Part shown: positions 1 to 64,000 of the stretch, in pieces
How positions within the stretch are numbered: position 1 is the stretch's first letter
How the letters are laid out: the number at the start of each line of letters is the position of its first letter
DNA from: Planctomycetota bacterium
Lineage (GTDB): Bacteria; Planctomycetota; SZUA-567; H5-PLA8
Assembly: GCA_016200135.1 (NCBI GenBank)
Contig: JACQFI010000030.1
Span: 8,656 to 72,655, forward strand
Length of the DNA stretch: 64,000 nt
Direction of reading: 5' to 3'
Program-made: the position numbers and the translations under genes
The notes under the pieces: generated by a model
Database searches by the model: none
What the model was told of the DNA's origin: nothing
Seen by the model: the letters and a program-made list of their open reading frames with translations, nothing else

Positions 1-1
1 G

Positions 2-2011
2 GGAGCCGAAGCACCCGCCAAGCCCACCGAGGCCCAGGTGCTGACTTGGATTCAACTCCTGAGCAGCGACGACTTTGAGGTGCGCGAGAAGGCCGAGAAG
101 GACTTGAAGGCTGCGGGCGCCAGCGCGATTCCGCTGATCACGAAGGCGATGGAGGCCGGCGACGCGGAGCTGCGCGCGCGCGGGCAGCGCGTCCTGGACG
201 ATCTGGCCTGGGCCGTGCGCCCGGCGGTGGCCAGCATCCCGAACGCGCTTCCGGCCGAGACGATCTTCGTGGTCCACACCACGGACCTGAAGGCTGCGGT
301 GGCGCGCCTGCGGACCGAGACGGCCGCAGGCAAGCTTTACGACAGCGCGGCGCTGGAGTCGGTGAAGGCCACGGTGGGAGATGCCGTCGCCACGGGTTCG
401 CAGATGGGCGACGAGGAGAAGAAGACGGCCCTCACGTGGCTCGAACGCTATGGCGGGCCTTCGGGCATCTCGTTCATCTCTTCGGACCGCACCAAAGAAT
501 GGCAGGAGCGCGACAACGCCGTGGCGATCGTGGGGCTCAACGACCCCGATCCCGCCAAGGCCTGGTCGGAATTCATGACGCGCTTCCCGCTCGGCGGAGG
601 CCAGACGGCCAACGAACGCTACCACGGGATTGATGTGGCTCATGCGAGCAATGGGTTCTGGCACGAGGGCCGCGCGCGGGTGCTCAATCTGGGCGTGAAC
701 TCCATGAATACCAATTACAACTCGGTCAAGCTGGTCATCGACCGGCTCGCCGACGACAAGGCCCCGCGGCTGAACCAGGCTCCGCAGTACAAGGAAGCCG
801 CGGGCAAGCTCGACCCCGCACCGCTGGCGGAGCTCTACTGGAACGTCGCCGAACTGATCAAGCAGGCCGCCCCGGAGAACGACGGAAAGGCAAAAACGGC
901 GCTGGACGAACTTGGCTTCTCCGCCGTGAAGTTCCTGGCGGTAAGCCTCTCCACGAAGAACGGGCTCTGCGCCGAGCGCGCGTTCGCAAAAGTCGAGGGC
1001 GAACGCAAAGGCGTCGTGAAACTGCTCGGCTTCGCCAAGTCCACGGCCAAGCTCGCGCCGCTCGCGCCGCCCGACGCGCTGGCCTTCGTCACCATTCCCG
1101 CCGATGGCCGGATGGTCTACGACACGATCCTGGGGCTCTCGGAGAAGCTGAGCCCCGGCGACGCGGCCCAGTTCAAGGCGGCCGTCACGCAGATGGACGT
1201 GGGGCTTGGCTTCAAGGTCGTGGACACGCTCATCGCGCCGCTGAAGGGCGAGGCCGCCGTTTGGGCGACGAAGCCGTCGGGCGTGGCTCCGATTCCGGAA
1301 CTGGGCGCGGCATTCGAGACGCCCGACGCGGCCAGCGCCAAGACCCTCGCCGAGAATCTCAGCAAGCTGATCCTGACCGCGAGTGGCAAACCCGATATGG
1401 GCGGGAAGGCCGACTTTAAAGGGCGCACCTGCTTCTGGATCAAGAAGGAGCTCAACGGCGCGGACTTTCCCTACACGATCTCCTGGTGCGCGGATGGCGC
1501 GCGCGTGCTCTTCTCGGGCAGCCAGGAAGGCCTGCAGGCGCTGGTGAACCGGATCGACAACAAGGCCGCGGGTCTGGAATCGGCCGAGGACTTCAAAGCC
1601 CTCCTGGCGTCGATCCCCGAAGCCGAGCGCGGCGGAATGATCTACGTCAATACGGCGGAAGTCGCGGGCTGGGGCCTGCCGATCCTGCTGCCGATTCTGA
1701 CCGCGCAGGCGCCGCCGGAAATGAAGGAGAAGCTCAACGCGGCGCTGAAGGACCCGAAGGCGCTCATCAGGGGCTTCCCGGGAACGCTGCTCTCGATCTC
1801 GGGCGCCGCCGACGGCGTGCAGGCGCGCGCGAATGGCGGCCTGCCCGCGACCGCGGACGTGCTGGCCGTGCCGGTCCTCTCCTTCCGGATCATGATGATG
1901 CGCATGGAGGCCGAGATTCAGAAGGCCGCGGCCCAGCCGCAGCCGGTCATCGAGGAGGATAAGACCGCCGACGCGCCAAAGCCCGAGAAGAAGGAAGAGG
2001 TAAAGAAGTAA
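2..2011 (+). CDS. hypothetical protein with N-terminal HEAT-like helical repeats; 5' end probably upstream of window
   Basis: ORF-track ORF 38..2011. The same frame is stop-free back to base 2, so the GTG at 38 is probably internal. The N-terminus (EVREKAEKDLKAAGASAIPLITKAMEAGDAELRARGQRVL) looks like HEAT repeats and the tail is Lys/Glu-rich. No enzyme family recognised. Confidence 0.6.
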   Translation, partial: GAEAPAKPTEAQVLTWIQLLSSDDFEVREKAEKDLKAAGASAIPLITKAMEAGDAELRARGQRVLDDLAWAVRPAVASIPNALPAETIFVVHTTDLKAAVARLRTETAAGKLYDSAALESVKATVGDAVATGSQMGDEEKKTALTWLERYGGPSGISFISSDRTKEWQERDNAVAIVGLNDPDPAKAWSEFMTRFPLGGGQTANERYHGIDVAHASNGFWHEGRARVLNLGVNSMNTNYNSVKLVIDRLADDKAPRLNQAPQYKEAAGKLDPAPLAELYWNVAELIKQAAPENDGKAKTALDELGFSAVKFLAVSLSTKNGLCAERAFAKVEGERKGVVKLLGFAKSTAKLAPLAPPDALAFVTIPADGRMVYDTILGLSEKLSPGDAAQFKAAVTQMDVGLGFKVVDTLIAPLKGEAAVWATKPSGVAPIPELGAAFETPDAASAKTLAENLSKLILTASGKPDMGGKADFKGRTCFWIKKELNGADFPYTISWCADGARVLFSGSQEGLQALVNRIDNKAAGLESAEDFKALLASIPEAERGGMIYVNTAEVAGWGLPILLPILTAQAPPEMKEKLNAALKDPKALIRGFPGTLLSISGAADGVQARANGGLPATADVLAVPVLSFRIMMMRMEAEIQKAAAQPQPVIEEDKTADAPKPEKKEEVKK

Positions 2012-2059
2012 GCGGTGCTCGGTTGGACATGTGCGGCCGAAGTGGTTAAGGTCCAGCGC

Positions 2060-3118
2060 ATGCGCCGGCCCATTCTGCATTCGCTTTCGGCCTTCCTGGT
2101 TGCGGTCCTGCTCACCGGCTGTGGCGACGGCGGCAAGCCCGCACAGCAGAACAAGGTCGTCGTGGTCTACACGCCGCACGGCGACCTTGGGATCGACGTA
2201 AAGAATGCCTTCGAGGCGGCGCATCCCGGCTACACCGCGCAGGTGATCGACCTCAGCGGCGGCAACATCCTGCCCAAGCTTCAAGCCGAGAAGGGCCGGC
2301 CCGTCTGCGACGTCTGGTGGGGCGGCGCGACCGGCGACTTCCGCAAGGCCGAGCGCGACGGCCTCTTCGAACCCTACGCGCCCGAGTGGGTCAAGTTCCT
2401 GCCCGAGAACGCCAAGAGTCCCACCGGCGCGTGGAACGGCACGTACCTCTCGCCCGAAGCGATCATGTTCAATGAGAAAAAGCTCAAGCGCGAGGACCTG
2501 CCCGACACCTGGGAGGGCCTGCTCGACCCCAAGTGGAAGGGCAAGATCGTGGCGCGCGACGTCCGCGCCAGCGCGACGATGAAGACGATCTACGGCGCGC
2601 TCGTCTATAAGGAGTGGAAGCGCACGGGGAACCTCGACGATGGTTTCGCGCTGCTCGAGAAGCTGCACGCGAACACCGGGTACTACGCGCCCAGCCCGGA
2701 AGTGATGTTCACGGTGCTGGCGGCGCCCGAGAGCCCCTACGCGCTCACGCCGTGGAACCAGTTCGACGCCCTGGGGCGCAAGCACAACCACGGTCTGCCG
2801 TTCGGCTACGTGCTCCCCAAGGAGACGCCGGTGATCGTCGAGCCCATAGCGATCGTGAAAGGCGCGCCGCACCCGGAAGAAGCGAAGCTCTTTTACGACT
2901 TCGTGACTTCGCAGGAGCAACTGCTGCATGCGGCGGAGAAGTACTTCCGCGTGCCCGCGCGGTCGGACCTGTCGAAAGAGAAGCTGCCCGAGTGGATGCG
3001 CGAGATGAAACTGGAGCCGCAGAAGATCGACCAGGACGAGTTCGACAAACAGCTCGAGGGCTGGATCGCGCGCTGGCAGGACACGATCCGGTCGAAGCCG
3101 CTGACCGAGAGCAAATAG
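2060..3118 (+). CDS. ABC-transporter-type extracellular solute-binding lipoprotein (iron/thiamine/polyamine SBP family)
   Basis: Start moved to ATG 2060 (MRRPILHSLSAFLVAVLLTGCG gives a signal peptide plus lipobox). SBP-like motifs VVVYTPHG, CDVWWGG and VEPIAIVKGAPHPEEAKLFYDFV. No permease or ATPase gene adjacent. Confidence 0.75.
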   Translation: MRRPILHSLSAFLVAVLLTGCGDGGKPAQQNKVVVVYTPHGDLGIDVKNAFEAAHPGYTAQVIDLSGGNILPKLQAEKGRPVCDVWWGGATGDFRKAERDGLFEPYAPEWVKFLPENAKSPTGAWNGTYLSPEAIMFNEKKLKREDLPDTWEGLLDPKWKGKIVARDVRASATMKTIYGALVYKEWKRTGNLDDGFALLEKLHANTGYYAPSPEVMFTVLAAPESPYALTPWNQFDALGRKHNHGLPFGYVLPKETPVIVEPIAIVKGAPHPEEAKLFYDFVTSQEQLLHAAEKYFRVPARSDLSKEKLPEWMREMKLEPQKIDQDEFDKQLEGWIARWQDTIRSKPLTESK

Positions 3119-3181
3119 GCCTGTGCCACGTTTCGACGCGCTCCGGTTGCAGACGGTGTGGTCCTGCGCTATAGAACACGC

Positions 3182-3754
3182 ATGCCGAAGATCGCGGACC
3201 GGTTCGTCCCAAGCGCGGCGCTGGCCTCGTGCGCACTGTTGGCCTGCGCCTTCGCGGGCGGATGCGGGCGCGAAAAGACCGCCGCCGCGCCGAAGTATGC
3301 GGATGAGAGTTCCTCTTCTTCCAAGAAAACCGGCGCGGAAGCCTGGACGAAGAACGACGATAAGGAAGGCGCGAAACCCGCGCAGGGTTCGTCCAAGACG
3401 GCTGGGACCGCGCTGCCCGCGGAAGCGCCCGTTTCGCCGCTTGGCTATGTGTGGGACGGACAGTATGCGGCGTACTCGACGCCGACTCCGCTGGCCACGG
3501 CCGTAAAGAAATGCTCCGCGGCGCTGTATACGCTGGGTTTCCAGCTCGACGGCAACGCCACCCGCGTCGCCAACGACACGGCGGTGATGGCTGGCGCGAA
3601 CGAGGCCAAGTTGCCGATCGATATCAAGATGCGCACTGTCGCCAAGGCCGACAAGAAGGAGACCGAGATCAAGATCCGGATCGGCGTCACCGGCGACCGC
3701 GCCGGCGCCGAGCGCGTGCTCGACGAATTACGCAAGGAATTGGCAAAGAAATAG
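3182..3754 (+). CDS. hypothetical lipoprotein
   Basis: ATG 3182 gives MPKIADRFVPSAALASCALLACAFAGGCG (signal peptide plus lipobox Cys). A low-complexity Ser/Lys linker is followed by a small globular C-terminal domain. Confidence 0.6.
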   Translation: MPKIADRFVPSAALASCALLACAFAGGCGREKTAAAPKYADESSSSSKKTGAEAWTKNDDKEGAKPAQGSSKTAGTALPAEAPVSPLGYVWDGQYAAYSTPTPLATAVKKCSAALYTLGFQLDGNATRVANDTAVMAGANEAKLPIDIKMRTVAKADKKETEIKIRIGVTGDRAGAERVLDELRKELAKK

Positions 3755-3847
3755 AGTGCAGTGGTCAGGGAGCAGAGGTTAGGGGACTGATTTCGGTGCC
3801 CTGATCCCTGCCTTCGGTTCCCTGTCTTCTGCCCTTTAAGGAATCCC

Positions 3848-4807
3848 ATGCCCCCCCCATCTCGCTTGTTCGATCACGTGGGCCAGGCCGTCGGCGGGAC
3901 GCCGCTCGTGGCCATCGACCGCCTCGCGGCCGGGCTGCCGGGGCGCGTGGCGGTGAAGCTCGAGTACTTCTCGCCCGGCGCGAGCATCAAGGACCGCCCG
4001 GCGCTGACGATCATCGAACGCGCCGAGCAGGCGGGCCTGCTGAAGAAGGGGCAGTACGTCGTCGAGAAGACCAGCGGCAACATGGGCGGGGGGCTCGCGT
4101 GGGCCTGCGCGGTAAAGGGCTACAAGTTCGTCGCGGTCTTAAGCGCCGGCAACACGCCGGAGCGCAGCCAGATGATCGAGGCCTTCGGCGCGAAGGTCGT
4201 CAAAGTACCGCAAGCCAAAGGAGGCAAGCCAGGACTGGTGACGCACGAGGACCTCGAACTGGTCGAGGTCGAGACGCAGAAGCAGGTGAAGAAGCTCAAA
4301 GCCTTCCGGCCGGACCAGTTCGACAACCCGAACTCATCGCTCGCGCATGAGATTGGCACCGGGCCGGAGATCTGGGCGCAGACCGGCGGTTCGGTGACGC
4401 ACTTCTGCTCGTTCGTCGGCTCCAGCGGCACGCTGATCGGTACCTCCAAGGCGCTAAAGGCGCAGAGCGCGAAGGTACAGTGTTACGCCGTCGAGCCCGA
4501 GAAGACGCCGTTCCTTGCCGGGAAGAAGATCCGCTCCACACAACACACGATTCAGGGCGGCGGCTACGCGGTGCGTCCCGGTATCTACGACGACGCTGTG
4601 GTGGACGGGTATCTCACGGTCACCGACGCGGAAGCCAAGTCCACGGCGCGCGCGCTGGCCACCAAGGAAGGCATCATGGGCGGCTTCAGCGGCGGCGCGA
4701 ACGTGGCGGCCGCAATAAAGCTGGCTCGCGAAGCGCCCAAGGGCAGCCTGGTCGTGACGGTGATCTGCGATTCCGGTCTGAAGTATCTCTCGACCGACTT
4801 GTATTAG
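3848..4807 (+). CDS. cysK: PLP-dependent cysteine synthase family protein
   Basis: PLP-lysine motif SIKDRPA, TSGNMGGGLA (compare TSGNTG), GSSGTLIG glycine loop, 319 aa. Confidence 0.85.
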   Translation: MPPPSRLFDHVGQAVGGTPLVAIDRLAAGLPGRVAVKLEYFSPGASIKDRPALTIIERAEQAGLLKKGQYVVEKTSGNMGGGLAWACAVKGYKFVAVLSAGNTPERSQMIEAFGAKVVKVPQAKGGKPGLVTHEDLELVEVETQKQVKKLKAFRPDQFDNPNSSLAHEIGTGPEIWAQTGGSVTHFCSFVGSSGTLIGTSKALKAQSAKVQCYAVEPEKTPFLAGKKIRSTQHTIQGGGYAVRPGIYDDAVVDGYLTVTDAEAKSTARALATKEGIMGGFSGGANVAAAIKLAREAPKGSLVVTVICDSGLKYLSTDLY

Positions 4808-4831
4808 CGCGCTACGCGCTTTCGCCAACCA

Positions 4832-5641
4832 TCAGACATCCAGAATAATCCTGGCCGCAGGAGAGATCCGGTCGTAGGTCGATTTGCGGATGCGGTCGAT
4901 TTGGCGGTCGCGCTGCTGGGCGTGTGCCGTGCAGAACGCACAGTGGATGACTCGGCGCGGCCGACGCGAACGATTCATCGTGCCCGAGTGCCAGAGATGC
5001 GCATTGAAGACCAGGACGGAGCCAGCCGGTGCGATCACGAGTTCCTCCTGCGGGTGCGGCGCTGCGGGATCGATTACGTATTGTGCCAATTCACCGGCCA
5101 TCTTGTGCGAACCGGGCACAACGCGAGTGGCTCCATTTTCAGCCGTGAATCCGTCCAGTATCCAAGCCGTGTTAACCAGGCTGTAAGGTTCATGCTCCTT
5201 CCGCGGAGCAGCATCTATATGTAGCGCCTGTTGGCCTTGCCCCGGCAAAGCGTCGCGTGCGTTGAGCGAATGGAGTTTGAACTCCGTTCCCAGGACATGC
5301 GCAATGGCCGCGAGCAGACGCGGATGGGCGTAGATGTCGTCGAAGGCCTCCCCTTCGCTTACTAGGTCGGCAAGCCGCCGCGTTCCGGCTTCGTGATTCC
5401 AGAAATCGGTATCCGAAAAACCTTTCATGTCCTCGCGCCACTTGCCGTACTTCTCGTACATGAGTTTCTCATAGGTCGTTCGCAAGGCCTCGAGCCACTT
5501 GTCGCCCATCATGCCGTGTAAGACGACGTAGCCTTTCTCGTCGAGCAACGCTCGTTCCTCGCGCGTGAGTGTTGACGGCGAGACGCCCAAGTACTTTAGC
5601 GCTTCGGAGACGGTGTTTAGAATCATGGACTTTTCTATCAT
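4832..5641 (-). CDS. phytanoyl-CoA dioxygenase (PhyH) family Fe(II)/2-oxoglutarate oxygenase
   Basis: HxD in ALHIDAAP, GATRVVPGSH, distal His in LWHSGTMNRS. Start placed at ATG 5641 (MIEKSMI), which has GGAGG about 8 nt upstream. The ORF-track GTG at 5656 is an alternative. Confidence 0.8.
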   Translation of the reverse strand: MIEKSMILNTVSEALKYLGVSPSTLTREERALLDEKGYVVLHGMMGDKWLEALRTTYEKLMYEKYGKWREDMKGFSDTDFWNHEAGTRRLADLVSEGEAFDDIYAHPRLLAAIAHVLGTEFKLHSLNARDALPGQGQQALHIDAAPRKEHEPYSLVNTAWILDGFTAENGATRVVPGSHKMAGELAQYVIDPAAPHPQEELVIAPAGSVLVFNAHLWHSGTMNRSRRPRRVIHCAFCTAHAQQRDRQIDRIRKSTYDRISPAARIILDV

Positions 5642-5791
5642 TGTGAGTTCCTCCACGAATCCAAAAGGCTGATTGAAGTCTGAAGGTCACATGAGAAAAT
5701 ACCATCTCAGCGTGTCATGTGCCATGGACTCGGCGCGCTTAGGGATGGACTTTTCGGCTCATCTCGATCATAGAGGAAGAGCCCCTTACTT

Positions 5792-6514
5792 ATGCCACGC
5801 ATACGATATGCGGGACACCCCGCGCGCCATCTGCGCTCGCTGCCGGTTCATCACCATGATGTGTGGATCGTGATTGTGTACACCTATGGGAAAGGCGCAG
5901 TGCTCTTCGCGGACGAAACCATTTCCTTCCAGCGCGGCACGGTCCTGTGCGTCCCGCCGCGCATGCCTTATGCCGAAAAGTCCTCGTGGGGCTTCAAGTC
6001 GGCCTTCATCGCCGCCGAAGATCTGGCCATGGACACGAGCCGCCCGCACCTTTTTAAAGACGAAGAGGGAATTCTTCTACGCCTAGCGCCGCTGGTCGTG
6101 GACGCCTACAACTGCGGTAGTAAGCGCACGTCGATAATCGCCGAACAGCTTTTTGGTACGCTGCTGCTTGGGCTCACGCCGGTCGAAGGAATGAAACGCC
6201 ATCCGATGGTCGAGCGCCTTCGCGAGCTCGTGCATCGACACTGGTCCGATCCGGACTTTCACGTTGGAAAAGGCTTTAATGCGCTGCCGGTCTCTCAGGC
6301 GCACCTGCGCCGAGCCTTCGTGCAGGAATGCAAGATGCCGCCGGTCGGGTACTTGCTCCGCTATCGCCTGAACCAGGCACTGCGCTTGCTTTCGATCGGC
6401 GGATTCTCGATCAAGGAGGTGAGCCAGATGTGCGGCTTCGCCGATCCGTACTATTTTTCCCGAGCCTTCCGCAAGATCGTGGGGAAGCCGCCGAGCACGT
6501 TAAACCGCAAATGA
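5792..6514 (+). CDS. AraC family transcriptional regulator (cupin-like N-terminus plus HTH)
   Basis: The C-terminus (HLRRAFVQECKMPPVGYLLRYRLNQALRLL...IKEVSQMCGFADPYYFSRAFRKIVGKPPS) is the classical AraC double HTH. Divergent from the PhyH gene. Confidence 0.88.
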   Translation: MPRIRYAGHPARHLRSLPVHHHDVWIVIVYTYGKGAVLFADETISFQRGTVLCVPPRMPYAEKSSWGFKSAFIAAEDLAMDTSRPHLFKDEEGILLRLAPLVVDAYNCGSKRTSIIAEQLFGTLLLGLTPVEGMKRHPMVERLRELVHRHWSDPDFHVGKGFNALPVSQAHLRRAFVQECKMPPVGYLLRYRLNQALRLLSIGGFSIKEVSQMCGFADPYYFSRAFRKIVGKPPSTLNRK

Positions 6515-6593
6515 GACGCGGATTTTTCGAAAGGAACCGAGCGAAGCTGTGAAAAGCCAGCGGTTACGGTTTTTTCCATTCGACTTGGGGGGC

Positions 6594-7211
6594 ATGTCCG
6601 TGAGTCTGTTACGTTCGCTGTTTGGTCCCAGCAAAGAGGAAATCTGGCGCGCGCTCGCGAACGAAATCGACGCCGAATACGTCAACGGCGGTTTTTGGAA
6701 GGGCGACAAGGTTCAAGCGCATTACGGCGACTGGACGGTCACGCTAGACACGTACACCGTATCCAGCGGCAAGAGCAGCACGACATACACGCGCATCCGC
6801 GCGCCCTACGTAAACCGCGACGGATTGCGGTTCGAGGTCTACCGCGCTGGGCTCTTTAGCGGAATGGGCCGCGCGCTGGGCATGCAGGATGTCGAGATCG
6901 GCGAAGGGGCCTTCGACGAAGCCTTTGTGGTGAAAGGAAACCAGGAAGCACAGGTCCGGCGGCTTTTTGGTAATCCGCTCATCCGAGAATTGCTCGCAGC
7001 CCAGCCTGCCGTGCACCTGGAAGTATGCGACGACGAAGGCTGGTTTGGGCCATCCTTTCCCAAAGGCGTGGACGAATTGCGCTTTCATACGGTGGGCACG
7101 ATCCGCGATGTCGAGCAGCTCAAGCAACTCTTCATGCTTTTTGCCGAAATCCTGAACACGCTCTGCCACATCGGCTCGGCATACGAAGACGATCCCGGTT
7201 TGGACTTGTAG
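6594..7211 (+). CDS. hypothetical protein
   Basis: ORF 6549..7211. ATG 6594 (MSVSLLRSLFG) preferred. Balanced, coding-like composition. No family recognised. Confidence 0.55.
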   Translation: MSVSLLRSLFGPSKEEIWRALANEIDAEYVNGGFWKGDKVQAHYGDWTVTLDTYTVSSGKSSTTYTRIRAPYVNRDGLRFEVYRAGLFSGMGRALGMQDVEIGEGAFDEAFVVKGNQEAQVRRLFGNPLIRELLAAQPAVHLEVCDDEGWFGPSFPKGVDELRFHTVGTIRDVEQLKQLFMLFAEILNTLCHIGSAYEDDPGLDL

Positions 7212-7322
7212 CCGGTCCCTTGGCTGGACTTTTGGCCCCACTTCTCCATAATACACGGCAGCCTGGAGATTGGTTTCCCGGCTTTTTTCACGCATTCGCC
7301 TAAGCAACGAGGATGGCCGGCC

Positions 7323-8639
7323 ATGGACAGTTTCAAGTACGTCGACGGAGTGCTGCACGCCGAGGGCGTGCCGGTGACCAAGATCGCCCGGGAACAGGGC
7401 ACGCCCGCGTACGTATACTCCCGCGAGACGCTGCTCGACCATTACACCAAGATCGACCAGGCCTTCGCCGCGGTGCCACATCTGATCTGCTTCAGCGTCA
7501 AGGCCAACAGCAACCTGGGCGTGCTGGCGATCCTGAACAAGGCGGGCTCGGGCTTCGACGTCGTCTCCGGCGGCGAGCTGCATCGCGTGCAGAAGATCGG
7601 CGGCCCGATGAAGAAGGTCGTCTACGCCGGCGTCGGCAAGACCGATGAAGAGATCGGCGCGGCGCTAAAGGCCGGCATCCTGATGTTCAACGTGGAGTCC
7701 GAGGCTGAGCTTGAGAACATCGGGCGCATCGCCACGGACTTGCGCGAGAAGAAGCAGATCGCCGAACCCGCGCGGGTCGCTCTGCGCGTGAACCCGGACG
7801 TGGACCCGCACACGCACCATTACATCACCACGGGCAAGAAGGAGACGAAGTTCGGCGTGGACCTGCAGCGCGCCAGCCAGGTGCTGAAGAACGCGCCCAA
7901 GTACAAGAACGTCCAGGTCGCGGGCGTCCACGCGCACATCGGCAGCCAGATCACCGAGGTCGAGCCGTACAAGGAATCGCTGGGCAAGGTCGTGAGCTTC
8001 ATCAAGGACCACCGCAGCAAGGACGTGCCGCTGACGTACCTGAACAGCGGCGGCGGCTTCGGCATCTACTATGCGGATAAGAAGGCCCCGCCGGTGGCCC
8101 AGTTCGCGCAGGTGATGGTGCCGCTGGTCCAGCAGTCGGGCTGCACGCTGGTGCTGGAACCCGGGCGCTTTATCGTCGGGAATTCCGGCATCCTGCTCAC
8201 GCGCGTGATCTACGTGAAGGACAGCGGCGCGAAGCGCTTTCTGATCGTGGACGCGGGCATGAACGATCTGATCCGGCCGAGCCTGTACGATGCGTTTCAC
8301 GAGATCTGGCCGGTAGAGAGCGAGACGCTGCCGCCCACGCGCGGCGGTGCGGCCAAAGCCGATCCCGACGCGACGCTGGAAGTGGACGTCGTCGGGCCGA
8401 TCTGCGAGAGCGGCGACTTTCTGGCCAAGGGCCGCGCGCTGCCCAAGGAGATCAAGCGCGGCGACCTGCTCGCGGTCTTCTCCGCCGGCGCCTACGGTTA
8501 CGTGATGGCGAGCAATTACAACACGCGCGGCCGCGCGCCGGAGATTATCGTGAAAGGCGGCGCGTACGCGATCGCCACGCGACGCGAGACCTACGACGAT
8601 ATCCTCAAGAACGAGTCCGTGCCGGAGTCGGTGCTGTAG
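7323..8639 (+). CDS. lysA: diaminopimelate decarboxylase
   Basis: 438 aa. Fold-III PLP decarboxylase motifs FSVKANSN (PLP Lys), HIGSQ, GGGFGI, EPGR and CESGD. Confidence 0.93.
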   Translation: MDSFKYVDGVLHAEGVPVTKIAREQGTPAYVYSRETLLDHYTKIDQAFAAVPHLICFSVKANSNLGVLAILNKAGSGFDVVSGGELHRVQKIGGPMKKVVYAGVGKTDEEIGAALKAGILMFNVESEAELENIGRIATDLREKKQIAEPARVALRVNPDVDPHTHHYITTGKKETKFGVDLQRASQVLKNAPKYKNVQVAGVHAHIGSQITEVEPYKESLGKVVSFIKDHRSKDVPLTYLNSGGGFGIYYADKKAPPVAQFAQVMVPLVQQSGCTLVLEPGRFIVGNSGILLTRVIYVKDSGAKRFLIVDAGMNDLIRPSLYDAFHEIWPVESETLPPTRGGAAKADPDATLEVDVVGPICESGDFLAKGRALPKEIKRGDLLAVFSAGAYGYVMASNYNTRGRAPEIIVKGGAYAIATRRETYDDILKNESVPESVL

Positions 8640-8822
8640 GGACGCGCTCTATTCTTCAGCTTTCTCTTGCTGAGAAACAGTGGCCCAATCGGCCCTCAAG
8701 TAATCCCATAAATACAGACCAATTGGTATGTTAACACCTGCCTTTGACTTTTAGGCCATGCGAAACTGCGGTTGTCCTGTAAGATTAGGCCGTAGGTATG
8801 GTACGGACAGGACACGAGTCCC

Positions 8823-9902
8823 ATGTATCTACTTACATCCATCCGCGCGCTCTTCGTCTTGCTCGCCTTCTTCGTGGGGCTGGGCATCCAGAACGCTTTC
8901 CAACAGGAAGTCCCGCAGGAGATGTGGTTCCCGCTGCTGATGGCGGCGCTGGCGGCGTGCCTGGTGGCGGTAGAAATCGTCTTTCAGAAGAAGTACCTCG
9001 CCGGTCTGGTCGCGATCTTCTTCGGGCTGATCCTGGGCCTGGTGGCCACGTTTATCACGACGCTGCTGTTGGCTTTCCTCCTGCCGCCGGCGTATTACTC
9101 GGAATTCATCCGCCCGCTCGTGCCCGTGATCTCGCTGTTTCTCTGTTACCTTGCGGTCACGATCGTCTTCCAGACGCGCGACCGGCTGCGCTTCGTGGTC
9201 CCGTACATGGCGTTCTCGAACCTGGGCCGCAAGCGTGGCGGGCTGCTGCTGGATACGTCGGTGTTCGTCGACGGGCGCATCCTGGATCTCTGCCATTCCT
9301 CGCTGATCTCCGACGAACTGATCGTGCCGTCGTACGTGCTGAAGGAACTGCAGGCGCTCTCGGATTCGGAGGAGAGCATCAAGCGTGCTCGGGGGCGCCG
9401 CGGGCTGGACGTGCTGGGCAAGTTGCGCGGCAACACGCGCATGATACTGCGCATCGAGGAAGCGGACTACCCCGAGTTGAGCAGCGTGGACGCCAAGCTG
9501 GTGCGCATGGCGCGGGAGCGCGACGCGATCGTCTTAACCGGCGACCTGAACCTGGCCAAGGTTGCGCGGGTGGAAGGCGTCGAGACGATTCTGCTGCAGG
9601 AACTGGCCGTCGCATTGCGGCCGATCGTGACGCCCGGCGACCGCTTGACCGTGCACGTGCTGCGACCGGGCGAAGAGCGCGACCAGGGCGTCGGCTATCT
9701 TGAGGACGGCACGATGGTCGTGGTCGAGGCCGGGCGCGGCGTAGTGGGCCGCGACGTACAAGTGGAAGTGCAGCGGCTGCTCACGACGCACACGGGCCGC
9801 ATTGTCTTCGCGCGCATGTCCGATGGGGCCGGGCATTCGCGCGATTCGGAGAAGGGCCTCCGCCCTGCGTCCAATTCGGACGGCCGGGAACGCGTCGCCT
9901 AG
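8823..9902 (+). CDS. membrane-anchored PIN/TRAM domain protein (YacL-like)
   Basis: Four N-terminal hydrophobic helices, then PIN-like LLLDTSVFVDGRI...IVLTGDLNLAKVA, then a C-terminal TRAM-like beta domain (GDRLTVHVLRPGEERDQGVGYLEDGTMVVVE). Sits directly upstream of ispD, as yacL does in Bacillus. Confidence 0.8.
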   Translation: MYLLTSIRALFVLLAFFVGLGIQNAFQQEVPQEMWFPLLMAALAACLVAVEIVFQKKYLAGLVAIFFGLILGLVATFITTLLLAFLLPPAYYSEFIRPLVPVISLFLCYLAVTIVFQTRDRLRFVVPYMAFSNLGRKRGGLLLDTSVFVDGRILDLCHSSLISDELIVPSYVLKELQALSDSEESIKRARGRRGLDVLGKLRGNTRMILRIEEADYPELSSVDAKLVRMARERDAIVLTGDLNLAKVARVEGVETILLQELAVALRPIVTPGDRLTVHVLRPGEERDQGVGYLEDGTMVVVEAGRGVVGRDVQVEVQRLLTTHTGRIVFARMSDGAGHSRDSEKGLRPASNSDGRERVA

Positions 9903-9928
9903 GAACTCCGGGAACCCACTCTTCGCGC

Positions 9929-10786
9929 ATGAAGAAATCCAGAAAAAACCACACTTTACGCAATTCCAAGCCGAAGAGATCGGCGGCCCGGCCGGGTACG
10001 TCCGCCGAAGCCTGGGCGAGCGCGGCGGTGGTCGTCGCCGCGGGCAGTTCCACGCGCATGGGCGGGAAGGTCAAGAAGCCGTTCCTCAAGCTGCGCGGCA
10101 AGCCCGTGCTGGTCTGGACCCTGCGCGCGCTGGGCCGGGTGCCGGGGCTGCGCGAACTGGTGCTGGTGACGCGCCCGCAGGACCGCGCGCAAGCGCAGCG
10201 CGCCGCGGCGCAGGCACGGCTGCCGCGCAAGCTCAAGCTCGTCTTTGCCGACGGCGGCGCGCGGCGGCAGGATTCGGTGATGAACGGATTGCACGCGACG
10301 TCCGAGGCCTGCGGGCTGGTGATGATTCACGACGCGGCCCGGCCGTTTCCGTCGCAGGAAGCCATCGCGAAGGCGCTTGCCATCGCCCACGAGCGCGGCG
10401 GCGCGATCCTGGCCCTGCCCGTCCGCGATACGGTTAAGCGCGAACTCGACCACAACCTGCTCCCGCTGGCGCAGAAAGTCTCCGGCCAGAACCTGGGTGC
10501 GCCGGAGAGCCTGAACGGATCGCATTTCATCGGCAAGACGGTCCCGCGCAAGGGCCTCTGGCTGGCGCAGACGCCGCAGGTCTTCCGCCGTTCGATGCTG
10601 CTGGAGATGTTCGAACGCTTCCAGCGCGAGTCGCCCGCCGAGGAAGTGACCGACGATGCCGCGATCTTCGAACGCTACGGGCACGCGGTGGCGCTGGTCG
10701 AGTCCAGCATGACCAACCTCAAAATCACGCGCCCCGAGGACTTGGCCATCGCCGAAGGATATCTGCGCCTGGGTCTGGTAAAATAA
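9929..10786 (+). CDS. ispD: 2-C-methyl-D-erythritol 4-phosphate cytidylyltransferase
   Basis: VVVAAGSSTRMGG...KPFL, IHDAARPF and AQTPQVF motifs. Carries a ~40-aa insertion relative to typical IspD proteins. Confidence 0.88.
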   Translation: MKKSRKNHTLRNSKPKRSAARPGTSAEAWASAAVVVAAGSSTRMGGKVKKPFLKLRGKPVLVWTLRALGRVPGLRELVLVTRPQDRAQAQRAAAQARLPRKLKLVFADGGARRQDSVMNGLHATSEACGLVMIHDAARPFPSQEAIAKALAIAHERGGAILALPVRDTVKRELDHNLLPLAQKVSGQNLGAPESLNGSHFIGKTVPRKGLWLAQTPQVFRRSMLLEMFERFQRESPAEEVTDDAAIFERYGHAVALVESSMTNLKITRPEDLAIAEGYLRLGLVK

Positions 10787-10841
10787 ACGCAACACTTGCG
10801 GCCCCTCCCGTCCTCTATAGGGCGGAACAGGGGAACGATAC

Positions 10842-11414
10842 GTGCATGTTGCCGCTTCGCACATTGTGACGCCGCCTGCTTCAAAGCCTTTTTCCGGCGA
10901 ATCGGATGCCGCGCTTGTGGCGCGCGCCCGGTCCGGTGAGGCATCGGCATTCGAGGCCGTCGCTTCGCGGCACGTGAAAGCCGTTTTTGGGCTGGTGCGC
11001 CAGCAGATTGGCGACGAGCACGCGGCCGAAGATGCGACGCAGCAGGCCTTGATCCTGGCCTATCGTTCCCTCCATCAGCTTGACGATCCCGGGCGCTTCG
11101 CCGGGTGGCTCTATCGGATCGCATTTCGCGAAGCGAAGCGGGCCGTTCTGGACGGTGCCCGCGAGGTCGCCACGGACCGCTTGCCCGAGCAAGCGGCGGA
11201 AATCCGCACGAGTGACGCGGAGCGGAATCTGGCCGTGCGCGAAGCGGTAGGGAGTCTCGAAGAACCGTACCGTTTGGTGGTGACGCTGAAGTATCTGGAA
11301 GGGCTCGATGCGGTGGAGATCGGCAAACGGCTGGGCATACCACACGGCACGGTGCGCGCGCAGCTTTCACGCGCAATGCCGCTGCTGCGCGAGAAGTTGA
11401 GGAGGCTCCTATGA
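10842..11414 (+). CDS. ECF-type RNA polymerase sigma-70 factor
   Basis: Region 2 (AEDATQQALILAYRSLHQLDDPGRFAGWLYRIAFREAKR) and region 4 (YRLVVTLKYLEGLDAVEIGKRLGIPHGTVRAQLSRA). The stop overlaps the next start as ATGA. The GTG start is uncertain. Confidence 0.85.
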   Translation: MHVAASHIVTPPASKPFSGESDAALVARARSGEASAFEAVASRHVKAVFGLVRQQIGDEHAAEDATQQALILAYRSLHQLDDPGRFAGWLYRIAFREAKRAVLDGAREVATDRLPEQAAEIRTSDAERNLAVREAVGSLEEPYRLVVTLKYLEGLDAVEIGKRLGIPHGTVRAQLSRAMPLLREKLRRLL

Positions 11415-14400
11415 GCGATGAACCGAATGATGAAGCCCTTGAGCGGCTGTTGCGTGATGAGCTGGCTCATGACCCGAATGCGGAGGAACACATCATGCGG
11501 AATGTCTCGGAGGCTCTGCACGCGGACCCAGCCCGTGGAACGGGCGAACGGCGCGCCGCGACGTTCCCTTTCTGGCTGATCGCGGCGGCGCTGGTGGCGC
11601 TGGCCGCGTCATTGGGCCTCTTCGCCCTCTTCCTGAATCGCAGTCGCGCGCCTAGCGAAGAGCGCGCGAAAGGCGATAACCAGACCAAGCCTGATGGAGA
11701 CGCGCGCGATCCAAACCTTGCGGCGCTTCCCATCGCGGACGAGCCCAAGCCCGGCGAGGAGATTTGGGAAGGTTATCTTTTCGAGAGCGCTGACGGGCGC
11801 CTTGAAATGGGCGAACACTGTCCGCTCCCCTGCCAGGTGATGGAAGCGGGGTCTAGAATAATCCCGAAGGAGTACGCCGAACGTCTTGCGGCGTTCGCCT
11901 GCAAGCCGGTCGGGAACTTCTTCACGTGGGTCTACGACGGCCTGCCTCCAGCCAACGCACCCGCCGAGGCCTACTCAAAAGTGCCGCGCTACCTGGTAAA
12001 GATCTGCGGCCGCATAAACCGCGCTGCCCCTCAGGACAACGCTGCAGCCGGCGTGGCCATGCGCAACCCGCGCGTGATCGAAGCGGAATTCCTGGGCGAG
12101 GAATGGCTGCGGTGTTGGGCGGACCTCGCGGCCACCGGCTACTATCCGAAAGTGGAATCTCTCCAGGATCCTCCGCCGGAACGGACGGCAGCGCAAAACG
12201 CCGCCCTGGCGCCCAAAGTGCTGGCGGCGCTCACGGCCATGCGCAAGGCGTCGGGGATCTCGGACGAATGGCGCACGAAACTTCGCGGCATCGTGCCCGA
12301 CGCGCGCGCGGTGAACCTCTTTCAACGCGGCCTTGAATTCGAGGCGCAGCGCTGGCTGGCCGATGTAAACAAGAAGCAGGACCTTAGATTGGAGGGCCTC
12401 GAAGCGCTCGGCGCACTTCCGCCTTCCCACGAGGCGCTAAAGGAACTTTTTTGTCGCTCTAGCAGTAAGCAGGACTTCTTTCTAAAGGTCGGCTCCCTTT
12501 GGTCAGGCGGTTTCGACTATGTTTCATTGAATTATGTTCGTGCCGAGTCGGGCGGCGGCACGTCATGGGCCTATACGCGGCTGGATTTGTTGCTGCGGAG
12601 TTGGAGCGAACAAGCGTTCCTCAAGGACCGTGATGCAACAAAAAAAGCGTTTGAAGAGCAATTGAAGGAAGATGAAATCCTTGTCCACCTGCAGCAACTT
12701 GACTCCGAGAACCCCAAGGAGCGAGAGAATGCGTTTGAATTTTTGAGTAAGGCCGAAGACCTGTCCACCGTCGCCGCACGCCTGGATGGAATTGCGGCAA
12801 AGCAGAAAGATGCGGCGGCAAGAGAGCGTATCGAAGAACTCCGCCTCCGCTTGGCCGGTCCTGTGGCCGCCGTGTTAAATTCGGAGATTCAAGCAAGGGT
12901 GGCGATGAGAAACAATAAGTCGGACGAGGTTCTCTTTTTGGATGGAAGTCCCAGTCGGGTTGCCAAAGGCCGCAAACCCTCCTTCCAGTGGAAACAAACG
13001 GGCGGTGACGACTTGAAGCTTGACGCGAAATCTCTATCCAAAGATCGCGTGGGTTTGAGGATTTACGAGCCTGGCACGTACCGGTTCGAGTTGCTCGTGC
13101 AAGATGGGATACGCGAAAGCACGCCTGTTTCGATAACCATGATTGTAAAGGACGAAATTGAAGCCGCGCCCGCGCCGAAAAAGCGCGAGCCGCAGGGAGC
13201 CGGCCATCCGGTCTACGGTGTCTACGGCGATCCCTCCAACGGCGTGGCTCTTGCCATCGAAATAAGCGTCTCGCGCTTGGGACAAATAGACGCGGGCAAG
13301 CCGATCCGCCTTTACTACGCGGTCAAGAACACCTCTGATGAAGCGCTCACGCTTCCGCACGCTGTCCTCTGGCCCGCCTACCTGCGATTTATCGTCAAGG
13401 ATGCGGACGGTAAGGTGTTGCCGCTCCTTGAAGAGGGAAAGAAGCTATTGGACCCCCAAGTCACCGCGCGCGGCAAGATCGGCCCGCCCAATCTTCCTCT
13501 GCCGCCCCGAAGCATCATCGAAAGCATGGGCGGGGCCGAATTGGCCCAACTCTTCGACCTGTCGATACCCGGCAACTACACCTTGCAAGTGATTTACGAA
13601 GAGACCGACGGCGAAGGCTGGCATGGCAAGGCCGCATCGAACACCGTGAACTTCGAAGTCGTTAAGGGAGGGGGAAAGGAAGAGGCCCAGTTGAAATGGG
13701 TGGAGTTCGCCCTCAGCACGCCCGAGCATCTTGACGATTGGAAGCGGATCAAAGCCGACTTGGAGTCCGATGGCGTGCGCTGCGCGGAAGGCGCAGTCCA
13801 CCTTGGCACCTTTTCGCTCCTCGTCGATGCCCGGGACTGGGAGAAGGCGGTAAATGCCACCCAGAAGTGCATCGAGAAAAACGCTTTAACCGTGCGCATC
13901 CATTCAAAAGAAGACGAGGAAGCGTACCAGGTCTTCGAGAAGGGAAAGCTTCTACGAGAAGAATTCTATGCCAGCGAGTACAAGCTTCCTTCGCGGCGCA
14001 TGTTGTTTCTAGTGGTTCCGCAAGACCCGGAAAAGCGCAGCGGACTTTACGCGCTTTCTCCATGGGACGAGACGGTAGCGGCACCGCTTCAGACGCTGTT
14101 TACGCAAGCGGCGGATGGAAAGCTGCAAGGCCCCGTGGCGGGAGCAGCCGTCATTCTCGTCGGCAAGCTTCCGGGCGAAGTGGGAGGATGGGGCGACTTC
14201 TTCGTTTCGGAACCCGGGCTGATCTCGAAGGGCGTCATTAAACTTCAAGCGCGGTACGTCGAATATGTCGGAGTTAAAGCGGGAGAGGCCATGCCTAAAC
14301 ATGCCTACGTTCGAATCGATTTACCCTCCCTGCCGGCGGGGAAATACGAAGTGAAGCTCTCGTTCTCGAACTACTCGTTTGAAGGCGATTGGACTAAGCT

Positions 14401-14482
14401 CAAGGGGCCGCTTCAAGGAGCGCCGCGGATGCAGCCCCTCGAATTCAAGTTTGAAGTGCCTGCCGCCGCAAAGGCGAAGTGA
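11411..14482 (+). CDS. large membrane-anchored anti-sigma-like protein with PKD-like domain
   Basis: Translationally coupled to the ECF sigma gene (ATGA). Single TM helix FPFWLIAAALVALAASLGLFALFL around residue 55. About 950 aa lie outside the membrane, including an Ig/PKD-like stretch (FQWKQTGGDDLKL...GTYRFELLVQDGIRESTPVSITMIV). Confidence 0.7.
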   Translation: MSDEPNDEALERLLRDELAHDPNAEEHIMRNVSEALHADPARGTGERRAATFPFWLIAAALVALAASLGLFALFLNRSRAPSEERAKGDNQTKPDGDARDPNLAALPIADEPKPGEEIWEGYLFESADGRLEMGEHCPLPCQVMEAGSRIIPKEYAERLAAFACKPVGNFFTWVYDGLPPANAPAEAYSKVPRYLVKICGRINRAAPQDNAAAGVAMRNPRVIEAEFLGEEWLRCWADLAATGYYPKVESLQDPPPERTAAQNAALAPKVLAALTAMRKASGISDEWRTKLRGIVPDARAVNLFQRGLEFEAQRWLADVNKKQDLRLEGLEALGALPPSHEALKELFCRSSSKQDFFLKVGSLWSGGFDYVSLNYVRAESGGGTSWAYTRLDLLLRSWSEQAFLKDRDATKKAFEEQLKEDEILVHLQQLDSENPKERENAFEFLSKAEDLSTVAARLDGIAAKQKDAAARERIEELRLRLAGPVAAVLNSEIQARVAMRNNKSDEVLFLDGSPSRVAKGRKPSFQWKQTGGDDLKLDAKSLSKDRVGLRIYEPGTYRFELLVQDGIRESTPVSITMIVKDEIEAAPAPKKREPQGAGHPVYGVYGDPSNGVALAIEISVSRLGQIDAGKPIRLYYAVKNTSDEALTLPHAVLWPAYLRFIVKDADGKVLPLLEEGKKLLDPQVTARGKIGPPNLPLPPRSIIESMGGAELAQLFDLSIPGNYTLQVIYEETDGEGWHGKAASNTVNFEVVKGGGKEEAQLKWVEFALSTPEHLDDWKRIKADLESDGVRCAEGAVHLGTFSLLVDARDWEKAVNATQKCIEKNALTVRIHSKEDEEAYQVFEKGKLLREEFYASEYKLPSRRMLFLVVPQDPEKRSGLYALSPWDETVAAPLQTLFTQAADGKLQGPVAGAAVILVGKLPGEVGGWGDFFVSEPGLISKGVIKLQARYVEYVGVKAGEAMPKHAYVRIDLPSLPAGKYEVKLSFSNYSFEGDWTKLKGPLQGAPRMQPLEFKFEVPAAAKAK

Positions 14483-14581
14483 GGCCGCAGGCATCTCGAT
14501 CCGACTCTGTTCTCGACAACGCACCTTCGAGACGATATAGGCAATAGGTTAAGCCTGAATTGTTCTCAAGGAGGTTGCGCT

Positions 14582-15067
14582 ATGATCCGCTTCGGTATCG
14601 GCACCGACAAACACCGCCTGGCCGGAGGTATTCCGCTGATCCTGGGCGGCGTGAAGGTCCAAGCGCTCAAGGGTGCGGTTGGCCATTCCGATGCCGACAC
14701 GCTCACGCACGCGGTCATCGACGCGTTACTCGGCGCGGCGGGCTTGGGCGACATCGGACACCACTTCCCCGACAGCGATCCCAAGTGGAAGAACGCGAAC
14801 TCCATCGAGATGCTCAAGAAGGTCGTGGAAATCCTGCATCACGCGGGCTACAAGCCCGTCAACGTGGACGTCTCGGTGCATCTCGAACAGCCTAAACTGG
14901 GCCGCTTGAAGCAGGAGATGGCCGGGAATCTCGCCGACGCGCTGCAGCTCCCGCGGCACATGGTCAACGTGAAAGCCAAGACGGGCGAAGGGGTGGATGC
15001 CGTGGGCGAAGGCAATGCCGTGGAAGCCCTTGCCGTGGCACAGGTGGAGAGCGTCACGCCGGCGTAA
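14582..15067 (+). CDS. ispF: 2-C-methyl-D-erythritol 2,4-cyclodiphosphate synthase
   Basis: IGIGTDKHRL, GHSDADTLTHAVIDALLGA and GDIGHHFPD motifs. AGGAGG lies 7 nt upstream of the ATG. Confidence 0.93.
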   Translation: MIRFGIGTDKHRLAGGIPLILGGVKVQALKGAVGHSDADTLTHAVIDALLGAAGLGDIGHHFPDSDPKWKNANSIEMLKKVVEILHHAGYKPVNVDVSVHLEQPKLGRLKQEMAGNLADALQLPRHMVNVKAKTGEGVDAVGEGNAVEALAVAQVESVTPA

Positions 15068-15092
15068 ACAATTTTGGATTTTGATTAACTGG

Positions 15093-15133
15093 CGGCGCGG
15101 AGGAGATATGCCTTCGCGCCGTTTTATTTTTTT
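15093..15133 (+). terminator. rho-independent terminator downstream of ispF
   Basis: 11-bp stem CGGCGCGGAGG / CCTTCGCGCCG (one G-U pair), 7-nt loop, then TTTTATTTTTTT. The T-tract overlaps the last codons of the convergent rsmA. Confidence 0.8.
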
Positions 15134-16038
15134 CGTTCCGGCCTGGTTATGCGAAAAAGTTCCAGCAGGGTTTTGGGATCGAGGTCCTCCGCGCGCTTTG
15201 CGCCTCGCTCGTCACTTGGAGCCAGGAGAAGGTCTGCCGTTTTCATGGCCGCGCGGAGTGTCTTGCGGCGCTGCTGGAACAGCTTCTGCAGGAACTCCTG
15301 AAAAGCTTTCGCTTCGTGCGGCTTGAGCGCACAGCGTTCCCACGGGATCAAGTCGAGTTCCACCACGGCCGACGAGACCTGCGGGCGCGGCCAGAAGACA
15401 TGCGCGCCGACCTTGCGCGCGATGCTGCCTTTGCCGCGCAAGGCCAGCAAGGCGGCGAGCGGCCCGAAATCGTTCGAGCCCGGCGTGCCGAAGAAGCGTT
15501 CGGCGAGCTCGAGCTGCACGGTCGCGACGATGCGTTCGACCGGCGATGCGGCCGAGCGGTCGGGCACGGAAGACTCCAGCGGCAGCGTTAGGTTTGCGAT
15601 CAAAGACGTGGCGGCGTTGTAAGGCAGATTGGCGCAGAGCACGCGGCGCGGCCGTTGCTCCGCTTCCGAGATGCGCAGCATTTCTTGGAGCATCTCTGCG
15701 TTCAGCTCGTGCTTGCCGGAGAGCGCGTCGCCTTCCAGCAGCGTCAGGCGTCCGCTTGCGATCTCCTGCGCAAACGTATCGCGCAATAATTGCGCCAGGC
15801 CGCGGTCGATCTCCACGGCCAGCACGCGCGCCGCAGGATCCGAAATCAGCAGGGCGCTCGTAAGCGCGCCCGTGCCTGGGCCGACCTCGAGGACCAGCGT
15901 CTTTCCGTCGGCATGCGCGGCGTGGGCGACGGCCTTGGCGAAATTGGGGTCGACGAGAAAGTTCTGGCCGAAGGCCTTGCGCGGCTTCAGTCCGCGCGCT
16001 TCGAGAGCCTCTTTGAGGCGCTCGAGCGGCCCGGTCAT
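15124..16038 (-). CDS. rsmA: 16S rRNA (adenine1518/1519-N6)-dimethyltransferase
   Basis: KAFGQNFLVD and LEVGPGTGALT (SAM-binding) motifs. Start set at ATG 16038, which forms an ATGA overlap with the stop of the upstream LysE-family gene. The longer ORF-track N-terminus is Arg/Pro-rich and implausible. Confidence 0.88.
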   Translation of the reverse strand: MTGPLERLKEALEARGLKPRKAFGQNFLVDPNFAKAVAHAAHADGKTLVLEVGPGTGALTSALLISDPAARVLAVEIDRGLAQLLRDTFAQEIASGRLTLLEGDALSGKHELNAEMLQEMLRISEAEQRPRRVLCANLPYNAATSLIANLTLPLESSVPDRSAASPVERIVATVQLELAERFFGTPGSNDFGPLAALLALRGKGSIARKVGAHVFWPRPQVSSAVVELDLIPWERCALKPHEAKAFQEFLQKLFQQRRKTLRAAMKTADLLLAPSDERGAKRAEDLDPKTLLELFRITRPERKK

Positions 16039-16667
16039 GCCTTCCATGCCGGCACAAAGAGGGCGAAGAGGCCGAAGCCGATGATGATCCCGCCGGAGAT
16101 CCAGTTGATCCAACGCAGGCCGCGCGGCGTGAAACTCTTGCGGAAGACGCCCATGCCCAGCGACAGGAAGACCCACCAGAGTGCCGAGCCGGAGAAGACG
16201 CCCAGCACGAGAAGCCAGACGTCCTCAATGTGGTTGCGCAGCTCCGGGAGCCTGAGCCCCGCGAAGATCGCAGCGAAGGCGAGCAGGGTCATTGGATTCG
16301 TGAGCGTAAGAATAAACGCGGACGCGAACGATCCGGCGATGCTGGTGGTGGGCTCGTCGCTTTTCTGATCCGCGACTTTCGTGCGCAGCATCTTGTAGCC
16401 CATAAAGCAGAGCAGGCAGCCGCCGAAGAGGCGAATCCAGATGATCTGCTGAAGCATGGCGTTGGCGACGACGTTGAGCCCGAAGCCGGCGACGCCGCCG
16501 TAGAGGGAATCGGCCAGCGCGGCGCCCATGCCCGTGGCCAAGCCGCGCAGGCGGCCGTGGGCCAAGGTGCGGCCGATGCAGAGCACGCCGATGGGACCCA
16601 CCGGCGCGGCGATCGCAAATCCCACGATGACGCCCTGGATGAACAGGCCCTTAAGGAAAGGCTCCAT
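16035..16667 (-). CDS. LysE/RhtB family amino-acid exporter
   Basis: 210 aa with about 6 hydrophobic helices. The N-terminus (FLKGLFIQGVIVGFAIAAPVGPIGVLCI) is typical of the LysE family. Confidence 0.8.
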   Translation of the reverse strand: MEPFLKGLFIQGVIVGFAIAAPVGPIGVLCIGRTLAHGRLRGLATGMGAALADSLYGGVAGFGLNVVANAMLQQIIWIRLFGGCLLCFMGYKMLRTKVADQKSDEPTTSIAGSFASAFILTLTNPMTLLAFAAIFAGLRLPELRNHIEDVWLLVLGVFSGSALWWVFLSLGMGVFRKSFTPRGLRWINWISGGIIIGFGLFALFVPAWKA

Positions 16668-16736
16668 TCCGGCACCCGCGGGGCTTTCGGCAAGATCGGT
16701 ACGGAGCGCGGGATCTCAAGCACCCCGCGTTTTAGA

Positions 16737-18011
16737 TCAGGAGCAGGCCTTCTTCAGCCACGACGTGGTGACCGAGGTCGGCCGGATGATCGGCTGGCCC
16801 AGGCCGCGCGCCAGGATCGCCTGCGCGCAGATGCCCAGCGAGCGGCTCACCGCGAACAGCACCGTGTAATAGCGCTGTTCGGTCAAGCCGTAGTGGGCCA
16901 GCAGCGCGCCGCTCGCGGCATCTACATTCGGCCAGGGGTTCTTGATCTTGGGGTATTTCTTGAGGACCTTGGGGACGGCTTCGTAGACGTTAAGCACCGA
17001 CTTGAAGATGGGGTCGTCCGCGCAGTGCGCCTTGCCAAACTCTACGAAGGCCGAGAACCTGGGGTCGGTGACCCGCAGCACCGCGTGACCGTAGCCGGGC
17101 ACGACGCGCTTGGCGGCGATCGTCTCTTCCGCATCCCTTGTGATCTGTTCCACCGTCGGCACGCCGCCGTACTTCTTCATCGTCTCCATCAGCCAGGTGA
17201 GGCACTCCTGGTTGGCCAAGCCGTGGAGCGGCCCCGCGAGGCCGTTCAGGCCCGCGCTGAGCGAGTAATAGAGGTCGGAGAGCGCCGAGTTCACCGTCGC
17301 GGCGGTCATGGCGCTGACGTTGCCGCTCTCGTGGTCGCAATGCAGGACCATGTAGAGGCGCATCAGCGAGGGGAAGCCGCCCTTCATGTCCGCGACGCTC
17401 AACAGGTGCGCATAGTTGGCGGCCCAATCGAGCGAGGCGTCGCCGTCGAGGCGCGGGCCTTTCTTAAAGCGTTTGCGGTAGACCCAGGCGGCGATGGCCG
17501 GCATCCGGGCGATGATGTTCAGCGCGTCCTCGAGCGTCGCTTCCCAATACTGGTCCTTCGGCATGCCCTCTTCGTACTTGCGCGCGAAGACCGAGTCGCG
17601 CTGCATGCTGAGGATCGCGGTGTTGAGCATGCACATCGGATGCGAATCGGCGGGCAGCGCATCCAGCACGTGCCAGACGTAATCCGGAACCGCAGCGCGG
17701 CGCGAGAACTCGCCCCGGATCTCCTCGACGTCCGCCTTGTCGGGAATCTCGCCGGTGAGCAGCAGGTAGAAAATCTCTTCGGGGAAGAGTTCGGTCAGTT
17801 CGGCGATCGGGTGGCCGCGGATGATCAGGCCTTTGTCGGGCGGAACGCTGGAGGTGTCGCAGAGAAGGCTGTGAATGCCGCGGGCGCCGGAGAAGATCTG
17901 TTCGGCCGTGACCTGGTCGACCGCCTTCGTCCCGCTGCTCTTGAGCAGGTTCTGAAGTTCCTGGCGGTGGCCCGCAAGGACCTGGGCCAGTTTATCTTTA
18001 AGCCTTCCCAC
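16737..18011 (-). CDS. gltA: citrate synthase
   Basis: LHCDHESGNVSA and NGLAGPLHGLANQE active-site region, plus VPGYGHAVLR. 424 aa. Confidence 0.9.
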   Translation of the reverse strand: MGRLKDKLAQVLAGHRQELQNLLKSSGTKAVDQVTAEQIFSGARGIHSLLCDTSSVPPDKGLIIRGHPIAELTELFPEEIFYLLLTGEIPDKADVEEIRGEFSRRAAVPDYVWHVLDALPADSHPMCMLNTAILSMQRDSVFARKYEEGMPKDQYWEATLEDALNIIARMPAIAAWVYRKRFKKGPRLDGDASLDWAANYAHLLSVADMKGGFPSLMRLYMVLHCDHESGNVSAMTAATVNSALSDLYYSLSAGLNGLAGPLHGLANQECLTWLMETMKKYGGVPTVEQITRDAEETIAAKRVVPGYGHAVLRVTDPRFSAFVEFGKAHCADDPIFKSVLNVYEAVPKVLKKYPKIKNPWPNVDAASGALLAHYGLTEQRYYTVLFAVSRSLGICAQAILARGLGQPIIRPTSVTTSWLKKACS

Positions 18012-18183
18012 TCCGGCCTCCTTCTTCGGATGCGTGCGCTGAGTTGTTCAGGATGTGCAAGGAGTTCCGCCCCGTTCATTAAAGCGAGTGTAGCCAATCC
18101 GGAAAATCCGTCCACCGAATTAAACCTGCGCCCATCGCCGGAAGACCTCTTCCTTCTCTAATCCGAATCATGCGCGACCCAGC

Positions 18184-19200
18184 TTACAAGTCCTTGGGAC
18201 GTCCGGACTCGGCGGAATCGCGGGCGCCCAGCACCAGCCGCAGGCTCTCCAAGCCCTCCAGCATGGGCGTGCGCGTCTCGCCATCCTCGCGAATGGCGCG
18301 CAGGAGGTCGAGCTGCTCGGCCAGCATTCCGTTCTTCTCCGAGCGGATCTCTTCGACGTAAGGAGATGGGCGGTCGGTGTGGGTGATCTGCGTCGCGCCG
18401 CCGCTCTGTTCGGCCATCAAACCCTTGGCAACGAACGTCCATGGCGCGAGCCACTTGCCGGGGATCGCGCAGTTGGTGCCGGTGAGCACCCCCACGGCGC
18501 CGCTCTGGAAACGCACGACCACGCCCGAGACGTCCTCGGCGGTATAGTTTTCGACTTCGCCGTGGCAGAGGTTCGCGGTGCTGGCGAAGACGTGCTTAGG
18601 TTTACCGAGCAGATACCGGCAGAGATCGAACTGGTGGATGATCTGCTCGACCATCTGCCCGCCGGACTTGTCCTGCATGCGCCACCAGGGCGCGTGCAGC
18701 GAATTGCAGTAGTAGCGCCCGACGAACTGGACTCCGGGGCCGCGGCCCGCGTCGAGCAACTCTTTGATGCGTTCGATGCCGTCCTGAAAACGCATCATGA
18801 AACCGACCTGTGATTTCAACTTCGCTTTCCTCACCGTGTCCACCATCGCCTGCGCCTTGTCAACGCTCAGCGCGATCGGCTTTTCGATAAAGATATGGAC
18901 GCCGTGCTTCGCGGCCGTCTCGACTTCATCGGCATGCGCGAACGGCGGCAGGCAGATGGTCACGACGTCCAGGTCCATCTTCTCGAACATCTGATGGAAG
19001 TCTTCGAAGACCTCGCCCTGCCCCTTGCCGTACTCCGCTTTATAGCGCTCGGCGCTGGCGCGGAAGACGTCGCAGAAGGCCACGAGGTCGTACTCGGGAA
19101 TCTGCAGGAGTGCCTTGGCATGCGCATTGGCGATGCCGCCGCAACCGAGGATGCCGTGGCGGAGCTTCTTGGGTGCCGAACTCTTGGCGGACTTGGCCAT
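18184..19200 (-). CDS. Gfo/Idh/MocA family oxidoreductase
   Basis: N-terminal Rossmann motif HGILGCGGIANAHAKAL, EKP motif (IFIEKPIA), 338 aa. Confidence 0.85.
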   Translation of the reverse strand: MAKSAKSSAPKKLRHGILGCGGIANAHAKALLQIPEYDLVAFCDVFRASAERYKAEYGKGQGEVFEDFHQMFEKMDLDVVTICLPPFAHADEVETAAKHGVHIFIEKPIALSVDKAQAMVDTVRKAKLKSQVGFMMRFQDGIERIKELLDAGRGPGVQFVGRYYCNSLHAPWWRMQDKSGGQMVEQIIHQFDLCRYLLGKPKHVFASTANLCHGEVENYTAEDVSGVVVRFQSGAVGVLTGTNCAIPGKWLAPWTFVAKGLMAEQSGGATQITHTDRPSPYVEEIRSEKNGMLAEQLDLLRAIREDGETRTPMLEGLESLRLVLGARDSAESGRPKDL

Positions 19201-19308
19201 GGACGTGATGCTCCCGGAACGAAGCAGCGGAAAACAGATTGAAGAGTCTGCAAAGGGGATGCTAACGAACTACATCACTCGCGCGAGCAGAGATTGCCGC
19301 GCGAGGAC

Positions 19309-20286
19309 TCAGGTCCAATCGATCAGCACGCCCACCAACGCGCGGTCTTTCTTCAGCAGGCGCTCGTAGATCGCAGGGGCTTCCGCGGGCTTGATGCGGT
19401 GCGAGATCAGGTGCTCGACTTTGAGCCGGCCGTCGCGGATCGACTCCATAGTGGCCATGCGGTTCATCGGCTGGGTCCAGAGGTAATACGGATTCGCTTC
19501 CGTGGGGCACTTGGGCTGATGCGCGCCGATCAGGCTCAGTTCGCGCAGGATCAGGTCGTCGTTGATGCGGAACGAGACCGGGTCCAGCACCGCGGAGGTC
19601 AGCACCACTCGGCCGCGCAGGCGCATGATCGCGACGGCGGTCTCGTATGCTCTGGCGTTCGCGGCGGCCTCGATGCAGAGCGCGACGCCCTGCCCGCCGG
19701 TCAGGCTCTTCACGCGCTCGGGCACGTTCTCTTTGGAGGCGTCCACCACGTAATCGGCGCCGAGCTTGCTGTGCATGGCGAGACGCGCGGGGTCGGCGTC
19801 GATGGCGATGAGCGGGCGCGCGCCGCAGGCCTTTGTGAGCTGAAAGACGATGGATCCGACGACGCCCAGGCCGATGACGGCGGTGGGTTCGAGCAGCCGC
19901 GGACCGGCGCGTTCGACGATATGGTGGGCCACCGAGCCCAGCACGCCGATGGTCGCGAGGCCCGGATCGAGGCCTTCCGGAACGAGGAGCGCTTGCGCGG
20001 CCCCTACATTCGACGCATTGGCGTGCGCCGAAGCACTAAGGATGCGCTGGCCGATTTGGAGATTCGTCACACCAGCGCCGAGTTCTTCCACGATGCCGAC
20101 GTGGGAATAGCCGATCCCCATCGGCTCGCCTCTCTCGGCAGCCTTGAGCATGTGGGCGATCTCGGTACCGATGCTGATCTGGGTCCACTCCGTACGCACG
20201 CGGACCTCCCCCGCGCCCGGAGGCGGAAGTTCTTCTTCGCGGAGGACGACCTTCTTGCCGTCGAACTCAAGGCGCTTTCGTTGCAT
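19309..20286 (-). CDS. zinc-type alcohol/sorbitol/threonine dehydrogenase family (MDR) protein
   Basis: Start at ATG 20286 (MQRKRLEFDGKKVVLREEELPPPGAGEVRVRTEW). GIGYSHVG, and the NAD fold VIGLGVVGSI. The longer ORF N-terminus is Arg-rich and overlaps the upstream gene. Confidence 0.8.
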   Translation of the reverse strand: MQRKRLEFDGKKVVLREEELPPPGAGEVRVRTEWTQISIGTEIAHMLKAAERGEPMGIGYSHVGIVEELGAGVTNLQIGQRILSASAHANASNVGAAQALLVPEGLDPGLATIGVLGSVAHHIVERAGPRLLEPTAVIGLGVVGSIVFQLTKACGARPLIAIDADPARLAMHSKLGADYVVDASKENVPERVKSLTGGQGVALCIEAAANARAYETAVAIMRLRGRVVLTSAVLDPVSFRINDDLILRELSLIGAHQPKCPTEANPYYLWTQPMNRMATMESIRDGRLKVEHLISHRIKPAEAPAIYERLLKKDRALVGVLIDWT

Positions 20287-21235
20287 GCGTACGCTCCTTG
20301 AAAGCCGCGTTGATGCTCTCCGACAGCGCCAAGCGGTCCGGCGTGGCCGGTTCGAGATGCACAAGAACGTCGGCGATCGGCAAGCCCGAGGTTTTGAGAA
20401 CGTCCTTCACCCGGTGCCCGATGTAGTGGCCTTCCTGCACGGTCAACTGCCCTTCCACGAGCACGTGCAGGTCCACAAAATAGACCAGGCCCGACTTGCG
20501 GACCAGGCACTTGTCGAGGCCCTGCACGCCGGAAACCTGGCCCGCGATCCCGCGGATGCGCCCCTCGATCTCCGGATGCGGCGCCGCATCCATCATCTCG
20601 GCCAACGCCGGGCGGAAGATGCGGTAGCCGTTGTAGGCGATAATCAGGCAGGCCGCGAGCGTCGCCCAGTCGTCGGCGCTCTCGTACCCTTTTCCCATGA
20701 TCAGCCCGACCGTGATGCCCACGAACGCGCAGGCGGAGGTGAGCGCGTCGCTGCGGTGGTGCCACGCGTCACCCTTTACCGCCGTGCTGCCGATGGCTTC
20801 GCCCACCTTGAAGACCGTGCGGTAGAGCGTCTCCTTGACCGCCACGACGCCGATCAGCACGACTAGCGTGAAAGGCGCGGGCGCGTGGTGCGGAATGAGA
20901 ATCTCGCGGACGCTCTCAATGGCCAGCGCGACAGCCGCGCCTACAAGAGTCAGCGCGACGACCATGGCGGCCAGGGGCTCGGCCTTGCCGTGGCCGTAGG
21001 GATGATCCGAGTCGGGCGGCGCGGACGAGATATGGAGGCCGCCCCAGACGAGCAGAGAACCCAGGATATCGAGCGTCGACTCGATGCCATCCGCGATGAG
21101 CGCATAGGAGTTCCCCAACATGCCCGAGAGCACCTTCACCAGCGCCAATACGGCGTTGATCAGGACGCCTTGCAGCATCCACCGCATGCCGCGGGCAGCA
21201 GGAGCTAGGGACTCGGGCGGCTGGGGCTCGTTCAT
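20267..21235 (-). CDS. cation diffusion facilitator (CDF) family metal efflux transporter
   Basis: Six TM helices. ALIADGIESTLD and AWHHRSDALTS metal-site motifs. C-terminal cytoplasmic domain (VHLHVLVEGQLTVQEGH). Confidence 0.88.
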   Translation of the reverse strand: MNEPQPPESLAPAARGMRWMLQGVLINAVLALVKVLSGMLGNSYALIADGIESTLDILGSLLVWGGLHISSAPPDSDHPYGHGKAEPLAAMVVALTLVGAAVALAIESVREILIPHHAPAPFTLVVLIGVVAVKETLYRTVFKVGEAIGSTAVKGDAWHHRSDALTSACAFVGITVGLIMGKGYESADDWATLAACLIIAYNGYRIFRPALAEMMDAAPHPEIEGRIRGIAGQVSGVQGLDKCLVRKSGLVYFVDLHVLVEGQLTVQEGHYIGHRVKDVLKTSGLPIADVLVHLEPATPDRLALSESINAAFKERTHATKAP

Positions 21236-21389
21236 GCGCAGAGCGTAAGGCGGGGGTACCTGGACGTAAAGCGTGGAGCGACCGGCTTCAGTTCTGGGGT
21301 CACAAGAATGATGCTATCTTTCTTGTTTGATGCCTCCGAATCTCATTGCGCTTTTCCCTATTCGCTTCACGCTCAACGCTCCACGGCTG

Positions 21390-22133
21390 TTACCGGTGGC
21401 CGAAGACGGCCTTGAGCGTGCCCGCGGGATTGCCGTCGCAATCGGTGAAGTTCGTCTCGGCTTTGCCGCCGTCCGCATCGAAGCTGAGCGGTACGGAGCG
21501 CACGCTGAAGTCGGCCCACGCCAGGCAGTCGTTGGCGTCGAGCGTCATCTCGCCGACCTTATCTCCGGCCTGGTCGCAGAACGCGATCACCTGTTCCTTG
21601 GGAACGCTCCCGAGCGTCCAGGCGTTGGCCACGTGGCCGACAATCGCACCGCCGTTCTTGAGCGCCTTCTGCGTGAGGTCCTTCCAGAACTTATTGGAAG
21701 CCGAGTCGTCGTCCATCAGGTAGACGTAAGCCTTCTCGCCGGGCACGAACGCGCGCGGCACGGAGAAACGCTCGGGGTTCGGGAAGCCCGGGTCGTCGTC
21801 GACGACCGGCGTCACGTACACGGTCTCGGGTTCGGACTGGAAGCGTACGATCAGGAACGTGTCCGGGGCGCTGAAGGTGTCCGCCCACTTGACGTGCTCG
21901 TTCTGGGGATCGACGCGGTACTCGAGGTAAACTTCTTCCTTCATGCCGGGCGTGTCGCTACGACCGGCCGCGAGCGCATAGCCGACGCCCACCGCTCCCG
22001 CCAGGAGTCCCACCACCACGCCCGCGAGCAGCACGGCGCTGTTGCCTAGGCGGCGCTTGGGTTGGGGCGCGACGTCCTGGCGTCTCTCGGGTTCGAAGGG
22101 CATGACCTCGGTTCGCGGCTCGTGCGTGTGCAT
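21390..22133 (-). CDS. hypothetical membrane-anchored protein
   Basis: Single TM helix (AVLLAGVVVGLLAGAVGVGYALAA) followed by a ~190-aa extracytoplasmic domain. Coding-like composition. No family recognised. Confidence 0.6.
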   Translation of the reverse strand: MHTHEPRTEVMPFEPERRQDVAPQPKRRLGNSAVLLAGVVVGLLAGAVGVGYALAAGRSDTPGMKEEVYLEYRVDPQNEHVKWADTFSAPDTFLIVRFQSEPETVYVTPVVDDDPGFPNPERFSVPRAFVPGEKAYVYLMDDDSASNKFWKDLTQKALKNGGAIVGHVANAWTLGSVPKEQVIAFCDQAGDKVGEMTLDANDCLAWADFSVRSVPLSFDADGGKAETNFTDCDGNPAGTLKAVFGHR

Positions 22134-22223
22134 GGCGTGGACCTCCCCGGTTCCCGAGACGACAGCTATGGGAAAAGATCAGCGAATGAGCGGAATCCTT
22201 TTGGCGGGAGGGTTGCAATAGGC

Positions 22224-22253
22224 ACAAAAAAACCGGGGCAGCTAACCCCGGTT
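22224..22253 (-). terminator. rho-independent terminator downstream of the SGNH hydrolase gene
   Basis: On the minus strand: stem AACCGGGG / CCCCGGTT, 7-nt loop, followed by TTTTTTTT. Lies 56 nt after the stop at 22309. Confidence 0.8.
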
Positions 22254-22308
22254 TCGCGCCGATCTTCACTCGTGCAGGGTTAGAATATACAGGAACTTGT
22301 TCCCAGCT

Positions 22309-23655
22309 TCACTCAAAGGAGTGGAGCAACGCCTCAGCGAACAGGCGCTGGCCGTCCGAGTTCGGATGCGCGACATCCCGTTCTCCACCATCGAGTTTCA
22401 CGAAAAGGCTCTCGAGTTTCCCCGCTTTCAAGGCTTCTTGAAAGGCGGTACGAGGCGCCGCAGAGAACCCGCATTTCAGCTCTTCAGCGGTGGCGCGCCC
22501 CTGCTCGCCGAAGAAGTCCATGGCGTGATGACGCGCCTCGTCGGCTCCGGGAATCGTTGCCACCAGGAGAATCTCGGTCCGCCCCCCGCTGAGCACGCGC
22601 ACGCGCGAAATCAGTTGGCGCAGGTTGCGCCCCGCGAGCGCCGCGCAATCTTCGGGTGAGAGCCGCTTTTCCAGCATCGAAGAGAGATCGTTGTAGCCGA
22701 AGTGGACCGTCACCAGGTCGGGCGGCGCTTCGCCGATCTCGCGGGGCAGCAGCACGATGCCCTGCCGCGTCTCCAGGCCGCCGATGCCCTTATTGAGCAC
22801 CGTGACGCCCTCGTAACCGAACTTCTTGCGCAAGAGGTCCTGCAGCAGCGCCGGATAGGCGTTCTTCTCGCGCTCGGGCACGTGGGTGCCATAGGTAATC
22901 GAGTCGCCCAGCGCCACGATGACGACCGGTTGCTTGGCCTTCAGCTTGGCCAGCGTGCGCGGAAAGCCGCCCGCCTCGGGCACCGGCGTGGACGGTGCGT
23001 CGATCTTGGGCTCGATGCGCACGTCGTCGATCTCGAACGCGCACGCCGACCACGGGCGGTTGTAGAACCAGCGGCCAAACCACAGTGCGCGCACCAGCGA
23101 CGGCTTCATGTTGCCGTCCTTCTGTCCAAACCAATCCGCCGACACCACCTCGGGCACAAAATCGTCCCACCGCAGTTTGACCTGGCGCCAGTCTTTCGTC
23201 TTAAGGCTTACCAGCGCGGCATAGCGCTTGGTGTAGCTGTCGTCGATGAGCGAGACCGCGACGAATCCGTCGCTCCCGTCGCCTTTGAACCAGAACGAGA
23301 TCCCATCCATCGGGTCCCAGGCTTCGGAACCTTTCACGCCGCGGCCGACAAACTGCGCCGCGCCGCTCTCGGCAAACGTAACCTTGATTGCCGCGCCGCC
23401 GTGTCCGGCCTCGCCCCGCGAGATCTCGGGCATGGGCTTGCCGCTGTACGCGCGCCAGGGCCCGGCATTCTCGCCGTCGTCGATCAGGATGGACTCGTCC
23501 GCGGCGCGTACCGCATGCGGGATCGGACAGGCCAGGATACAGGCCGCAAGCACGGGCGACGCGAAGCGGCGGCAGGTTCTGCTCGGCATGGCAGTTCCCA
23601 GGATTACCGGAGTCCGCGCGCTTGTCGAGGATTTTGCGGCGCGGCATTTCTTCAA
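22309..23655 (-). CDS. secreted SGNH/GDSL hydrolase with N-terminal carbohydrate-binding-like (CIA30/CBM11-like) domain
   Basis: GDSL block VVIVALGDSITYG, GG block LNKGIGG, C-terminal DVAHPNSDG (catalytic Asp/His). Signal peptide ASPVLAACILACPIPHAVRA. ATG 23589 is an alternative start. Confidence 0.8.
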   Translation of the reverse strand: MKKCRAAKSSTSARTPVILGTAMPSRTCRRFASPVLAACILACPIPHAVRAADESILIDDGENAGPWRAYSGKPMPEISRGEAGHGGAAIKVTFAESGAAQFVGRGVKGSEAWDPMDGISFWFKGDGSDGFVAVSLIDDSYTKRYAALVSLKTKDWRQVKLRWDDFVPEVVSADWFGQKDGNMKPSLVRALWFGRWFYNRPWSACAFEIDDVRIEPKIDAPSTPVPEAGGFPRTLAKLKAKQPVVIVALGDSITYGTHVPEREKNAYPALLQDLLRKKFGYEGVTVLNKGIGGLETRQGIVLLPREIGEAPPDLVTVHFGYNDLSSMLEKRLSPEDCAALAGRNLRQLISRVRVLSGGRTEILLVATIPGADEARHHAMDFFGEQGRATAEELKCGFSAAPRTAFQEALKAGKLESLFVKLDGGERDVAHPNSDGQRLFAEALLHSFE

Positions 23656-23805
23656 GCTTGGACGTACAGGCAGGCGCCATCTTCATGCCTTGGAACTACT
23701 CTCGTCTTTGGATTTGAAATCGCTTGGAGATACGTCACGATTCGTGCGACGCTCAGGCAAACAAGAAGGAGGCCGTCGAACCTCCGGCACTCGAGGCGCA
23801 CATCC

Positions 23806-24543
23806 ATGCAAAACCGATTTCGCTGGCCCAAGGGCAGACGCGCGGCGGTCTCGTTCAGCTTCGACGACGCACGCGCCTCGCAGATCACGGCGGGCATTCC
23901 TATTCTCGACAAGCGCAAGGTGAGAGGCACGTTCTATGTCTCGCCTGGCAACGTAGAGCAACGCCTGAACGATTGGCGGCGCGCCTACGCCAACGGCCAC
24001 GAGATCGGCAACCACACCCTCAGCCATCCCTGCACGGGGAACTATCCGTGGTCGCGGAGCAACGCGCTTGAAGACTACACCCTGCCGCGCATGGCGAAGG
24101 AACTGGACGGCGCGTCGGATAAGATCGAACGCTGGTTTGGCCTCCGCCCGGCCACGTTCGCGTATCCGTGCGGCCAGACGTTCGTGGGGCGCGGCAAAAG
24201 CCTGAAAAGCTACATTCCGCTGGTGGCGACCCGTTTCTTGATTGGCCGCGCGTACCTGGGTTCGACGCCGCACGACCCGCAGTGCGGCGACCTGGCGCAG
24301 GCCCTGGCCATCTCGATGGACCGCCGGCCGTTCAAGGAATTGAAGTGGGAGGTCGATCGCGCGCTGGGACTCGGTGCGTGGCTGATCTTTGTGGGCCATG
24401 AGGTTGGACCCAAGACGAGTAAAGACCTGCTGACGACCTATGGTCCGGTGCTGGACGCCCTCTGCCGTTACGTCACCGACCTGAAGAAAAACATTTGGGT
24501 GGATACCGTGGCCGCCGTGGGAACGCACATCAAAGCCGGGTAG
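23806..24543 (+). CDS. polysaccharide deacetylase (CE4) family protein
   Basis: Only the C-terminal 245 codons of ORF 22702..24543 are credible. They start at ATG 23806 (MQNRFRWPKGRRAAVSFSFDDARAS..GTFYV..GHEIGNHTLSHP), which matches the NodB motifs. Confidence 0.82.
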   Translation: MQNRFRWPKGRRAAVSFSFDDARASQITAGIPILDKRKVRGTFYVSPGNVEQRLNDWRRAYANGHEIGNHTLSHPCTGNYPWSRSNALEDYTLPRMAKELDGASDKIERWFGLRPATFAYPCGQTFVGRGKSLKSYIPLVATRFLIGRAYLGSTPHDPQCGDLAQALAISMDRRPFKELKWEVDRALGLGAWLIFVGHEVGPKTSKDLLTTYGPVLDALCRYVTDLKKNIWVDTVAAVGTHIKAG

Positions 24544-24581
24544 CTTGAAAAGCCCGCGCCGGTGCCGGAAGAGACGCGCAC

Positions 24582-25304
24582 ATGCCTAACCCAGGCCCTT
24601 GGCCGAAGAACAAGCGCTGCGCGCTCTCGCTCAGTTTCGACGATGCGCGGCCCTCGCAGCTTGATGCCGGGCTGCCCATCTTGGATCGCGCGGGGGTTAA
24701 GGCCACCTTTTACGTGGTGCCCGGCCGCTTCCTGCCGCGCGTGGATGAATGGCGCGCAGCCGTTACGCGTGGGCACGAGATCGGCAACCACACCACGACG
24801 CATCCTTGCAGCGGCAAGGCCGAATGGTCGCGCGCGAATGCGGTGGAAGACTATACGCTCGAACGCATCGCGAAGGAGCTCGACGCTGCGACCGAGACGA
24901 TTAAGGGCAATCTCGGCGTAACGCCCGTCACCTTTGCGTATCCCTGCGGCGAGCGCCACGTGGGCCGCGATGCCGGCCGCACGAGCTACGAGCCATTGGT
25001 GAACGCACGCTTTCTCTATGCGCGCGGCGACGCCGTGCTGAATAGCCCCGTGGATATCCGCGTGCGCTCGAGCGACCGCGCGGAACTCGGCGCGTTGCTG
25101 GAGCACCTCGAAGAAGCGCGCCGGAGCGGCGGCTGGCTGATTACGGTGGGCCACGAAGTCGGCCCGCCCGAGCATCCCGACCGCCTTACAACGCTCCAAA
25201 CTGTTTTGGAAGCTTTCTGCCGGAAGGTCGTGGCCGCGATGCCGGACGTTTGGGTCTCCACGGTCGCGGAGGCCGCGCGGCATGTTCATACGCTCAATCG
25301 ATGA
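24582..25304 (+). CDS. polysaccharide deacetylase (CE4) family protein, tandem paralog
   Basis: CALSLSFDDARPS, ATFYVVPG and GHEIGNHTTTHP motifs. Collinear with the upstream paralog along its whole length. Confidence 0.85.
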   Translation: MPNPGPWPKNKRCALSLSFDDARPSQLDAGLPILDRAGVKATFYVVPGRFLPRVDEWRAAVTRGHEIGNHTTTHPCSGKAEWSRANAVEDYTLERIAKELDAATETIKGNLGVTPVTFAYPCGERHVGRDAGRTSYEPLVNARFLYARGDAVLNSPVDIRVRSSDRAELGALLEHLEEARRSGGWLITVGHEVGPPEHPDRLTTLQTVLEAFCRKVVAAMPDVWVSTVAEAARHVHTLNR

Positions 25305-25403
25305 TGGAGGCCGCTGCCCCCTTTCCCCGCACTTTACGCTCCGTACCGCAAGCCTTACGCTCCGCATTCTCGTTTCTAGATCTCCCTTGAATCAGGAGCC
25401 GCC

Positions 25404-26918
25404 ATGACCCCGCAAGCCGCCTACGACGAACTAATCAAGCTGCGCAAAGAACTGATCGTCTTCGGTTCCATCGGCAGCGTGCTCGGCTGGGACCAGCGTA
25501 CCTACATGCCTGCGGGGGGATCGAAGCATCGCGCCGCGCAGCTCGCGCTGGTGGCCGGCATGTCGCACGAGAAGGCCACGCATCCGCGCATCGGCGAACT
25601 GCTCAAGGCCGTCGAAGGCAGCGATCTTCTCAAGGACCCCGCAGCGGCTGCTGCGGTGAACGTGCGCGAGATCCGCCGCGAGTACGACCGCGAGGTCAAG
25701 CTCCCGCGCGCGCTGGTCGAAGAATTGAGCCGCACAACCTCAGAGGCGTACGACGTTTGGGTGGCCGCGCGCAAAGAGAACGATTTCGCGCCCTTCAAGC
25801 CGTGGCTCGAAAAAGTGGTAAAGCTGGTGCGCGAGCAGGCCGACTGCTACGGCTGGAAGGCCTGCCGCTACGACGCGCTGCTCGACGGCTACGAACCCGG
25901 CGCGACGACGGCCGAGATCACGGCGCTCTTCGGACCGTTGCAACGCGAGCTCACGGAACTCGTCGCCAAGATCACGCACTCGGGCAAGTGCCCGCCGCAG
26001 AAGATCCTCAACAGCGAATACCCGGTGGACGCGCAGGAGGATTTCTGCCGCGAAACCGCGGCGGCGCTCGGCTTCGACTTCAACTCCGGACGCCTGGACA
26101 CGACCACGCATCCGTTCTGCAGCGGCATCGGGCCCGGGGATACGCGCCTGACCACGCGCTACAACCCCAAGAGCTTCTCCGACGCCTTCTTTGGCACGCT
26201 CCACGAAGCCGGGCACGGCATTTACGACCAGGGTCTTGACGCGGCCCACTACGGCACGCCGATGGGCGAGGCCGTGGGCCTGGGGATTCACGAGTCGCAG
26301 TCGCGCTTCTTTGAGAACTTCGTGGGCCGCTCGCGCGCCTTCTGGAAGCGCATGATGCCGCGCGCCCGCAAGTTCTTCCCGCGCGCGCTGGGCCGCACGG
26401 GCCTCGACGATCTCTACTTCGCGGTGAACGACTCGAAGCCGAGCTTCATCCGCGTGGAGTCCGACGAGGCGACGTACAACCTGCACATCATCCTGCGCTT
26501 CGAGATGGAGCAGGCCCTGATCAACGGCGACCTTAAGGCCGGCGACGTGCCCGGCGCCTGGAACGAGCGTTTCCGCAAGCTGCTGGGTCTTAAAGTGCCC
26601 GACGATGCGCGCGGCTGCCTGCAGGACGTCCACTGGAGCGGCGGCGGGATCGGGTACTTCCCCACTTATACGCTCGGCAATCTTTACGCGGCGCAATTCT
26701 TCCACGCGGCCGACCGCGAACTGGGCGGCCTCGACGAGATGATCGCACACGGCGATTTCGAGCCGCTCAAGAAGTGGCTCAACAAGAAGATTCACCGCCA
26801 GGGCATGCGCTTCCGTTCGAACAAACTCTGCCAGGAAGTCACCGGCGAGACCCTGAGCCATCGGTTCCTAATGGACCACCTAAACACCAAGTTTACCGAG
26901 CTTTACGAGCTGCAATAA
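25404..26918 (+). CDS. M32 family (Taq-type) metallocarboxypeptidase
   Basis: TTHPFCSG, HEAGHGIYDQG (HExxH), IHESQSRFFEN and GYFPTYTLGN motifs. 504 aa. Confidence 0.9.
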   Translation: MTPQAAYDELIKLRKELIVFGSIGSVLGWDQRTYMPAGGSKHRAAQLALVAGMSHEKATHPRIGELLKAVEGSDLLKDPAAAAAVNVREIRREYDREVKLPRALVEELSRTTSEAYDVWVAARKENDFAPFKPWLEKVVKLVREQADCYGWKACRYDALLDGYEPGATTAEITALFGPLQRELTELVAKITHSGKCPPQKILNSEYPVDAQEDFCRETAAALGFDFNSGRLDTTTHPFCSGIGPGDTRLTTRYNPKSFSDAFFGTLHEAGHGIYDQGLDAAHYGTPMGEAVGLGIHESQSRFFENFVGRSRAFWKRMMPRARKFFPRALGRTGLDDLYFAVNDSKPSFIRVESDEATYNLHIILRFEMEQALINGDLKAGDVPGAWNERFRKLLGLKVPDDARGCLQDVHWSGGGIGYFPTYTLGNLYAAQFFHAADRELGGLDEMIAHGDFEPLKKWLNKKIHRQGMRFRSNKLCQEVTGETLSHRFLMDHLNTKFTELYELQ

Positions 26919-26975
26919 GCGGTGCATGTGCCATTATTGAAGGAACAGGTGTAACCGCCGCCCGTCTACTGCGTA

Positions 26976-27455
26976 ATGAGCGGTAGAATGGGTTCCAGCC
27001 TAACCACCTCCCCGCCCGAACGCCCCGCGATAACCTCAAGCGGCGCGGATACGGCCAGCGACGAAGCGCTAATGCGCCGAATCGCCGAACCCAAGGCGAG
27101 TCGGGGCGAGATCGAAACCGGCATGGAGGCGCTGGTCGCGCGCCGGGCGAAAGAAGTCTGGCGTTACTTCGTCCGGCGCGGCGCAAAGCCGCACACGGCC
27201 GACGATCTGACGCAGGAAGTCTTCCTCCGCGTGCTGCGCGAACGCTCGCGCTTCGATACCGCGCAAGCGTTCGCGCCTTCGCTCGCGGCGCTTTCCGAAG
27301 GCGACCGCGAACTGCTCTGCCTGACGCGCTTTGAAGGCCTGACCTATGAGAAAGCCGCGGGCATCGTGGGTTGCAGCGCGGGCGCCGCGAAAGTGCGGGC
27401 CTTCCGGGCCCTCGAGAAGTTGCGTAAATGGATGCTGGAAGGCGGTGACGCATGA
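26976..27455 (+). CDS. ECF sigma-factor-like protein, unusually short (region 2.3/2.4 apparently missing)
   Basis: Region 2.1/2.2 (ADDLTQEVFLRVLRERSRFD) runs almost directly into region 4 (LSEGDRELLCLTRFEGLTYEKAAGIVGCSAGAAKVRAFRALEKLRKWM). ATGA-coupled to the downstream anti-sigma-like gene. Confidence 0.65.
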   Translation: MSGRMGSSLTTSPPERPAITSSGADTASDEALMRRIAEPKASRGEIETGMEALVARRAKEVWRYFVRRGAKPHTADDLTQEVFLRVLRERSRFDTAQAFAPSLAALSEGDRELLCLTRFEGLTYEKAAGIVGCSAGAAKVRAFRALEKLRKWMLEGGDA

Positions 27456-29233
27456 ATACCGAAATGAACGACCAGTTGCGTGAACTCATGATGGACGTGC
27501 TCTCCGGGGAGGCCTCGGAAGGCCGGCGCGCGGAATGGCAGGCGTTGCTCGATGCCGACCCGGCATTACGCGCTCGTTTCGAAGCACAGCAAGCTACGTG
27601 GAATGCCCTGTCCAGATTGGAGGCTGCCATGCCGACGGAATCGACCGAGCGCCACTTGGAAAAGCAGGTTTTATCCGCCGTACAGAACGAATTGGGGAAG
27701 GCCGCTGCGCCGGAAGTCCGTACGGCGGACCGGAAGGCTTCCGGACCGGCTGTTCGAACGCCTTCCCGCAGGCTGACGTTCATCCTGGAAGCCGCGGCGG
27801 TCGTGCTCGCGGCGGTCCTGGCCTGTTCCGCGTGGATCGCCTATCACAACCCGAAAAACACGACGCAAAAGGAAGAGCTTCCCAAGAAGGACCTCGCCAC
27901 GCCACTCGATGCCAAGGTGCTGCTCGCGCTGAACGACCCTGAAGACCCTTGGAAAGCCGAGATCCGCAAGAGACTCTCACGTCACGTCTCGTTTGAGTTT
28001 GTGGATACGCCCCTAGAAGAGGCCATCGCTTTTTTGGACAGTCTGACAAAGGTCAATTTCATTCTCGATCCAAAGGCTTCCGCAAAGGGCGACGGAAAAA
28101 TTCCGATCACGCTGCGCGTAGCGGATATGGAATTGGAGACGGCGCTGGCCTGGATCCTGCGGCTCGCCAACATGGAGTACGACCTGCGCAATCAAGCGGT
28201 GTTTATTTTCAGACCAGACCCTGTCATGCCGAAGGCAACCGCCCAGGCACAGTCCTTGCCGGAGGCCATCCAAGCCAAAATGAGCCGCAAGATTACGTTA
28301 GATTTCAAAGATACGCCTCTCGACGAAGCCATATCCTTCCTTCGCAGTTTGACCAACATCACGATCATCCTCGATCCCAAACTCCAGCAGGCGGGCACAA
28401 CTGGAATCTCACTGGCCGTTAAGGATCTGCCCATAGGTGAAGTGCTAAAGAAAATCTTGGAGAAGGCGAACGCGAAGAGCGTATGGCTGGATAACGCCTT
28501 GTACATCACCGGAACCGAAATCCAGCCCGGCGAGGTTCCGAAACAGAATTTAGGTTCCATCCATCTCTATGCCGCGCCTCAATGGCCTGAGAAGATCAAG
28601 ACTGTGTTTGACCGCAAGGTGACCTTCGAATTCGTGGACTCGCCACTTGATGAAACGCTGAAGTTTATAAGTTCCTTGACCGGCGTCAGCATTGAGGAGG
28701 ATCCGGTCGTCTCGAAGAATGGCCAACCCCGTATAAACCTGCGCGTAACAAACATGTCGGCGGGTTTGGCGCTGGAATGGATTATGAAACTTGCAGACGC
28801 GCGAAGTTACGTGAAGGACGGCAAAATCGTGGTTGCAGCCAGGCTTCTGGAGCTAAATGAATCTCTGCCCAAGCAGTCGAGCCTTGAAGATCGCTTGGCC
28901 GCGTTGGCGATCCTTGAGACGCCCCGGCTGACGCGCAAGGCCCTGCTGGAGGTGATCGCGCGGGATGCGGGCATCGATCTGGACCTCAGCGCCTTGCCGC
29001 CCGAGTTGGCTGGAGAGGCCGTGAATGCGCCCTCGGAAGAAGTCCCCGTCGCCCGCTTTCTGGCTCGAGCGGTGTTGCACGCCAATCCCGTCCTCGTGGT
29101 GGAACGGAAAGGCGCGAAGCTGTTCGTTCGGCCGGCCGGCGCGGGCGAGACTCCCACCGTGGATGTGCAAGATGCTCCAGCCGCCAAGTCCGTTTCGCAA
29201 AAGCCCGCGCCTCCGCCCCAGGAAGACTTTTAG
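27452..29233 (+). CDS. anti-sigma-like membrane protein with three or four STN/secretin-N-like repeats
   Basis: The N-terminal ~60 aa form a helical anti-sigma-like domain. TM helix LTFILEAAAVVLAAVLACSAWIAY. Followed by repeated ~85-aa modules (VSFEFVDTPLEEAIAFLDSLTKVNFILDP / ITLDFKDTPLDEAISFLRSLTNITIILDP / VTFEFVDSPLDETLKFISSLTGVSIEEDP). Confidence 0.75.
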   Translation: MNTEMNDQLRELMMDVLSGEASEGRRAEWQALLDADPALRARFEAQQATWNALSRLEAAMPTESTERHLEKQVLSAVQNELGKAAAPEVRTADRKASGPAVRTPSRRLTFILEAAAVVLAAVLACSAWIAYHNPKNTTQKEELPKKDLATPLDAKVLLALNDPEDPWKAEIRKRLSRHVSFEFVDTPLEEAIAFLDSLTKVNFILDPKASAKGDGKIPITLRVADMELETALAWILRLANMEYDLRNQAVFIFRPDPVMPKATAQAQSLPEAIQAKMSRKITLDFKDTPLDEAISFLRSLTNITIILDPKLQQAGTTGISLAVKDLPIGEVLKKILEKANAKSVWLDNALYITGTEIQPGEVPKQNLGSIHLYAAPQWPEKIKTVFDRKVTFEFVDSPLDETLKFISSLTGVSIEEDPVVSKNGQPRINLRVTNMSAGLALEWIMKLADARSYVKDGKIVVAARLLELNESLPKQSSLEDRLAALAILETPRLTRKALLEVIARDAGIDLDLSALPPELAGEAVNAPSEEVPVARFLARAVLHANPVLVVERKGAKLFVRPAGAGETPTVDVQDAPAAKSVSQKPAPPPQEDF

Positions 29234-29265
29234 GTTGTAACGTTCCTTGCGGTTCCACGGCAAAG

Positions 29266-29295
29266 AAGACCGGGCCAGGGTGCCCGGTCTTTTTT
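29266..29295 (+). terminator. rho-independent terminator after the anti-sigma gene
   Basis: 9-bp stem AAGACCGGG / CCCGGTCTT, 8-nt loop, then a T-tract (TTTTTT). Lies 33 nt after the stop at 29233. Confidence 0.85.
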
Positions 29296-29317
29296 GTTGG
29301 CCGGCGTGTCCTTGCGC

Positions 29318-30496
29318 ATGGACAAGGCCCGCGCCCTCCGCTACACCGATGGAACGGCCGCCTGCGCGCGCCCGCGGGAGACGCGTTTCGTGGCACGCTA
29401 CAGCGGCGAAGTGGTGTATCTTTTTGCCTACGACATTGCGTATGAAATGTCGCGGGAGCCGGTGCGCGAGATCTTCGGCCAGCAGCCGACGCCCTTCGCC
29501 ATCGACGCCAGCAAGCACGCTCCGCGGCAGCTCTTTTCCTACCGTCCGCGCATGTTCAAACTTCCGGCGGTGGAGAAGACAGGCCCGCGGGGACCGCTGC
29601 GCCTGGATTGCAGCCTGAAGATCCTGCAGGTCGGCGCGATCAGCATCAGCGTGCGCATGCCCTTCGAGGCCGACCGGCTGGAAGACCTCGTGACCTGCCA
29701 CGATCTCAAGCTTAGCAACGGCACGCTCAGCGAGCATATCCTTCAGATTGCGGAGAACGTCCGGAAACAACTCCTGCCTTACCTCAATCGGCCTGTCGAG
29801 AAACTCTCCGAGGCCGAGGCCTACACGGTCTTCTGCCTCAAAGCGCCGCTGCCGCTCGACGCCGCAACCGGCAATCCGATGGGGGCCGAACCTTGGCTGC
29901 AGGCGCACCGGCGCTCCATTGCGGCGCTGCTTACGCAGGAATCCGACGCGCAGCACCTCTCGGAACAGGAAGCCCTCGAATCCACCGGCCGGTTCCTGAG
30001 CTACTACGACCACGATCTGGTGGTCATGGACTGGGACGCCGCGCTCGTTGTCGATCAGGCGCAGTTCTTCGACGAGACGCTCTACATCCTGGAATTGGCC
30101 AACCTGCATCTGGCCGAACTCAAGGCCTACGACCGGCACCTGGACGACGCGCTGGACCGGTCGTACCGCGACCTGGCGGCCTCACCACTGCGCAGCCGGC
30201 AGAAGATGCTGCGGCAACTGCAGGAGATCTGCGTCGACATGGCCCGCTTCAGCGACGAGATGTCGAACATCACCAAATTTTTCGGCGATTGGCATCTTGC
30301 CCGGGTCTACGAAGGCATTGCCGCGCGCTTTCACCTGCAGGATTGGAGCAAGATCGTAGACGAAAAGCTTCGGACGCTAGGCGAGCTATACGATATGCTG
30401 CAGAACGAACAGAATCACCGCTGGATCATGATCCTCGAGGTTGGAATGGTTCTCTTGTTCATACTGGACCTCATCCTCTTGGTTATTGTGAAGTAA
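29318..30496 (+). CDS. hypothetical protein with C-terminal TM helix (tentatively DUF155/RMND1-like)
   Basis: Start moved to ATG 29318 because 29294 lies inside the terminator. Soluble ~360-aa domain, then NHRWIMILEVGMVLLFILDLILLVIV at the extreme C-terminus. The family call rests on general resemblance only. Confidence 0.55.
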   Translation: MDKARALRYTDGTAACARPRETRFVARYSGEVVYLFAYDIAYEMSREPVREIFGQQPTPFAIDASKHAPRQLFSYRPRMFKLPAVEKTGPRGPLRLDCSLKILQVGAISISVRMPFEADRLEDLVTCHDLKLSNGTLSEHILQIAENVRKQLLPYLNRPVEKLSEAEAYTVFCLKAPLPLDAATGNPMGAEPWLQAHRRSIAALLTQESDAQHLSEQEALESTGRFLSYYDHDLVVMDWDAALVVDQAQFFDETLYILELANLHLAELKAYDRHLDDALDRSYRDLAASPLRSRQKMLRQLQEICVDMARFSDEMSNITKFFGDWHLARVYEGIAARFHLQDWSKIVDEKLRTLGELYDMLQNEQNHRWIMILEVGMVLLFILDLILLVIVK

Positions 30497-30781
30497 AATA
30501 TGTATTTGTTTAGGTATGGCGATTTCAAGTTTTGTCGGATTCAATGTTTCCAGGCCATGGCTACAATCGAGTTCAAGACTGTGTTCCGAACCGGAGCGGA
30601 GAAACGGAACTAAGTGCTTGACAGCACCCGCGAAGGGTCCTAAGACTTCAGGGCCACCACATAAGCAGGCCTTTTTGGGCCGAACGGGAAGCCTCCTGAC
30701 CGAAAACGAGGTGCGTTAAGGAACATTGCGCATTAGAATCGTGGTCTACCACAATCTGGCAAGGAGCGCCTGACAAGCCTT

Positions 30782-31912
30782 ATGGGCCTATTTGACTTCC
30801 TCTTTAGCAGCAGCGGCAAGATTAAGAGCCTCGAAGCTCAGCTTCGGGTTCGGCCCACGCCACAGCTCTATCTTCAGTTGGCCGATGCCTATAAGGAATC
30901 GGGCAACATGGCCAAGGCCGCCCAGGTGCTTAAGCTGGGTGTCTCGCGCTTCCCCAGCGCTCCCGAGATCAGCCGGCGGCAGGCCGAGGCCGAGAAGGTC
31001 GAGCGCGAGAGCGAGAAGAAGCGCCTCACCGACAAGATTCAGACCCATCCGAACCCGATCCTCTACGCCCGGCTTGCGGAACTCTACAAGGCCGACAACG
31101 AGATCGAGAAGACCATCCAGATCTGCCAGGCCGGCATCAAGGCCTTCCCCAAGTACGGCGGCACGTACCTGGTGCTGGGCCAGATCTACATCGAGAAACA
31201 GAAGTGGGACGAGGCGCTCTCGCAGCTCGAGAAGTCCGTCGAGCTCGATAAGTACAACTACATGGCCCTCAAGCTGCTTGCCCAAGTGTACATGCAGGCC
31301 AACCGGCCCGCGGATGCCGCGCGCAAGTTCGAAGACATCCTTTACTTCGCGCCGGGCGACGAGGCCATCCTGGAACTGCTCAAGAAGGCGCGTGAGGCCG
31401 CGGGCGTGCCGGCGACGGCGCCCGACAGCACGGCGATCGCTCGCGAAGCGGCGATCTCCGGAGGACGCAAGGCCGTCGACCCGGGCGTCTCGGGCGGCCG
31501 CAAGACCATCATGCTGGGCCGTCTGGCCGATCAGCAGGCCGGCACCGCGACCAGCATGCGCGACAAGACGCTCAACGACGGCATTCTGGCGTTGCGCGGC
31601 GTCGAAGGGGTGAACGGCGCGATTCTGGTCGATCAGTTCGGCCTGGTGGTTGCGGCGAACCTCGATGCCTCGATCGACGAGGGCCTCGCCGGCGCGCTGA
31701 TCACGAACGTGTACCGCACCGCGAGCAGCAACGCGGTAAAGCTCAACGTGGGCCAGTTCGAAGAAGGCATTATCGAAGGCGAGACGGGCAACGTTCACAT
31801 TGTCCAGTTCGGCGACATGATCCTGGCCGTATTCGCGCAGACGAACGTGAAGATGGGCCTGCTCGAAAAGACGATTCGCGATTTCTCGATGGCCGTGCAG
31901 GAACGCCACTAA
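30782..31912 (+). CDS. TPR-repeat protein with C-terminal Roadblock/LC7 (MglB-like) domain
   Basis: About four TPR units at the N-terminus (LYLQLADAYKESGNMAKAAQVLKLGV..., YLVLGQIYIEKQKWDEALSQLEKSVELD...). C-terminal Roadblock signature (LRGVEGVNGAILVDQFGLVVAANLD...GNVHIVQFGDMILAVFAQTNVKMGLL). Confidence 0.75.
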   Translation: MGLFDFLFSSSGKIKSLEAQLRVRPTPQLYLQLADAYKESGNMAKAAQVLKLGVSRFPSAPEISRRQAEAEKVERESEKKRLTDKIQTHPNPILYARLAELYKADNEIEKTIQICQAGIKAFPKYGGTYLVLGQIYIEKQKWDEALSQLEKSVELDKYNYMALKLLAQVYMQANRPADAARKFEDILYFAPGDEAILELLKKAREAAGVPATAPDSTAIAREAAISGGRKAVDPGVSGGRKTIMLGRLADQQAGTATSMRDKTLNDGILALRGVEGVNGAILVDQFGLVVAANLDASIDEGLAGALITNVYRTASSNAVKLNVGQFEEGIIEGETGNVHIVQFGDMILAVFAQTNVKMGLLEKTIRDFSMAVQERH

Positions 31913-31933
31913 CCGACGGGAGCCGCGCAAGGC

Positions 31934-32281
31934 ATGCGAGCGATCCTGACGCAGTTGAATAAAGTGCAGGGCGTACGTGGATCGATGGTGATCAACCACG
32001 ATGGCATCGTCGTGGCCGGCGAGTTCGCCGACGACGTGGACGAGCAGGGCGTCGGCGCGGTGGCGTCTTCGCTGCTCGCCGCCCTGGAAGGCGCGGTCAA
32101 GCGCATCAATCTCGGCCGCCTGAACCGCTTCGTGCTCACCGGCAACGAGAACAAGGCCGTCGTCGTAGACACCGGCCCGGCGCTGCTCTTCGTACTGCTG
32201 CACCGCGATGCCAACATGGGCCTGCTGAACGTCGAGATTCGCGAGGCCGCGAAGCAGGTCGTCACGCAGGCCAAGATGTAG
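31934..32281 (+). CDS. Roadblock/LC7 (MglB-like) domain protein
   Basis: 115 aa (LNKVQGVRGSMVINHDGIVVAGEF...NRFVLTGNENKAVVVDTGPALLFVLLHRDANMGLL). Lies 21 bp after the preceding gene. Confidence 0.8.
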   Translation: MRAILTQLNKVQGVRGSMVINHDGIVVAGEFADDVDEQGVGAVASSLLAALEGAVKRINLGRLNRFVLTGNENKAVVVDTGPALLFVLLHRDANMGLLNVEIREAAKQVVTQAKM

Positions 32282-32526
32282 CGCTGCAAGCCCTTCCGTA
32301 ACCGAATCACTTCAAACTTTCGCGCTTTCGACTGCAAAACCCAAGTGGCGCGCAGGCGCGTCGTGGCTTAATATCCAACGGACTCTCGACGTTTGGACTC
32401 CCTGCCCGCCAGCGCGCAAGCGTCTGTGCCGCTTGCGTCTTGAAGCCCCCGTGGGGATGGCCCGGGATCGCATCGTGAACGAAGCGTGGCTCATCAGCGA
32501 CATGGACTGGCTCCGCGGGGGACGAC

Positions 32527-34866
32527 ATGAGCGCGCCCCCTGAAGCGGCCGTCCCCGCTACCGTCGACGATCACGATTACCGCACCGGACCCAAACTTGA
32601 CGCCCAGGCACTCGACCGGATGGCCGGCATCGGCCGCACCGGGACGCAGTCGCCGACGTGGCGCGGCTGGTTTGTAGGGGTCGCCTTCGTCGCCTTTCTG
32701 GCCATGTCCACGCCTTATATCGAGATGGTTCTGAACGGCAGCCTGCTGACCATGAACCTGCTGCCGGTCGGCCCGATGATCCTGCTCTTCATGATGCTCC
32801 TGGTTCAGACGGTGCTCCACGCATCTTCGGTAAGGCTCGGCCTCTCGCGCGAGGACCTCACCATGGCCACCTGCATGGCCATGGTCAGCGCCTCGCTCTC
32901 GGGATACGGCTACGTCACGTACCTCACGGGCGCGATGTCCGGCATGACTCACGCGCGGCCGGAGAACCGCTGGAACGAGTACATCCTGCCGTATCTGCCG
33001 AATTGGCTCTGCCCGCACGACCCGGCCGACCCGAACTCGCTCGATCCGCGCCCGGTGGAATGGTTTATGAGCGGCCTGCCGCCCGGCAAGGAAGCGCCGT
33101 GGAGCGCCTGGATGATCCCGTACGCCTACTGGGCGCTCATGGCGCTGTGCGTCTTCGGGATGATGTTCGCGATCTGCTCCATCCTGCGGAAACAGTGGGC
33201 CGACCGCGAACGGCTCCCCTTCCCGCTGGCGCAAGTGCCGCTGGAAATGATCGAGGGCATGCCGGGCACGCTCGAGAAGCGCAAACCCTTCCTGCGCGAT
33301 CCCATGGCCCTGGCCGGCATGGCTATCCCATTTGTGCTGCATAGCTGGAACTCGCTCGCCACCTACATCGCCAACTGGCCCGAGATCCCTCTGCGCTTCC
33401 GCTATCTCAACATCAAGTACATGAGCGAGCCGCCGTGGAAGGCGCTGGGGCCGCTGCACGTCTACATTTTTCCCGCCGTGATCGGCCTCACGTACCTCAT
33501 CTCCTTGGAGGTCTCGTTCAGCATCTGGTTCTTCTACCTGTTGATGAAGATCTGTGCGTTCATCGCCGTGCAGATGGGCCTGGGGAGCACGCACGAGGAC
33601 TTTTACGAAGTGGGCGGGCACAAGGGCTTCATGATCGACCAGGGCGGCGGCGCGCTGATCGCGATGGTGCTCTTCGGCTTCTGGATGACCCGCAGTCATC
33701 TGGCGGACGTGTTCCTGCGCGCGATTGGCAAGCGCCCGATCGACGAGGAAGAGGACGAGGGCCTGTCCGCGCGCGGCTCCCTCATTCTATTTTCTGTCTG
33801 CTTTATCGGCGCGGTCGTGTGGCTGACGGCGGCGGGCGTGGGCCTGGGCTTTGCCCTGCTGGTGGTCATCAGCCTGATGGTGATCGTGACGGGCGTGACG
33901 AGGCTGGCCTGCGAAGGCGGCCTCTTTTACGTCCAGTCGCAGATCTCGCCGGAAGAGATCCTGAACGTGGCCTTTACGCCGATGGGGCTCGGGCCGCACA
34001 CCGTGGTCCCGCTGGGGATGTGGTCGCGCGTTTTCGTCTTCGACTGGGGCCGCACCTCGCCGATGCCGTCCATGATGCACGCGCTCAAACTCTCCTCCGA
34101 CCTGAAAGTGCGCAAGCGCCCGATCGTGGCCGGCATGGCGCTCTCCCTCGTGCTGGCCCTCGTTCTCGGTTTCTATTCGTTCATGAATATGGCCTTCCAT
34201 CACGGGGCCCGGCAGTTCGAAGGCGGGAGTTCCTGGACCATGGGCGTGTTGCCCGACGACGATTTCAAACGCAGCGCGGGGAAGGTCGCGCAGATCCTCG
34301 CCCTTGACAGCACGTACGACAAGAGTTTTGGGGCGATCGCGGTCGCGCAAAATCTGGTCTCGAAGGAAGCCGTGGACAGGGCCACCACCGCAGCCGCGGA
34401 GGCGCGCAAGCGCGGCGAACGCATCCATCTGCCCGACGTGCTCGTGCGCGACAACCTTATGACCCCCGATAAAGTCCGCGAGATTCTCAACAACAACACG
34501 ATCGTCCAGGATTCACAACTGCCACCGAGCGCGGTCTACGACTACAAGCGCATCTTCTGGTTGATCCTGGGCGGCGTGCTGATGGTGGTCTTCATGCTGC
34601 TGCGCACGCGCATCTTCTGGTGGCCGCATCCCATCGGCTACGTGACGTGGATGCACCCGGCCCCCATGGAAAAACTCTGGTTCCCCATCTTCCTCGGCTG
34701 GTTTCTGAAGTGGTCCATCACCCAGTACGGTGGATTCCGCGTGTACATGCTCCTGCGCCGGACCTTTATCGGCTTGGTGGTGGGGGAGATGGCCGCCGCG
34801 GGGTTCTGGATCGCCGTCGCCTGGCTCACCGGCACCAAGGGCGCGTACCCCATTCATATCAACTGA
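32527..34866 (+). CDS. large polytopic membrane protein of unknown function (12 or more TM segments)
   Basis: 779 aa with many hydrophobic helices and Trp/Tyr-rich interfaces. Has one ~70-aa soluble insert near residue 600. It resembles the uncharacterised DUF6785/DUF6784-type proteins of PVC/Armatimonadota genomes, from memory and unverified. Confidence 0.7.
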   Translation: MSAPPEAAVPATVDDHDYRTGPKLDAQALDRMAGIGRTGTQSPTWRGWFVGVAFVAFLAMSTPYIEMVLNGSLLTMNLLPVGPMILLFMMLLVQTVLHASSVRLGLSREDLTMATCMAMVSASLSGYGYVTYLTGAMSGMTHARPENRWNEYILPYLPNWLCPHDPADPNSLDPRPVEWFMSGLPPGKEAPWSAWMIPYAYWALMALCVFGMMFAICSILRKQWADRERLPFPLAQVPLEMIEGMPGTLEKRKPFLRDPMALAGMAIPFVLHSWNSLATYIANWPEIPLRFRYLNIKYMSEPPWKALGPLHVYIFPAVIGLTYLISLEVSFSIWFFYLLMKICAFIAVQMGLGSTHEDFYEVGGHKGFMIDQGGGALIAMVLFGFWMTRSHLADVFLRAIGKRPIDEEEDEGLSARGSLILFSVCFIGAVVWLTAAGVGLGFALLVVISLMVIVTGVTRLACEGGLFYVQSQISPEEILNVAFTPMGLGPHTVVPLGMWSRVFVFDWGRTSPMPSMMHALKLSSDLKVRKRPIVAGMALSLVLALVLGFYSFMNMAFHHGARQFEGGSSWTMGVLPDDDFKRSAGKVAQILALDSTYDKSFGAIAVAQNLVSKEAVDRATTAAAEARKRGERIHLPDVLVRDNLMTPDKVREILNNNTIVQDSQLPPSAVYDYKRIFWLILGGVLMVVFMLLRTRIFWWPHPIGYVTWMHPAPMEKLWFPIFLGWFLKWSITQYGGFRVYMLLRRTFIGLVVGEMAAAGFWIAVAWLTGTKGAYPIHIN

Positions 34867-34921
34867 GAGCGCAGAGGTCAGGGAACGGGGATTGGAAACG
34901 AGTTCCTTGTCCTCCGTTCGC

Positions 34922-34957
34922 AAAAAACAAAACCGCCGGGCGTAAAGCCCGGCGGTT
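34922..34957 (-). terminator. rho-independent terminator downstream of tRNA-Phe
   Basis: Perfect 11-bp stem AACCGCCGGGC / GCCCGGCGGTT with a 5-nt loop. On the minus strand it is followed by TTTTGTTTTTTG. Confidence 0.85.
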
Positions 34958-34966
34958 CTATCGAGA

Positions 34967-35042
34967 TGGTGCCAAGGGCCAGAATTGAACTGGCGACACC
35001 CACATTTTCAGTGTGGTGCTCTACCAACTGAGCTACCTTGGC
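34967..35042 (-). tRNA. tRNA-Phe (anticodon GAA), CCA encoded
   Basis: The reverse complement GCCAAGGTAGCTCAGTTGGTAGAGCACCACACTGAAAATGTGGGTGTCGCCAGTTCAATTCTGGCCCTTGGCACCA folds into a canonical cloverleaf. Acceptor 7 bp, D-stem GCTC/GAGC, anticodon stem CCACA/TGTGG with loop CTGAAAA, T-stem GCCAG/CTGGC. Confidence 0.97.
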
Positions 35043-35117
35043 GGAAGATTGTTGAGTCCCGCGCAGATATCCATACCCGTCGCCCCGGCGCGCGTCAAGC
35101 GCGTGGCCGGGAGGCGT

Positions 35118-35873
35118 TCAGGGCGCGGCGGCCGCCTTGGCGGACTCAGCGGACTTCTCCGCGGGCGGCGTCTTGGCGCCGACGACCTCGAATTCAACCG
35201 CAGGAGTCTGCAAGGGGTGGCTGTAAACCCCCAGCGCGATCGCGTTAAGCGCCATCTGGCGGCAGAACGTGCTGGGGTCGTATTGGACGTGCAGGCTGTA
35301 CTTGCCCGGCCGCGAGAGATCGAGCGGCGGATTCAGCGCCACGGGGATGCTCAGCTTTTCGCCCGGGTTGAGGTAGGCGAGAAAAAAGCGAATGGGCTTC
35401 GGCGCGCGCGGATCATGCGGAGGCACCGGCGGGAGGGCATCCCTTGGGATGTCAATCTTCTCCGGTTTGGCCTTGCCATCGGGTCCAAGATAGTCGACTT
35501 GAGGCTCGATCAGACTCGAGGGCCAGGGCGTATATAGAATGCGGACGCTCGCCGCGCCGTCGTTGGTGATGAGCAGTTCCGCCAGCACGAGCTTGTGCGC
35601 GTCGCTAACTTCGGAAACGCTGAGCGTCACCGGGGTCAACCTCACGACGGCAGCGAGTTTGGCCACCGGCGCCTGAACGGGAACGGCGGGACCGGTTCCG
35701 TTGGTAAGGGAAGATCCGGAAGGCGGCTCGTTCTTGTGGAACTCCGGCGAGACAAAGTCGCCGTAATCATGATAGTAGTAGATGTAAACGCCATAGATGA
35801 GCATGGCGGAAATCGGCACGCCGACGAAGACAATATAGAATACGTTGCCAGGTTTGCCGGGTTTGTTCGGCAT
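35118..35873 (-). CDS. hypothetical membrane-anchored protein
   Basis: N-terminal TM helix (VFYIVFVGVPISAMLIYGVYIYYY) followed by a beta-rich ~200-aa domain. Starts 16 bp after the kinase stop, so probably co-transcribed. Confidence 0.6.
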   Translation of the reverse strand: MPNKPGKPGNVFYIVFVGVPISAMLIYGVYIYYYHDYGDFVSPEFHKNEPPSGSSLTNGTGPAVPVQAPVAKLAAVVRLTPVTLSVSEVSDAHKLVLAELLITNDGAASVRILYTPWPSSLIEPQVDYLGPDGKAKPEKIDIPRDALPPVPPHDPRAPKPIRFFLAYLNPGEKLSIPVALNPPLDLSRPGKYSLHVQYDPSTFCRQMALNAIALGVYSHPLQTPAVEFEVVGAKTPPAEKSAESAKAAAAP

Positions 35874-35888
35874 GCGGGCGCTCCCGGG

Positions 35889-38800
35889 CTACTTGTCAGG
35901 CAGTTTCATGCAGCAGCGGAAGCCGACTAAGGCCGAACGCTTGTCCTTCGCGCCAACCGTCCGATCGGTATCTTTGCAGGACGCCGCATCTTTTCCGGAC
36001 TTAAAGTTGCCGCCCGCCTGAAAAGCCCCGCCTTCATCGCCATCCTGCGTCCACTCAGAGGCGTTGCCGTTCATATCGTAGGCGCCGATCTCGTTGTAGC
36101 AGTTCGAGAACGAGCCCGCCGGCTTAACGCCGTCGCCATCCGTATTGCATGTTCCGCCCTTCGAGTCGCTCCCATAAGAAAAGCCGCGGAAGTGCTGCTT
36201 GGCCATGCACGCCGCGCTCCATTGTGCCCAGGTACAAAGCTGCTTTCCGTCATCCGCGCAATGCTTTTCTGCTTCCATCTTGGAGACATTGGTCATGGGA
36301 ACTTCGCCGGCCTTATTGGGATACTCGTACCGGTCGATGCAGAAACTGGTGCTCCGATCGTATCCGCTGGCGGGATCGTTGGGATAGTACATCAAAACGT
36401 ACTCGACCATCCCTTTTGCATGGCAGGTTTCGAGATCCTTCAAATAGGGTTTCAAACTGTCGAGTTGCTTCTGGTCGGGGTCGGCTTCGCCCGCGGCGGA
36501 GAGCGCCTTGCTCGCCTCTTCGAACGCTTCCTGACGCCAAGGTTCGTTGAGCGCTTTGCGCGCTTCCTTGATCTTTGCGTTCGAGAGTTCCGGATCGTAC
36601 TTAAGCTCCTTCTTAGTTTCCGCAACGATGGCCTGGTCCGGCCGCATACGTTCGGCTTCCTTCACGTGCCGGATCGCTTCGGCGCGTTTGCCCCCCCTCA
36701 AGCTTAATATGGCCTGCTCGATCTCGTTGCTGAAGATCAGCGAATGTTCCGCCCTGGTGGCCATCTCCTTGAGCTTGTCGTCTTCGAGGCCGCGCAAGAG
36801 GGATTGGCATTCCAGGAAAAACGTCCGCGCCTCCTTCCATTGGCGCTTCAACAAGGCGGCGTCGCCCTGGTTCATCTGGCTCTGAGCGCGCAGTTCCTTC
36901 ACTAGCAGGATAAGAAAGTCCTTTTCGCGGCCCGACGGAAGCCGAGCGGACAACTTCTCGTATTCCGCCGCCGCCTCTTCCAGGTGGCCGCCGGCGGCGA
37001 GTTCATCGCCCTTCTTGCGCTGCGACATATCCATGGCTTCTTTTTCGAGTGCAGCCGCTTCATCACCCTTGAAAAGAAACACTTGGCCTTTGAGCGCGAG
37101 AATCGCGCCCTCGTAGTCCTGCTCTTCGCAGAGTTCACGTGCGTTCGTGAGTGCTTTATTTTCGCGGAAGTACTGGAACCCGCAGTATCCCCCCACGGCC
37201 AGGACCACCAGGATGGCCACCCACTTGGCCATGCCCACGGTGCGCGCCTTGCCGAGCGATTCGATGGTCTGCTTGGCCGTCTTGTTGGCGGAATTGACGC
37301 GCAGGACTTCTTTCCAGTACCGGATCGCTTCGCCGCCGCGGCCATGCGCCGTGGCTTCGGTGGCGCGGTCGATCAGCGCCTGTTCCTTGTCGTGCAGTTC
37401 GGTCATCTCTTCGAACAGTCGCGTGACTGTGCGGTTCTGGGGATCGACTTCATGCGCCCCGGCGAAGCATTTGAGCGCCGCTTTCAGATCGCCCTGGGCG
37501 CGGCGGGATTGCGCAAGCGCCACGTAGGCGTCCACGATGGACTTAACCGCCTGGGGATGCCCGGGCCGCAGCGCGACGATCGGCTTCCAGGTCTCGATCG
37601 CCTTCTGGTAGTCCTGCTTGAGGTGGTGCTCGTAGCCGTCCTTGAGCATCATTTCGATGCGATGCAACTTGCCTTCGGCCTCGGCCGAGCCGCGCCTTGC
37701 CCGCTCGCAGCCCTGGTCGATGCGCAGCGCGTCCTGGAACGTCGCCAGGGCTTCTTCAAGACGGCCCTGCTCGTTGTACATCTCGCCCTGCTCGCACAGC
37801 TTCAGCGACGGGACGATTACGGCGCGCAGATGCTCGATCTGTTTGCTCAGGCCTTCGTCGCGCAGGTCGAGCGGCGTGCGGTCCCAAAGCTGAATGGCTT
37901 TCTCGAACTGCAAGCCCGCGATGGCCGTGCGGATATCGTTGATCAGCGTGCGCTTGGTGGAGAGCTTCGCGTCAATCTCTTTGAGCGAAGCCCGGATGCT
38001 CTCTTCCTTCGGGTCCAGCTCGATCACGATGCGGAATTCGCGGGAGGCTTCCACCAGGAGCCCGCGGCGCAGCAGGTTCTCGCCGGCCTGCCGGCGCGCG
38101 CGCACTTCGTTCTGGATCTCGTTCTCCAGGCGCTGCTGCGTGGCGCCGTCCAGATTGCGCGCCTGCAGCGCCTGGCGGTATTGCTTCAAGCCGCCGACAC
38201 GGTCGCCGCGCGAGATCATCTCGTCCCCGCGCGCGGCCAGGCCGAAGCCGTCCTCGCCGGCGCTCGCGGCAAAACTCGGCGGGACCATTTTCCCGGAACT
38301 GGCGGCTCCGCCGCCCACTCCGCCGCGCACCATCCGGTCGCTCCCTTTCGAACCCGGCGGAGGCAGCGCCGCGCCGATTCCGGAGGGTGGATCGAAGCGG
38401 CCTCCCACGATGGAGGTATTCCCTGTCGGCGCCCGCATCAACGGCCGGTCGGGCGGAGGCGCGTTAAACTCCGGCGCCGGCGGAGGCAATTGGATTTCCG
38501 CGGCGGGAGACGGCGGAAGGCCCGGCGCAGCCGCGCGGCCCGAAGCCAGCCGCCCCGAGATCCCGGCCGGCGTAGCCTGGATCGATTGGTCGATGGCCAC
38601 GATGACCTCGGTCATCGTCTGGTAGCGCTGTTCGCGCTTCTTGGCCATCATCTTGACCACCACATCGCCCACGCTGGACGCCACCGTTGGCACGATCTCG
38701 TGCGGCGGCACCAGCGCTTCGTGCTTGTGACGGTACATCATCGACATCGCCGTCTCGGCCTCGAACGGTAGGCGCCCGGTCAGCATCTTGTAATACGTGC

Positions 38801-39431
38801 CGCCCAAGCTGTAGATGTCCGTGCGGTGATCGATCTTCTTCCCGTCGCACTGCTCGGGGCTCATGAACGCCGGCGTGCCCATCACGGCGTCGGTGGAGGT
38901 CGAACTCGTGTCGGCTTCCTTCGCCAAGCCGAAATCGGAGACCTTGATCACGCCCTTCTTGGTGATCATGATATTTTCAGGCTTCACGTCGCGGTGCGTA
39001 ATGCCCCCGGCGTGCGCGGCCTCGAGCCCCTGCGCGGCGTCGCGCACGAAGCGGCAGGCGTCTTCGACCTTGAGCGGCCCGCCGAGGCGTGTCTGCATCT
39101 CGGCCAAGCTCTCGCCCTCGATCAACTCCATGATCATGTAGTGGAAGTCCTGGTCGGCGCCGACGTCGTACACCGCCAGAATGTTCGGATGGTTGACCTT
39201 CGCGATCGCGCGGGCCTCGCGCTGAAAGCGCGTGACGAAGTTGACGTCGTTCGCAAGCTTGGGCGAGAGGACCTTCAAGGCCACGACGCGGTCGAGCGAC
39301 TTCTGGCGGGCACGATAAATGATGCCCATGCCGCCGTGGCCGATCACCTCCATGATCTCGCAGCCGCCCAGCGTGCTTCCGATGGTTGGTTCAGACATGG
39401 ATCTCGGTTCATCCCTGCTGTTGAAATTCAA
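35889..39431 (-). CDS. Ser/Thr protein kinase with TPR repeats, one TM helix and C-terminal FGE-sulfatase (SUMF1-like) domain
   Basis: Kinase motifs GHGGMGIIYRA, ALKVL, HRDVKPENIM, DFGLAKE and GTPAFMSPEQ. Pro-rich linker, TPR arrays and TM helix WVAILVVLAVGGYCGFQYF. The C-terminus (IDRYEYPN...WAQWSAAC...GAYDMNGNASEWTQD...GFRCC) is typical of the FGE/SUMF1 fold. ATG 39398 is an alternative start. Confidence 0.88.
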   Translation of the reverse strand: MNFNSRDEPRSMSEPTIGSTLGGCEIMEVIGHGGMGIIYRARQKSLDRVVALKVLSPKLANDVNFVTRFQREARAIAKVNHPNILAVYDVGADQDFHYMIMELIEGESLAEMQTRLGGPLKVEDACRFVRDAAQGLEAAHAGGITHRDVKPENIMITKKGVIKVSDFGLAKEADTSSTSTDAVMGTPAFMSPEQCDGKKIDHRTDIYSLGGTYYKMLTGRLPFEAETAMSMMYRHKHEALVPPHEIVPTVASSVGDVVVKMMAKKREQRYQTMTEVIVAIDQSIQATPAGISGRLASGRAAAPGLPPSPAAEIQLPPPAPEFNAPPPDRPLMRAPTGNTSIVGGRFDPPSGIGAALPPPGSKGSDRMVRGGVGGGAASSGKMVPPSFAASAGEDGFGLAARGDEMISRGDRVGGLKQYRQALQARNLDGATQQRLENEIQNEVRARRQAGENLLRRGLLVEASREFRIVIELDPKEESIRASLKEIDAKLSTKRTLINDIRTAIAGLQFEKAIQLWDRTPLDLRDEGLSKQIEHLRAVIVPSLKLCEQGEMYNEQGRLEEALATFQDALRIDQGCERARRGSAEAEGKLHRIEMMLKDGYEHHLKQDYQKAIETWKPIVALRPGHPQAVKSIVDAYVALAQSRRAQGDLKAALKCFAGAHEVDPQNRTVTRLFEEMTELHDKEQALIDRATEATAHGRGGEAIRYWKEVLRVNSANKTAKQTIESLGKARTVGMAKWVAILVVLAVGGYCGFQYFRENKALTNARELCEEQDYEGAILALKGQVFLFKGDEAAALEKEAMDMSQRKKGDELAAGGHLEEAAAEYEKLSARLPSGREKDFLILLVKELRAQSQMNQGDAALLKRQWKEARTFFLECQSLLRGLEDDKLKEMATRAEHSLIFSNEIEQAILSLRGGKRAEAIRHVKEAERMRPDQAIVAETKKELKYDPELSNAKIKEARKALNEPWRQEAFEEASKALSAAGEADPDQKQLDSLKPYLKDLETCHAKGMVEYVLMYYPNDPASGYDRSTSFCIDRYEYPNKAGEVPMTNVSKMEAEKHCADDGKQLCTWAQWSAACMAKQHFRGFSYGSDSKGGTCNTDGDGVKPAGSFSNCYNEIGAYDMNGNASEWTQDGDEGGAFQAGGNFKSGKDAASCKDTDRTVGAKDKRSALVGFRCCMKLPDK

Positions 39432-39455
39432 TCCGGCCCGCGTGCGGGCGCCCGG

Positions 39456-39905
39456 TTACGCGCGTTCCAACTGCTTGATCTTATCCACGCGGCGCGCGTG
39501 CCTGCCACCTTCGAAATCCGATTCCAGGAACCGCTGCGCCAGCACCTCCGCCAGCCCCGGCGCCACGATCCGTTCGCCCAGGCAGAGCACGTTCGCGTCG
39601 TTATGCTTGCGCGCCATCTCCGCGAGGAACTCGTGAGTGCACGGAGCCGCCCGAATGCCCGCGATCTTGTTTGCGGAGATGGCGATGCCGGTCCCCGTTC
39701 CGCAGACGAAGATGCCCCGCTCGAATTCGCCCGCCGCCAGCCTGCGTCCCGCTTCGGACGCGTAGTCCGGATAGTCGCACGAGTCCGTCGTGTGCGTGCC
39801 GACATCCACGACGGCGCAGCCTTCCTTCTCCAAGTACGCCTTTAGATGCCGCTTGAGGGCCAGGCCCGCGTGATCGGATGCTAGCACGACCTTCCAAGGC
39901 TTCAT
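39456..39905 (-). CDS. rpiB: ribose-5-phosphate isomerase B
   Basis: 149 aa. Motifs VLASDHAGLALK, GIFVCGTGTGIAISANK and RKHNDANVLCLGERI. Confidence 0.92.
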   Translation of the reverse strand: MKPWKVVLASDHAGLALKRHLKAYLEKEGCAVVDVGTHTTDSCDYPDYASEAGRRLAAGEFERGIFVCGTGTGIAISANKIAGIRAAPCTHEFLAEMARKHNDANVLCLGERIVAPGLAEVLAQRFLESDFEGGRHARRVDKIKQLERA

Positions 39906-39921
39906 CGCTGCGCACTCCCGC

Positions 39922-40995
39922 TCACTGGCCTGAACCGCCGACGACCCGGATCACGTCGCGCATGCAGTGCGAAATGCGGTCTCGAACCTGGCGGTACCGG
40001 TCGATCGATTTCGAGACCGGATCCGGGATGTCCTCGCTTCGGGATGAAAGTAACCACACACGGTCTCTGGTCGCCGGCATGATCTTCAAGATACTCTCCC
40101 GGTGCGCCCATGTCATGGTGAATATCCAGTCGGCGGTGTCCAAAAGACCGGGACTCAGTGCACGCGTGCGGTGTTCGCTTACGTCGATGCCCACTTCTTT
40201 CATGGCCTCCACGGCCATCGGATCCGCGCGCTGGCCTTCCAGTGCGCTGGTCCCCGCCGAGACCGCGCGGAACGGCAGCGCGCCGGCCTCGCCCGAGAAG
40301 ACATCCTTCAAGGTCTCGCGGCAGAAACCCTCGGCCATCGGGCTACGGCAGGTGTTGCCGGTGCACACGAAGAGAATGGTCGGCCGGGACACGTCCAGGA
40401 TCTCGGCGGCCGGCACCAGGCCTTCCCGGAGAACCTTGGGTACGCCCGACGGGTCCACGCGCACCACGGTCGACGGCTTTCCGCGCCAGGCATTGCCGCC
40501 GTCGAGCACGACGGAGATATCGCCCTGAAGTTCGTCCAGCACCATGGCCGCGGAGGTGGGTTCCCGCGGCGAACCCGACTTATTCGCGCTCGGCGTCGCC
40601 AGCGGAAAGCCGCATTGCGTAAGGAGCGCGCGGGTGATGGGATGTTCGGAGATCCGCAAACCCACCGTCCCGCCGCCGCGGCGCGGCACGACCAGCGTCA
40701 GTGGCCCAGGCCAATAAAGGCGCGTAAGCTTGCGGGCGATGCGTGAGAATCCCGGGGTCAACTCTTCCGCTTGGCGGATGTTCGGGCATAGCAGCGCGTA
40801 AGGCTTGCCTTCCTCGCGGCCTTTTGCCTGGTTCAGACGGGCGAGCGCCTCCGGATTGCGCGCGTCCGCGCTAACTCCGTAGACCGTCTCGGTTGGAAAC
40901 GCCACCAGCGCGCCGGCTTGCAGCAGGCGGGTCGCATAGCGAATCTTGACCATGTCGTCGGCCGAACCGTCGAGCTTAAGGACTTCGGTCTTCAT
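39922..40995 (-). CDS. tsaC: fusion protein: L-threonylcarbamoyladenylate synthase (Sua5/YrdC/YwlC) domain plus low-molecular-weight phosphatase (YwlE-like) domain
   Basis: N-terminal YrdC fold (FPTETVYGVSADA, YWPGPLTLV, SANKSG). The C-terminal ~150 aa carry the P-loop ILFVCTGNTCRSPMAEG and the DIPDP acid loop. Confidence 0.85.
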   Translation of the reverse strand: MKTEVLKLDGSADDMVKIRYATRLLQAGALVAFPTETVYGVSADARNPEALARLNQAKGREEGKPYALLCPNIRQAEELTPGFSRIARKLTRLYWPGPLTLVVPRRGGGTVGLRISEHPITRALLTQCGFPLATPSANKSGSPREPTSAAMVLDELQGDISVVLDGGNAWRGKPSTVVRVDPSGVPKVLREGLVPAAEILDVSRPTILFVCTGNTCRSPMAEGFCRETLKDVFSGEAGALPFRAVSAGTSALEGQRADPMAVEAMKEVGIDVSEHRTRALSPGLLDTADWIFTMTWAHRESILKIMPATRDRVWLLSSRSEDIPDPVSKSIDRYRQVRDRISHCMRDVIRVVGGSGQ

Positions 40996-41040
40996 AGGCG
41001 TTCAGCGTAGTGGGTTGCGCTTTTTGTGCGAGTGGAAGGA

Positions 41041-41119
41041 CGAATCAGGAATCAGGGGCTAGGATTTAGGATTCAGGGAACGGAACCGACAGTCGTTGTC
41101 ACGAATGTCCCTGAATCCT
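41041..41119. repeat. palindromic intergenic repeat element (GGATTCAGGGA core)
   Basis: Perfect 12-bp arms AGGATTCAGGGA (41068-41079) and TCCCTGAATCCT (41108-41119). Preceded by direct copies GAATCAGG, AATCAGGGG and GGATTTAGG. Located between the purD stop and the tsaC-fusion start. Confidence 0.7.
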
Positions 41120-41131
41120 ACCCACTTGGAT

Positions 41132-42439
41132 TCAGCCCTGCCGCTTGAGCGCCCGGTGCGCGATGTCCTTGCGATACTGCGCGCCGTCGAAGGAAATCTT
41201 CGCCACGCCCTGATACGCGCGCTCGACGGCCATCTGGAGCGTCGCGGCGGTGGCGGTGACGCCCAGCACGCGGCCGCCGGCCGTGGCAACGCGGCCTTCC
41301 GCTGCCTTGGCCGTGCCGGCATGGAAGACGGTGACGTCGGGCAGGCCCACCTGGCCGCTCGCATCCAGCCCCGAGATCGCCGCGCCCTTCTTGTACGCTC
41401 CCGGATAGCCGCCCGCGGCCATCACGACGCAGACCGCCGGATCGGACGAGATCTCCACGCCGTTCTCTTCGAGTTTACCCTGCTGAATCTTCTCGATGAT
41501 GTCCACCAGGTCGCCCTTCAGGCGCGGCAGGATACACTGGCATTCGGGGTCGCCGAAGCGGCAGTTGTATTCGAGCACTTTCGGGCCCGCATCGGTGAGC
41601 ATCAGGCCCGCGTAGAGCACGCCCTTGTACGGGCGTTCCTCGCGGTTCATCGCGTGCAGGGTCGGCACGAGGATCTCGCGGACGATGCGGTCCTCGACTT
41701 CGGGCGTGACGCACGGTGCGGGCGAGTACGCCCCCATTCCGCCTGTGTTCGGGCCCGTGTCGCCGTCGCCGATGCGCTTGTGGTCCTGCGCGCTCGGCAG
41801 CAGCGCGATCGTCTGGCCGTCGGTCAGGCACAGGACGCTCGCCTCTTCGCCCTTCAGCGTCTCTTCGACGATCACTTTCGCACCGGCCTCGCCGAAGGCC
41901 TTCTCGACCATCATCTGCTTCACGGCCGCGGCGGCTTCCGCGCCGTCCTTGGCCATGATCACGCCCTTGCCCGCCGCCAGCCCGTCGGCCTTCACCACCA
42001 GCGGCCCGCCGTGGTCCTGGCAATACTTCAGGGCTTTATCGGAATCGGTGAACGCCTGGAACTCCGCCGAGGGAATACCGTGCTTGCGCAGCAGCGTCTT
42101 GGTGAAGGTCTTGCTGCCTTCCAGTTCCGCGCAGCGCTGCGAGGGCCCGAAGCAGTTCCAGCCCTCGGCCTCCCAGCGGTCCGCGACGCCCAGCACCAGC
42201 GGAGCCTCGGGGCCGATCACGGTCAGGTCGATGCGTTCGCGGCGTACGAACCGCGCAAGGCTGTCCAGGTTCTCGGAAGTGATGTCGATGCACTCGACCG
42301 CGCCGCACTTCTCGCCGCGCGTGAGCGCGATGCCGGCGTTGCCCGGCGCGCAATAGAGTTTGGTGACGCGGGAGGACTGCGCGAGTTTCCAGCAGAGCGC
42401 GTGCTCGCGCCCGCCCCCGCCGACGACCAGAATCTTCAT
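41132..42439 (-). CDS. purD: phosphoribosylamine--glycine ligase
   Basis: Start at ATG 42439 (MKILVVGGGGREHAL). ATP-grasp motifs and GDTGPNTGGMGAYSPAP. About 435 aa. Confidence 0.93.
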   Translation of the reverse strand: MKILVVGGGGREHALCWKLAQSSRVTKLYCAPGNAGIALTRGEKCGAVECIDITSENLDSLARFVRRERIDLTVIGPEAPLVLGVADRWEAEGWNCFGPSQRCAELEGSKTFTKTLLRKHGIPSAEFQAFTDSDKALKYCQDHGGPLVVKADGLAAGKGVIMAKDGAEAAAAVKQMMVEKAFGEAGAKVIVEETLKGEEASVLCLTDGQTIALLPSAQDHKRIGDGDTGPNTGGMGAYSPAPCVTPEVEDRIVREILVPTLHAMNREERPYKGVLYAGLMLTDAGPKVLEYNCRFGDPECQCILPRLKGDLVDIIEKIQQGKLEENGVEISSDPAVCVVMAAGGYPGAYKKGAAISGLDASGQVGLPDVTVFHAGTAKAAEGRVATAGGRVLGVTATAATLQMAVERAYQGVAKISFDGAQYRKDIAHRALKRQG

Positions 42440-42565
42440 GCACGCCTCCGGAACAGACGACCTCAAATCGCTTCGGCACACTCGAATCTAAGCCCGCCCT
42501 GAGCGTGCATCCAGAAGTTTTCGAGCCACGTCTAAAATCTTGCGCGAGTGGGTTATACTGTCGTG

Positions 42566-42934
42566 ATGGAGACAGGCAAGCCGCGCCGCTGGTTCCAGCT
42601 TCACCTATCCACGTGCGTGGCAATGATGCTTATCGCGGCTGGACTGTTGTGGCTAAACGTAAGGCCAATCACAAACCCAATGTGGGAAGGCGCTGAACTG
42701 GATTTTCTTACCGGATATGGTTGGCCTTTGATTCATTATTATGTGCCAAATGGTAATTTGACGCTGGTAGATTTAGCGTTTGCAGGAATTGAACATGATC
42801 CGTCAAGCAGAGTGCTATGGTTTCGAGCATTGGTTAATGGAATAGTCTTTCTACTCTCAGTAATAGCAGTGGCAGGTATTTTCGAATTACTGCTGGGCCG
42901 CTTTTGCAACCCAATTGTCAATCGTCAATTGTAA
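42566..42934 (+). CDS. small hypothetical membrane protein (low-GC gene)
   Basis: ATG 42566 (METGKPRRWFQLHLSTCVAMMLIAAGLLWL). A second TM helix lies near the C-terminus (IVFLLSVIAVAGIFELLL). Clearly AT-richer than the neighbouring genes. Confidence 0.55.
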   Translation: METGKPRRWFQLHLSTCVAMMLIAAGLLWLNVRPITNPMWEGAELDFLTGYGWPLIHYYVPNGNLTLVDLAFAGIEHDPSSRVLWFRALVNGIVFLLSVIAVAGIFELLLGRFCNPIVNRQL

Positions 42935-43057
42935 ATCGTCAATTCACTCGCCTGGGATTCCTTCCTTCCCCGGCCGCTTCGCAGGCTCGATGATCCCTTC
43001 CAACGGGCTGCTGGCGGTCGCGTAGAGTTTCTTCGCGATGCGCCCGCTGCGCGCGGC
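42913..43057. repeat. left 145-bp direct repeat (displaced copy of the thiG 3' end)
   Basis: Ungapped alignment with 44656-44800 at a constant offset of 1743 bp. 132/145 positions identical by manual count. Confidence 0.9.
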
Positions 43058-43234
43058 CTGCACTCCTTCCGCGGGCACGTGCGGATATTCCTTGAGGAAC
43101 CCGTTCAGCGTCCCGCCTTCGGCAAACCATTCCAGCACGTGCGCCACCGAGAGCCGCGTCCCGCCGCCCAGCGTACCCGAGTCGCCGACGATCCACGCTT
43201 TCCCGTTGTCGAGCTTCGCTTTCCTGTTTTTCAT
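42944..43234 (-). CDS. DUF433-like protein whose C-terminal 34 residues derive from a duplicated thiG tail (chimeric ORF)
   Basis: N-terminal DUF433 signature (GGGTRLSVAHVLEWFAEGGTLNGFLKEYPHVPAEGVQAA). The C-terminus ([34 protein letters not shown]) matches the ThiG C-terminus ([34 protein letters not shown]). Confidence 0.6.
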   Translation of the reverse strand: MKNRKAKLDNGKAWIVGDSGTLGGGTRLSVAHVLEWFAEGGTLNGFLKEYPHVPAEGVQAARSGRIAKKLYATASSPLEGIIEPAKRPGKEGIPGE

Positions 43235-43295
43235 GCTGCTATCTCCACACGTAAAGAATACCCTTCTTCGAAGGCCGTTACAATGGATATGTGCT

Positions 43296-44645
43296 TTAGG
43301 TTAGCCAATCCCCAGACTCAATCTTGGGCTTCAAGTATTGCTCCATGAAAGCAATATATCCGGATTTCATTGACGCATTGTCGCTTACAAATTGTCTGCG
43401 ATAACTATCGGCCATTCCTTCCAATTCAAGTTTTCCGCGTTGCGCTTCAAAGGCCTGGAGTTCTTTCTTCCAATCCTTCTTGGCGAAACATGGGTAGTGC
43501 GACATGGCGCGAAGGCGAAGCGCCCAGTGCTTCTCCCAACCTATTCGGTAATGCGCGGCATTCCCTGTTAGTTCCAGGTCTCCCGTGCGAAGCCCAAGGA
43601 AGCGAATGTCTTTCAACGCTAGTTCGCGACACTTCGCGTATGGGGCGGTCAGACCTCGCTTGAGCACCGAAAAAATAAAATAGCCCCAGGTATCGTTATC
43701 CGTGAGCAAATACACGGGCAACCTGAACTGGTCTTGGAGGTGTCTCAAAAATCTCCGCGTATGAGCGCGTGGGATTCCGCACGATCCTATGATCAACATA
43801 TCAAGGATCTTGGCGGCCCCACATGCCGCAAAAATGTTGGCTGGTGTGTTCTTTTCAACCAACAAGATACCTTGTGCCTTGCATCGAACGACCTCGAACG
43901 CATCGCCATGATCAGGAATATTCAAACCTTTTGAAATATGGTCTGCCTCTTTCTTCATGCCGTCTTGGAATCGCAGGGTCAAGGCGCCCCAAACCTTTGA
44001 ATGTGCAGCAGTCTTGGGGAGATATGGATACTCATTCTCAAAAAGGTCCTGAAAAATGCCGATTTCGTCCTCGTGAAAGGTGGAATCCTTTTCATCCGTA
44101 ATCGCGCGAAGCGAAGCCAAGGTTGGATTGTAACGCTTCCAACTATAGTAATAGCTCTGACTGAAAAGCGTCCGTGTTGGAACGGCAGTCTTTCGTGGAG
44201 TCGGCCAGCGCTTGATCCACTCGCATACGATGGGATTGAAGCCAGGCAGGAATGCAGGCGGGCGAATGCGATCATGGGGCCAATACCGCCGAATAGGCTT
44301 CCCCTTCTTGAATTCATAGACCGTCGGATCATAGGGCCACACGACCCAAACAATTTTCACACCGGCTTCGACAAGGTCTATCGCTTCATGCATTGAATTT
44401 TGATAACTATTTGTAGTGATTACGGCAAGGTCGGGACATACGCCGTGGTTTTTTCTGGACTCAATCAACCAGGATTTTGAAAGCCGGCTCTTGCGAATAA
44501 AACCTAGATCAAGTTGCTTGCAAGTGTATGGCGGCTTCTTAGGCCAAGTCCACCATCTATTTCGAAAGACGAGGCCGAGATCGTTCTTCTTGACGAACTC
44601 CGCCAGGCGAATGCGCCTCTTCATGCGAATACCCGCCGATCCCAT
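43296..44645 (-). CDS. fusion of degenerate Uma2/DUF820-like nuclease domain with Topo VI-A/Spo11-type (5Y-CAP plus Toprim) module
   Basis: Uma2-like LDLGFI...CPDLAVITT...AGVKIVWVVWPYDPTVYEF. Tyr cluster SQSYYYSW (Y165-167). Toprim Glu in GILLVEKNT (E264). IIGSCGIPRAHTRRFL. DxD in VYLLTDNDTWGY (D316/D318). IRFLGLRTGDL. KKELQAFEAQRGKLELEG. Low-GC gene. Confidence 0.65.
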   Translation of the reverse strand: MGSAGIRMKRRIRLAEFVKKNDLGLVFRNRWWTWPKKPPYTCKQLDLGFIRKSRLSKSWLIESRKNHGVCPDLAVITTNSYQNSMHEAIDLVEAGVKIVWVVWPYDPTVYEFKKGKPIRRYWPHDRIRPPAFLPGFNPIVCEWIKRWPTPRKTAVPTRTLFSQSYYYSWKRYNPTLASLRAITDEKDSTFHEDEIGIFQDLFENEYPYLPKTAAHSKVWGALTLRFQDGMKKEADHISKGLNIPDHGDAFEVVRCKAQGILLVEKNTPANIFAACGAAKILDMLIIGSCGIPRAHTRRFLRHLQDQFRLPVYLLTDNDTWGYFIFSVLKRGLTAPYAKCRELALKDIRFLGLRTGDLELTGNAAHYRIGWEKHWALRLRAMSHYPCFAKKDWKKELQAFEAQRGKLELEGMADSYRRQFVSDNASMKSGYIAFMEQYLKPKIESGDWLT

Positions 44646-44655
44646 TCTGACGGCA

Positions 44656-44800
44656 AATCGTCAATCGTAAATTGTAAATCGTCAATTCACTCGCCCGGAA
44701 TTCCTTCCTTCCCCGGCCGCTGCGCGGGCTCGATGATGCCTTCCCACGGGCTGCTGGCGGTTGCGTAGAGTTTCTTCGGGATGCGGCCGCTGCGTGCAGC
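44656..44800. repeat. right 145-bp direct repeat (functional 3' end of thiG plus ~30 bp downstream)
   Basis: See the left repeat. Both copies begin with a doubled AATCGTCAAT(T/C) 11-mer. Confidence 0.9.
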
Positions 44801-45508
44801 GAGATAGCCCGCTTCGCAGGCCAGGCCCATCGCGCGCGCCATCGCCACGGGGTCTTTCGCCAGCGCCGCGCCGCTGTTCAGGAGCACGCCCTCGGCGCCG
44901 AGTTCCATCGCGATGGCCACGTCGCTGGCGGTGCCGACGCCCGCGTCCACGATCACCGGGGCCTTCACCGTCTCGAGGATGATGCGGATGTTGTTGGGAT
45001 TCAGGACGCCTTGGCCCGAACCGATGGGGCTGCCCGCGGGCATCACGCTCGCCGCGCCCGCGTCTTCAATGCGCCGGGCCATGGCCGGATCGTCGCTGGT
45101 GTAGCAGAGCACCGTGAAGCCGTCCTTCACCAGCGTCTTGCAGGCCTCCAGCGTGCCCAGCGGCTCCGGCAGCAGCGTCTTTTTATCGGCGAGGACCTCC
45201 AGCTTGACCCAGTCCACCTCGAGCGCCTCGCGGGCAAGCCGCGCCGAACGCACCGCGTCTTCCGCCGTAAAGCAGCCCGCCGTGTTGGGCAGGATGATGT
45301 ACTTCTTCGGGTCGATGTAATCGAGCAGCGCCTCCGCGTGTTTCTGGCCCATCTCCACGCGCCGCACCGCGACCGTGACGACCTGGCAGCCGCTCGCATC
45401 GAGCGCCTCGCGCATGATCTCCAGCGAGGGGTACTTCCCCGTGCCGAGAATCAGCCGCGACCGCAGCGTGTATTTGCCCAACTTGAACGGTTCGTACGCA
45501 ACGGACAT
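44687..45508 (-). CDS. thiG: thiazole synthase
   Basis: 273 aa ([47 protein letters not shown]). GAGGAG lies upstream of the ATG. Confidence 0.93.
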
Positions 45509-45525
45509 CGGTGACTCCTCAGATT

Positions 45526-45600
45526 AAAACGTAAAGCGTAAAACATAAGCACAGCTTCGGCATCGAGCTTCTGATTATTACGTTTTACACTTTATGTTTT
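45526..45600. repeat. AT-rich 23-bp inverted repeat in the thiS-thiG spacer
   Basis: AAAACGTAAAGCGTAAAACATAA (45526-45548) pairs with TTACGTTTTACACTTTATGTTTT (45578-45600). 20 Watson-Crick pairs plus 1 wobble out of 23, with a 29-nt loop. Confidence 0.7.
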
Positions 45601-45617
45601 GCGCAAAGTCTTTTCGC

Positions 45618-45830
45618 TCACCCACCCCCCACAAACGAAACCACTTCCACCCGGTCGCCTTCGCAGAGGACTTTCGCGGCCCACTCCTTCTTGACGACCA
45701 GTTCCTTGTTCACTTCCACGGCGACGCGCTTCTGGCCCAGGCCCAGCACGTCCACCAGCGCGGCCACGGTCGTGCTGGCGGCGCACACCATGGGCTTCCC
45801 GTTCACGTGTACGGTCATCGGCGCGGTCAA
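45618..45830 (-). CDS. thiS: sulfur carrier protein ThiS
   Basis: 70 aa, ubiquitin-like beta-grasp pattern (VNGKP...VAVEVNKELV...GDRVEVV), C-terminal GG. Directly upstream of thiG. Confidence 0.88.
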   Translation of the reverse strand: MTAPMTVHVNGKPMVCAASTTVAALVDVLGLGQKRVAVEVNKELVVKKEWAAKVLCEGDRVEVVSFVGGG

Positions 45831-45919
45831 GCCTCCGGGCGCAGTGTACTCCCAAGGCCCGCGGCTGACAAAGCGCGCTTGAGCTTTGTGAGCGCCGGCG
45901 CGGCGGGTATCATGCGCGC

Positions 45920-47116
45920 ATGCCTGCCCCTGCGCCCGTGAAAGTCCTGCACCTCAGCGCCGCGGACATCATGCTCTACCCGATCCTCCGCGAGCAGCTC
46001 GTGTCCCTGCGCGATCTCGGCTACGAGGTCCACACCGCGAGCATCGACGGGCCGCTGGCGCGGCGGCTGCGCGACGAGGACCGCTTTCCCTGGACCGCGC
46101 TGCCGCTCACCCGCGCCGTCGCGCCGTGGCGGGACTGGAAGGCCGTGTGCTGGATCGAGGCCTTCCTGCGCGAGCAAAAATTCACGATCGTCCACACGCA
46201 CACACCCAAAGGAAACCTGATCGGCCAATGGGCGGCCAGGCGCGCGGGCGTGCCGATCGTGCTCCAGACGCTGCACGGCTTCTACTTTCACGACCGCATG
46301 CCGGCGGCCAAGCGCCGGCTCTGGATCGCGCTCGAACGGTTCTCGGCGCGGCACTCCGACCATATCCTCTGCCAGAACCCGGAAGACGTGGCGACCGCCC
46401 TGCGCGAAGGCATCGCCCGCGAGGGCCAGATCGAACTGCTCGGCAACGGCATCGGCCTCGACCGGTACCGCCCGGGCCTGCTCGGAACGGATGAACGCGC
46501 GGCCTATCGCGAGAGACTCGGCTTGCCCCCGGACGCGCTGGTGGTCGGCATCTGCGGGCGCTTCGTGGCGGAGAAGGGCTTCCCGGAGTTCCTCGAAGCG
46601 GGTCGGCGGCTCTTCGAACGCTTCCCCAAGCTCCATCTGCTCGCGGTCGGGCACAAGCTCGAGAGCGAGCGCGCCGAGGACCGCTGGGAACCGTCGCAGG
46701 CGCAGATGCCGCCCGGGCGCTTGACGGTGCTCTACGACCGCGACGACATGCCCCAGCTTTACGCGTGCATGGATATCCACGCGCTCCCGTCGCACCGCGA
46801 AGGCTTCCCGCGCGTGCTGATGGAAGGCGCCGCAAGCGGCCTCGCGCAGGTCGCGACGAAGATCCGCGGCTGCCGCCAGTGCATCGCGGAAGGCGAGACC
46901 GGTTACCTGGTGGCTGTGAACGACGCGAACGCGCTCGCCGAAGCTCTGGCCAAGCTCCTAGGCGGTGCGACGCTGCGCGAAACGCTGGGCCGGGCCGCGC
47001 GCGCCAAAGCGGAACGCGAGTTCGATCAGCGCAAGGTCTTCGAGATCGTCTCCGACGCGTATGCTCGGTTGCTCGAGCGGAAGGGCCTTCAAGGCCCGGC
47101 GCGGGGAGGCGGATGA
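45920..47116 (+). CDS. glycosyltransferase family 4 (GT-B fold)
   Basis: N-terminus KVLHLSAAD...HTHTPKG. C-terminal E-x7-E region (PSHREGFPRVLMEGAASGL). 398 aa. Confidence 0.85.
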   Translation: MPAPAPVKVLHLSAADIMLYPILREQLVSLRDLGYEVHTASIDGPLARRLRDEDRFPWTALPLTRAVAPWRDWKAVCWIEAFLREQKFTIVHTHTPKGNLIGQWAARRAGVPIVLQTLHGFYFHDRMPAAKRRLWIALERFSARHSDHILCQNPEDVATALREGIAREGQIELLGNGIGLDRYRPGLLGTDERAAYRERLGLPPDALVVGICGRFVAEKGFPEFLEAGRRLFERFPKLHLLAVGHKLESERAEDRWEPSQAQMPPGRLTVLYDRDDMPQLYACMDIHALPSHREGFPRVLMEGAASGLAQVATKIRGCRQCIAEGETGYLVAVNDANALAEALAKLLGGATLRETLGRAARAKAEREFDQRKVFEIVSDAYARLLERKGLQGPARGGG

Positions 47117-47973
47117 TGCGCGCGCTGCGGATCGCATCGAATCCGATTGTCACTCAGGCGCTGCACGCCTCCCTGGGCGACAGTATCAACGGCCCGTCGC
47201 TCATTCGCGTGCCGGGCTGGCTGCCGAACCCGCTCGGACGCTACTACCTTTATTTTGCGCATCACCAGGGAACCTACGTTCGGATGGCGTATGCCGACCA
47301 GGTCGAAGGCCCGTACCGCATTCATCCGCCGGGTACGCTGCGCTTGGACGCAACGCCCTTCCACGGCCATATCGCCTCGCCGGACGTGCACGTGGACGAA
47401 GCGCGCCGCGAGATCCGCATGTATTACCATGGCCCGCATGTGCGCGGCGGGCAGTGGACCGCCGTGGCCCGTTCAAACGACGGCCTGTACTTCGAATCCG
47501 GCGCCGAACTCTTCGGACCCTCCTACTTCCGCGTCTTCGCCTGGGACGGCTGGCACTACGCACTGGCGATGCCCGGCCTCTTCTTCCGCTCCCGCGACGG
47601 GTTGACCAAGTTCGAGCCCGGCCCCAAGCTCTTCGGCGATGAGCAGCGCCACAGCGCGCTCCTGCTTCGCGGCGGCGAACTCACGGTGCTCTACACCAAC
47701 GCCGGCGACTGCCCCGAACGCATCCTCGCTTCCCGCATCCGGCTCACGGAAGATTGGAACACCTGGCACGCCTCGCCGCCGGAAACGCTGCTCGAACCCG
47801 AGACCGATTGGGAAGGCGCTAAGGAAGCGCTCAAGCCAAGCAAACGCGGGAGCGTCTACACGCTGGTCCGGCAGCTCCGCGATCCGTGCGTTTACGCGGA
47901 AGAAGGAAAGCTCTGGCTGGTCTACGCGGCCGGCGGCGAACACAGTCTGGCCATGGCGCGGCTGGAATTCTGA
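47113..47973 (+). CDS. hypothetical protein, possibly beta-propeller glycoside-hydrolase-like
   Basis: Start at ATG 47113/47116 overlapping the glycosyltransferase stop (ATGATGA). The upstream part of ORF 46765..47973 is Arg-rich shadow sequence. Repeated aromatic/Gly beta-strand pattern (YYLYFAHH, RMYYHG, WHYALAMPG, LWLVYAAGG). Fold assignment is tentative. Confidence 0.55.
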   Translation: MMRALRIASNPIVTQALHASLGDSINGPSLIRVPGWLPNPLGRYYLYFAHHQGTYVRMAYADQVEGPYRIHPPGTLRLDATPFHGHIASPDVHVDEARREIRMYYHGPHVRGGQWTAVARSNDGLYFESGAELFGPSYFRVFAWDGWHYALAMPGLFFRSRDGLTKFEPGPKLFGDEQRHSALLLRGGELTVLYTNAGDCPERILASRIRLTEDWNTWHASPPETLLEPETDWEGAKEALKPSKRGSVYTLVRQLRDPCVYAEEGKLWLVYAAGGEHSLAMARLEF

Positions 47974-47974
47974 A

Positions 47975-48730
47975 TTAAGGCGCGCTTGCTTTCATGCACT
48001 GGCTGCACGGCCGCCGCCCGCTCGCGCGCGCGTCCTCTTCGGAGCGGAAGCCGACGTAGTGCGCCGCCGAGATGCGCTTGGCCTGCGCGCACTCGGCGCG
48101 GTGGAAGACCTCCCCGGCGCTTGAAGCACAGAACGGGAACGCCGCTTCTTTCTCGGGCGCACGCGCCAGCCCCCAGAGCCCCGCCTTGGCCTCTTTGGCC
48201 TGTTCCTCGATCTTCTGATACGCGGCGCGTTCGGCGGGCGATAGCCCTAGGCCCAGGACCTTGGCGAGGCCCTCCTTTAAGAGCGTGGTCTCGACGTTCA
48301 GCTCGTCGGCGGGTTTCGCTTGGGCAGTATCCGCGTTCGCATCCGCCACCACGGTCAGCCGGGCAACCAGGCGGCCGTACGGGTCGAGCGGTTCCGGGCC
48401 CAAGTGGATGCGTACGGCCTTCTGTTCGACCAAGGCGCGGTTGCGCGCGGCGGCCTCCTCGCCCAGGGGCGCCGCTTCCTTGAGCCACCGGCCGGTCTCG
48501 GGCGCGTTCACGCCCAAGTAACGGACGTGCAGGCCGTTCTCGAGTTCCACCGTGTCGCCGTCCACCACCTTCCGCACGCGGTAGATGCCGCCGTCGGCCA
48601 CGGAGAGTTCCACGCGGCGTGGGCCTTGCGCCTCGGACTTGGGGGCGCCCTGCGCGTAAAGAAACTGAAGGAGGAATGTGCCTGCGACTCCGGCGGCGCA
48701 GGCCAAGGCGTGCGTGATCCAACGGCGCAT
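47975..48730 (-). CDS. secreted thermonuclease (staphylococcal nuclease-like) with C-terminal Cys/His metal-binding tail
   Basis: Start at ATG 48730 (AGGAGG upstream) giving MRRWITHALACAAGVAGTFLLQFLYAQG (signal peptide). SNase core VVDGDTVEL...VRYLGVNAPE...YGRLVARL. The tail FHRAECAQAK...GRRPCSQC resembles an Ada-type Zn ribbon. Confidence 0.78.
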   Translation of the reverse strand: MRRWITHALACAAGVAGTFLLQFLYAQGAPKSEAQGPRRVELSVADGGIYRVRKVVDGDTVELENGLHVRYLGVNAPETGRWLKEAAPLGEEAAARNRALVEQKAVRIHLGPEPLDPYGRLVARLTVVADANADTAQAKPADELNVETTLLKEGLAKVLGLGLSPAERAAYQKIEEQAKEAKAGLWGLARAPEKEAAFPFCASSAGEVFHRAECAQAKRISAAHYVGFRSEEDARASGRRPCSQCMKASAP

Positions 48731-48786
48731 GAAATACCTCCTTTTCACCGCAAAGACGCGGAGGCGCGGTGACCAACATGGTGAGC

Positions 48787-49040
48787 CCACGAATCTACAC
48801 GAAGGGATGCGAAGCGGAACGAGGATTATCCACGAAGGGCACGCAAGAACACGAAGAAAGGACGAGCATGGATACGGTCCACGAATCTGCACCAATCAAC
48901 ACGAATGGGAATGACAAGGAGTGCAGATTAACATGGCCATACGCGGATGGGTTTCAACGGAGCATGTTAATGTGGACGCCCATTCCCCTGTATGGGCGGA
49001 TATCAAAATCGTCTTCGTAAAAATTCGTGCACATTCGTGG
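48787..49040. repeat. MITE-like element with 17-bp terminal inverted repeats and an internal CACGAA hexamer array
   Basis: Left end CCACGAATCTACACGAA (48787-48803). The right end, reverse-complemented, is CCACGAATGTGCACGAA (49024-49040), 15/17 identical. A third internal copy lies at 48879. Six forward CACGAA copies between 48788 and 48905. Low GC and no credible ORF. Confidence 0.6.
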
Positions 49041-49082
49041 ACCGGGCTGTTCACCGTGTCTCTGCGGTGAAGAGGCGTCACG

Positions 49083-51194
49083 TTACGAACGGCCGACTTT
49101 GCGTTCGAGCTCGTCCCAGGTGAGTTCCACCGCGAGCGGGCGGCCGTGGGGGCAGGTGTAGCCGCGCATGCCGACGCGGGCGTGGTACTCGTGCAGGAGC
49201 GCCGCCATCTGCTCGTGGCTCAGGCGTTCGCCGGCCTTGATGGCGCCCTTGCAGGAACAGACGTACGCGGCCTTCTCGCGCAACTGTTCCCGGCCCGGGA
49301 TTTTTTTGCCGGCCAGCCTTTCTTCGGAAACGCCCGCGAGCGCCTCGAGGACCTCGCGGACGAACGTGGCGGCCTGGGCCGATTTCAGGCAGGCGGGCAC
49401 CGCCGCGACGGCCACGGCGCGGGGGCCGAAGGGTTCGGCGGCAAACCCGAGTTCCTCCAGGACCGCGCGGGCTTCGTCTGACGCGAAGGCCGCGGCTTGC
49501 GCGGGCGTCAGTTCCAGCGTTTCGGGGATGAGCAGGCCCTGGCGGTCGGCGCGGCCGGAACGGGCCCGCGCGAGGAGTTCCTCGAAGAGGATGCGTTCGT
49601 GAAGCGCGTGCTGGTCGAAGATACGCAGGCCGGTCTCGTCTTCGGCGAGGATATACATCGCGGCGGCTTGGCCGATGATGCGGAACGGCGGCGCGGGACG
49701 GCGCTCCGCAGGGGACGGGGGAAGGGGGGCGTGGGACGCGGAGGCGCGCTCGGCCAGGGACGCTCGGCCAGGGACGCGGGGCGCGGAGACTGGGGCGGAG
49801 GCGCTGTGCGCTGCCGAGCCAAAGGTTGCCGGCGCTTCGGCGGCCTGGGATGCCTTCTCGTCCGGCTCTGCGTTCCGCGTTCCGCGTTCCGCGTCCCGCG
49901 CCTTTCCGTGGCTGTCGCGCCAGCGTTCGAACGCGGCTGAAGCGTGCGGCGCGAACGGAAGAATGGGCTCGGGGCGCGCGCGGTCTTCCGTCATGAGCTC
50001 CGCGCCCCCCGCCCCGCGTCCTCCGTCCCGCTCCTCTGGAACCGGCGCGGCGAAGGCCTCGCGGACGGCGTGATGGAAGAGCGAGAAGATCAGGCCCGGG
50101 ATGCGGAAGCGGACCTCGGCCTTGGTCGGGTGGACGTTGACGTCCACGTCGAGGCCGGGGCATTCGAGGTACAGGACGGCGGCGGGGTAGCGTTTGGGCG
50201 GCAGGAGGTGGCGGAAGGCTTCGAGCAGCGCCGTGGTGAGCGTGCGGTCTTTGACGGCGCGGCCGTTCACCGCGAGGTAGATGTGCGACCGGTCGGAACG
50301 CGATCGGGCCGGGGGCGTGACAAGCCCATAGAGCCGGTAGCCGCGGACGGGGCCGGTTTCATCCGCAGAGGAAGGTCCTTCGGCGCGCAGGGGCACGAGG
50401 TCCCGGGCGGCGTCACGGCCGAGGGCTTCCGCGGCGCGCCTAAGATAGGCTTCGAAAGGGAACTCGGCGGGAGCGGTTTCCACCCCAGATCCGCCGGGCG
50501 CGGGCCAGGCGGCGCAGGCGAGCAACTCCTGGCGGCCTTGAGTCAGGGTAAACGCGACCTCGGGGCGGAGCAGCGCGAGGCGCAGGAGCGTATCGGCGCA
50601 GGCGGCGGCCTCGGCGCCGGCCCCTTTCAGAAACTTCTTGCGCGCGGGCAGATTGTAGAAGAGATCGCGGACCTCCACGGTGGTCCCGCAGGCGCCCGCA
50701 GCGGGCGCGAGCGCGGCACTCGCGCCGCCTTCCACCACGATGCGCCAGGCGCCCTCGTCGGAAGGCTCGGTCGCGCCAGCGCTCGAGCCTGCCTGCAGGC
50801 GGGCGCGCGTGGTGAGTGTCATGCGGGAGACGGAGCCGATCGAGGGGAGCGCCTCGCCACGGAAGCCGAGGGTCGCGAGGGTATAGAGGTCGTCGGCGGA
50901 GCGCAGTTTGGACGTCGCGTGGCGGAGCACCGAGCGTTCCAGATCCGCGCGGGACATGCCGCAGCCGTCGTCGGAGACGCGGACGAGGTCCCGGCCGCCG
51001 CCTTCGATGGACACGTGGACGGCGTTGGCGCCCGCGTCGAGGGCGTTCTCGACGAGTTCCTTCAGGACGCTGGCGGGCCGTTCGATGACCTCGCCGGCCG
51101 CGATGCGCGACTTGACGTCGTCCGGGAGCACCCGAATGCACGGCCCGGAAGCCAGGGCGGACGGGCGCGCCGAGGTGGCGCGGGAGGCGTTCAC
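49083..51194 (-). CDS. mutL: DNA mismatch repair protein MutL
   Basis: GHKL N-terminus (IAAGEVIERPASVLKELVENALDAGA, DDGCGM, LGFRGEALPSI). Long Ala/Pro/Arg-rich linker. C-terminal dimerisation/endonuclease region (QHALHERILFE, CKGAIKAG, CPHGRP). Confidence 0.92.
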   Translation of the reverse strand: MNASRATSARPSALASGPCIRVLPDDVKSRIAAGEVIERPASVLKELVENALDAGANAVHVSIEGGGRDLVRVSDDGCGMSRADLERSVLRHATSKLRSADDLYTLATLGFRGEALPSIGSVSRMTLTTRARLQAGSSAGATEPSDEGAWRIVVEGGASAALAPAAGACGTTVEVRDLFYNLPARKKFLKGAGAEAAACADTLLRLALLRPEVAFTLTQGRQELLACAAWPAPGGSGVETAPAEFPFEAYLRRAAEALGRDAARDLVPLRAEGPSSADETGPVRGYRLYGLVTPPARSRSDRSHIYLAVNGRAVKDRTLTTALLEAFRHLLPPKRYPAAVLYLECPGLDVDVNVHPTKAEVRFRIPGLIFSLFHHAVREAFAAPVPEERDGGRGAGGAELMTEDRARPEPILPFAPHASAAFERWRDSHGKARDAERGTRNAEPDEKASQAAEAPATFGSAAHSASAPVSAPRVPGRASLAERASASHAPLPPSPAERRPAPPFRIIGQAAAMYILAEDETGLRIFDQHALHERILFEELLARARSGRADRQGLLIPETLELTPAQAAAFASDEARAVLEELGFAAEPFGPRAVAVAAVPACLKSAQAATFVREVLEALAGVSEERLAGKKIPGREQLREKAAYVCSCKGAIKAGERLSHEQMAALLHEYHARVGMRGYTCPHGRPLAVELTWDELERKVGRS

Positions 51195-51311
51195 AGGCGA
51201 TTATTCCTTGTTATTATATCTTTATCCATGTCGGATCCACTATAGTCCTGCGACGCAGAAAAAGGAAGATGAAAAAGGGCGCGGGATAGCTCGAGGCCCG
51301 GACGCAGCGCT

Positions 51312-51731
51312 TCAGTCCACTGCGCCGCCCTCGGCGGCCCGGCGCTCGCGGGGGGCACGCTGCGGGAGCGCCCGGTCGCAGAGTTCGAGGATGGCGGCGG
51401 CGAGGTCTTCGAGGCGGAAGGGTTTGGTGAGCATCAGGCTGCCGAACTCGGTGCGGCCCTGCGGGCCCGTCAGCGGACCGGTGAAGATAAAGCGCCGGCG
51501 CAGGGCCGGGTCGATCTTCACGGCTTCGCGGAAGACGGCCTGGGCGTCCATGCCGGGCAGGTGCGCGTCGATCAGCACGACATCGACATGCGTCGTCCGC
51601 AAGACCTTCAGCACGTCCTGCCCTGTGGCGACCGGGATCGCGGCCAGATCGAGTTCGGCCAAGTAATCTCGCAAAAGGTCGCGAATGGCCGGCTCCTCGT
51701 CCGCTACCAGCACGACGAGGGATGTATTCAT
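51312..51731 (-). CDS. stand-alone response regulator receiver domain protein
   Basis: VLVADEEPAIRDLL, VDVVLIDAHLPGMD (phospho-acceptor Asp region), and FTGP in place of the K-P motif region. 139 aa with no output domain. Confidence 0.8.
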   Translation of the reverse strand: MNTSLVVLVADEEPAIRDLLRDYLAELDLAAIPVATGQDVLKVLRTTHVDVVLIDAHLPGMDAQAVFREAVKIDPALRRRFIFTGPLTGPQGRTEFGSLMLTKPFRLEDLAAAILELCDRALPQRAPRERRAAEGGAVD

Positions 51732-52096
51732 GAGGGGCCGCCTAGGGTTGCTTTCAATTAGAACGAGCCAGCCCGTTCGTAGTCCGTTTGGTTGGTAAAA
51801 AGCAGCCAGAGTATATAAGGCTTAGGTTCCTTTTCGTCAATCCTTTGATGGGCCGCACCGCTGTAAAATTAGCCTTTACGCAATGTGCTTGTCCCAAAAA
51901 CGATGACGCAAATTGGGACACGGAGTATCTTCAGTGGCGATCACAGCTCCAGTAGGATTATTTTTTCATTTGCTAAGACATGCACCAAACGATATTTATA
52001 TGTACGCGCAGCGAAGATTTCTACGGTCTTGGGACGAGCAATACGTGCGGCCTATCCTTTGCGGTGGTAAGATATTAGAATTGGGGGAGTTGCAGT

Positions 52097-52279
52097 ATGG
52101 CGACCGCCTTTAAAAACCAACTTCGGCAGCTTCGCGAGAAAGCCGGCTTAACCCAATCTCAATTGGCGAAGATCCTGGGCTGTTCGCCGCCGCGGATTTC
52201 CGAATGGGAACGCGGCGTCCGCACGCCTAAGCCCCTCACGCAGGAAGCCATCGTCGCCAAGCTCAAAAAGCACGCCTAA
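52097..52279 (+). CDS. XRE-family helix-turn-helix protein (60 aa)
   Basis: LRQLREKAGLTQSQLAKILGCSPPRISEWERGVRTP is a canonical Cro/C1-type HTH. GGGGGAG lies upstream of the ATG. Sits in an AT-richer patch. Confidence 0.7.
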   Translation: MATAFKNQLRQLREKAGLTQSQLAKILGCSPPRISEWERGVRTPKPLTQEAIVAKLKKHA

Positions 52280-52349
52280 GCCATCACACGCAATGCGTTA
52301 GTTGTGCGCTTTCGCCCAACCACCTGGTTGGTGCATAGCGCGCCCATGG

Positions 52350-53918
52350 CTACTTGGCTTCCGTCGCCGTGGCTTCGGGCGCTTCCACGAAGGCCCCGCG
52401 CTTGCGCTCGAATTCGGGCAGCACCACCTTGCGGGTCTGATCGGCGCTGTCCTTGATCACATCGGAGAGGATGTTCAGTTCCTGGATGAGGAAGTCGAGG
52501 CGCTTGAGTTGCTCCGCGGAGGCCTTCTGCGGGGCGCCGGCCGGAGGCGCCATCCCGCGGCGGATCGCCTGGAGTTCCGTGTTCAGTTCGCGGAAGCGCT
52601 TGGTGGCCTCTTCCAGCTTGCGGGCCGTATCGAGCGGCTTCTCGAAGGCCGTCTCGCCGGCGGGCTTGTTGATGATCAGCCAGGGCTTGCGTTTGATCAG
52701 GTCCGTCGCTTCCTTGAAGTTCTCCGCGCCCATGCGGAAGGCCAGGATTAGCCGGCGCAGATCGGGGTAGCTCTCCTGCAGCAGGCGGTCGCCGGTGGCG
52801 AGGACCCCGTCGAGCTTGTCGGCGCTGAGCCTCAGGCGCGCGGCGAGGTCCTTCGCGTTCTTGACCAGCAGCGGGAAGTCGTCCTTGCTGTGCCCGGTGA
52901 TGTAATGGACATCCTCCAGGATCGGCTTCACCTGCCCCTTTACGTCCACCACGGCCTGGCGCGCTTCGTCGGCAAGGTCCCCCAGGCGTTTCTGCAGGTC
53001 TTTCACCGATTCATCGGCGGTCGTGAGGGTCTTCGAGATCTGGGGCTGGAGCGTGGAGACGGTCTCGCCGATGGTGTCCAGATCCTTCTTGGCGCTGTCG
53101 GCGAGCACGTCGATCTTGTCCCAGGTCGCGGGCAGGCGCTTGTCGGCCACGTTGACCACGTTCTCAATGCGCTCCGTGATTGTGTCGAAGCGCCGCAGCG
53201 CCTTGCGCACGCTCTCGCGTTCCTGTGCGCCCACCACGTCGCTCACCGAAGCCAGGATCTCCTTCACCTGCTCGATCGACTTGCCGAGGTTGGTGAAGAA
53301 GTCGCCCGAGATCCCCAGGATGAGGCGGTCCTGGTTGGGATCCACGGCCGCGCCGTTGCCGGAGGCGATCTCCACGGACGTATCGCCCAGCAGCGTGGTG
53401 CTGATGCGCACCTGGTCGTCCACCCGGTAGCGCTTCGCGCCTTCGTCCTTGCCGCGCGGATTGAGCACCTCCAGGGTGAGTTCGATCATGGTGCGGTCGG
53501 CGAGTTTCTCGCGGACGGCCTGCTGGAACTCTTCTTCCTTCTTCTGGCGCATGACGTCGTCCACCAGCGAGGTGGTGACGACCTTCTTGCGCAGTTCGAT
53601 CTTCTCGCTCTCGGTCAGGGGCAGGTTGTCGAGGTCCCGCAGCGTGAACGGGCCGGGCAGGCGCGCGGTGTTCTTGTCGTTCAGGTTGAGGATCTCGATG
53701 GTCCGCACCCGCCCCACTTCCACGCCGTTGAAGCGCACGGGCGCATCGGGGCGCAGGGAGGTCACCGAGGTGAAGACCACCTTGAGTTCCTGGCGCCCGC
53801 GCCAGACACGCGCGGCCTTGCCGTACACGAAGAGCATCGCGACGAACAACGCCAGGCAGAAGGTGAGGAACACCCCCGCTTTGACTTCCGCCGACGTATA
53901 GCCCTGTCCCTTGGCCAC
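52350..53918 (-). CDS. MlaD/MCE-domain protein with long C-terminal helical extension (paralog 3)
   Basis: N-terminal TM helix (VKAGVFLTFCLALFVAMLFVYG). MCE domain (VVFTSVTSLRPDAPVRFNGVEVGRVRTIEI). About 350-aa helix-rich tail. Confidence 0.85.
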   Translation of the reverse strand: MAKGQGYTSAEVKAGVFLTFCLALFVAMLFVYGKAARVWRGRQELKVVFTSVTSLRPDAPVRFNGVEVGRVRTIEILNLNDKNTARLPGPFTLRDLDNLPLTESEKIELRKKVVTTSLVDDVMRQKKEEEFQQAVREKLADRTMIELTLEVLNPRGKDEGAKRYRVDDQVRISTTLLGDTSVEIASGNGAAVDPNQDRLILGISGDFFTNLGKSIEQVKEILASVSDVVGAQERESVRKALRRFDTITERIENVVNVADKRLPATWDKIDVLADSAKKDLDTIGETVSTLQPQISKTLTTADESVKDLQKRLGDLADEARQAVVDVKGQVKPILEDVHYITGHSKDDFPLLVKNAKDLAARLRLSADKLDGVLATGDRLLQESYPDLRRLILAFRMGAENFKEATDLIKRKPWLIINKPAGETAFEKPLDTARKLEEATKRFRELNTELQAIRRGMAPPAGAPQKASAEQLKRLDFLIQELNILSDVIKDSADQTRKVVLPEFERKRGAFVEAPEATATEAK

Positions 53919-54051
53919 GTTTCGTTCCTCCGCATCGGTGCACCGCCTTGCGGCCGGGGCGCCGGGTTTACCCTTTTCTTTTTAAGCGCTTCAGGGCATT
54001 CGCCCCGTGCGCCGGTCCGGAGCGTTCGCTCCGCCTTCGGCATCCCTTCCG

Positions 54052-55587
54052 CTAACGTTTCGGATAGACCGCGCGCCCGCCCAGCTTGCGCGGGAACGGC
54101 CCGGTCGTACCTTCGTGCGCATCGCCGACAAACGGCGAGCGCATCGAGGCCTCCGCCGCGTCGCGCATGACGTCCAGCGCAGCCTGCAGCGCGCGGAGCT
54201 TCAGAGCCAGCGCGTCGATGTCCTGCCGCGTCACGGGCTGGCCCGCTTCCACGGGGTTGTGCACGAACGCGCGCAGATCCTGCAGTTCTTCGAGCGACTC
54301 CCGCGGGCCGCGCGCGCTCCGTTCCAGGCTCGAGACCGTCTCCTGGACCGTGTAGTACTCGTGTTCGCCCTTGTCCTTCTTCCCAATGATCTCGCCGATC
54401 TTCTCGCGGATGTACTTCAGCTCGGGGCCGGTGAGGTTCTTCACGCCGGCCTTGAAGGACTCGGTGATGCGCGGCAGTTCGGGCAGGCTGCGTTCGGCCG
54501 CGCGGCCGGCGTAGTAGTACATCGAGTCGAGGTGTCCGGCGAGGCCGTCAACCCGTTCCGAGAGCGCGTGCAGGTTCGTCTGCATCTCCAGGAAATGGGG
54601 CATGCTCTGGTCCTGCGCTTCCTTCAAGTCCTTGAAGATATCCTTTGCCTGCGCCTTGAGCTCGGTTTCCGCCTTGTCGGCTTCGTCGGCGACCTCGGCG
54701 AAGCGCTTGGCCAGGTCCTCCTTGGCCGCGTCCAGGCGGCCGAAGAAGCGCGAGTTGTCCGGCTGCATCGCGCCGAAGAGCTTGTTGAAGGCGTCCATCC
54801 CCTTGGTGGTGGACTCGTCGAACGAGTCGAGTTTCTTCGAGGTCGCGTCCGCGCGCTTGGCGGCCACTTCGCCCGCGTGCGTGATCGCGTCCAGGATCGG
54901 CGTCAGCCGTCCCGCCGCGCGCTTGAAGCTCACGCGCTCCTCCGCGCCCACCACGTCGGTGACCGTCGAGAGCACGTCCTTGACCTGGTCCATGCTGCGC
55001 GCCAGGTTGGCGAAGAAATCGCCCGAGTGGCCGACCAGATAGACCTCATCGCCCGCCTCCAGCGGCCGCCCGCTTCCCGAGACGATCTCCAGGTTCGCGT
55101 CGCCCATGATCGTCGCACTGATCCGGACCAGATCGTCCACGCGGTAGCGGCGGAACTGGCCTTCCTGCAACACTTCCAGCGTCAGCAGGATCATCGTGCG
55201 GTCGACCAGGGCCTCGCGCACCTTCGCATCGAATTCGTAGTCCGGAACCAGGCGCAGCTTCTTGCGCTGGATCTCGCCCAGCGGGAGGAAATCGAGGTCG
55301 TGCTTTGTGATGGGTGAGAGCAGCGCCACGGACGCCTTGTCGAGGTGAATGATGCGCATCGACTTCACGCGGCCGACATCCACGCCGTTGTAGAGCACCG
55401 CCGCGTCGGGCTTGAGCGCCGCGACGGAACTGAAGACCGCGCGGATCTCCTGCCGCTCGCGCCACATCCGCGGAATCTTGCCGTAGAGCATCAGCATGCC
55501 GACAAAGAGTGCCAGACAGAAGGCCAGGAAGAGCCCCGCCTTCACCTCCACGCTCGAATAGTCGCGACGCGCCATATCCTTGCTCAC
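54052..55587 (-). CDS. MlaD/MCE-domain protein with long C-terminal helical extension (paralog 2)
   Basis: VKAGLFLAFCLALFVGMLMLYG, then AVFSSVAALKPDAAVLYNGVDVGRVKSMRI, then a helical tail. Confidence 0.85.
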   Translation of the reverse strand: MSKDMARRDYSSVEVKAGLFLAFCLALFVGMLMLYGKIPRMWRERQEIRAVFSSVAALKPDAAVLYNGVDVGRVKSMRIIHLDKASVALLSPITKHDLDFLPLGEIQRKKLRLVPDYEFDAKVREALVDRTMILLTLEVLQEGQFRRYRVDDLVRISATIMGDANLEIVSGSGRPLEAGDEVYLVGHSGDFFANLARSMDQVKDVLSTVTDVVGAEERVSFKRAAGRLTPILDAITHAGEVAAKRADATSKKLDSFDESTTKGMDAFNKLFGAMQPDNSRFFGRLDAAKEDLAKRFAEVADEADKAETELKAQAKDIFKDLKEAQDQSMPHFLEMQTNLHALSERVDGLAGHLDSMYYYAGRAAERSLPELPRITESFKAGVKNLTGPELKYIREKIGEIIGKKDKGEHEYYTVQETVSSLERSARGPRESLEELQDLRAFVHNPVEAGQPVTRQDIDALALKLRALQAALDVMRDAAEASMRSPFVGDAHEGTTGPFPRKLGGRAVYPKR

Positions 55588-55656
55588 AGCTCCTGGCTCT
55601 CAGCTCTTGGCTTTCGCGCTCCTGCTTCCAGGAGCCAAGAGCCGCGAGCCACTCGT

Positions 55657-57075
55657 CTACTTCTTCGGGGCCGCCGGCGGCGGAGCCGCGCCGACGATCC
55701 CGAGGAAGACGTCCATCTCCTGCATAATCTGCGCCACCCGCGCGAGCCGCGCCTGGTCGGACGCATCGTTCGATTGCACGCTCGACCGGATCCGCTCGAG
55801 GTCTTCGCGGACGGCCTTGTAGTGCCGCGCCAGGAGCGCCTTGCGCCATTGCGCGTCCAGGCTCATGCCTTCCTGAGGGTCGATGTTGGCGGTCACCGTC
55901 CAGGGGTAGTTCGCGAGGTACCAGGTCTTCTCTTCCAGATTGTCGGCGGTGCCGCGCATGCCCTGAAGGGAGTTGCGCACGCTCTGCACGCCTTCCTTCA
56001 GGTAGCGGTCGGACTCCGTCATCCAGCTCTCGATCATCACCACGCGCCCGTAAATGTTCTCCGTCCATTCGCGGGCGTCGCGGATCGCGAGCGGCAGCTT
56101 GTCCTTGTACTCCTTGACGAGCGGCGCCACCGCGCCCAGTTCGTCGCTCGCGCGCTTGTGGATGGTCTTGACCTGAGTGGAGGCTTCCTCCGACATCGTT
56201 TTCACCTGGGCGCGCATGTCGTGAAGAGATTTCTCGGCGCCTTCGAGCGCCTTGAGCAGTTCCGGCTTCATGCCCGAGATCGCTTTCTCCATGGCGTGCA
56301 CGCGCTCGCCGCCGTCGCTCAGGCGCTTGTCCAGGCCGTCCCACACGGAGGGCAGGTTCTTTTCCAGGTTCATGCCCAGCAGGTCCACGCGCTCGGTGAA
56401 CGCGTCGAAGTTGCCCAGCTTCTGGGCCATGGGCACGTCGCCGCCGCCCACCATCTCGCTCATGGAGCCCACGATGTCCTTCACCTGCGAGAGGCTCTTG
56501 GCAAGATCCGAGTACATATCGCCGGACGCGCCGATCTGGATGCGCCCACTGTCCGGCGGAATCGCTTCGCCGCTACCCGAGAGGATCTCGACCACGGCCT
56601 CGCCCATCAGGCTGGTCGAGATGCGGATGTAATCGTCTTCGCGGTAGCGTTTGGCGTCGCCTTCGTAGAGCACTTCGAGCTCCAGCGCGACCACCGTGCG
56701 CCCCAGGATGCGTTTGCGGATCTCCTCGTCGAGCCGCTCGGCGGAGACGCCGCGCAGATCCTCGCGTTCTTCTTCGGTGAGCGGCAGCTTTTCCAGGTCG
56801 CGTTCGGCCAGCTTGGGGAAATTGGCCAGCATCTCTTCGTTGATTTGGGTGATCCGTTCGCTCTTGATGCGCCCGACTTCCAACCCGTTGTAATGCACGC
56901 GGCTGTCCTGCCGCACGTTCGCCACCTGCGTGAAGAGCACATGCAGCGCGCGCTGTCCGCGCCAGGAACGGTTCACTTTGCCGTAGACGAAAAGCATGGC
57001 GATGAACAGGCCGATGCAGAAGGTCAGAAAGACCCCTGCCTTGACCTCCGCGTTGCTGAACCGCGCGTTCGCCAT
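55657..57075 (-). CDS. MlaD/MCE-domain protein with long C-terminal helical extension (paralog 1)
   Basis: VKAGVFLTFCIGLFIAMLFVYG, then VLFTQVANVRQDSRVHYNGLEVGRIKSERI, then a helical tail. Confidence 0.85.
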   Translation of the reverse strand: MANARFSNAEVKAGVFLTFCIGLFIAMLFVYGKVNRSWRGQRALHVLFTQVANVRQDSRVHYNGLEVGRIKSERITQINEEMLANFPKLAERDLEKLPLTEEEREDLRGVSAERLDEEIRKRILGRTVVALELEVLYEGDAKRYREDDYIRISTSLMGEAVVEILSGSGEAIPPDSGRIQIGASGDMYSDLAKSLSQVKDIVGSMSEMVGGGDVPMAQKLGNFDAFTERVDLLGMNLEKNLPSVWDGLDKRLSDGGERVHAMEKAISGMKPELLKALEGAEKSLHDMRAQVKTMSEEASTQVKTIHKRASDELGAVAPLVKEYKDKLPLAIRDAREWTENIYGRVVMIESWMTESDRYLKEGVQSVRNSLQGMRGTADNLEEKTWYLANYPWTVTANIDPQEGMSLDAQWRKALLARHYKAVREDLERIRSSVQSNDASDQARLARVAQIMQEMDVFLGIVGAAPPPAAPKK

Positions 57076-57177
57076 CCTTAACTCCAGTTCTGAGTGCTAA
57101 GTCCTTAGTGCTCAGTTTTGCCTGCCAAAACCTTCTACCATTACGCAGCTCTTAGCACTCCATACCCAGCACTCGCA

Positions 57178-58077
57178 CTACCCGCCCGGACCTTTGTCCA
57201 GCGCGCTCTTCGGATAGATCGCCGTCTTGGCCTCGATCGGACCCTGGATGAAGCGGCGCACGAACGGGTCCGGATGGCCCTTGATCTCATGCGGCATGCC
57301 TTCGGCGACCACGCGGCCCTCGTTGAGCACCACCATGCGGTCGGCGACGCGGAAGGCGCTCTTCAGGTCGTGCGTGACGACGATCGAGGTCACGTTCATC
57401 GTGCGGGCCAGGTCCATGATCAGACCGTCGATGATGCCGGTCATGATCGGGTCGAGGCCGGAGGTCGGCTCGTCGTAAAAGAGCAGTTCCGGGTCGAGCG
57501 CGATGGCGCGCGCGAGCCCCGCGCGCTTGGCCATGCCGCCGGAGATCTGCGAGGGCAGCAGGTCCTCGGCCTCGCGCAGGCCCACGAGTTCGAGCTTCAC
57601 CTTCACCATCAGGTCGATCATGTCCTGGCTGAGGTCGGTGTGTTCCTTGAGCGGCAGCGCGACGTTCTCGCCCACGGTCATGGAACTGAAGAGCGCGCCG
57701 CTTTGGAAGAGCGTCCCGAAGCGCTTGCGCACTGCGTCCATCTCCGGCGGCATCAGCGACCACATGTCCTGACCGAAGAGCCGCACCGAGCCTTCGTCGG
57801 GCGGATGCGCGCCCAGCAGGCAGCGCAGCAGCGTCGATTTGCCGCAGCCCGAGGCGCCCATGATTACGAGCGTCTCGCCGCGCCGCACGGTGAGGTTGAT
57901 GCCGTTGAGCACGGTCTTCTCGCCGAAGCGCTTGATCAGGTTCTCGGTCTGCACGACCACCTGCGCGTTGGTCGCTGGCAGGTACGCGGTATGCGCGGGA
58001 TCGTAACTCGGCGGCAGCGCGGGTGCGCCCGGCCGCGGCGGCGAGTGTCCGGCTACGTTCTGCGGGTCGTCGCTCAT
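57178..58077 (-). CDS. mlaF: MlaF-type ABC transporter ATP-binding protein
   Basis: Walker A GASGCGKST, signature ISGGMAKRAGLARA, Walker B LLFYDEPTSGLD. ~35-aa Pro-rich N-terminal extension. The ATG overlaps the mlaE stop (ATGA). Confidence 0.9.
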   Translation of the reverse strand: MSDDPQNVAGHSPPRPGAPALPPSYDPAHTAYLPATNAQVVVQTENLIKRFGEKTVLNGINLTVRRGETLVIMGASGCGKSTLLRCLLGAHPPDEGSVRLFGQDMWSLMPPEMDAVRKRFGTLFQSGALFSSMTVGENVALPLKEHTDLSQDMIDLMVKVKLELVGLREAEDLLPSQISGGMAKRAGLARAIALDPELLFYDEPTSGLDPIMTGIIDGLIMDLARTMNVTSIVVTHDLKSAFRVADRMVVLNEGRVVAEGMPHEIKGHPDPFVRRFIQGPIEAKTAIYPKSALDKGPGG

Positions 58078-58865
58078 GGGCCCGCCAGCGTCCAGTTGAA
58101 GAGAATCGCAAAACAGAGGTTCGCGAAGATGATCAGGCAGATCGAGATCACGACGGCGCTGGTGGTCGCCCGGCCCACGCCCAGCGCGCCGCCTTCGGCT
58201 TTAAAGCCCTGCCGGCAGGCCACGAGCGTGACGATCATCCCGAACGCGAACGCCTTGACCAGTCCCTTTGGGATGTCTAGCCATTTCACGGCGTCGTTGT
58301 TGGCTTCGATGTAGGTCGGGCTCCCGATGTCCAGCAGCACCGTGCCCACGATCCAGCCGCCGAGCATGCCCAGCACCATCGCGATCAGGGTCAGGCACAT
58401 CATCATCATGCACACGCCAATCATGCGCGGCAGCACCAGCAGCCGCACGGGCGAGAGCGCGCCGACCTGCAACGCGAGAATCTCTTCGTTTACCGTCATC
58501 GTCGCGATCTCCGCCGCGATCGCCGCGCCGGCAAAGCCCGACATCACGATCGCTGTCATCAGCGGGGCCAGTTCGCGTGTGACCGAGACGGCCACCACGC
58601 GCGAGGTCCAGTTGATCACGCCCAGCGTGCGCAGCATCTCCGACATCGAGACTGCCACGATCATACCGACGAAGAGGTTCACCAGCGCCACGATCGGGAT
58701 CGCGCGGATCCCGAAGCGGATCATCTGCACCGCGACCGAGTCGGGCCGCATGCGGAAGAGTTGGCCCGCCGTGCGCTGAGCCAGCAGGCCCATCTCGCCC
58801 ACTTCTTCGATCAGAAACATGGCCAGGCGGCCGAGCGAACCGAGCAGTTGGGAAACAAACACCAT
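58074..58865 (-). CDS. mlaE: MlaE-type ABC transporter permease
   Basis: 263 aa. MlaE-family motifs RELAPLMTAIVMSGFAGAAIAAEI and VNEEILAL. Confidence 0.9.
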   Translation of the reverse strand: MVFVSQLLGSLGRLAMFLIEEVGEMGLLAQRTAGQLFRMRPDSVAVQMIRFGIRAIPIVALVNLFVGMIVAVSMSEMLRTLGVINWTSRVVAVSVTRELAPLMTAIVMSGFAGAAIAAEIATMTVNEEILALQVGALSPVRLLVLPRMIGVCMMMMCLTLIAMVLGMLGGWIVGTVLLDIGSPTYIEANNDAVKWLDIPKGLVKAFAFGMIVTLVACRQGFKAEGGALGVGRATTSAVVISICLIIFANLCFAILFNWTLAGP

Positions 58866-59103
58866 CTATGCCGAACTCCGTTTCGATGAGCGGATCGGGA
58901 ATGTAGGCTTACAAAGCCCTAGATTTCTACGCGCAGTCCGCGCCGGAATCAAGGCTTAGAACCGCATGCCGCAACGGGTTGCGCCATTTCGGGCGCGCTC
59001 GCGATATGCAGACTCCATTTGAGTGCGGCTTCTTTCAAACCTTTGAACGCACGGGACTCGGCAACCTTTGCTCTGTTTACAGTTCCAGAGCCATAATTGG
59101 CAT

Positions 59104-59142
59104 AGAACAAAAATAGAGGGATGCGCTTTCGGCGCGTCCCTC
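59104..59142 (-). terminator. rho-independent terminator downstream of the second PhyH gene
   Basis: 11-bp stem (GAGGGATGCGC / GCGCGTCCCTC, one mismatch or wobble), 5-nt loop. On the minus strand it is followed by TATTTTTGTT. Confidence 0.75.
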
Positions 59143-59177
59143 GGATGCAGCAAAGGTTTTTCTGGCAACCAGTTACG

Positions 59178-59996
59178 TCACCCCCGCGCGGGCTCCAGGG
59201 CCTCGCGCCGGGCTTTGGCCGAGAGTTCCGGCAGGGCGGATTCGTGGGCGAGCACCTGTTCCAAGTGTTTCATCCGCTGAGGCGAGGCCGTCCGCTTCAT
59301 CAGGTCGGAGAACGATGAGTCGATCCAGAAGCGGCTGTGGCCTGCGACGTACGCTTCCAGATCGGCGATCTCTTCTGGCGTCCGCGCCCGCCGCCCGCAG
59401 TTCATCGTGAACATGCGCCGCCGTGCGCTGCCGCCGACCGACGAATGCATCAGGTTATGGTTGAAAAAGACGAGATCGCCCGGCGTGGACTCCAGCGCGA
59501 CGCATGGCACGTCCTTCTGCTCGATGCCCCAATGCTGTTTGCATCCGCCGGCCTTGCGCACACGCGTGCCTTCGAAAGCCTGCTTGCGATGCGTGCCCGG
59601 AATCACGCGCAGCGCGCCCGTATCGCGCGTGAGGGGATCGAGATAGAACGCGGCCTTGAGGTAGAGGCCGCGTTCATGTTCTCCGTCTGGATGCCAGCCC
59701 GTGTCGCCGGTGTAAAAGTTGCCGTCGCCCGCGAGGTAGTTGAAGTCGTCGCCAAGCAGATCGCAGAGGACCTGATGGATGCCCGGATGGTCGAGCAGCG
59801 TGCAGAGTTTTTCGCGCTGATCGATGAACGGCACGATACACGAGCGCTGGGTCCCCACATGCATGGTCTTTCGGTCGCGGAAGACCGCCTCGAATTCCTC
59901 GGTGATCCAGCCGATCTCATCCGCCAGAAACTGTTTCAGCACCAGGTACCCGAAGTCCTCGAAGAAGCGCTTCTGTCCGTCCGTGAGTACGCTCAT
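59178..59996 (-). CDS. phytanoyl-CoA dioxygenase (PhyH) family Fe(II)/2-oxoglutarate oxygenase
   Basis: Start at ATG 59996 (AGGAG upstream), MSVLTDGQKRFFEDFGYLVL. HxD in WHPDGEH, GALRVIPGTH, distal His in LMHSSVGG. Confidence 0.8.
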   Translation of the reverse strand: MSVLTDGQKRFFEDFGYLVLKQFLADEIGWITEEFEAVFRDRKTMHVGTQRSCIVPFIDQREKLCTLLDHPGIHQVLCDLLGDDFNYLAGDGNFYTGDTGWHPDGEHERGLYLKAAFYLDPLTRDTGALRVIPGTHRKQAFEGTRVRKAGGCKQHWGIEQKDVPCVALESTPGDLVFFNHNLMHSSVGGSARRRMFTMNCGRRARTPEEIADLEAYVAGHSRFWIDSSFSDLMKRTASPQRMKHLEQVLAHESALPELSAKARREALEPARG

Positions 59997-60200
59997 TGCC
60001 CGTGCTCCTTTTTGGAGGCATGTCGGAATCGGCCCTGCGCTACGCACCATGTCGAGTACAATCGTCGCGATACGGCTTTCGCACTCCACGTTTCAAGATA
60101 TACTAGGCATAGGAACTTTGGCGCCATAGCGCGGACGCCTCTTGGCATGTCGTAATCAACTGCATCGGTCTGTTTTACGCAAACCTACGAGGCGCATTGC

Positions 60201-61049
60201 ATGCCCGCCGAAGCGCTCGCGTTCCTGAAGCTCGCCGAAGAGACCCTGCGCTTCGATTACCTTGCCGGCGCTGTGACGCCCGTGACCTACCCGCACGTCG
60301 CCGGCTGGCGCAAACTCCCCGAGATGGTGACCGCGTACACGACTTATAAATCCCACTTTCGCATCGAAGGCCAGCCGGAGCGCTGGCTGCGCCCCGGCGA
60401 GACGCTTTGCGTCTGCCACGGCGTGAACCACCAGATCGAAGTGGTGCCCGGCACCGACGGCGTGAGCCGCTGGTCGCACGTCAACTTCAAGATGCTCGGC
60501 TCGGTGGATTTGTTCTCGCTGCTGGAGCCGCCCCCGGTCCTGCGTGGATCAACGTCGAGAAAGATCGGCGACGTGAACGAGGAACTCGCTGAGATCCATG
60601 AGTCAGGCTTGACGACCTTGCGCCAATTGGTGAAGAAGAAGGCGCTCGGCTTCCGGCTGCTGGAACTGGTCACGCCGGAAGCCCGGGTGCGCGAAGGCAG
60701 CGCCGCGTTCCTGCAGGGCGCGCAGCGCCTGGCGGCGGTGCTCGACCATATCGAGCGCCATCTGGAGAAGGACCTCGGCCGCGAGGAACTCGCCGAGCTC
60801 GTCCATCTTTCGCCCACGCGCTTCTACGCGGTCTTCGTGGAGACCCTCGGCATCGCGCCGAGCGTGTACGTGCAGCGCAAGCGCATGCAACGCGCGCAGC
60901 AGTTGCTCATCCGCTCGGACCTATCGGTAAAGGAGATCGCCGCGCAAGTCGGCCAGCCCGATCCGTTCCACTTCAGCCGCCTCTTCAAGCGCGAATGCGG
61001 CGTGAGCCCACAGCACTACCGGCTGGAGGCAAGGAAAGGGTTGGTGTAG
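60201..61049 (+). CDS. AraC family transcriptional regulator
   Basis: The C-terminus (ELAELVHLSPTRFYAVFVETLGIAPSVYVQRKRMQRAQQLL...VKEIAAQVGQPDPFHFSRLFKRECGVSPQHY) is an AraC double HTH. Divergent from the PhyH gene. Confidence 0.88.
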   Translation: MPAEALAFLKLAEETLRFDYLAGAVTPVTYPHVAGWRKLPEMVTAYTTYKSHFRIEGQPERWLRPGETLCVCHGVNHQIEVVPGTDGVSRWSHVNFKMLGSVDLFSLLEPPPVLRGSTSRKIGDVNEELAEIHESGLTTLRQLVKKKALGFRLLELVTPEARVREGSAAFLQGAQRLAAVLDHIERHLEKDLGREELAELVHLSPTRFYAVFVETLGIAPSVYVQRKRMQRAQQLLIRSDLSVKEIAAQVGQPDPFHFSRLFKRECGVSPQHYRLEARKGLV

Positions 61050-61076
61050 CGCGCGATGGCAACTTCGATGCAGTTT

Positions 61077-61955
61077 TTACTTTTCCGCCGCGGGCTTTTC
61101 TTTCTTGTACTCGGCGGCATGCTTCTGCCACCAGTCTTGCAGGTCGACCGTGGCTTTCTTGCGTTTCGCTTCGGTCCACGGTTCCAGGTTCGCTGCGCCA
61201 ATTTGTTCCAACGGATTCTTTTCAAAAATGGCCGCGATGGCGCGAAGGGCGTTCTCGCCCAGCGTGCGGGGACCCTGGTAGTCGAACCAGCGCGTTGGCC
61301 TGCGGTCGTCCAGGAGTGCGAACAGCGCAGCTAGGTCTTTGGTGTCCGGCGTGTAGGCGGCGACAGGGACCGCGAACGCGGTGGAGATGCCAACGCTTCC
61401 TTTGTCGTTCGAACTCGTAACGCGGAAATCGTGCATCTCATCGGGATCCATTTCGCCCCAAGCCATGAGCCGCTCGGCCAACGTAGCGTTTGCTTTGGGC
61501 TTCGCATCAATCTTGTTGCCCGCAACCATGGCGTCGATGCGCGGCTTAATCTTCTGCGGATCGCCGGCATCGAGGGTCGCGACGGCAATGGCGCCGGTGG
61601 CTTCGAGCGGGAGCATGCGATTCTTGCGTTTTAGCATGTGGAAGTAGTAACGGTGCAAAGCGCGGCGAAACGCTACGGACGGCGCTTCCATTTGGAATTG
61701 CGTGTGTTCTTTTTTCCAATCTTCCGCGAGCTTGGCTATGCCGTCGTATTTTCCGCTGGGATCGAAGGCCGCTTCGCGGCCGCTCCAATAGGCTGCCTGC
61801 CAGTAGTCGCGGCAGCGGAAGTCCGCGATCCCGTAGGACAGCAAGGCAGCCTCCTTGAGTCCCGCACGCATTAAGAAAATCTGAGCGATGGGAAACTCGT
61901 CGCGATCGATCTCGAAGTAACTTAGCAGCGGCACCACCTTGGCGAGTGCGGCCAT
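61077..61955 (-). CDS. hypothetical protein
   Basis: 292-aa ORF with balanced, coding-like composition and a Lys-rich tail. No family recognised. Confidence 0.55.
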   Translation of the reverse strand: MAALAKVVPLLSYFEIDRDEFPIAQIFLMRAGLKEAALLSYGIADFRCRDYWQAAYWSGREAAFDPSGKYDGIAKLAEDWKKEHTQFQMEAPSVAFRRALHRYYFHMLKRKNRMLPLEATGAIAVATLDAGDPQKIKPRIDAMVAGNKIDAKPKANATLAERLMAWGEMDPDEMHDFRVTSSNDKGSVGISTAFAVPVAAYTPDTKDLAALFALLDDRRPTRWFDYQGPRTLGENALRAIAAIFEKNPLEQIGAANLEPWTEAKRKKATVDLQDWWQKHAAEYKKEKPAAEK

Positions 61956-61987
61956 GAGCGGCTCGCGGTCCTTCTCCTGGAGCGCTT

Positions 61988-62464
61988 TTACCCAACCTTC
62001 AGCTTGGCGGCCGCGTCAAAGCGGTGCTTCTTTGCGGCCGCTTCCACGGCACCCTCGATTTTGCGTTCCTCTAGTTTGTCGGAGCCGACTGATATGCCGT
62101 CCTTGGGCCTTACCATAAAAAGTAAGCCGATCACCCAAGAGCCGTCTTTAAGCTTCAAATGCGGTCCCGGCATATCGAAACCGTACGTCATCTCCTTGGT
62201 TCCCGAATTGGTCATCTGCGTCTTGCAGTAGCGCATGGGAAGCACGGGCTCATCGCGATCGGGATCGAACTTCTGAGAAATCGACGCTTCGCCTGCGTAA
62301 AAGACCGCGCCTTTGGCATCGGGCATGCCCAACCCGACCACCTTTTCCACGAGCAACTCCATGGCTTTGAATTCTTCTTCGGGAAGGCCCGTAACTGTTT
62401 CGGCCGCGACAACGGAAGTCGATACGAAGAGTGAGCATACGAAAAACAGCGTTTCGATTCGCAT
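61988..62464 (-). CDS. hypothetical secreted protein
   Basis: Start at ATG 62464 (GGGAGG upstream), MRIETLFFVCSLFVSTSVVAAE (signal peptide). About 158 aa. Confidence 0.55.
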   Translation of the reverse strand: MRIETLFFVCSLFVSTSVVAAETVTGLPEEEFKAMELLVEKVVGLGMPDAKGAVFYAGEASISQKFDPDRDEPVLPMRYCKTQMTNSGTKEMTYGFDMPGPHLKLKDGSWVIGLLFMVRPKDGISVGSDKLEERKIEGAVEAAAKKHRFDAAAKLKVG

Positions 62465-62527
62465 AAACTTAAGCCTCCCTATCATCAACGAAATAGCCCC
62501 GTTCCCCTGGCAACGAAACAACCAAAA

Positions 62528-64000
62528 CTACTTAAACCGTGCGTCCTTCCACTGCTCAAACTGCGGCTTGAGTTGATTGCGCTGGTACTTGCCGGTGCTC
62601 GTCACGGGGAAGGTCTCGCCGAAGACTACCACTTTCGGCGCGGCGTGTGCGGCCAGGTGCTTGCGGCAGTGTTCGAGCACTTGCGCTTCGGTGAGCGCCG
62701 CGCCGGGCTTCTTCACCACGTACGCGCCGACCTCTTCGCCGAAGGTCGTGTGCTCGAAGCCCACGGCCATGCCCGCCTGCACGCCTTCGCAGCGGTTGAG
62801 CACCTCGTCCACTTCAAGCGGGCTGATCTTGACGCCGCCGCGGATGATCAGTTCCTTAAAGCGCCCGCTGATGAAGTAGTACGCGCGGCCGTCGGCGCCT
62901 TTCTTCCAGAAGCCTTCGTCGCCCGAGCGAAACCAGCCGTGCGTGAAGGCGTTCTGGTTCGCCTGAAGGTTATTCGCGTAGCCCGGCGTCACGTTATGCC
63001 CGCGGATCACGATCTCGCCTTTCGCGCCCTCGGGCACGGCCTGGCCGTTGTCGTCGTGAATGGCCATCTCGTTGGCTGCCACCGCAACGCCGATCGACGG
63101 ATAGCCGAAGTCGCGCATCCACGTCTTGTGTTCGGCCGGCGTCGTCCGGTTCGGAATCGGCAAGAAGCACGAGTAACACGTCGTCTCGCTCAGACCGTAC
63201 CCATGGCAGACGGGAATGCCGAAGCGGTCCTCGAAGCGGGCGGCCAGGTCCACCGTCAGCGGCCCCGCGCCGCAGATGATGTGCGAGAGCGTGGGGACAT
63301 GCTTATGCGAAACGTCCTTCGGCGCGCCTTCGATCAGAAATTGGAGCAGCGTCGGCACGACGCTGACCACATGCACTTTCTCCGCCGCGATGCGCTCGAA
63401 GAAGGTGGAGGTGCCGAACTTCCGGTTCAGCACCACGCTCCCGCCATAAAAGACCGGCGTCACGTGCGTCACGATCAGGCCGTTCACATGATGAATCGGG
63501 AGCACGCACATCATCCGCTTTTCGGGCGTAAGTTCGTGCCACTGCGAGATCGCGTACGCGTCGGCGAGCAGGTTGTACTGGCTCAGCACCACGCCCTTTG
63601 GCGCGCCGGTGGTCCCGCTTGTGTAAACAATCAGCGCCTCGTCGTCGGGCTGCACGCCAACCGGCGGTTCGTCGATCTCCCTCGCGATCAATCTAAAAAA
63701 GGATATCTCGCGCTCGAAGCTCATGTACGTGCCCGAGGCATACGTGGCGCCGACGAGCAAGGCGTGGCGCAGGGCCGGGACGCTGCAGATCAGCGGGCGC
63801 ATGCGTTCCGCGTATTCTTGGAGCACGAAGACGGCTTTCGCGCCGCTGTGTTCGAGCACGTACGCCAGGCGCTTGTCGTCTTCGCCCATGTTGAGCGGCA
63901 CCACGGTGGCACCCAGGTGCCACGCCGCAAAATCGATCAGGATCGTGTGATCGTGGTTGTGCATCGCAGTCAAGATGCGGTCGCCCCGCTTCACGCCCAG
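62528..64000 (-). CDS. AMP-dependent acyl-CoA synthetase/ligase (5' end outside window)
   Basis: AMP-binding motif YTSGTTGAPKGV, plus GYGLSETT and WFRSGDEG. The frame stays open to the window edge (LGVKRGDRI reads through position 63994). Confidence 0.88.
   Translation of the reverse strand: MGVKRGDRILTAMHNHDHTILIDFAAWHLGATVVPLNMGEDDKRLAYVLEHSGAKAVFVLQEYAERMRPLICSVPALRHALLVGATYASGTYMSFEREISFFRLIAREIDEPPVGVQPDDEALIVYTSGTTGAPKGVVLSQYNLLADAYAISQWHELTPEKRMMCVLPIHHVNGLIVTHVTPVFYGGSVVLNRKFGTSTFFERIAAEKVHVVSVVPTLLQFLIEGAPKDVSHKHVPTLSHIICGAGPLTVDLAARFEDRFGIPVCHGYGLSETTCYSCFLPIPNRTTPAEHKTWMRDFGYPSIGVAVAANEMAIHDDNGQAVPEGAKGEIVIRGHNVTPGYANNLQANQNAFTHGWFRSGDEGFWKKGADGRAYYFISGRFKELIIRGGVKISPLEVDEVLNRCEGVQAGMAVGFEHTTFGEEVGAYVVKKPGAALTEAQVLEHCRKHLAAHAAPKVVVFGETFPVTSTGKYQRNQLKPQFEQWKDARFK

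Follow-up and report, generated by a model that had tools for sequence, protein, structure and literature searches.

The DNA analysed here, a stretch of 64,000 nucleotides from a contig of a Planctomycetota bacterium (the window), carries between the genes thiG and purD a variable interval of three open reading frames. They encode a small membrane protein, a chimeric protein of 96 amino acids and a protein of 449 amino acids, the gene for which is referred to below as the cargo gene (Table 1). The order thiG...purD-sua5 is also found in the related L030/L082. The cargo gene and part of the chimeric ORF lie between two direct repeats, each of which contains a thiG tail.

Table 1 Features of the thiG-purD interval in the coordinates of the window
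Feature	Coordinates	Strand	Remarks
purD	41132..42439	-	Pfam GARS_N/A/C; conserved left flank of the variable interval
Small membrane-protein ORF, 128 aa	42548..42934 (likely start 42566)	+	Fast-evolving
Heptamer tandem array, left	42912..42943	.	TRF, period 7, 4.6 copies
Left repeat copy	42913..43057	-	Displaced thiG tail with heptamer array; translated as the C-terminal part of the DUF433 ORF
Chimeric ORF, 96 aa	42944..43234	-	
DUF433 part of the chimeric ORF	43058..43234	-	Pfam DUF433, profile positions 16-52 of 56
Cargo gene, 449-aa ORF	43296..44645	-	Uma2-like N-domain and Topo VI-A-like domain (partial CAP and Toprim)
Uma2/DUF820-like N-terminal region of the cargo protein	44196..44624 (residues ~8-150)	-	Foldseek matches to TT1808 and Ava_3926
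Heptamer tandem array, right	44655..44686	.	TRF; between thiG stop and cargo gene start
Right repeat copy	44656..44800	-	Working thiG tail: last 37 codons and stop (44687-44800) plus 31 nt of heptamer array; continuous with the thiG ORF
thiG (thiazole synthase), 273 aa	44687..45508	-	Pfam ThiG 6e-107; 82-92% identity to relatives L001-L010 and L030

The two repeat copies align without gaps at an offset of 1743, with 132/145 positions identical. This arrangement, reported in the first-pass annotation, has been confirmed by blastn, by direct count and by a repeat search of the window, which returned one repeat family at this offset. The same holds for the reading of the right copy as the working 3' end of thiG and of the left one as a displaced tail, given the continuity of the ORF and the Pfam match. 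The longest exact run common to both copies is 26 nt. Past 43057/44800, a boundary that falls in the most conserved part of the thiG tail, identity between the copies drops to 9/40; past 42913/44656, on the heptamer side, 19/40 positions are identical, a possible weak extension of ~30-40 nt that could reflect a longer, older duplication. Three Logan contigs from separate runs (L099-L101) are 100% identical to the window over 41761-43743, covering the left copy with both its flanks, and the terminal 22 nt of L100, which do not match, are Illumina adapter. Since three independent assemblies agree across the left junction, a chimera in the metagenome-assembled genome is unlikely.

The left copy forms the 3' end of the chimeric ORF, in which a DUF433 domain (PF04255; 1.1e-8, 35.2 bits, above the gathering threshold of 23.6) continues in frame into the thiG tail. 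As the match stops at profile position 52 of 56, the last few native C-terminal residues have been replaced by the thiG tail. A word-based homologue search with the DUF433 part returned only itself, and its donor locus was not found. A BLAST extension that made the whole 96-aa ORF a ThiG homologue was rejected, identity outside the 37-aa tail being only ~25% (an estimate). The last codons and the stop of the membrane-protein ORF lie inside the left repeat.

The composition of the interval is a mosaic, with GC3 of 0.90 in thiG, 0.55 in the cargo gene, 0.81 in the DUF433 part, 0.82 in the tail, 0.45 in the membrane-protein ORF and 0.89 in purD. The DNA between the repeats had been described as AT-richer than thiG and purD, which is true of the Topo-like cargo gene (GC 0.495) but not of the DUF433 part (GC 0.63), which is host-like. 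AT-rich DNA also extends outside the left repeat, into the 128-aa ORF (GC 0.46). The doubled 11-mer at the start of each repeat, put forward earlier as a possible protein-binding site, turned out to be part of a 7-nt tandem array that occurs clade-wide: in nearly all relatives thiG is followed by a heptamer array of a different unit, whether the cargo gene is present or absent. The right array is identical at 28/31 positions to the array that follows the membrane-protein gene in L104, a 1.3-kb contig within which no thiG adjoins. Hairpins in the left and right arrays were not significant (z -0.3 and -1.5), the Rfam search of 41-47 kb gave no match and the promoter and terminator scan found none above shuffle expectation. 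Strong hairpins were seen in the thiS-thiG spacer and in the thiG flank of L001.

Between the two thiG tails there are 8 synonymous and 3 non-synonymous changes (dS 0.37, dN 0.037), which gives a dN/dS of 0.10 from a small sample of 11 substitutions. The divergence resembles that of thiG between species, for which dS is 0.55 for the window and L001 and 0.24 for L002 and L086. The left and right copies are each other's closest relatives; they share a lineage-specific 6-nt insertion, and the relatives are equidistant from both. A change from W to L in the left copy is the sole one at a residue conserved across every relative examined. Because the differences are mostly synonymous, each copy appears to have evolved as a functional thiG end in a lineage of its own, and a rough likelihood ratio of about 5 would favour this over decay in place. 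The earlier proposal that the incoming DNA carried its own thiG 3' end is supported in this respect, the two tails having the pattern of orthologous working ends.

The cargo protein, the likely true start of which is at 44624 (MKRRIRL), contains a TOP6A/Spo11 Toprim domain recognized by Pfam (PF21180, 1e-25), by comparison with PDB 2zbk (2e-22) and by Foldseek against Topo VI-A (E 1e-14); against NCBIfam it scores 103, with a cut-off of 531. The Toprim metal site is intact (E264, D316-N-D318), and the motifs LLVEK and DNDTWG are conserved across the family. The catalytic tyrosine of the 5Y-CAP (R-x-x-Y/F-Y) is absent, its position being occupied by D, S, N, Q or H in both candidate alignments; PF04406 (5Y-CAP) was not found in the protein, and the only conserved tyrosines of the family are structural ones in WGY and YxCF. 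Lacking this residue the protein cannot cleave and religate DNA as a recombinase, and the possibility of a Spo11-type recombinase was rejected for the same reason. No gene for a B subunit (GHKL ATPase) adjoins the cargo gene at the window locus or at the related loci examined.

The N-terminal ~100 residues match TT1808/DUF820 structures in Foldseek with probability 1.00 and E of 4e-3 to 2e-2, residues 1-70 being of low confidence in the AF2 model. Pfam Uma2 (PF05685) gave no match to the window protein at E 0.1; the region is 24% identical to a Pfam-annotated Uma2 protein of L082, where it is encoded by a separate gene that overlaps the start of the Toprim gene. Uma2 proteins (DUF820, PF05685) are presumably PD-(D/E)xK endonucleases, and what we take to be their usual PD...E-x-S motif reads PDLAVITTNS in the cargo protein, so that the acidic residue has apparently been lost. 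We know of no described fusion of Uma2 to a Topo VI-A-like domain, and the Uma2 and Toprim family represented by the cargo protein is apparently undescribed so far. It is rare: a set of 1.84 billion proteins contains about 100 clusters of it at 50% identity. It is derived from the DNA-cleaving subunit of topoisomerase VI/Spo11; the tyrosine has been lost, the metal site kept and a Uma2 nuclease-like domain often recruited. The cargo protein may be a hydrolytic nuclease or a nucleic-acid-binding protein of a defence, immunity or addiction (selfish) type.

Tyrosine-less Toprim nucleases are known from defence systems, among them JetD/MksG of Wadjet, OLD/GajA and AriB, and JetD also has a Topo VI-A-like fold. 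The cargo protein resembles them in its Toprim metal site without the topoisomerase tyrosine and in its patchy, island-like distribution. It differs from JetD in that no JetABC-like or ATPase partner lies beside its gene and its best structural matches are Topo VI-A/Spo11; among the family HMMs of PADLOC-DB none matched at E <= 0.1. The Mini-A proteins, which are short homologues of Topo VI-A found in phages and proviruses, keep the catalytic tyrosine (RxxY/FY) and have a C-terminal xWELDAL box (PMC7671362). Like Mini-A, the cargo gene has no B subunit nearby, whereas its family lacks a conserved tyrosine at that position, contains a Topo VI-like K-x-E-x-x-A box instead of xWELDAL, has no viral, PHROG or phage matches and is surrounded by chromosomal genes.

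In four related genomes (L081, L030/L082, L002 and L086) the thiG stop is followed at 40-150 bp by a gene of the cargo family, with no duplication of the tail; such a gene is absent from L001, L003 and the sister clade. The thiG tails of L081 and L001 are identical at 118/120 positions, only L081 has the cargo gene, and the similarity of the two ends no more than 6 nt beyond the stop. The L081 copy is degenerate: the Toprim E and DxD have been lost and its GC has drifted towards that of the host; intact low-GC copies of the family are present elsewhere. The first-pass annotation had suggested looking for empty sites. Relatives without the cargo gene exist (L001 and L003), but no empty site has been found in the same species, and exact-protein look-ups with ThiG and the 128-aa ORF of the window gave nothing on record. 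Between L002 and L086 the cargo genes differ by a dS of 1.96 (dN/dS 0.14) and the flanking genes by 0.12-0.31, which points to functional alleles of great age being exchanged at one fixed locus. In one clade of Planctomycetota the interval between thiG and purD is best regarded as a hypervariable slot for accessory genes. Most members of the family are not adjacent to thiG. No bracketing repeats were found at 12 other loci of the family, and among the loci examined none other combined the cargo gene with a DUF433 neighbour. Searches of IMG/VR viral contigs, PHROGs, GenBank phages and plasmids for relatives of the cargo protein returned none except haloarchaeal Top6A. A 574-aa ORF of L030, which had been considered as a second Toprim paralogue on the strength of two short DNA repeats, has no protein similarity to the cargo; by eye it resembles a helical repeat protein.

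The structure of the repeat, the divergence of its copies, the composition and the comparative loci are best explained, with a rough probability of 0.55, by import of the cargo gene from a related species through recombination that was anchored by homology in thiG and closed by an illegitimate join, and not by a self-integrating element. The imported piece would have begun inside thiG or close to it and comprised the thiG tail of the donor, the donor's heptamer array, the low-GC cargo gene and the first ~59 codons of the gene that came next in the donor (DUF433). At one end homologous recombination would have taken place in thiG; at the other the piece would have been joined illegitimately to the thiG of the recipient, near codon 235 (YL|AARSG). 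The same product would result if a circularised fragment had entered by a single crossover. As a result thiG would now end in the donor's tail, and the recipient's old tail would persist as a relic, in frame with DUF433 and beside the native heptamer array, the membrane-protein gene and purD. No recombinase encoded by an element would be required. The cargo gene would be kept as deeply divergent alleles that are swapped between lineages through the conserved flanks. Since neither a donor-type locus (thiG, cargo gene and full-length DUF433 gene) nor a same-species empty site has been found, we infer the order and direction of the events and which of the tails is the donor's. Homology-facilitated illegitimate recombination and insertion-duplication (a Campbell-type single crossover without a site-specific recombinase) have been described for naturally transformable bacteria. 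The thiG locus agrees with these processes in having foreign DNA flanked by a duplicated anchor, one homologous and one illegitimate junction, no recombinase gene, and duplicates that differ by donor-recipient divergence with a pattern of purifying selection.

If the tail had instead been duplicated in place when the cargo gene was inserted, by a long target-site duplication at a staggered break or by replicative template switching, the 9% divergence would have accumulated afterwards. That the copies are mutually closest and share the lineage-specific indel fits such a course, as does the possible weak homology ~30 nt further into a relic of the 3' end of the membrane-protein gene. Decay of an unused copy, however, predicts mostly non-synonymous changes and not the observed excess of synonymous ones; a dS of 0.37 would make the event old, but the composition of the cargo gene is still far from that of the host, and identity falls sharply at 44656 with no fading. 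Duplication in place is for these reasons unlikely.

The first-pass annotation had interpreted the locus as the footprint of a small circular element, and its statement that no integrase is present was borne out: Pfam shows only DUF433 and the TOP6A Toprim in the three interval ORFs, with no recombinase domain, and the other ORFs identified by homology in 39.9-47.1 kb are all housekeeping genes. An integrative or mobilisable element of 1743 bp would have integrated site-specifically at the thiG 3' end, with the thiG-like tail in the DUF433 gene as attP, by means of an integrase supplied in trans from outside the 64-kb window or of its own Uma2/Toprim nuclease. Target-derived direct repeats bracket the cargo, the element-borne tail restores thiG, the cargo is of low GC and occupancy of thiG is patchy (L081 against L001), much as in elements that integrate at gene 3' ends according to the attP/attB Campbell model, where an intact target gene, repeats of its tail and cargo of foreign composition are found. 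Here, in contrast, there is no integrase or excisionase and no catalytic tyrosine in the cargo protein, the repeats have diverged by 9% over 145 bp, the four related occupied sites have no repeats, and the same unit, with bracketing repeats or a DUF433 neighbour, was not met at any other cargo-family locus. The absence of cargo matches from viral contigs, phage records and non-archaeal plasmids and the generic nature of the supposed 11-mer sites also argue against an element. Moreover, the DUF433 gene that is interrupted at the left junction is host-like in composition, so the imported piece looks like a stretch of a relative's chromosome. An autonomous circular element is thus not upheld, and site-specific integration at thiG seems improbable.

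It is rather doubtful that the Uma2 and tyrosine-less Topo VI-A-like protein is a new selfish or defensive nuclease the gene of which is kept or spread at the 3' ends of conserved genes, here thiG. It might spread by homing-like cutting of unoccupied alleles or, as a diversifying gene for defence or immunity, be exchanged via conserved flanks, and the 145-bp repeat would then mark the repair of a break at thiG codon ~235. If the gene were a free-standing homing-type cassette, the Uma2/Toprim protein would cut cargo-less thiG near codon 235 and repair from an occupied allele would copy the cassette, the repair in this genome having been ended by end-joining with the old tail left behind. The constant location behind a highly conserved gene in five genomes, presence and absence between near-identical thiG tails, the contrast of the degenerate L081 copy with intact low-GC ones and a repeat boundary in the most conserved part of the tail are all in keeping with homing. 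We nevertheless regard it as very doubtful, as most members of the family are not beside thiG, the alleles at the thiG site are anciently divergent with no recent spread, the Uma2 acidic motif is apparently lost and no nuclease activity or target of the Uma2/Toprim protein is known. A chimeric join of two strains through their common thiG tail, to which metagenome-type assemblies are open since strain mixtures are common, is hardly credible in view of the three identical per-run assemblies, of a longest exact run below the usual assembly k-mers and of the thiG-to-cargo junction being paralleled in four other genomes.

The repeat is best read as an ordinary scar of recombination, and att-like repeats without an integrase can arise without any mobile element. 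The cargo gene is perhaps of greater weight than the repeat, since at fixed slots of the chromosome its family behaves like an accessory gene that is swapped and deeply polymorphic. If its product were a nuclease, the Topo VI-A fold would have, besides JetD and Mini-A, a third offshoot that is tyrosine-less or B-less, and the gene would offer a testable case of gene movement between genomes via conserved flanking genes.

A 145-bp direct repeat reported in the first-pass annotation was confirmed by repeat search, blastn and direct counting, and its left copy also by three Logan contigs. It is the one repeat family at offset 1743 in the window, and its two copies align without gaps, with 132 of the 145 positions identical. 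The right copy comprises the last 37 codons of thiG, the stop codon and 31 nt beyond, and this stretch of the thiG tail recurs as the left copy, where it forms the C-terminus of a 96-aa ORF.

Features of the thiG-purD interval and of related contigs
Feature	Sequence	Position	Strand	Remark
thiS	window	45618-45830	minus	
thiS-thiG spacer	window	45509-45617		hairpin, z -3.4
thiG	window	44687-45508	minus	Pfam 6e-107
Right repeat copy	window	44656-44800		
Heptamer array, right	window	44655-44686		
449-aa cargo ORF	window	43296-44645	minus	
96-aa ORF	window	42944-43234	minus	
Left repeat copy	window	42913-43057		
Heptamer array, left	window	42912-42943		
128-aa membrane-type ORF	window	42548-42934	plus	
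purD	window	41132-42439	minus	
Sua5-like gene	window			after purD
Low-GC patches	window	28201-28800, 51601-52200, 12601-13200, 5401-6000		GC 0.52-0.54
Logan contig match	window	41761-43743		L099-L101
Adapter	L100	1031-1052		contig end
Hairpin-forming array	L001	8817-8925		z -11
Other array sites	L102; L083	1-106; 7451-7642		
Membrane ORF	L104	584-979		
Cargo homologue P0002	L081	273-1586		
574-aa ORF	L082	8848-10572		
Cargo-family gene	L002; L086	8857-9759; 5980-6882		
RHS/YD loci	L094; L091; L092	251-1957; 1-2837; 1-2652		

The window is chromosomal, with GC of about 0.64, and its nearest relatives are Planctomycetota MAGs. The cargo ORF is foreign by composition (GC 0.495, GC3 0.55), and for the membrane-type ORF, which lies to the left of the left repeat, the values are GC 0.46 and GC3 0.45. 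The DNA between the repeats had been described as AT-rich, which holds for the cargo ORF but not for the DUF433 part of the 96-aa ORF, which is host-like (GC 0.63, GC3 0.81); these values therefore mark out two AT-rich blocks, one inside and one outside the repeats, with host-like DNA between them. The 96-aa ORF itself is a chimera, since its residues 25-61 match DUF433 in Pfam (35 bits, over the threshold, covering positions 16-52 of the 56 in the profile) and from about residue 60 onward it is thiG tail. Shorter low-GC patches free of high-GC3 ORFs are found elsewhere in the window.

The doubled 11-mers, previously suggested as a possible protein-binding site, are in fact a 7-nt tandem array (4.6 copies in each repeat copy, TRF). 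Heptamer arrays built of other units come directly after the thiG stop in almost all the relatives, whether the cargo is present or not, and in L104, a contig from a related organism (purD 88% identical in amino acids), the array of the window recurs with 28/31 positions identical, after the membrane-protein gene and before a different gene; the array is therefore native to the thiG/membrane-gene junction and not a binding site specific to an element. The gene beyond the L104 membrane ORF, on the far side from purD, is not thiG. The last codons of the window's membrane ORF lie in the array. The arrays form strong hairpins in L001 and in the thiS-thiG spacer of the window. Throughout this Planctomycetota clade short-period arrays, mostly heptamers with a unit differing by genome, lie right after stop codons or between genes and in many cases pair with an inverted array into long hairpins; in contig L102, (TGCGGAT)x15 stands a short way before a gene in which Uma2 and Toprim are fused.

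In a thiG tree, from which the partial contig L081 was left out, L001 and L003 cluster with the window, and the sister group is L030 plus (L002, L086); the thiG tails of L081 and L001 are identical at 118/120 positions. A co-oriented cargo-family gene starts 40-150 bp past the thiG stop in L081 (fused form, 49% identity to the window cargo), L030/L082 (Uma2 and Toprim as two genes, followed by a 574-aa ORF and purD-sua5), and L002 and L086 (Toprim form only). It is missing after thiG in L001, L003 and the sister clade L004-L010, and L001 and L081 part within 6 nt of the thiG stop. Neither a second thiG tail nor bracketing repeats were found at any of these thiG loci. The L081 protein, nearest homologue of the window cargo, is probably inactivated or repurposed, its Toprim E and DxD being replaced (LLVHS, ENT); its gene has GC near that of the host, and low GC is seen in the copies of L002 and L086. 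The 574-aa ORF of L082 has no Pfam domain and by eye resembles a helical repeat protein. Its presence in an otherwise shared synteny indicates that the slot accepts different cargo genome by genome.

Between L002 and L086, whose ThiG proteins are 99% identical, dS is 0.12 for thiS, 0.24 for thiG and 0.31 for a downstream 747-aa gene, against 1.96 for the cargo gene that lies between these neighbours (dN/dS 0.14, 66% amino acid identity). By these rates the two cargo genes are old functional alleles exchanged at one fixed locus and not simple orthologues. The membrane ORF is hyper-divergent in the same manner, with dS of 1.50 between the window and L104 (57% amino acid identity) against 0.51 for purD. 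The thiG-purD interval is a hypervariable slot flanked by conserved genes.

The two thiG tails of the window differ by 8 synonymous and 3 non-synonymous changes (dS 0.37, dN 0.037, dN/dS 0.10), which is the signature of two working thiG ends diverged in separate lineages and supports the earlier proposal that the incoming DNA carried its own thiG tail. The left copy carries the sole change, W->L, that affects a position invariant in all the relatives examined. Both tails have a 6-nt insertion missing from all sampled relatives and are equally distant from these, which argues that donor and recipient were close relatives. The simplest account, with a probability of about 0.55, is import of a chromosomal fragment from a related lineage. 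The fragment would have consisted of thiG tail, heptamers, cargo and the first ~59 codons of a donor DUF433 gene; one end would have been resolved through thiG homology and the other joined illegitimately to the recipient thiG near codon 235, where GCC GCG CGC AGC GG is shared. Integration of a circularised fragment by one crossover would yield the same product, and the in-frame DUF433-tail chimera would be a relic or an accidental fusion. Import would account for the divergence between the repeats, a restored thiG, the chimera, the mosaic composition and the absence of a recombinase; other occupied sites may lack repeats because exchange there could use homology on both flanks.

An integrative element mobilised in trans is doubtful: the reported absence of an integrase was upheld, and the autonomous circular element with binding sites proposed at first is unsupported, the arrays being native and the other occupied loci free of repeats, so that the first-pass interpretation is supported in part. 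Long duplication in place followed by divergence could also give two tails and is just as doubtful, since a copy decaying beside a working one should gain mostly non-synonymous changes (rough likelihood ratio of about 5 for separate lineages, from 11 changes only). The footprint of a homing-like nuclease is less likely still. An assembly artefact is very improbable, since the longest exact run common to both copies is 26 nt, which makes chimeric assembly unlikely, and the Logan contigs, from three separate sequencing runs, cover the left copy plus flanks on either side and are 100% identical to the window, their sole non-matching stretch being Illumina adapter.

The C-terminal part of the cargo protein is a TOP6A/Spo11 Toprim domain (Pfam, 1e-25) and has a sequence match to S. 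shibatae Top6A (2e-22). In the structure predicted by AF2 (pLDDT 76.7 overall, >90 across the Toprim part) this part matches structures of Topo VI-A and Spo11 (E 1e-14) and the N-terminal ~100 residues match those of Uma2/DUF820; the N-part also has a homologue in L082, where a Uma2 gene annotated by Pfam stands on its own before the Toprim gene. The Toprim glutamate and DxD are kept in the family (LLVEK, DNDTWG; alignments A2 and A3), PF04406 is absent from it, and in each of the two plausible alignments with canonical Top6A, D, S, N, Q or H stands where the catalytic Tyr would be, so the protein is incapable of tyrosine-linked cleavage and religation. The viral Mini-A proteins keep RxxY/FY and have an xWELDAL box (PMC7671362), whereas the cargo family lacks both; searches of IMG/VR, PHROGs and GenBank phages gave no relatives either, and Mini-A membership is ruled out. 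A PADLOC search gave no model matches. The family is rare: among 1.84 billion representatives searched by profile, roughly 100 clusters have the short form and about nine carry an N-terminal extension, and no description of it was found in the literature searched.

Away from thiG, the genes directly before family members are unrelated: one codes for an FHA-domain protein, one for a fucosidase, and others end in RHS/YD toxin C-termini. Further members precede a CbiA-family gene or adjoin a HigB/HigA-like pair identified from the sequences. Bracketing repeats were found at none of the non-thiG family loci examined. At the three RHS/YD loci the gene lies 49-73 nt downstream of the C-terminus of an RHS/YD-repeat protein ending in a small Cys-rich domain, and a glycine-zipper segment occurs in the L094 protein and in an RHS-core fragment that follows the L091 gene. 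The place just after an RHS/YD C-terminus is usually occupied by immunity genes. We infer that the cargo may serve in defence, immunity or addiction, as a nuclease or as a protein binding nucleic acids, a reading that fits because the metal site is conserved and the tyrosine lost, the Uma2 partner recurs, the alleles are deeply divergent yet under purifying selection, the genes show low GC and patchy presence with one probably inactivated copy, and a HigBA-like pair and RHS toxin cassettes are among the neighbours. The repeat scar itself is ordinary; the cargo family and the apparent swapping of alleles at fixed slots are of moderate interest.

Follow-up and report, generated by a model that had tools for sequence, protein, structure and literature searches.

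The window, as the whole 64,000-nucleotide stretch of Planctomycetota DNA analysed here is termed, encodes next to thiG a protein in which part of a Uma2-like nuclease is joined to a relative of part of a type IIB topoisomerase A subunit, raising the question of what such a protein does and how its gene came to occupy this site. The fusion ORF is located at positions 43296..44645 on the minus strand and codes, on the basis of the ORF list, for 449 amino acids. An alternative start, M8 at position 44624, would yield a product of 442 aa, which fits the public gene call for the protein (442 aa; 98% coverage), and the N-terminus of the closest homolog, M(T/K)KRIRL, is equivalent to M8; the ORF is genuine, and its start may be at this codon. 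The intact thiG gene (44687..45508, minus strand; Pfam ThiG 6e-107), the 3' end of which forms the insertion site, codes for a protein 86-88% identical to the ThiG of three related loci (L001, L005 and L007). The initial annotation of this DNA described a low-GC, repeat-bracketed context, and the fusion ORF does have a GC content of 49.7%, as opposed to 63% for the window, and is bracketed by a 175-nt direct repeat with 85% identity between the copies. A promoter and terminator scan of the island gave results at chance level. The architecture is that of an N-terminal Uma2 remnant and a C-terminal Topo VI-A-like Toprim, and the fusion proposed earlier is borne out by matches to PF21180, Top6A and Uma2.

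As judged from sequence comparison, residues ~193-449 are a clear homolog of the Topo VI-A Toprim. The Topo VI-A/Spo11-type Toprim domain (residues 260-421; 43383..43868, minus strand) was recovered with the Pfam profile PF21180 (E=1e-25), and Saccharolobus shibatae Top6A (2zbk_A) was matched both by the fusion protein with phmmer (E=2e-22) and by the family profile (E=6.8e-50), while the hhalign alignment to Top6A extends from residue 193 to the C-terminus (probability 100%, E=2e-52). Similarly, Foldseek searches with a model of the core (pLDDT 92.7) retrieved 2zbk_A (1.5e-15, TM 0.68) as well as 9o0g, 1d3y and the Spo11 chain 8urq, with Top6A and Spo11 chains being the only PDB matches at E<=1e-3. 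The Topo VI-A motifs quoted in the initial annotation are all there, far above chance, while the A-subunit order and spacing that it had traced hold from residue ~190 to the C-terminus and fail upstream of this point, where no alignment yet starts. Besides this common homology, the fusion protein shares with Topo VI-A and Spo11 (2ZBK, 1D3Y, 2Q2E, 9O0G and 8URQ) the Toprim fold (TM 0.66-0.68), the acidic tetrad (E, DxD and the Glu of the KxE box), the G-x-P...TRR DNA-binding loop and the Y-P-C/W-F...W-Q-x-E C-terminal motifs, and the KxExxAL-type box of the family is nearer to that of Topo VI than to those of Mini-A or Topo VIII.

The Toprim metal ligands, read as intact by the initial annotation, align without gaps to those of Methanosarcina mazei Top6A: the E264 codon (43854..43856, minus strand) corresponds to E202 and D316-N-D318 (DxD; 43692..43700, minus strand) to D254/D256. 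Column counts, all taken from a 69-member family alignment, place E or D at the first position in 56/69 members and D at the latter two in 62/69 and 59/69, respectively. E407 (codon at 43425..43427, minus strand) lies in a KLELEG box, where K405-L-E407 aligns to K-A-E342 of M. mazei Top6A, and is E or D in 52/69 members. In the M. mazei enzyme, E342 has been assigned as the fourth acidic residue or 'clasp' Glu, and residues 227-229 as a minor-groove-binding loop (PMC13040014). The acidic tetrad of E264, D316, D318 and E407 is complete by alignment. G290, P292, R297 and R298 are all invariant or almost invariant across the family, with G290 located in the loop that aligns with residues 227-229 of M. 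mazei Top6A, while the residues that never vary are P292, G331, F387, W392 and E395, none of which is a metal ligand. The full metal triad is present in 50/69 members and partly lost in 19/69.

The region ahead of the Toprim is less well preserved. Three short helices (residues 151-192; 44070..44195, minus strand; pLDDT 71-93 in the core model) are probably what is left of the second half of the winged-helix (5Y-CAP) domain. They include Y165-167, Y172 and T175 and show no conserved Arg/Tyr dyad. Near their start is the family hallmark TLFDP, here TLFSQ (residues 159-163; 44157..44171, minus strand), with T/S retained in 68, L in 66 and F in 61 of the 69 members; in the short forms, which begin ~10 residues ahead of it, the core starts at this motif. 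Interpretation of this motif as a remnant of RDxYY was rejected, as it is collinear with S. shibatae only and the ~33 residues to E194 exceed the distance in any Top6A examined, and interpretation as a beta-clamp-binding motif was likewise rejected, given the mismatch to QL[SD]LF and its packing against the protein body in the model.

The initial annotation had named Y165-167 as candidate catalytic tyrosines. This cluster lies 27-29 residues before E194, within the 20-29 residues that separate the catalytic Tyr from the equivalent Glu in Top6A. The three positions are, however, Tyr in only 16, 13 and 1 of the 69 members, and alignments to Top6A, whether by hhalign or hmmsearch, do not begin until residue ~185-193, past the catalytic Tyr. 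The single semi-conserved Tyr column of the family (PY, 49/69), 19 residues before E194, is occupied by T175 in the fusion protein, by Cys in its closest homolog of the same architecture (P0002, 49% identity) and by Thr/Asn in the short members most similar to it (P0003/P0011), and Arg is not conserved four residues upstream of this column in the family. Greedy hhalign runs (mact 0.05 and 0) set PY on the Top6A YY, with a confidence of 0-1 upstream of residue 193 that makes this a hint only, and only alignment and spacing locate Y165-167, Y172 and T175 with respect to Top6A Y106. Presence of the family Tyr is not linked to the state of the metal site: members with an intact site number 38 with and 12 without it, the latter including the fusion protein, P0003 and P0011, while those with a degenerate site number 11 with and 8 without. 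The TP6A_N profile (PF04406) gave no match in the fusion protein at E<=1, whereas canonical Top6A proteins carried it in the same search. A candidate catalytic Tyr is thus not supported at the sequence level, the N-terminal winged-helix half and the partner Arg are absent, and a Spo11-type covalent mechanism appears unlikely because the Top6A order and spacing fail upstream of ~190, where the Tyr is not conserved, the Arg is absent and TP6A_N is not matched.

The N-terminal part (residues ~14-136; 44238..44606, minus strand) is an N-truncated, catalytically degenerate Uma2 domain of the PD-(D/E)xK type. Residues 14-136 match the bona fide Uma2 proteins encoded after thiG in L001 and L023 (BLASTP 1e-11 and 1e-13), and Foldseek retrieved the Uma2/DUF820 structures 1wdj, 3ot2 and 9y1l (probabilities 0.98, 0.96 and 0.77; E=0.03-0.07), in line with the Uma2-like strand pattern noticed earlier. 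The Pfam Uma2 profile did not match the fusion protein at E<=1, and support from this profile comes instead from sub-threshold matches in five of the eight long forms (418-444 aa) scanned (6.6e-6, 2e-4, 1.4e-3, 5.4e-3 and 0.16), with the relative P0044 reaching 26.2 bits where the cut-off is 27. The homologous segment covers Uma2 residues ~61-184, including the PD..., PDLAV and GV.VWVV strands. Compared to the Uma2/DUF820 family (PF05685; 1WDJ, 3OT2), the first ~55 residues are absent, the catalytic Glu after PDLAV is replaced by Ile (PDLAV-I vs PxLVVE) and the conserved Lys is gone, so that the missing Glu, the absent N-terminus and the view of this part as a degenerate remnant were all upheld.

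In L001, which is syntenic with the window (thiS-thiG-Uma2-Toprim-...-purD), Uma2 (193 aa) and Toprim (297 aa) are encoded by separate genes with a 4-nt overlap at the same thiG-purD position, an arrangement from which fusion of the upstream Uma2 gene would yield the N-terminal 150 residues of the fusion protein. Among the ~90 best representatives, a comparable N-terminal extension is seen in seven other long forms (418-444 aa). The most likely contribution of the Uma2 part is DNA binding, selection of the target or a surface for oligomerisation. No paper mentioning both Uma2 and Toprim was found in a literature search, and the recurrent fusion or adjacency is the first functional link found for the large, uncharacterised Uma2 nuclease family.

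The fusion gene is a member of a small Planctomycete family, not described before, whose genes form single-gene cassettes. The family comprises ~80-90 clusters, mostly of 280-300 aa, and all taxonomically labelled members are from Planctomycetota. A locus search with a 23-sequence alignment gave two GTDB loci and 12 metagenome loci. The family gene is squeezed in co-directionally after unrelated host genes, its GC content is below that of its flanks in 12/12 loci, and no neighbour gene is conserved across the related loci. Topo VI-B, JetABC, recombinase genes and phage context are lacking both at the window locus and at ~25 related loci; the initial annotation had noted the lack of such companions here, and its alternative of homologs always encoded beside Topo VI-B or JetABC is not what the neighbourhoods show. 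Most family loci are not at thiG.

At thiG itself, several states are found among relatives with 86-90% ThiG identity. The site is empty in L022 and L025, carries Uma2 alone in L023, Toprim alone in L005 and L007 and both in L001, while the two are fused in the window and L026. L024 encodes neither Toprim nor Uma2 at this site, just an unannotated ORF. Between L005 and L007, ThiG is 99.3% identical (dS 0.24) and the downstream gene has a dS of 0.31, whereas the Toprim genes are only 66% identical, with a saturated dS of ~2 and a dN/dS of 0.14. The cassette is horizontally exchanged and has repeatedly come to lie in the spacer just after the thiG stop codon of related Planctomycetota. An ancestral gene with later losses could give rise to the same pattern of site states, while simple vertical descent is disfavoured because the Toprim dS between L005 and L007 is saturated. 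Neither a target-site duplication nor a recognition sequence at empty sites was identified. In a phylum for which genetic tools are few, this polymorphism provides a small system for the study of integrase-free cassette exchange, and it sharpens the ideas of an orphan DNA-cleaving effector and of element mobility that were raised earlier.

The direct repeats flanking the fusion gene, identified by repeat search and DNA alignment, are both derived from the thiG end. Copy A (44626..44800, no strand) consists of the last 38 codons of the intact thiG and 61 nt of downstream spacer, reaching the start of the fusion ORF, while copy B (42883..43057, no strand) is a displaced thiG 3' end plus spacer and now forms the C-terminus of a chimeric ORF (42944..43234, minus strand). 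In this chimera, DUF433 residues ~1-58 (Pfam DUF433 1e-8, residues 25-61) are followed in frame by the displaced last 38 thiG codons, as evidenced by tblastn to ThiG 173-273 and by the DNA alignment. The DUF433 gene is thus truncated and runs on in frame into thiG sequence displaced from the 3' end. The chimera recurs at no other locus, and the suggestion of a Toprim/DUF433 addiction pair was abandoned; neither DUF433 nor a 128-aa membrane ORF, both considered as partners, was found elsewhere. Bracketing by the thiG end is present at the two fused-form loci, namely the window and apparently L026, while no thiG 3' duplications were found in L001, L005, L007 and L022-L025.

Both Spo11 and the Wadjet/Mks nucleases descend from type IIB topoisomerase A subunits, and this family bears on the evolutionary question of how the Top6A scaffold, a reversible tyrosine transesterase, can become a simple nuclease. 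In distinction to Topo VI-A and Spo11, the fusion protein lacks the N-terminal winged-helix half (no PF04406), the R-x-x-Y-Y dyad and a B subunit, and is joined to Uma2. No B subunit (GHKL ATPase plus transducer) is encoded beside the gene in the window or at L001-L026; one relative, P0048, has just a fused transducer domain and lacks the full metal triad. Furthermore, Topo VI-A is an essential chromosomal enzyme, while the fusion gene is a bacterial, low-GC, horizontally exchanged cassette. Being so near Top6A, yet lacking the B subunit, the Arg/Tyr dyad and half the winged helix, the family offers a natural series for the function of a lone Toprim site; ~70% of its members keep a Tyr, which might be the former catalytic residue or a different one.

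JetD/MksG is a Top6A-related Toprim protein without the catalytic Tyr that cleaves DNA hydrolytically as a dimer, and provides a functional precedent for the chemistry proposed below. The JetD profiles (DUF3322/DUF2220/DUF2399), with which the initial annotation had suggested comparison, gave no Pfam or PADLOC match for the fusion protein at E<=1, and no chains described as JetD or MksG were among the Foldseek matches of the core model. Weak JetD-profile matches were obtained for the relatives P0044 (9e-5) and P0031 (0.03). The JetABC/MksBEF genes found in the JetD/MksG operon are absent from the window and all related loci, and the family is much closer to genuine Top6A than either JetD/MksG or Mini-A is.

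Mini-A proteins contain a catalytic Tyr and upstream Arg in every member and an xWELDAL box, and are phage- or prophage-encoded (Takahashi et al. 2020, PMC7671362). The fusion protein resembles them in its ~300 aa core, the lack of a B subunit and the E and DxDxxG motifs (DNDTWG here). By the published description, the family is set apart from Mini-A by the lack of a conserved Tyr or Arg, and in place of xWELDAL the fusion protein has GKLELEGM, the family consensus being K-(V/L)-(E/D)-L-x-A-L without Trp. Unlike those of Mini-A, the neighbouring genes are cellular. No phage matches for the family were found in INPHARED, IMG/VR or BFVD, a Top6A query against the phage collection likewise gave no match, and a phage or Mini-A origin was rejected on these four negative searches, Mini-A having been compared by description. 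PHROGs gave only a chance-level match (E=0.36), and in the plasmid collection only haloarchaeal Top6A on megaplasmids was found.

The explanation that is tentatively favoured, while falling short of an even chance, is that the protein is a stand-alone Top6A derivative acting as a hydrolytic nuclease in a selfish, homing-type site-specific endonuclease cassette. A Toprim with a complete metal site and its DNA-contacting loop has been kept, probably along with the last part of the winged helix, while the B-subunit-binding N-terminal half of the winged helix, the Arg/Tyr dyad and any B subunit have been lost. The protein would bind duplex DNA as a Top6A-like dimer and cleave it by metal-activated (Mg2+-dependent) hydrolysis as in JetD/MksG, forming no 5'-phosphotyrosyl intermediate and acting as an endonuclease rather than as a topoisomerase or Spo11. 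A cut near the thiG 3' end may then drive the cassette's own homology-driven insertion or retention. Hydrolytic cleavage is suggested by analogy with JetD/MksG only, as the fusion protein matches neither family.

Free-standing homing endonuclease genes such as seg and mob of phage T4 are likewise small, single nuclease genes in the spacer beside a highly conserved gene, patchy among close relatives and foreign in base composition, with alleles far older than their flanks and many copies with a decayed active site; the 19/69 members with a partly lost triad are what the decay cycle of a selfish nuclease would be expected to produce. The fusion gene differs from them in its Toprim fold, its location on a bacterial chromosome and the 175-nt thiG-end duplication, and to our knowledge Toprim is not among the homing-endonuclease folds or classes. 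A wider generalisation, which we consider rather unlikely, is that Tyr-less Topo VI-A-derived Toprim proteins, with or without Uma2, constitute unrecognised self-propagating endonuclease cassettes of Planctomycetota that spread without an integrase. Here, the nuclease would cut the 3' end of a conserved gene (thiG), of which the cassette carries its own copy, and its copying or integration via homologous repair, or via Campbell-type recombination, would account for the thiG 3' end being duplicated in the window and L026. If true, this would provide the first mechanistic role for the very abundant, enigmatic Uma2 family.

A close second to the selfish-cassette reading, and a possible one, is that of a stand-alone anti-phage or anti-plasmid defence nuclease with the same hydrolytic Toprim chemistry and a role in immunity, in which the thiG 3' spacer would serve as a minor hot spot for defence genes and Uma2 would be an effector acting alongside the Toprim protein or in its place. 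The bona fide Uma2 proteins at the thiG site match the PADLOC candidate family PDC-S03 (E=1e-20 to 1e-21), although this family is itself an unvalidated candidate. The cassette is low in GC, patchy and horizontally replaced, two loci adjoin RHS-repeat or WapI-like immunity genes, and the Top6A-related Toprim proteins JetD/MksG are defence nucleases. Set against this, the fusion protein has no PADLOC match, the JetD-profile matches of its relatives are weak (0.031 and 9e-5), and its identity as a known defence protein was rejected, as scans of PADLOC, NCBIfam and PHROGs returned sub-threshold Top6A equivalogs only. None of the ~25 loci encodes a sensor, ATPase, methylase or conserved partner, the gene being flanked by ordinary housekeeping genes rather than defence islands, and a nuclease that is unregulated and does not tell self from non-self would be toxic.

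More doubtful is a non-catalytic DNA-binding protein or decaying remnant, in which the Top6A scaffold serves to bind or bend DNA, whether as a regulator, as a nucleoid or partition factor, or as a former nuclease nearing loss. Counter to the nuclease reading, the invariant family residues are not metal ligands and are structural or DNA-binding, and both modules have lost canonical residues (Uma2 Glu/Lys; Top6A Arg/Tyr). Among the 19 members lacking the full triad are P0048 and P0002; the latter has H/E/T in place of E/D/D with an intact ORF, which indicates that catalysis may not be the selected function. All four acidic residues are nevertheless kept in the fusion protein, the triad is retained in 50/69 members, far above the expectation without selection, the dN/dS between two alleles is 0.14, and the ORF has stayed intact although its GC content is 13 points under that of the genome. 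Very improbable, finally, is a Spo11/Mini-A-like transesterase making covalent 5'-phosphotyrosyl breaks via Y165-167 or Y172, possibly as the recombinase of the element, for while the scaffold is very near true Top6A in sequence and fold, and direct repeats flank the gene with no other recombinase at hand, the Tyr evidence above speaks against it and 175-nt repeats at 85% identity are unlike the trace of a 2-nt staggered Top6A-type break.

Several further candidates and relatives were considered. P0048 was examined as a split Topo VIII with an upstream GHKL gene, which was rejected as the upstream gene codes for a PKD/TSP3 protein. OLD and Gabija GajA proteins combine an N-terminal ABC-type ATPase with Toprim, an ATPase domain that the fusion protein lacks, while one relative, P0006, shows a trace of OLD-like_TOPRIM (E=0.14). 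X574 of L001, considered as a third component, had no domain or defence match and resembles a secreted helical-repeat protein.

The fusion protein is encoded by an uninterrupted ORF of 449 aa (43296-44645, minus strand), with a G+C content of 49.7% compared to 63% for the window. The public gene call is 442 aa in length, which fits a start at Met8 (44624), and the closest homolog also starts at the position equivalent to Met8. All of the Topo VI-A/Spo11-type motifs listed in the initial annotation are present and reflect real homology, with phmmer against the PDB sequences matching the protein to Sulfolobus shibatae Top6A (2zbk_A) at 2e-22, and E264, D316 and D318 aligning without gaps to E202, D254 and D256 of Methanosarcina mazei Top6A. 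The family profile alignment further places E407 on M. mazei E342, and these four M. mazei residues constitute the active-site acidic tetrad of Top6A in a 2026 cryo-EM study (PMC13040014). Among the domains proposed in the initial annotation, the Topo VI-A Toprim is recovered by Pfam as the sole domain (TOP6A-Spo11_Toprim, PF21180, E = 1e-25, residues 260-421), while neither TP6A_N nor Uma2 is matched at E ≤ 1. A scan against NCBIfam returned only Top6A equivalog matches, far below threshold, and one against PADLOC returned no match.

The profile of a 69-member family alignment matches S. shibatae Top6A at 6.8e-50, and hhalign aligns the query from residue 193 to its C-terminal residue with 19 aligned Top6A/Spo11 sequences (probability 100%, E = 2e-52). 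The PDB neighbours at E ≤ 1e-3 of an AlphaFold core model built from 57 sequences (mean pLDDT 92.7, pTM 0.92) are restricted to Top6A chains (2zbk_A, 1.5e-15, TM 0.68; 9o0g, 1d3y and 2q2e) and yeast Spo11 (8urq and 8uru). Invariant or nearly so in the family are G290, P292, R297/R298 of a TRR motif and a C-terminal Y-x-C-F...W-x-x-E block, with G290 falling within the loop aligned to residues 227-229 of M. mazei Top6A, which form its minor-groove-binding loop (PMC13040014). The protein has a Top6A-type Toprim fold in which both the acidic tetrad and the DNA-binding loop are intact, and it would bind DNA as a dimer in the Top6A manner. Membership of Topo VI-A/Spo11 was nevertheless rejected, as the protein lacks a Tyr/Arg dyad, a complete winged helix and a B subunit. 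Identity with Mini-A, characterised by a conserved Tyr/Arg, a WELDAL box and a viral context (PMC7671362), was rejected on the absence of all three. JetD was likewise rejected, as there is no JetD profile match, there are no JetABC genes, and none of the chains matched by the core model is labelled as either JetD or MksG.

Twenty-two close relatives of the fusion protein were found among 5.8 billion proteins. Among 1.84 billion cluster representatives searched with a profile, approximately 80-90 family clusters score at E < 1e-50, ahead of the first canonical Top6A sequences (about 360-375 aa). Family members are mostly 270-300 aa in length, equivalent to query residues ~150-449, and the short members start ~10 residues ahead of (R/K/Q)-T-L-F-D-P, the hallmark motif of the family. 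An N-terminal extension comparable to that of the query (~130-150 residues) is present in another seven representatives of 418-444 aa. All taxonomically labelled members derive from Planctomycetota MAGs, with only two family loci among the species representatives of GTDB (185,579) and twelve in a JGI metagenome scan. Searches of IMG/VR, BFVD and the INPHARED phages found no member, and the sole PHROGs match (E = 0.36) is at chance level. Full-text literature searches returned no paper naming Uma2 and Toprim together, nor any account of a family of this kind. Its interest lies mainly in the Uma2 link, in a transesterase apparatus lost by degrees and in the exchange of cassettes at the thiG site without an integrase.

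[quoted passage not shown] Query residues 14-136 match the thiG-adjacent Uma2 proteins of two related loci, L001 and L023 (BLASTP 1e-11 and 1e-13), over Uma2 residues ~61-184. Of the eight long forms scanned, five have Pfam Uma2 matches below threshold. [quoted passage not shown] The suggestion that this part is a degenerate remnant proved correct, since the first ~55 residues are missing from the fused domains, in which there is also no conservation of the Asp, Glu and Lys of PD-(D/E)xK (PDLAV-I in the query versus PxLVV-E). A dead Uma2 domain is thus fused in front of the Toprim core, where it may act as a targeting or assembly module. The Planctomycetota locus L001 (GCA_027493525.1) is syntenic with the window (thiS-thiG-Uma2-Toprim-X574-purD-Sua5-kinase) and encodes a 193-aa Uma2 (Pfam 2e-38) and a 297-aa Toprim protein as separate genes, with a 4-nt overlap between the Uma2 stop and the Toprim start. 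Together with the fusion in the window, this arrangement provides a Rosetta-stone link between the two families.

Among relatives with a ThiG 86-90% identical to that of the window, the spacer past the thiG stop varies in content. In L022 and L025 there is no insert, and thiG converges directly on the annotated gene that comes next, while L024 has neither Toprim nor Uma2, but a short unannotated ORF. In L023, a single Uma2 gene is inserted into the 36-nt spacer between thiG and FecR, and the sequences on either side match L022. The Toprim gene occurs alone in L005 and L007, with Uma2 in L001, and as a Uma2'-Toprim fusion in the window and L026. Comparison of L022 (2791-2828) with L023 (3109-3752) reveals a clean presence/absence polymorphism of the 195-aa Uma2 gene where thiG and a FecR-like gene converge, with no obvious target duplication and no recombinase. 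The ThiG proteins of L005 and L007 are 99.3% identical (dS 0.24; downstream gene dS 0.31), whereas their Toprim genes (both 5980-6882) are 66% identical with saturated dS (~2), so that the Toprim alleles far predate their flanks, an indication of horizontal replacement. These alleles are under purifying selection (dN/dS 0.14) and differ most over residues 60-120, which separate the TLFDP motif from the Toprim fold. The G+C content of the family gene is 2-17 points below that of its flanks in 12 of 12 loci, and no neighbour is conserved across the related loci. Typically, the gene is co-directional behind an unrelated host gene, with almost no spacer, such as thiG or those coding for an FHA-GAF regulator, SRAP, a 2-hydroxyacid dehydrogenase or an RHS protein. 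The family gene behaves as a horizontally exchanged cassette, for which a selfish, homing-type life style may be envisaged. The main alternative is a role in defence, in favour of which the bona fide, full-length Uma2 proteins at the thiG site (L001, 9423-10004; L023, 3161-3748) match PDC-S03 (E = 1e-20 to 1e-21), an unvalidated candidate single-gene defence family of PADLOC. Polymorphic-toxin-type genes neighbour the Toprim gene in two metagenomic or MAG loci, where it directly follows an RHS-repeat protein (L014, 106-1734) or lies beside a WapI-like immunity protein (28.9 bits, cut-off 27) and an LRR ORF (L008, 5083-5517).

Direct repeats of 175 nt with 85% identity (44626-44800 and 42883-43057) lie on either side of the fusion gene, each comprising the last 38 codons of thiG and 61 nt of spacer. 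The distal copy continues the reading frame of a DUF433 gene after its first ~58 codons, so that the 'DUF433 protein' (42944-43234, minus strand; DUF433 residues 25-61, Pfam 1e-8) is a chimera, in which the displaced thiG end has slightly decayed (W to L, Q to K and P to A). What appears to be the same architecture occurs in L026, the contig carrying the closest homolog of the query (P0002), in the order thiG 3' end, 60 nt, P0002, ~45 nt and a thiG-3'-like 25-mer at the contig end. The duplication was not found at the unfused loci. In both repeat copies, the spacer past the thiG stop (44650-44686 and 42910-42943) contains two to three copies of ATTGACGATT, while the corresponding site in L001 and L005 has different, GGAATG-like short motifs in tandem; these could be an operator, promoter or recombination site. 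A 128-aa ORF with predicted membrane segments (42548-42934, plus strand; 46.5% GC) and no Pfam match lies between the distal repeat and purD. As this low-GC ORF falls outside the repeats, the island exceeds the repeat-flanked cassette and is probably composite.

The candidate catalytic tyrosine proposed at Y165-167 is not supported by the alignments. The confident Top6A alignments all begin past the catalytic Tyr, at residues 129-132 of the S. shibatae chain and residue 127 of M. mazei Top6A, in which the catalytic residue is Y106 (PMC13040014), and the three columns contain Tyr in only 16, 13 and 1 of the 69 members, respectively, with F, L, I, W, S and others in the rest. The sole semi-conserved tyrosine of the family occurs in a 'P-Y' motif (49/69), usually 19 residues ahead of the invariant E194, a spacing resembling that of short Spo11-like sequences (20-21) rather than archaeal Top6A (28). 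Greedy hhalign sets this Tyr on the Top6A YY, with a confidence of only 0-1, and no conserved Arg lies four residues upstream. The P-Y tyrosine is replaced by T175 in the query and by Cys in P0002, and P0003/P0011, which among the short members resemble the query most closely, have Thr/Asn in this column. The P-Y tyrosine may be a vestige of the Top6A catalytic Tyr, absent from the query and its sub-clade, and tyrosine-dependence could persist in part of the family. Its presence is uncoupled from an intact metal triad (E264, D316 and D318 columns), with 38 members having and 12 lacking it among the 50 of 69 with a complete triad, and 11 and 8, respectively, among the degenerate ones. The fusion protein, which lacks both the conserved Tyr/Arg dyad and a B subunit, would instead cleave DNA by metal-dependent hydrolysis, for which JetD and MksG offer a precedent. 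In its proposed working mode it most resembles a JetD-type Toprim nuclease, on a scaffold still very close to real Top6A. A serious rival is a non-catalytic role of the family proteins, since the never-varying family residues differ from the metal ligands, which are lost in the nearest fused homolog, P0002 (H/E/T).

The sole GHKL-type ATPase noticed near the fusion gene, a 703-aa ORF (49083-51194, minus strand), reads in translation as the housekeeping protein MutL rather than a Topo VI-B candidate. In one family member, P0048 (L021, 776-2095), a Topo VI-B transducer domain (PF09239, 6e-13) directly precedes the TLFD motif; its 4.2-kb contig contains no GHKL ATPase, and the upstream gene codes for a PKD/TSP3 protein. 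This fusion, which may be a relic, hints at a B-A fused (Topo VIII-like) or B-associated ancestor.
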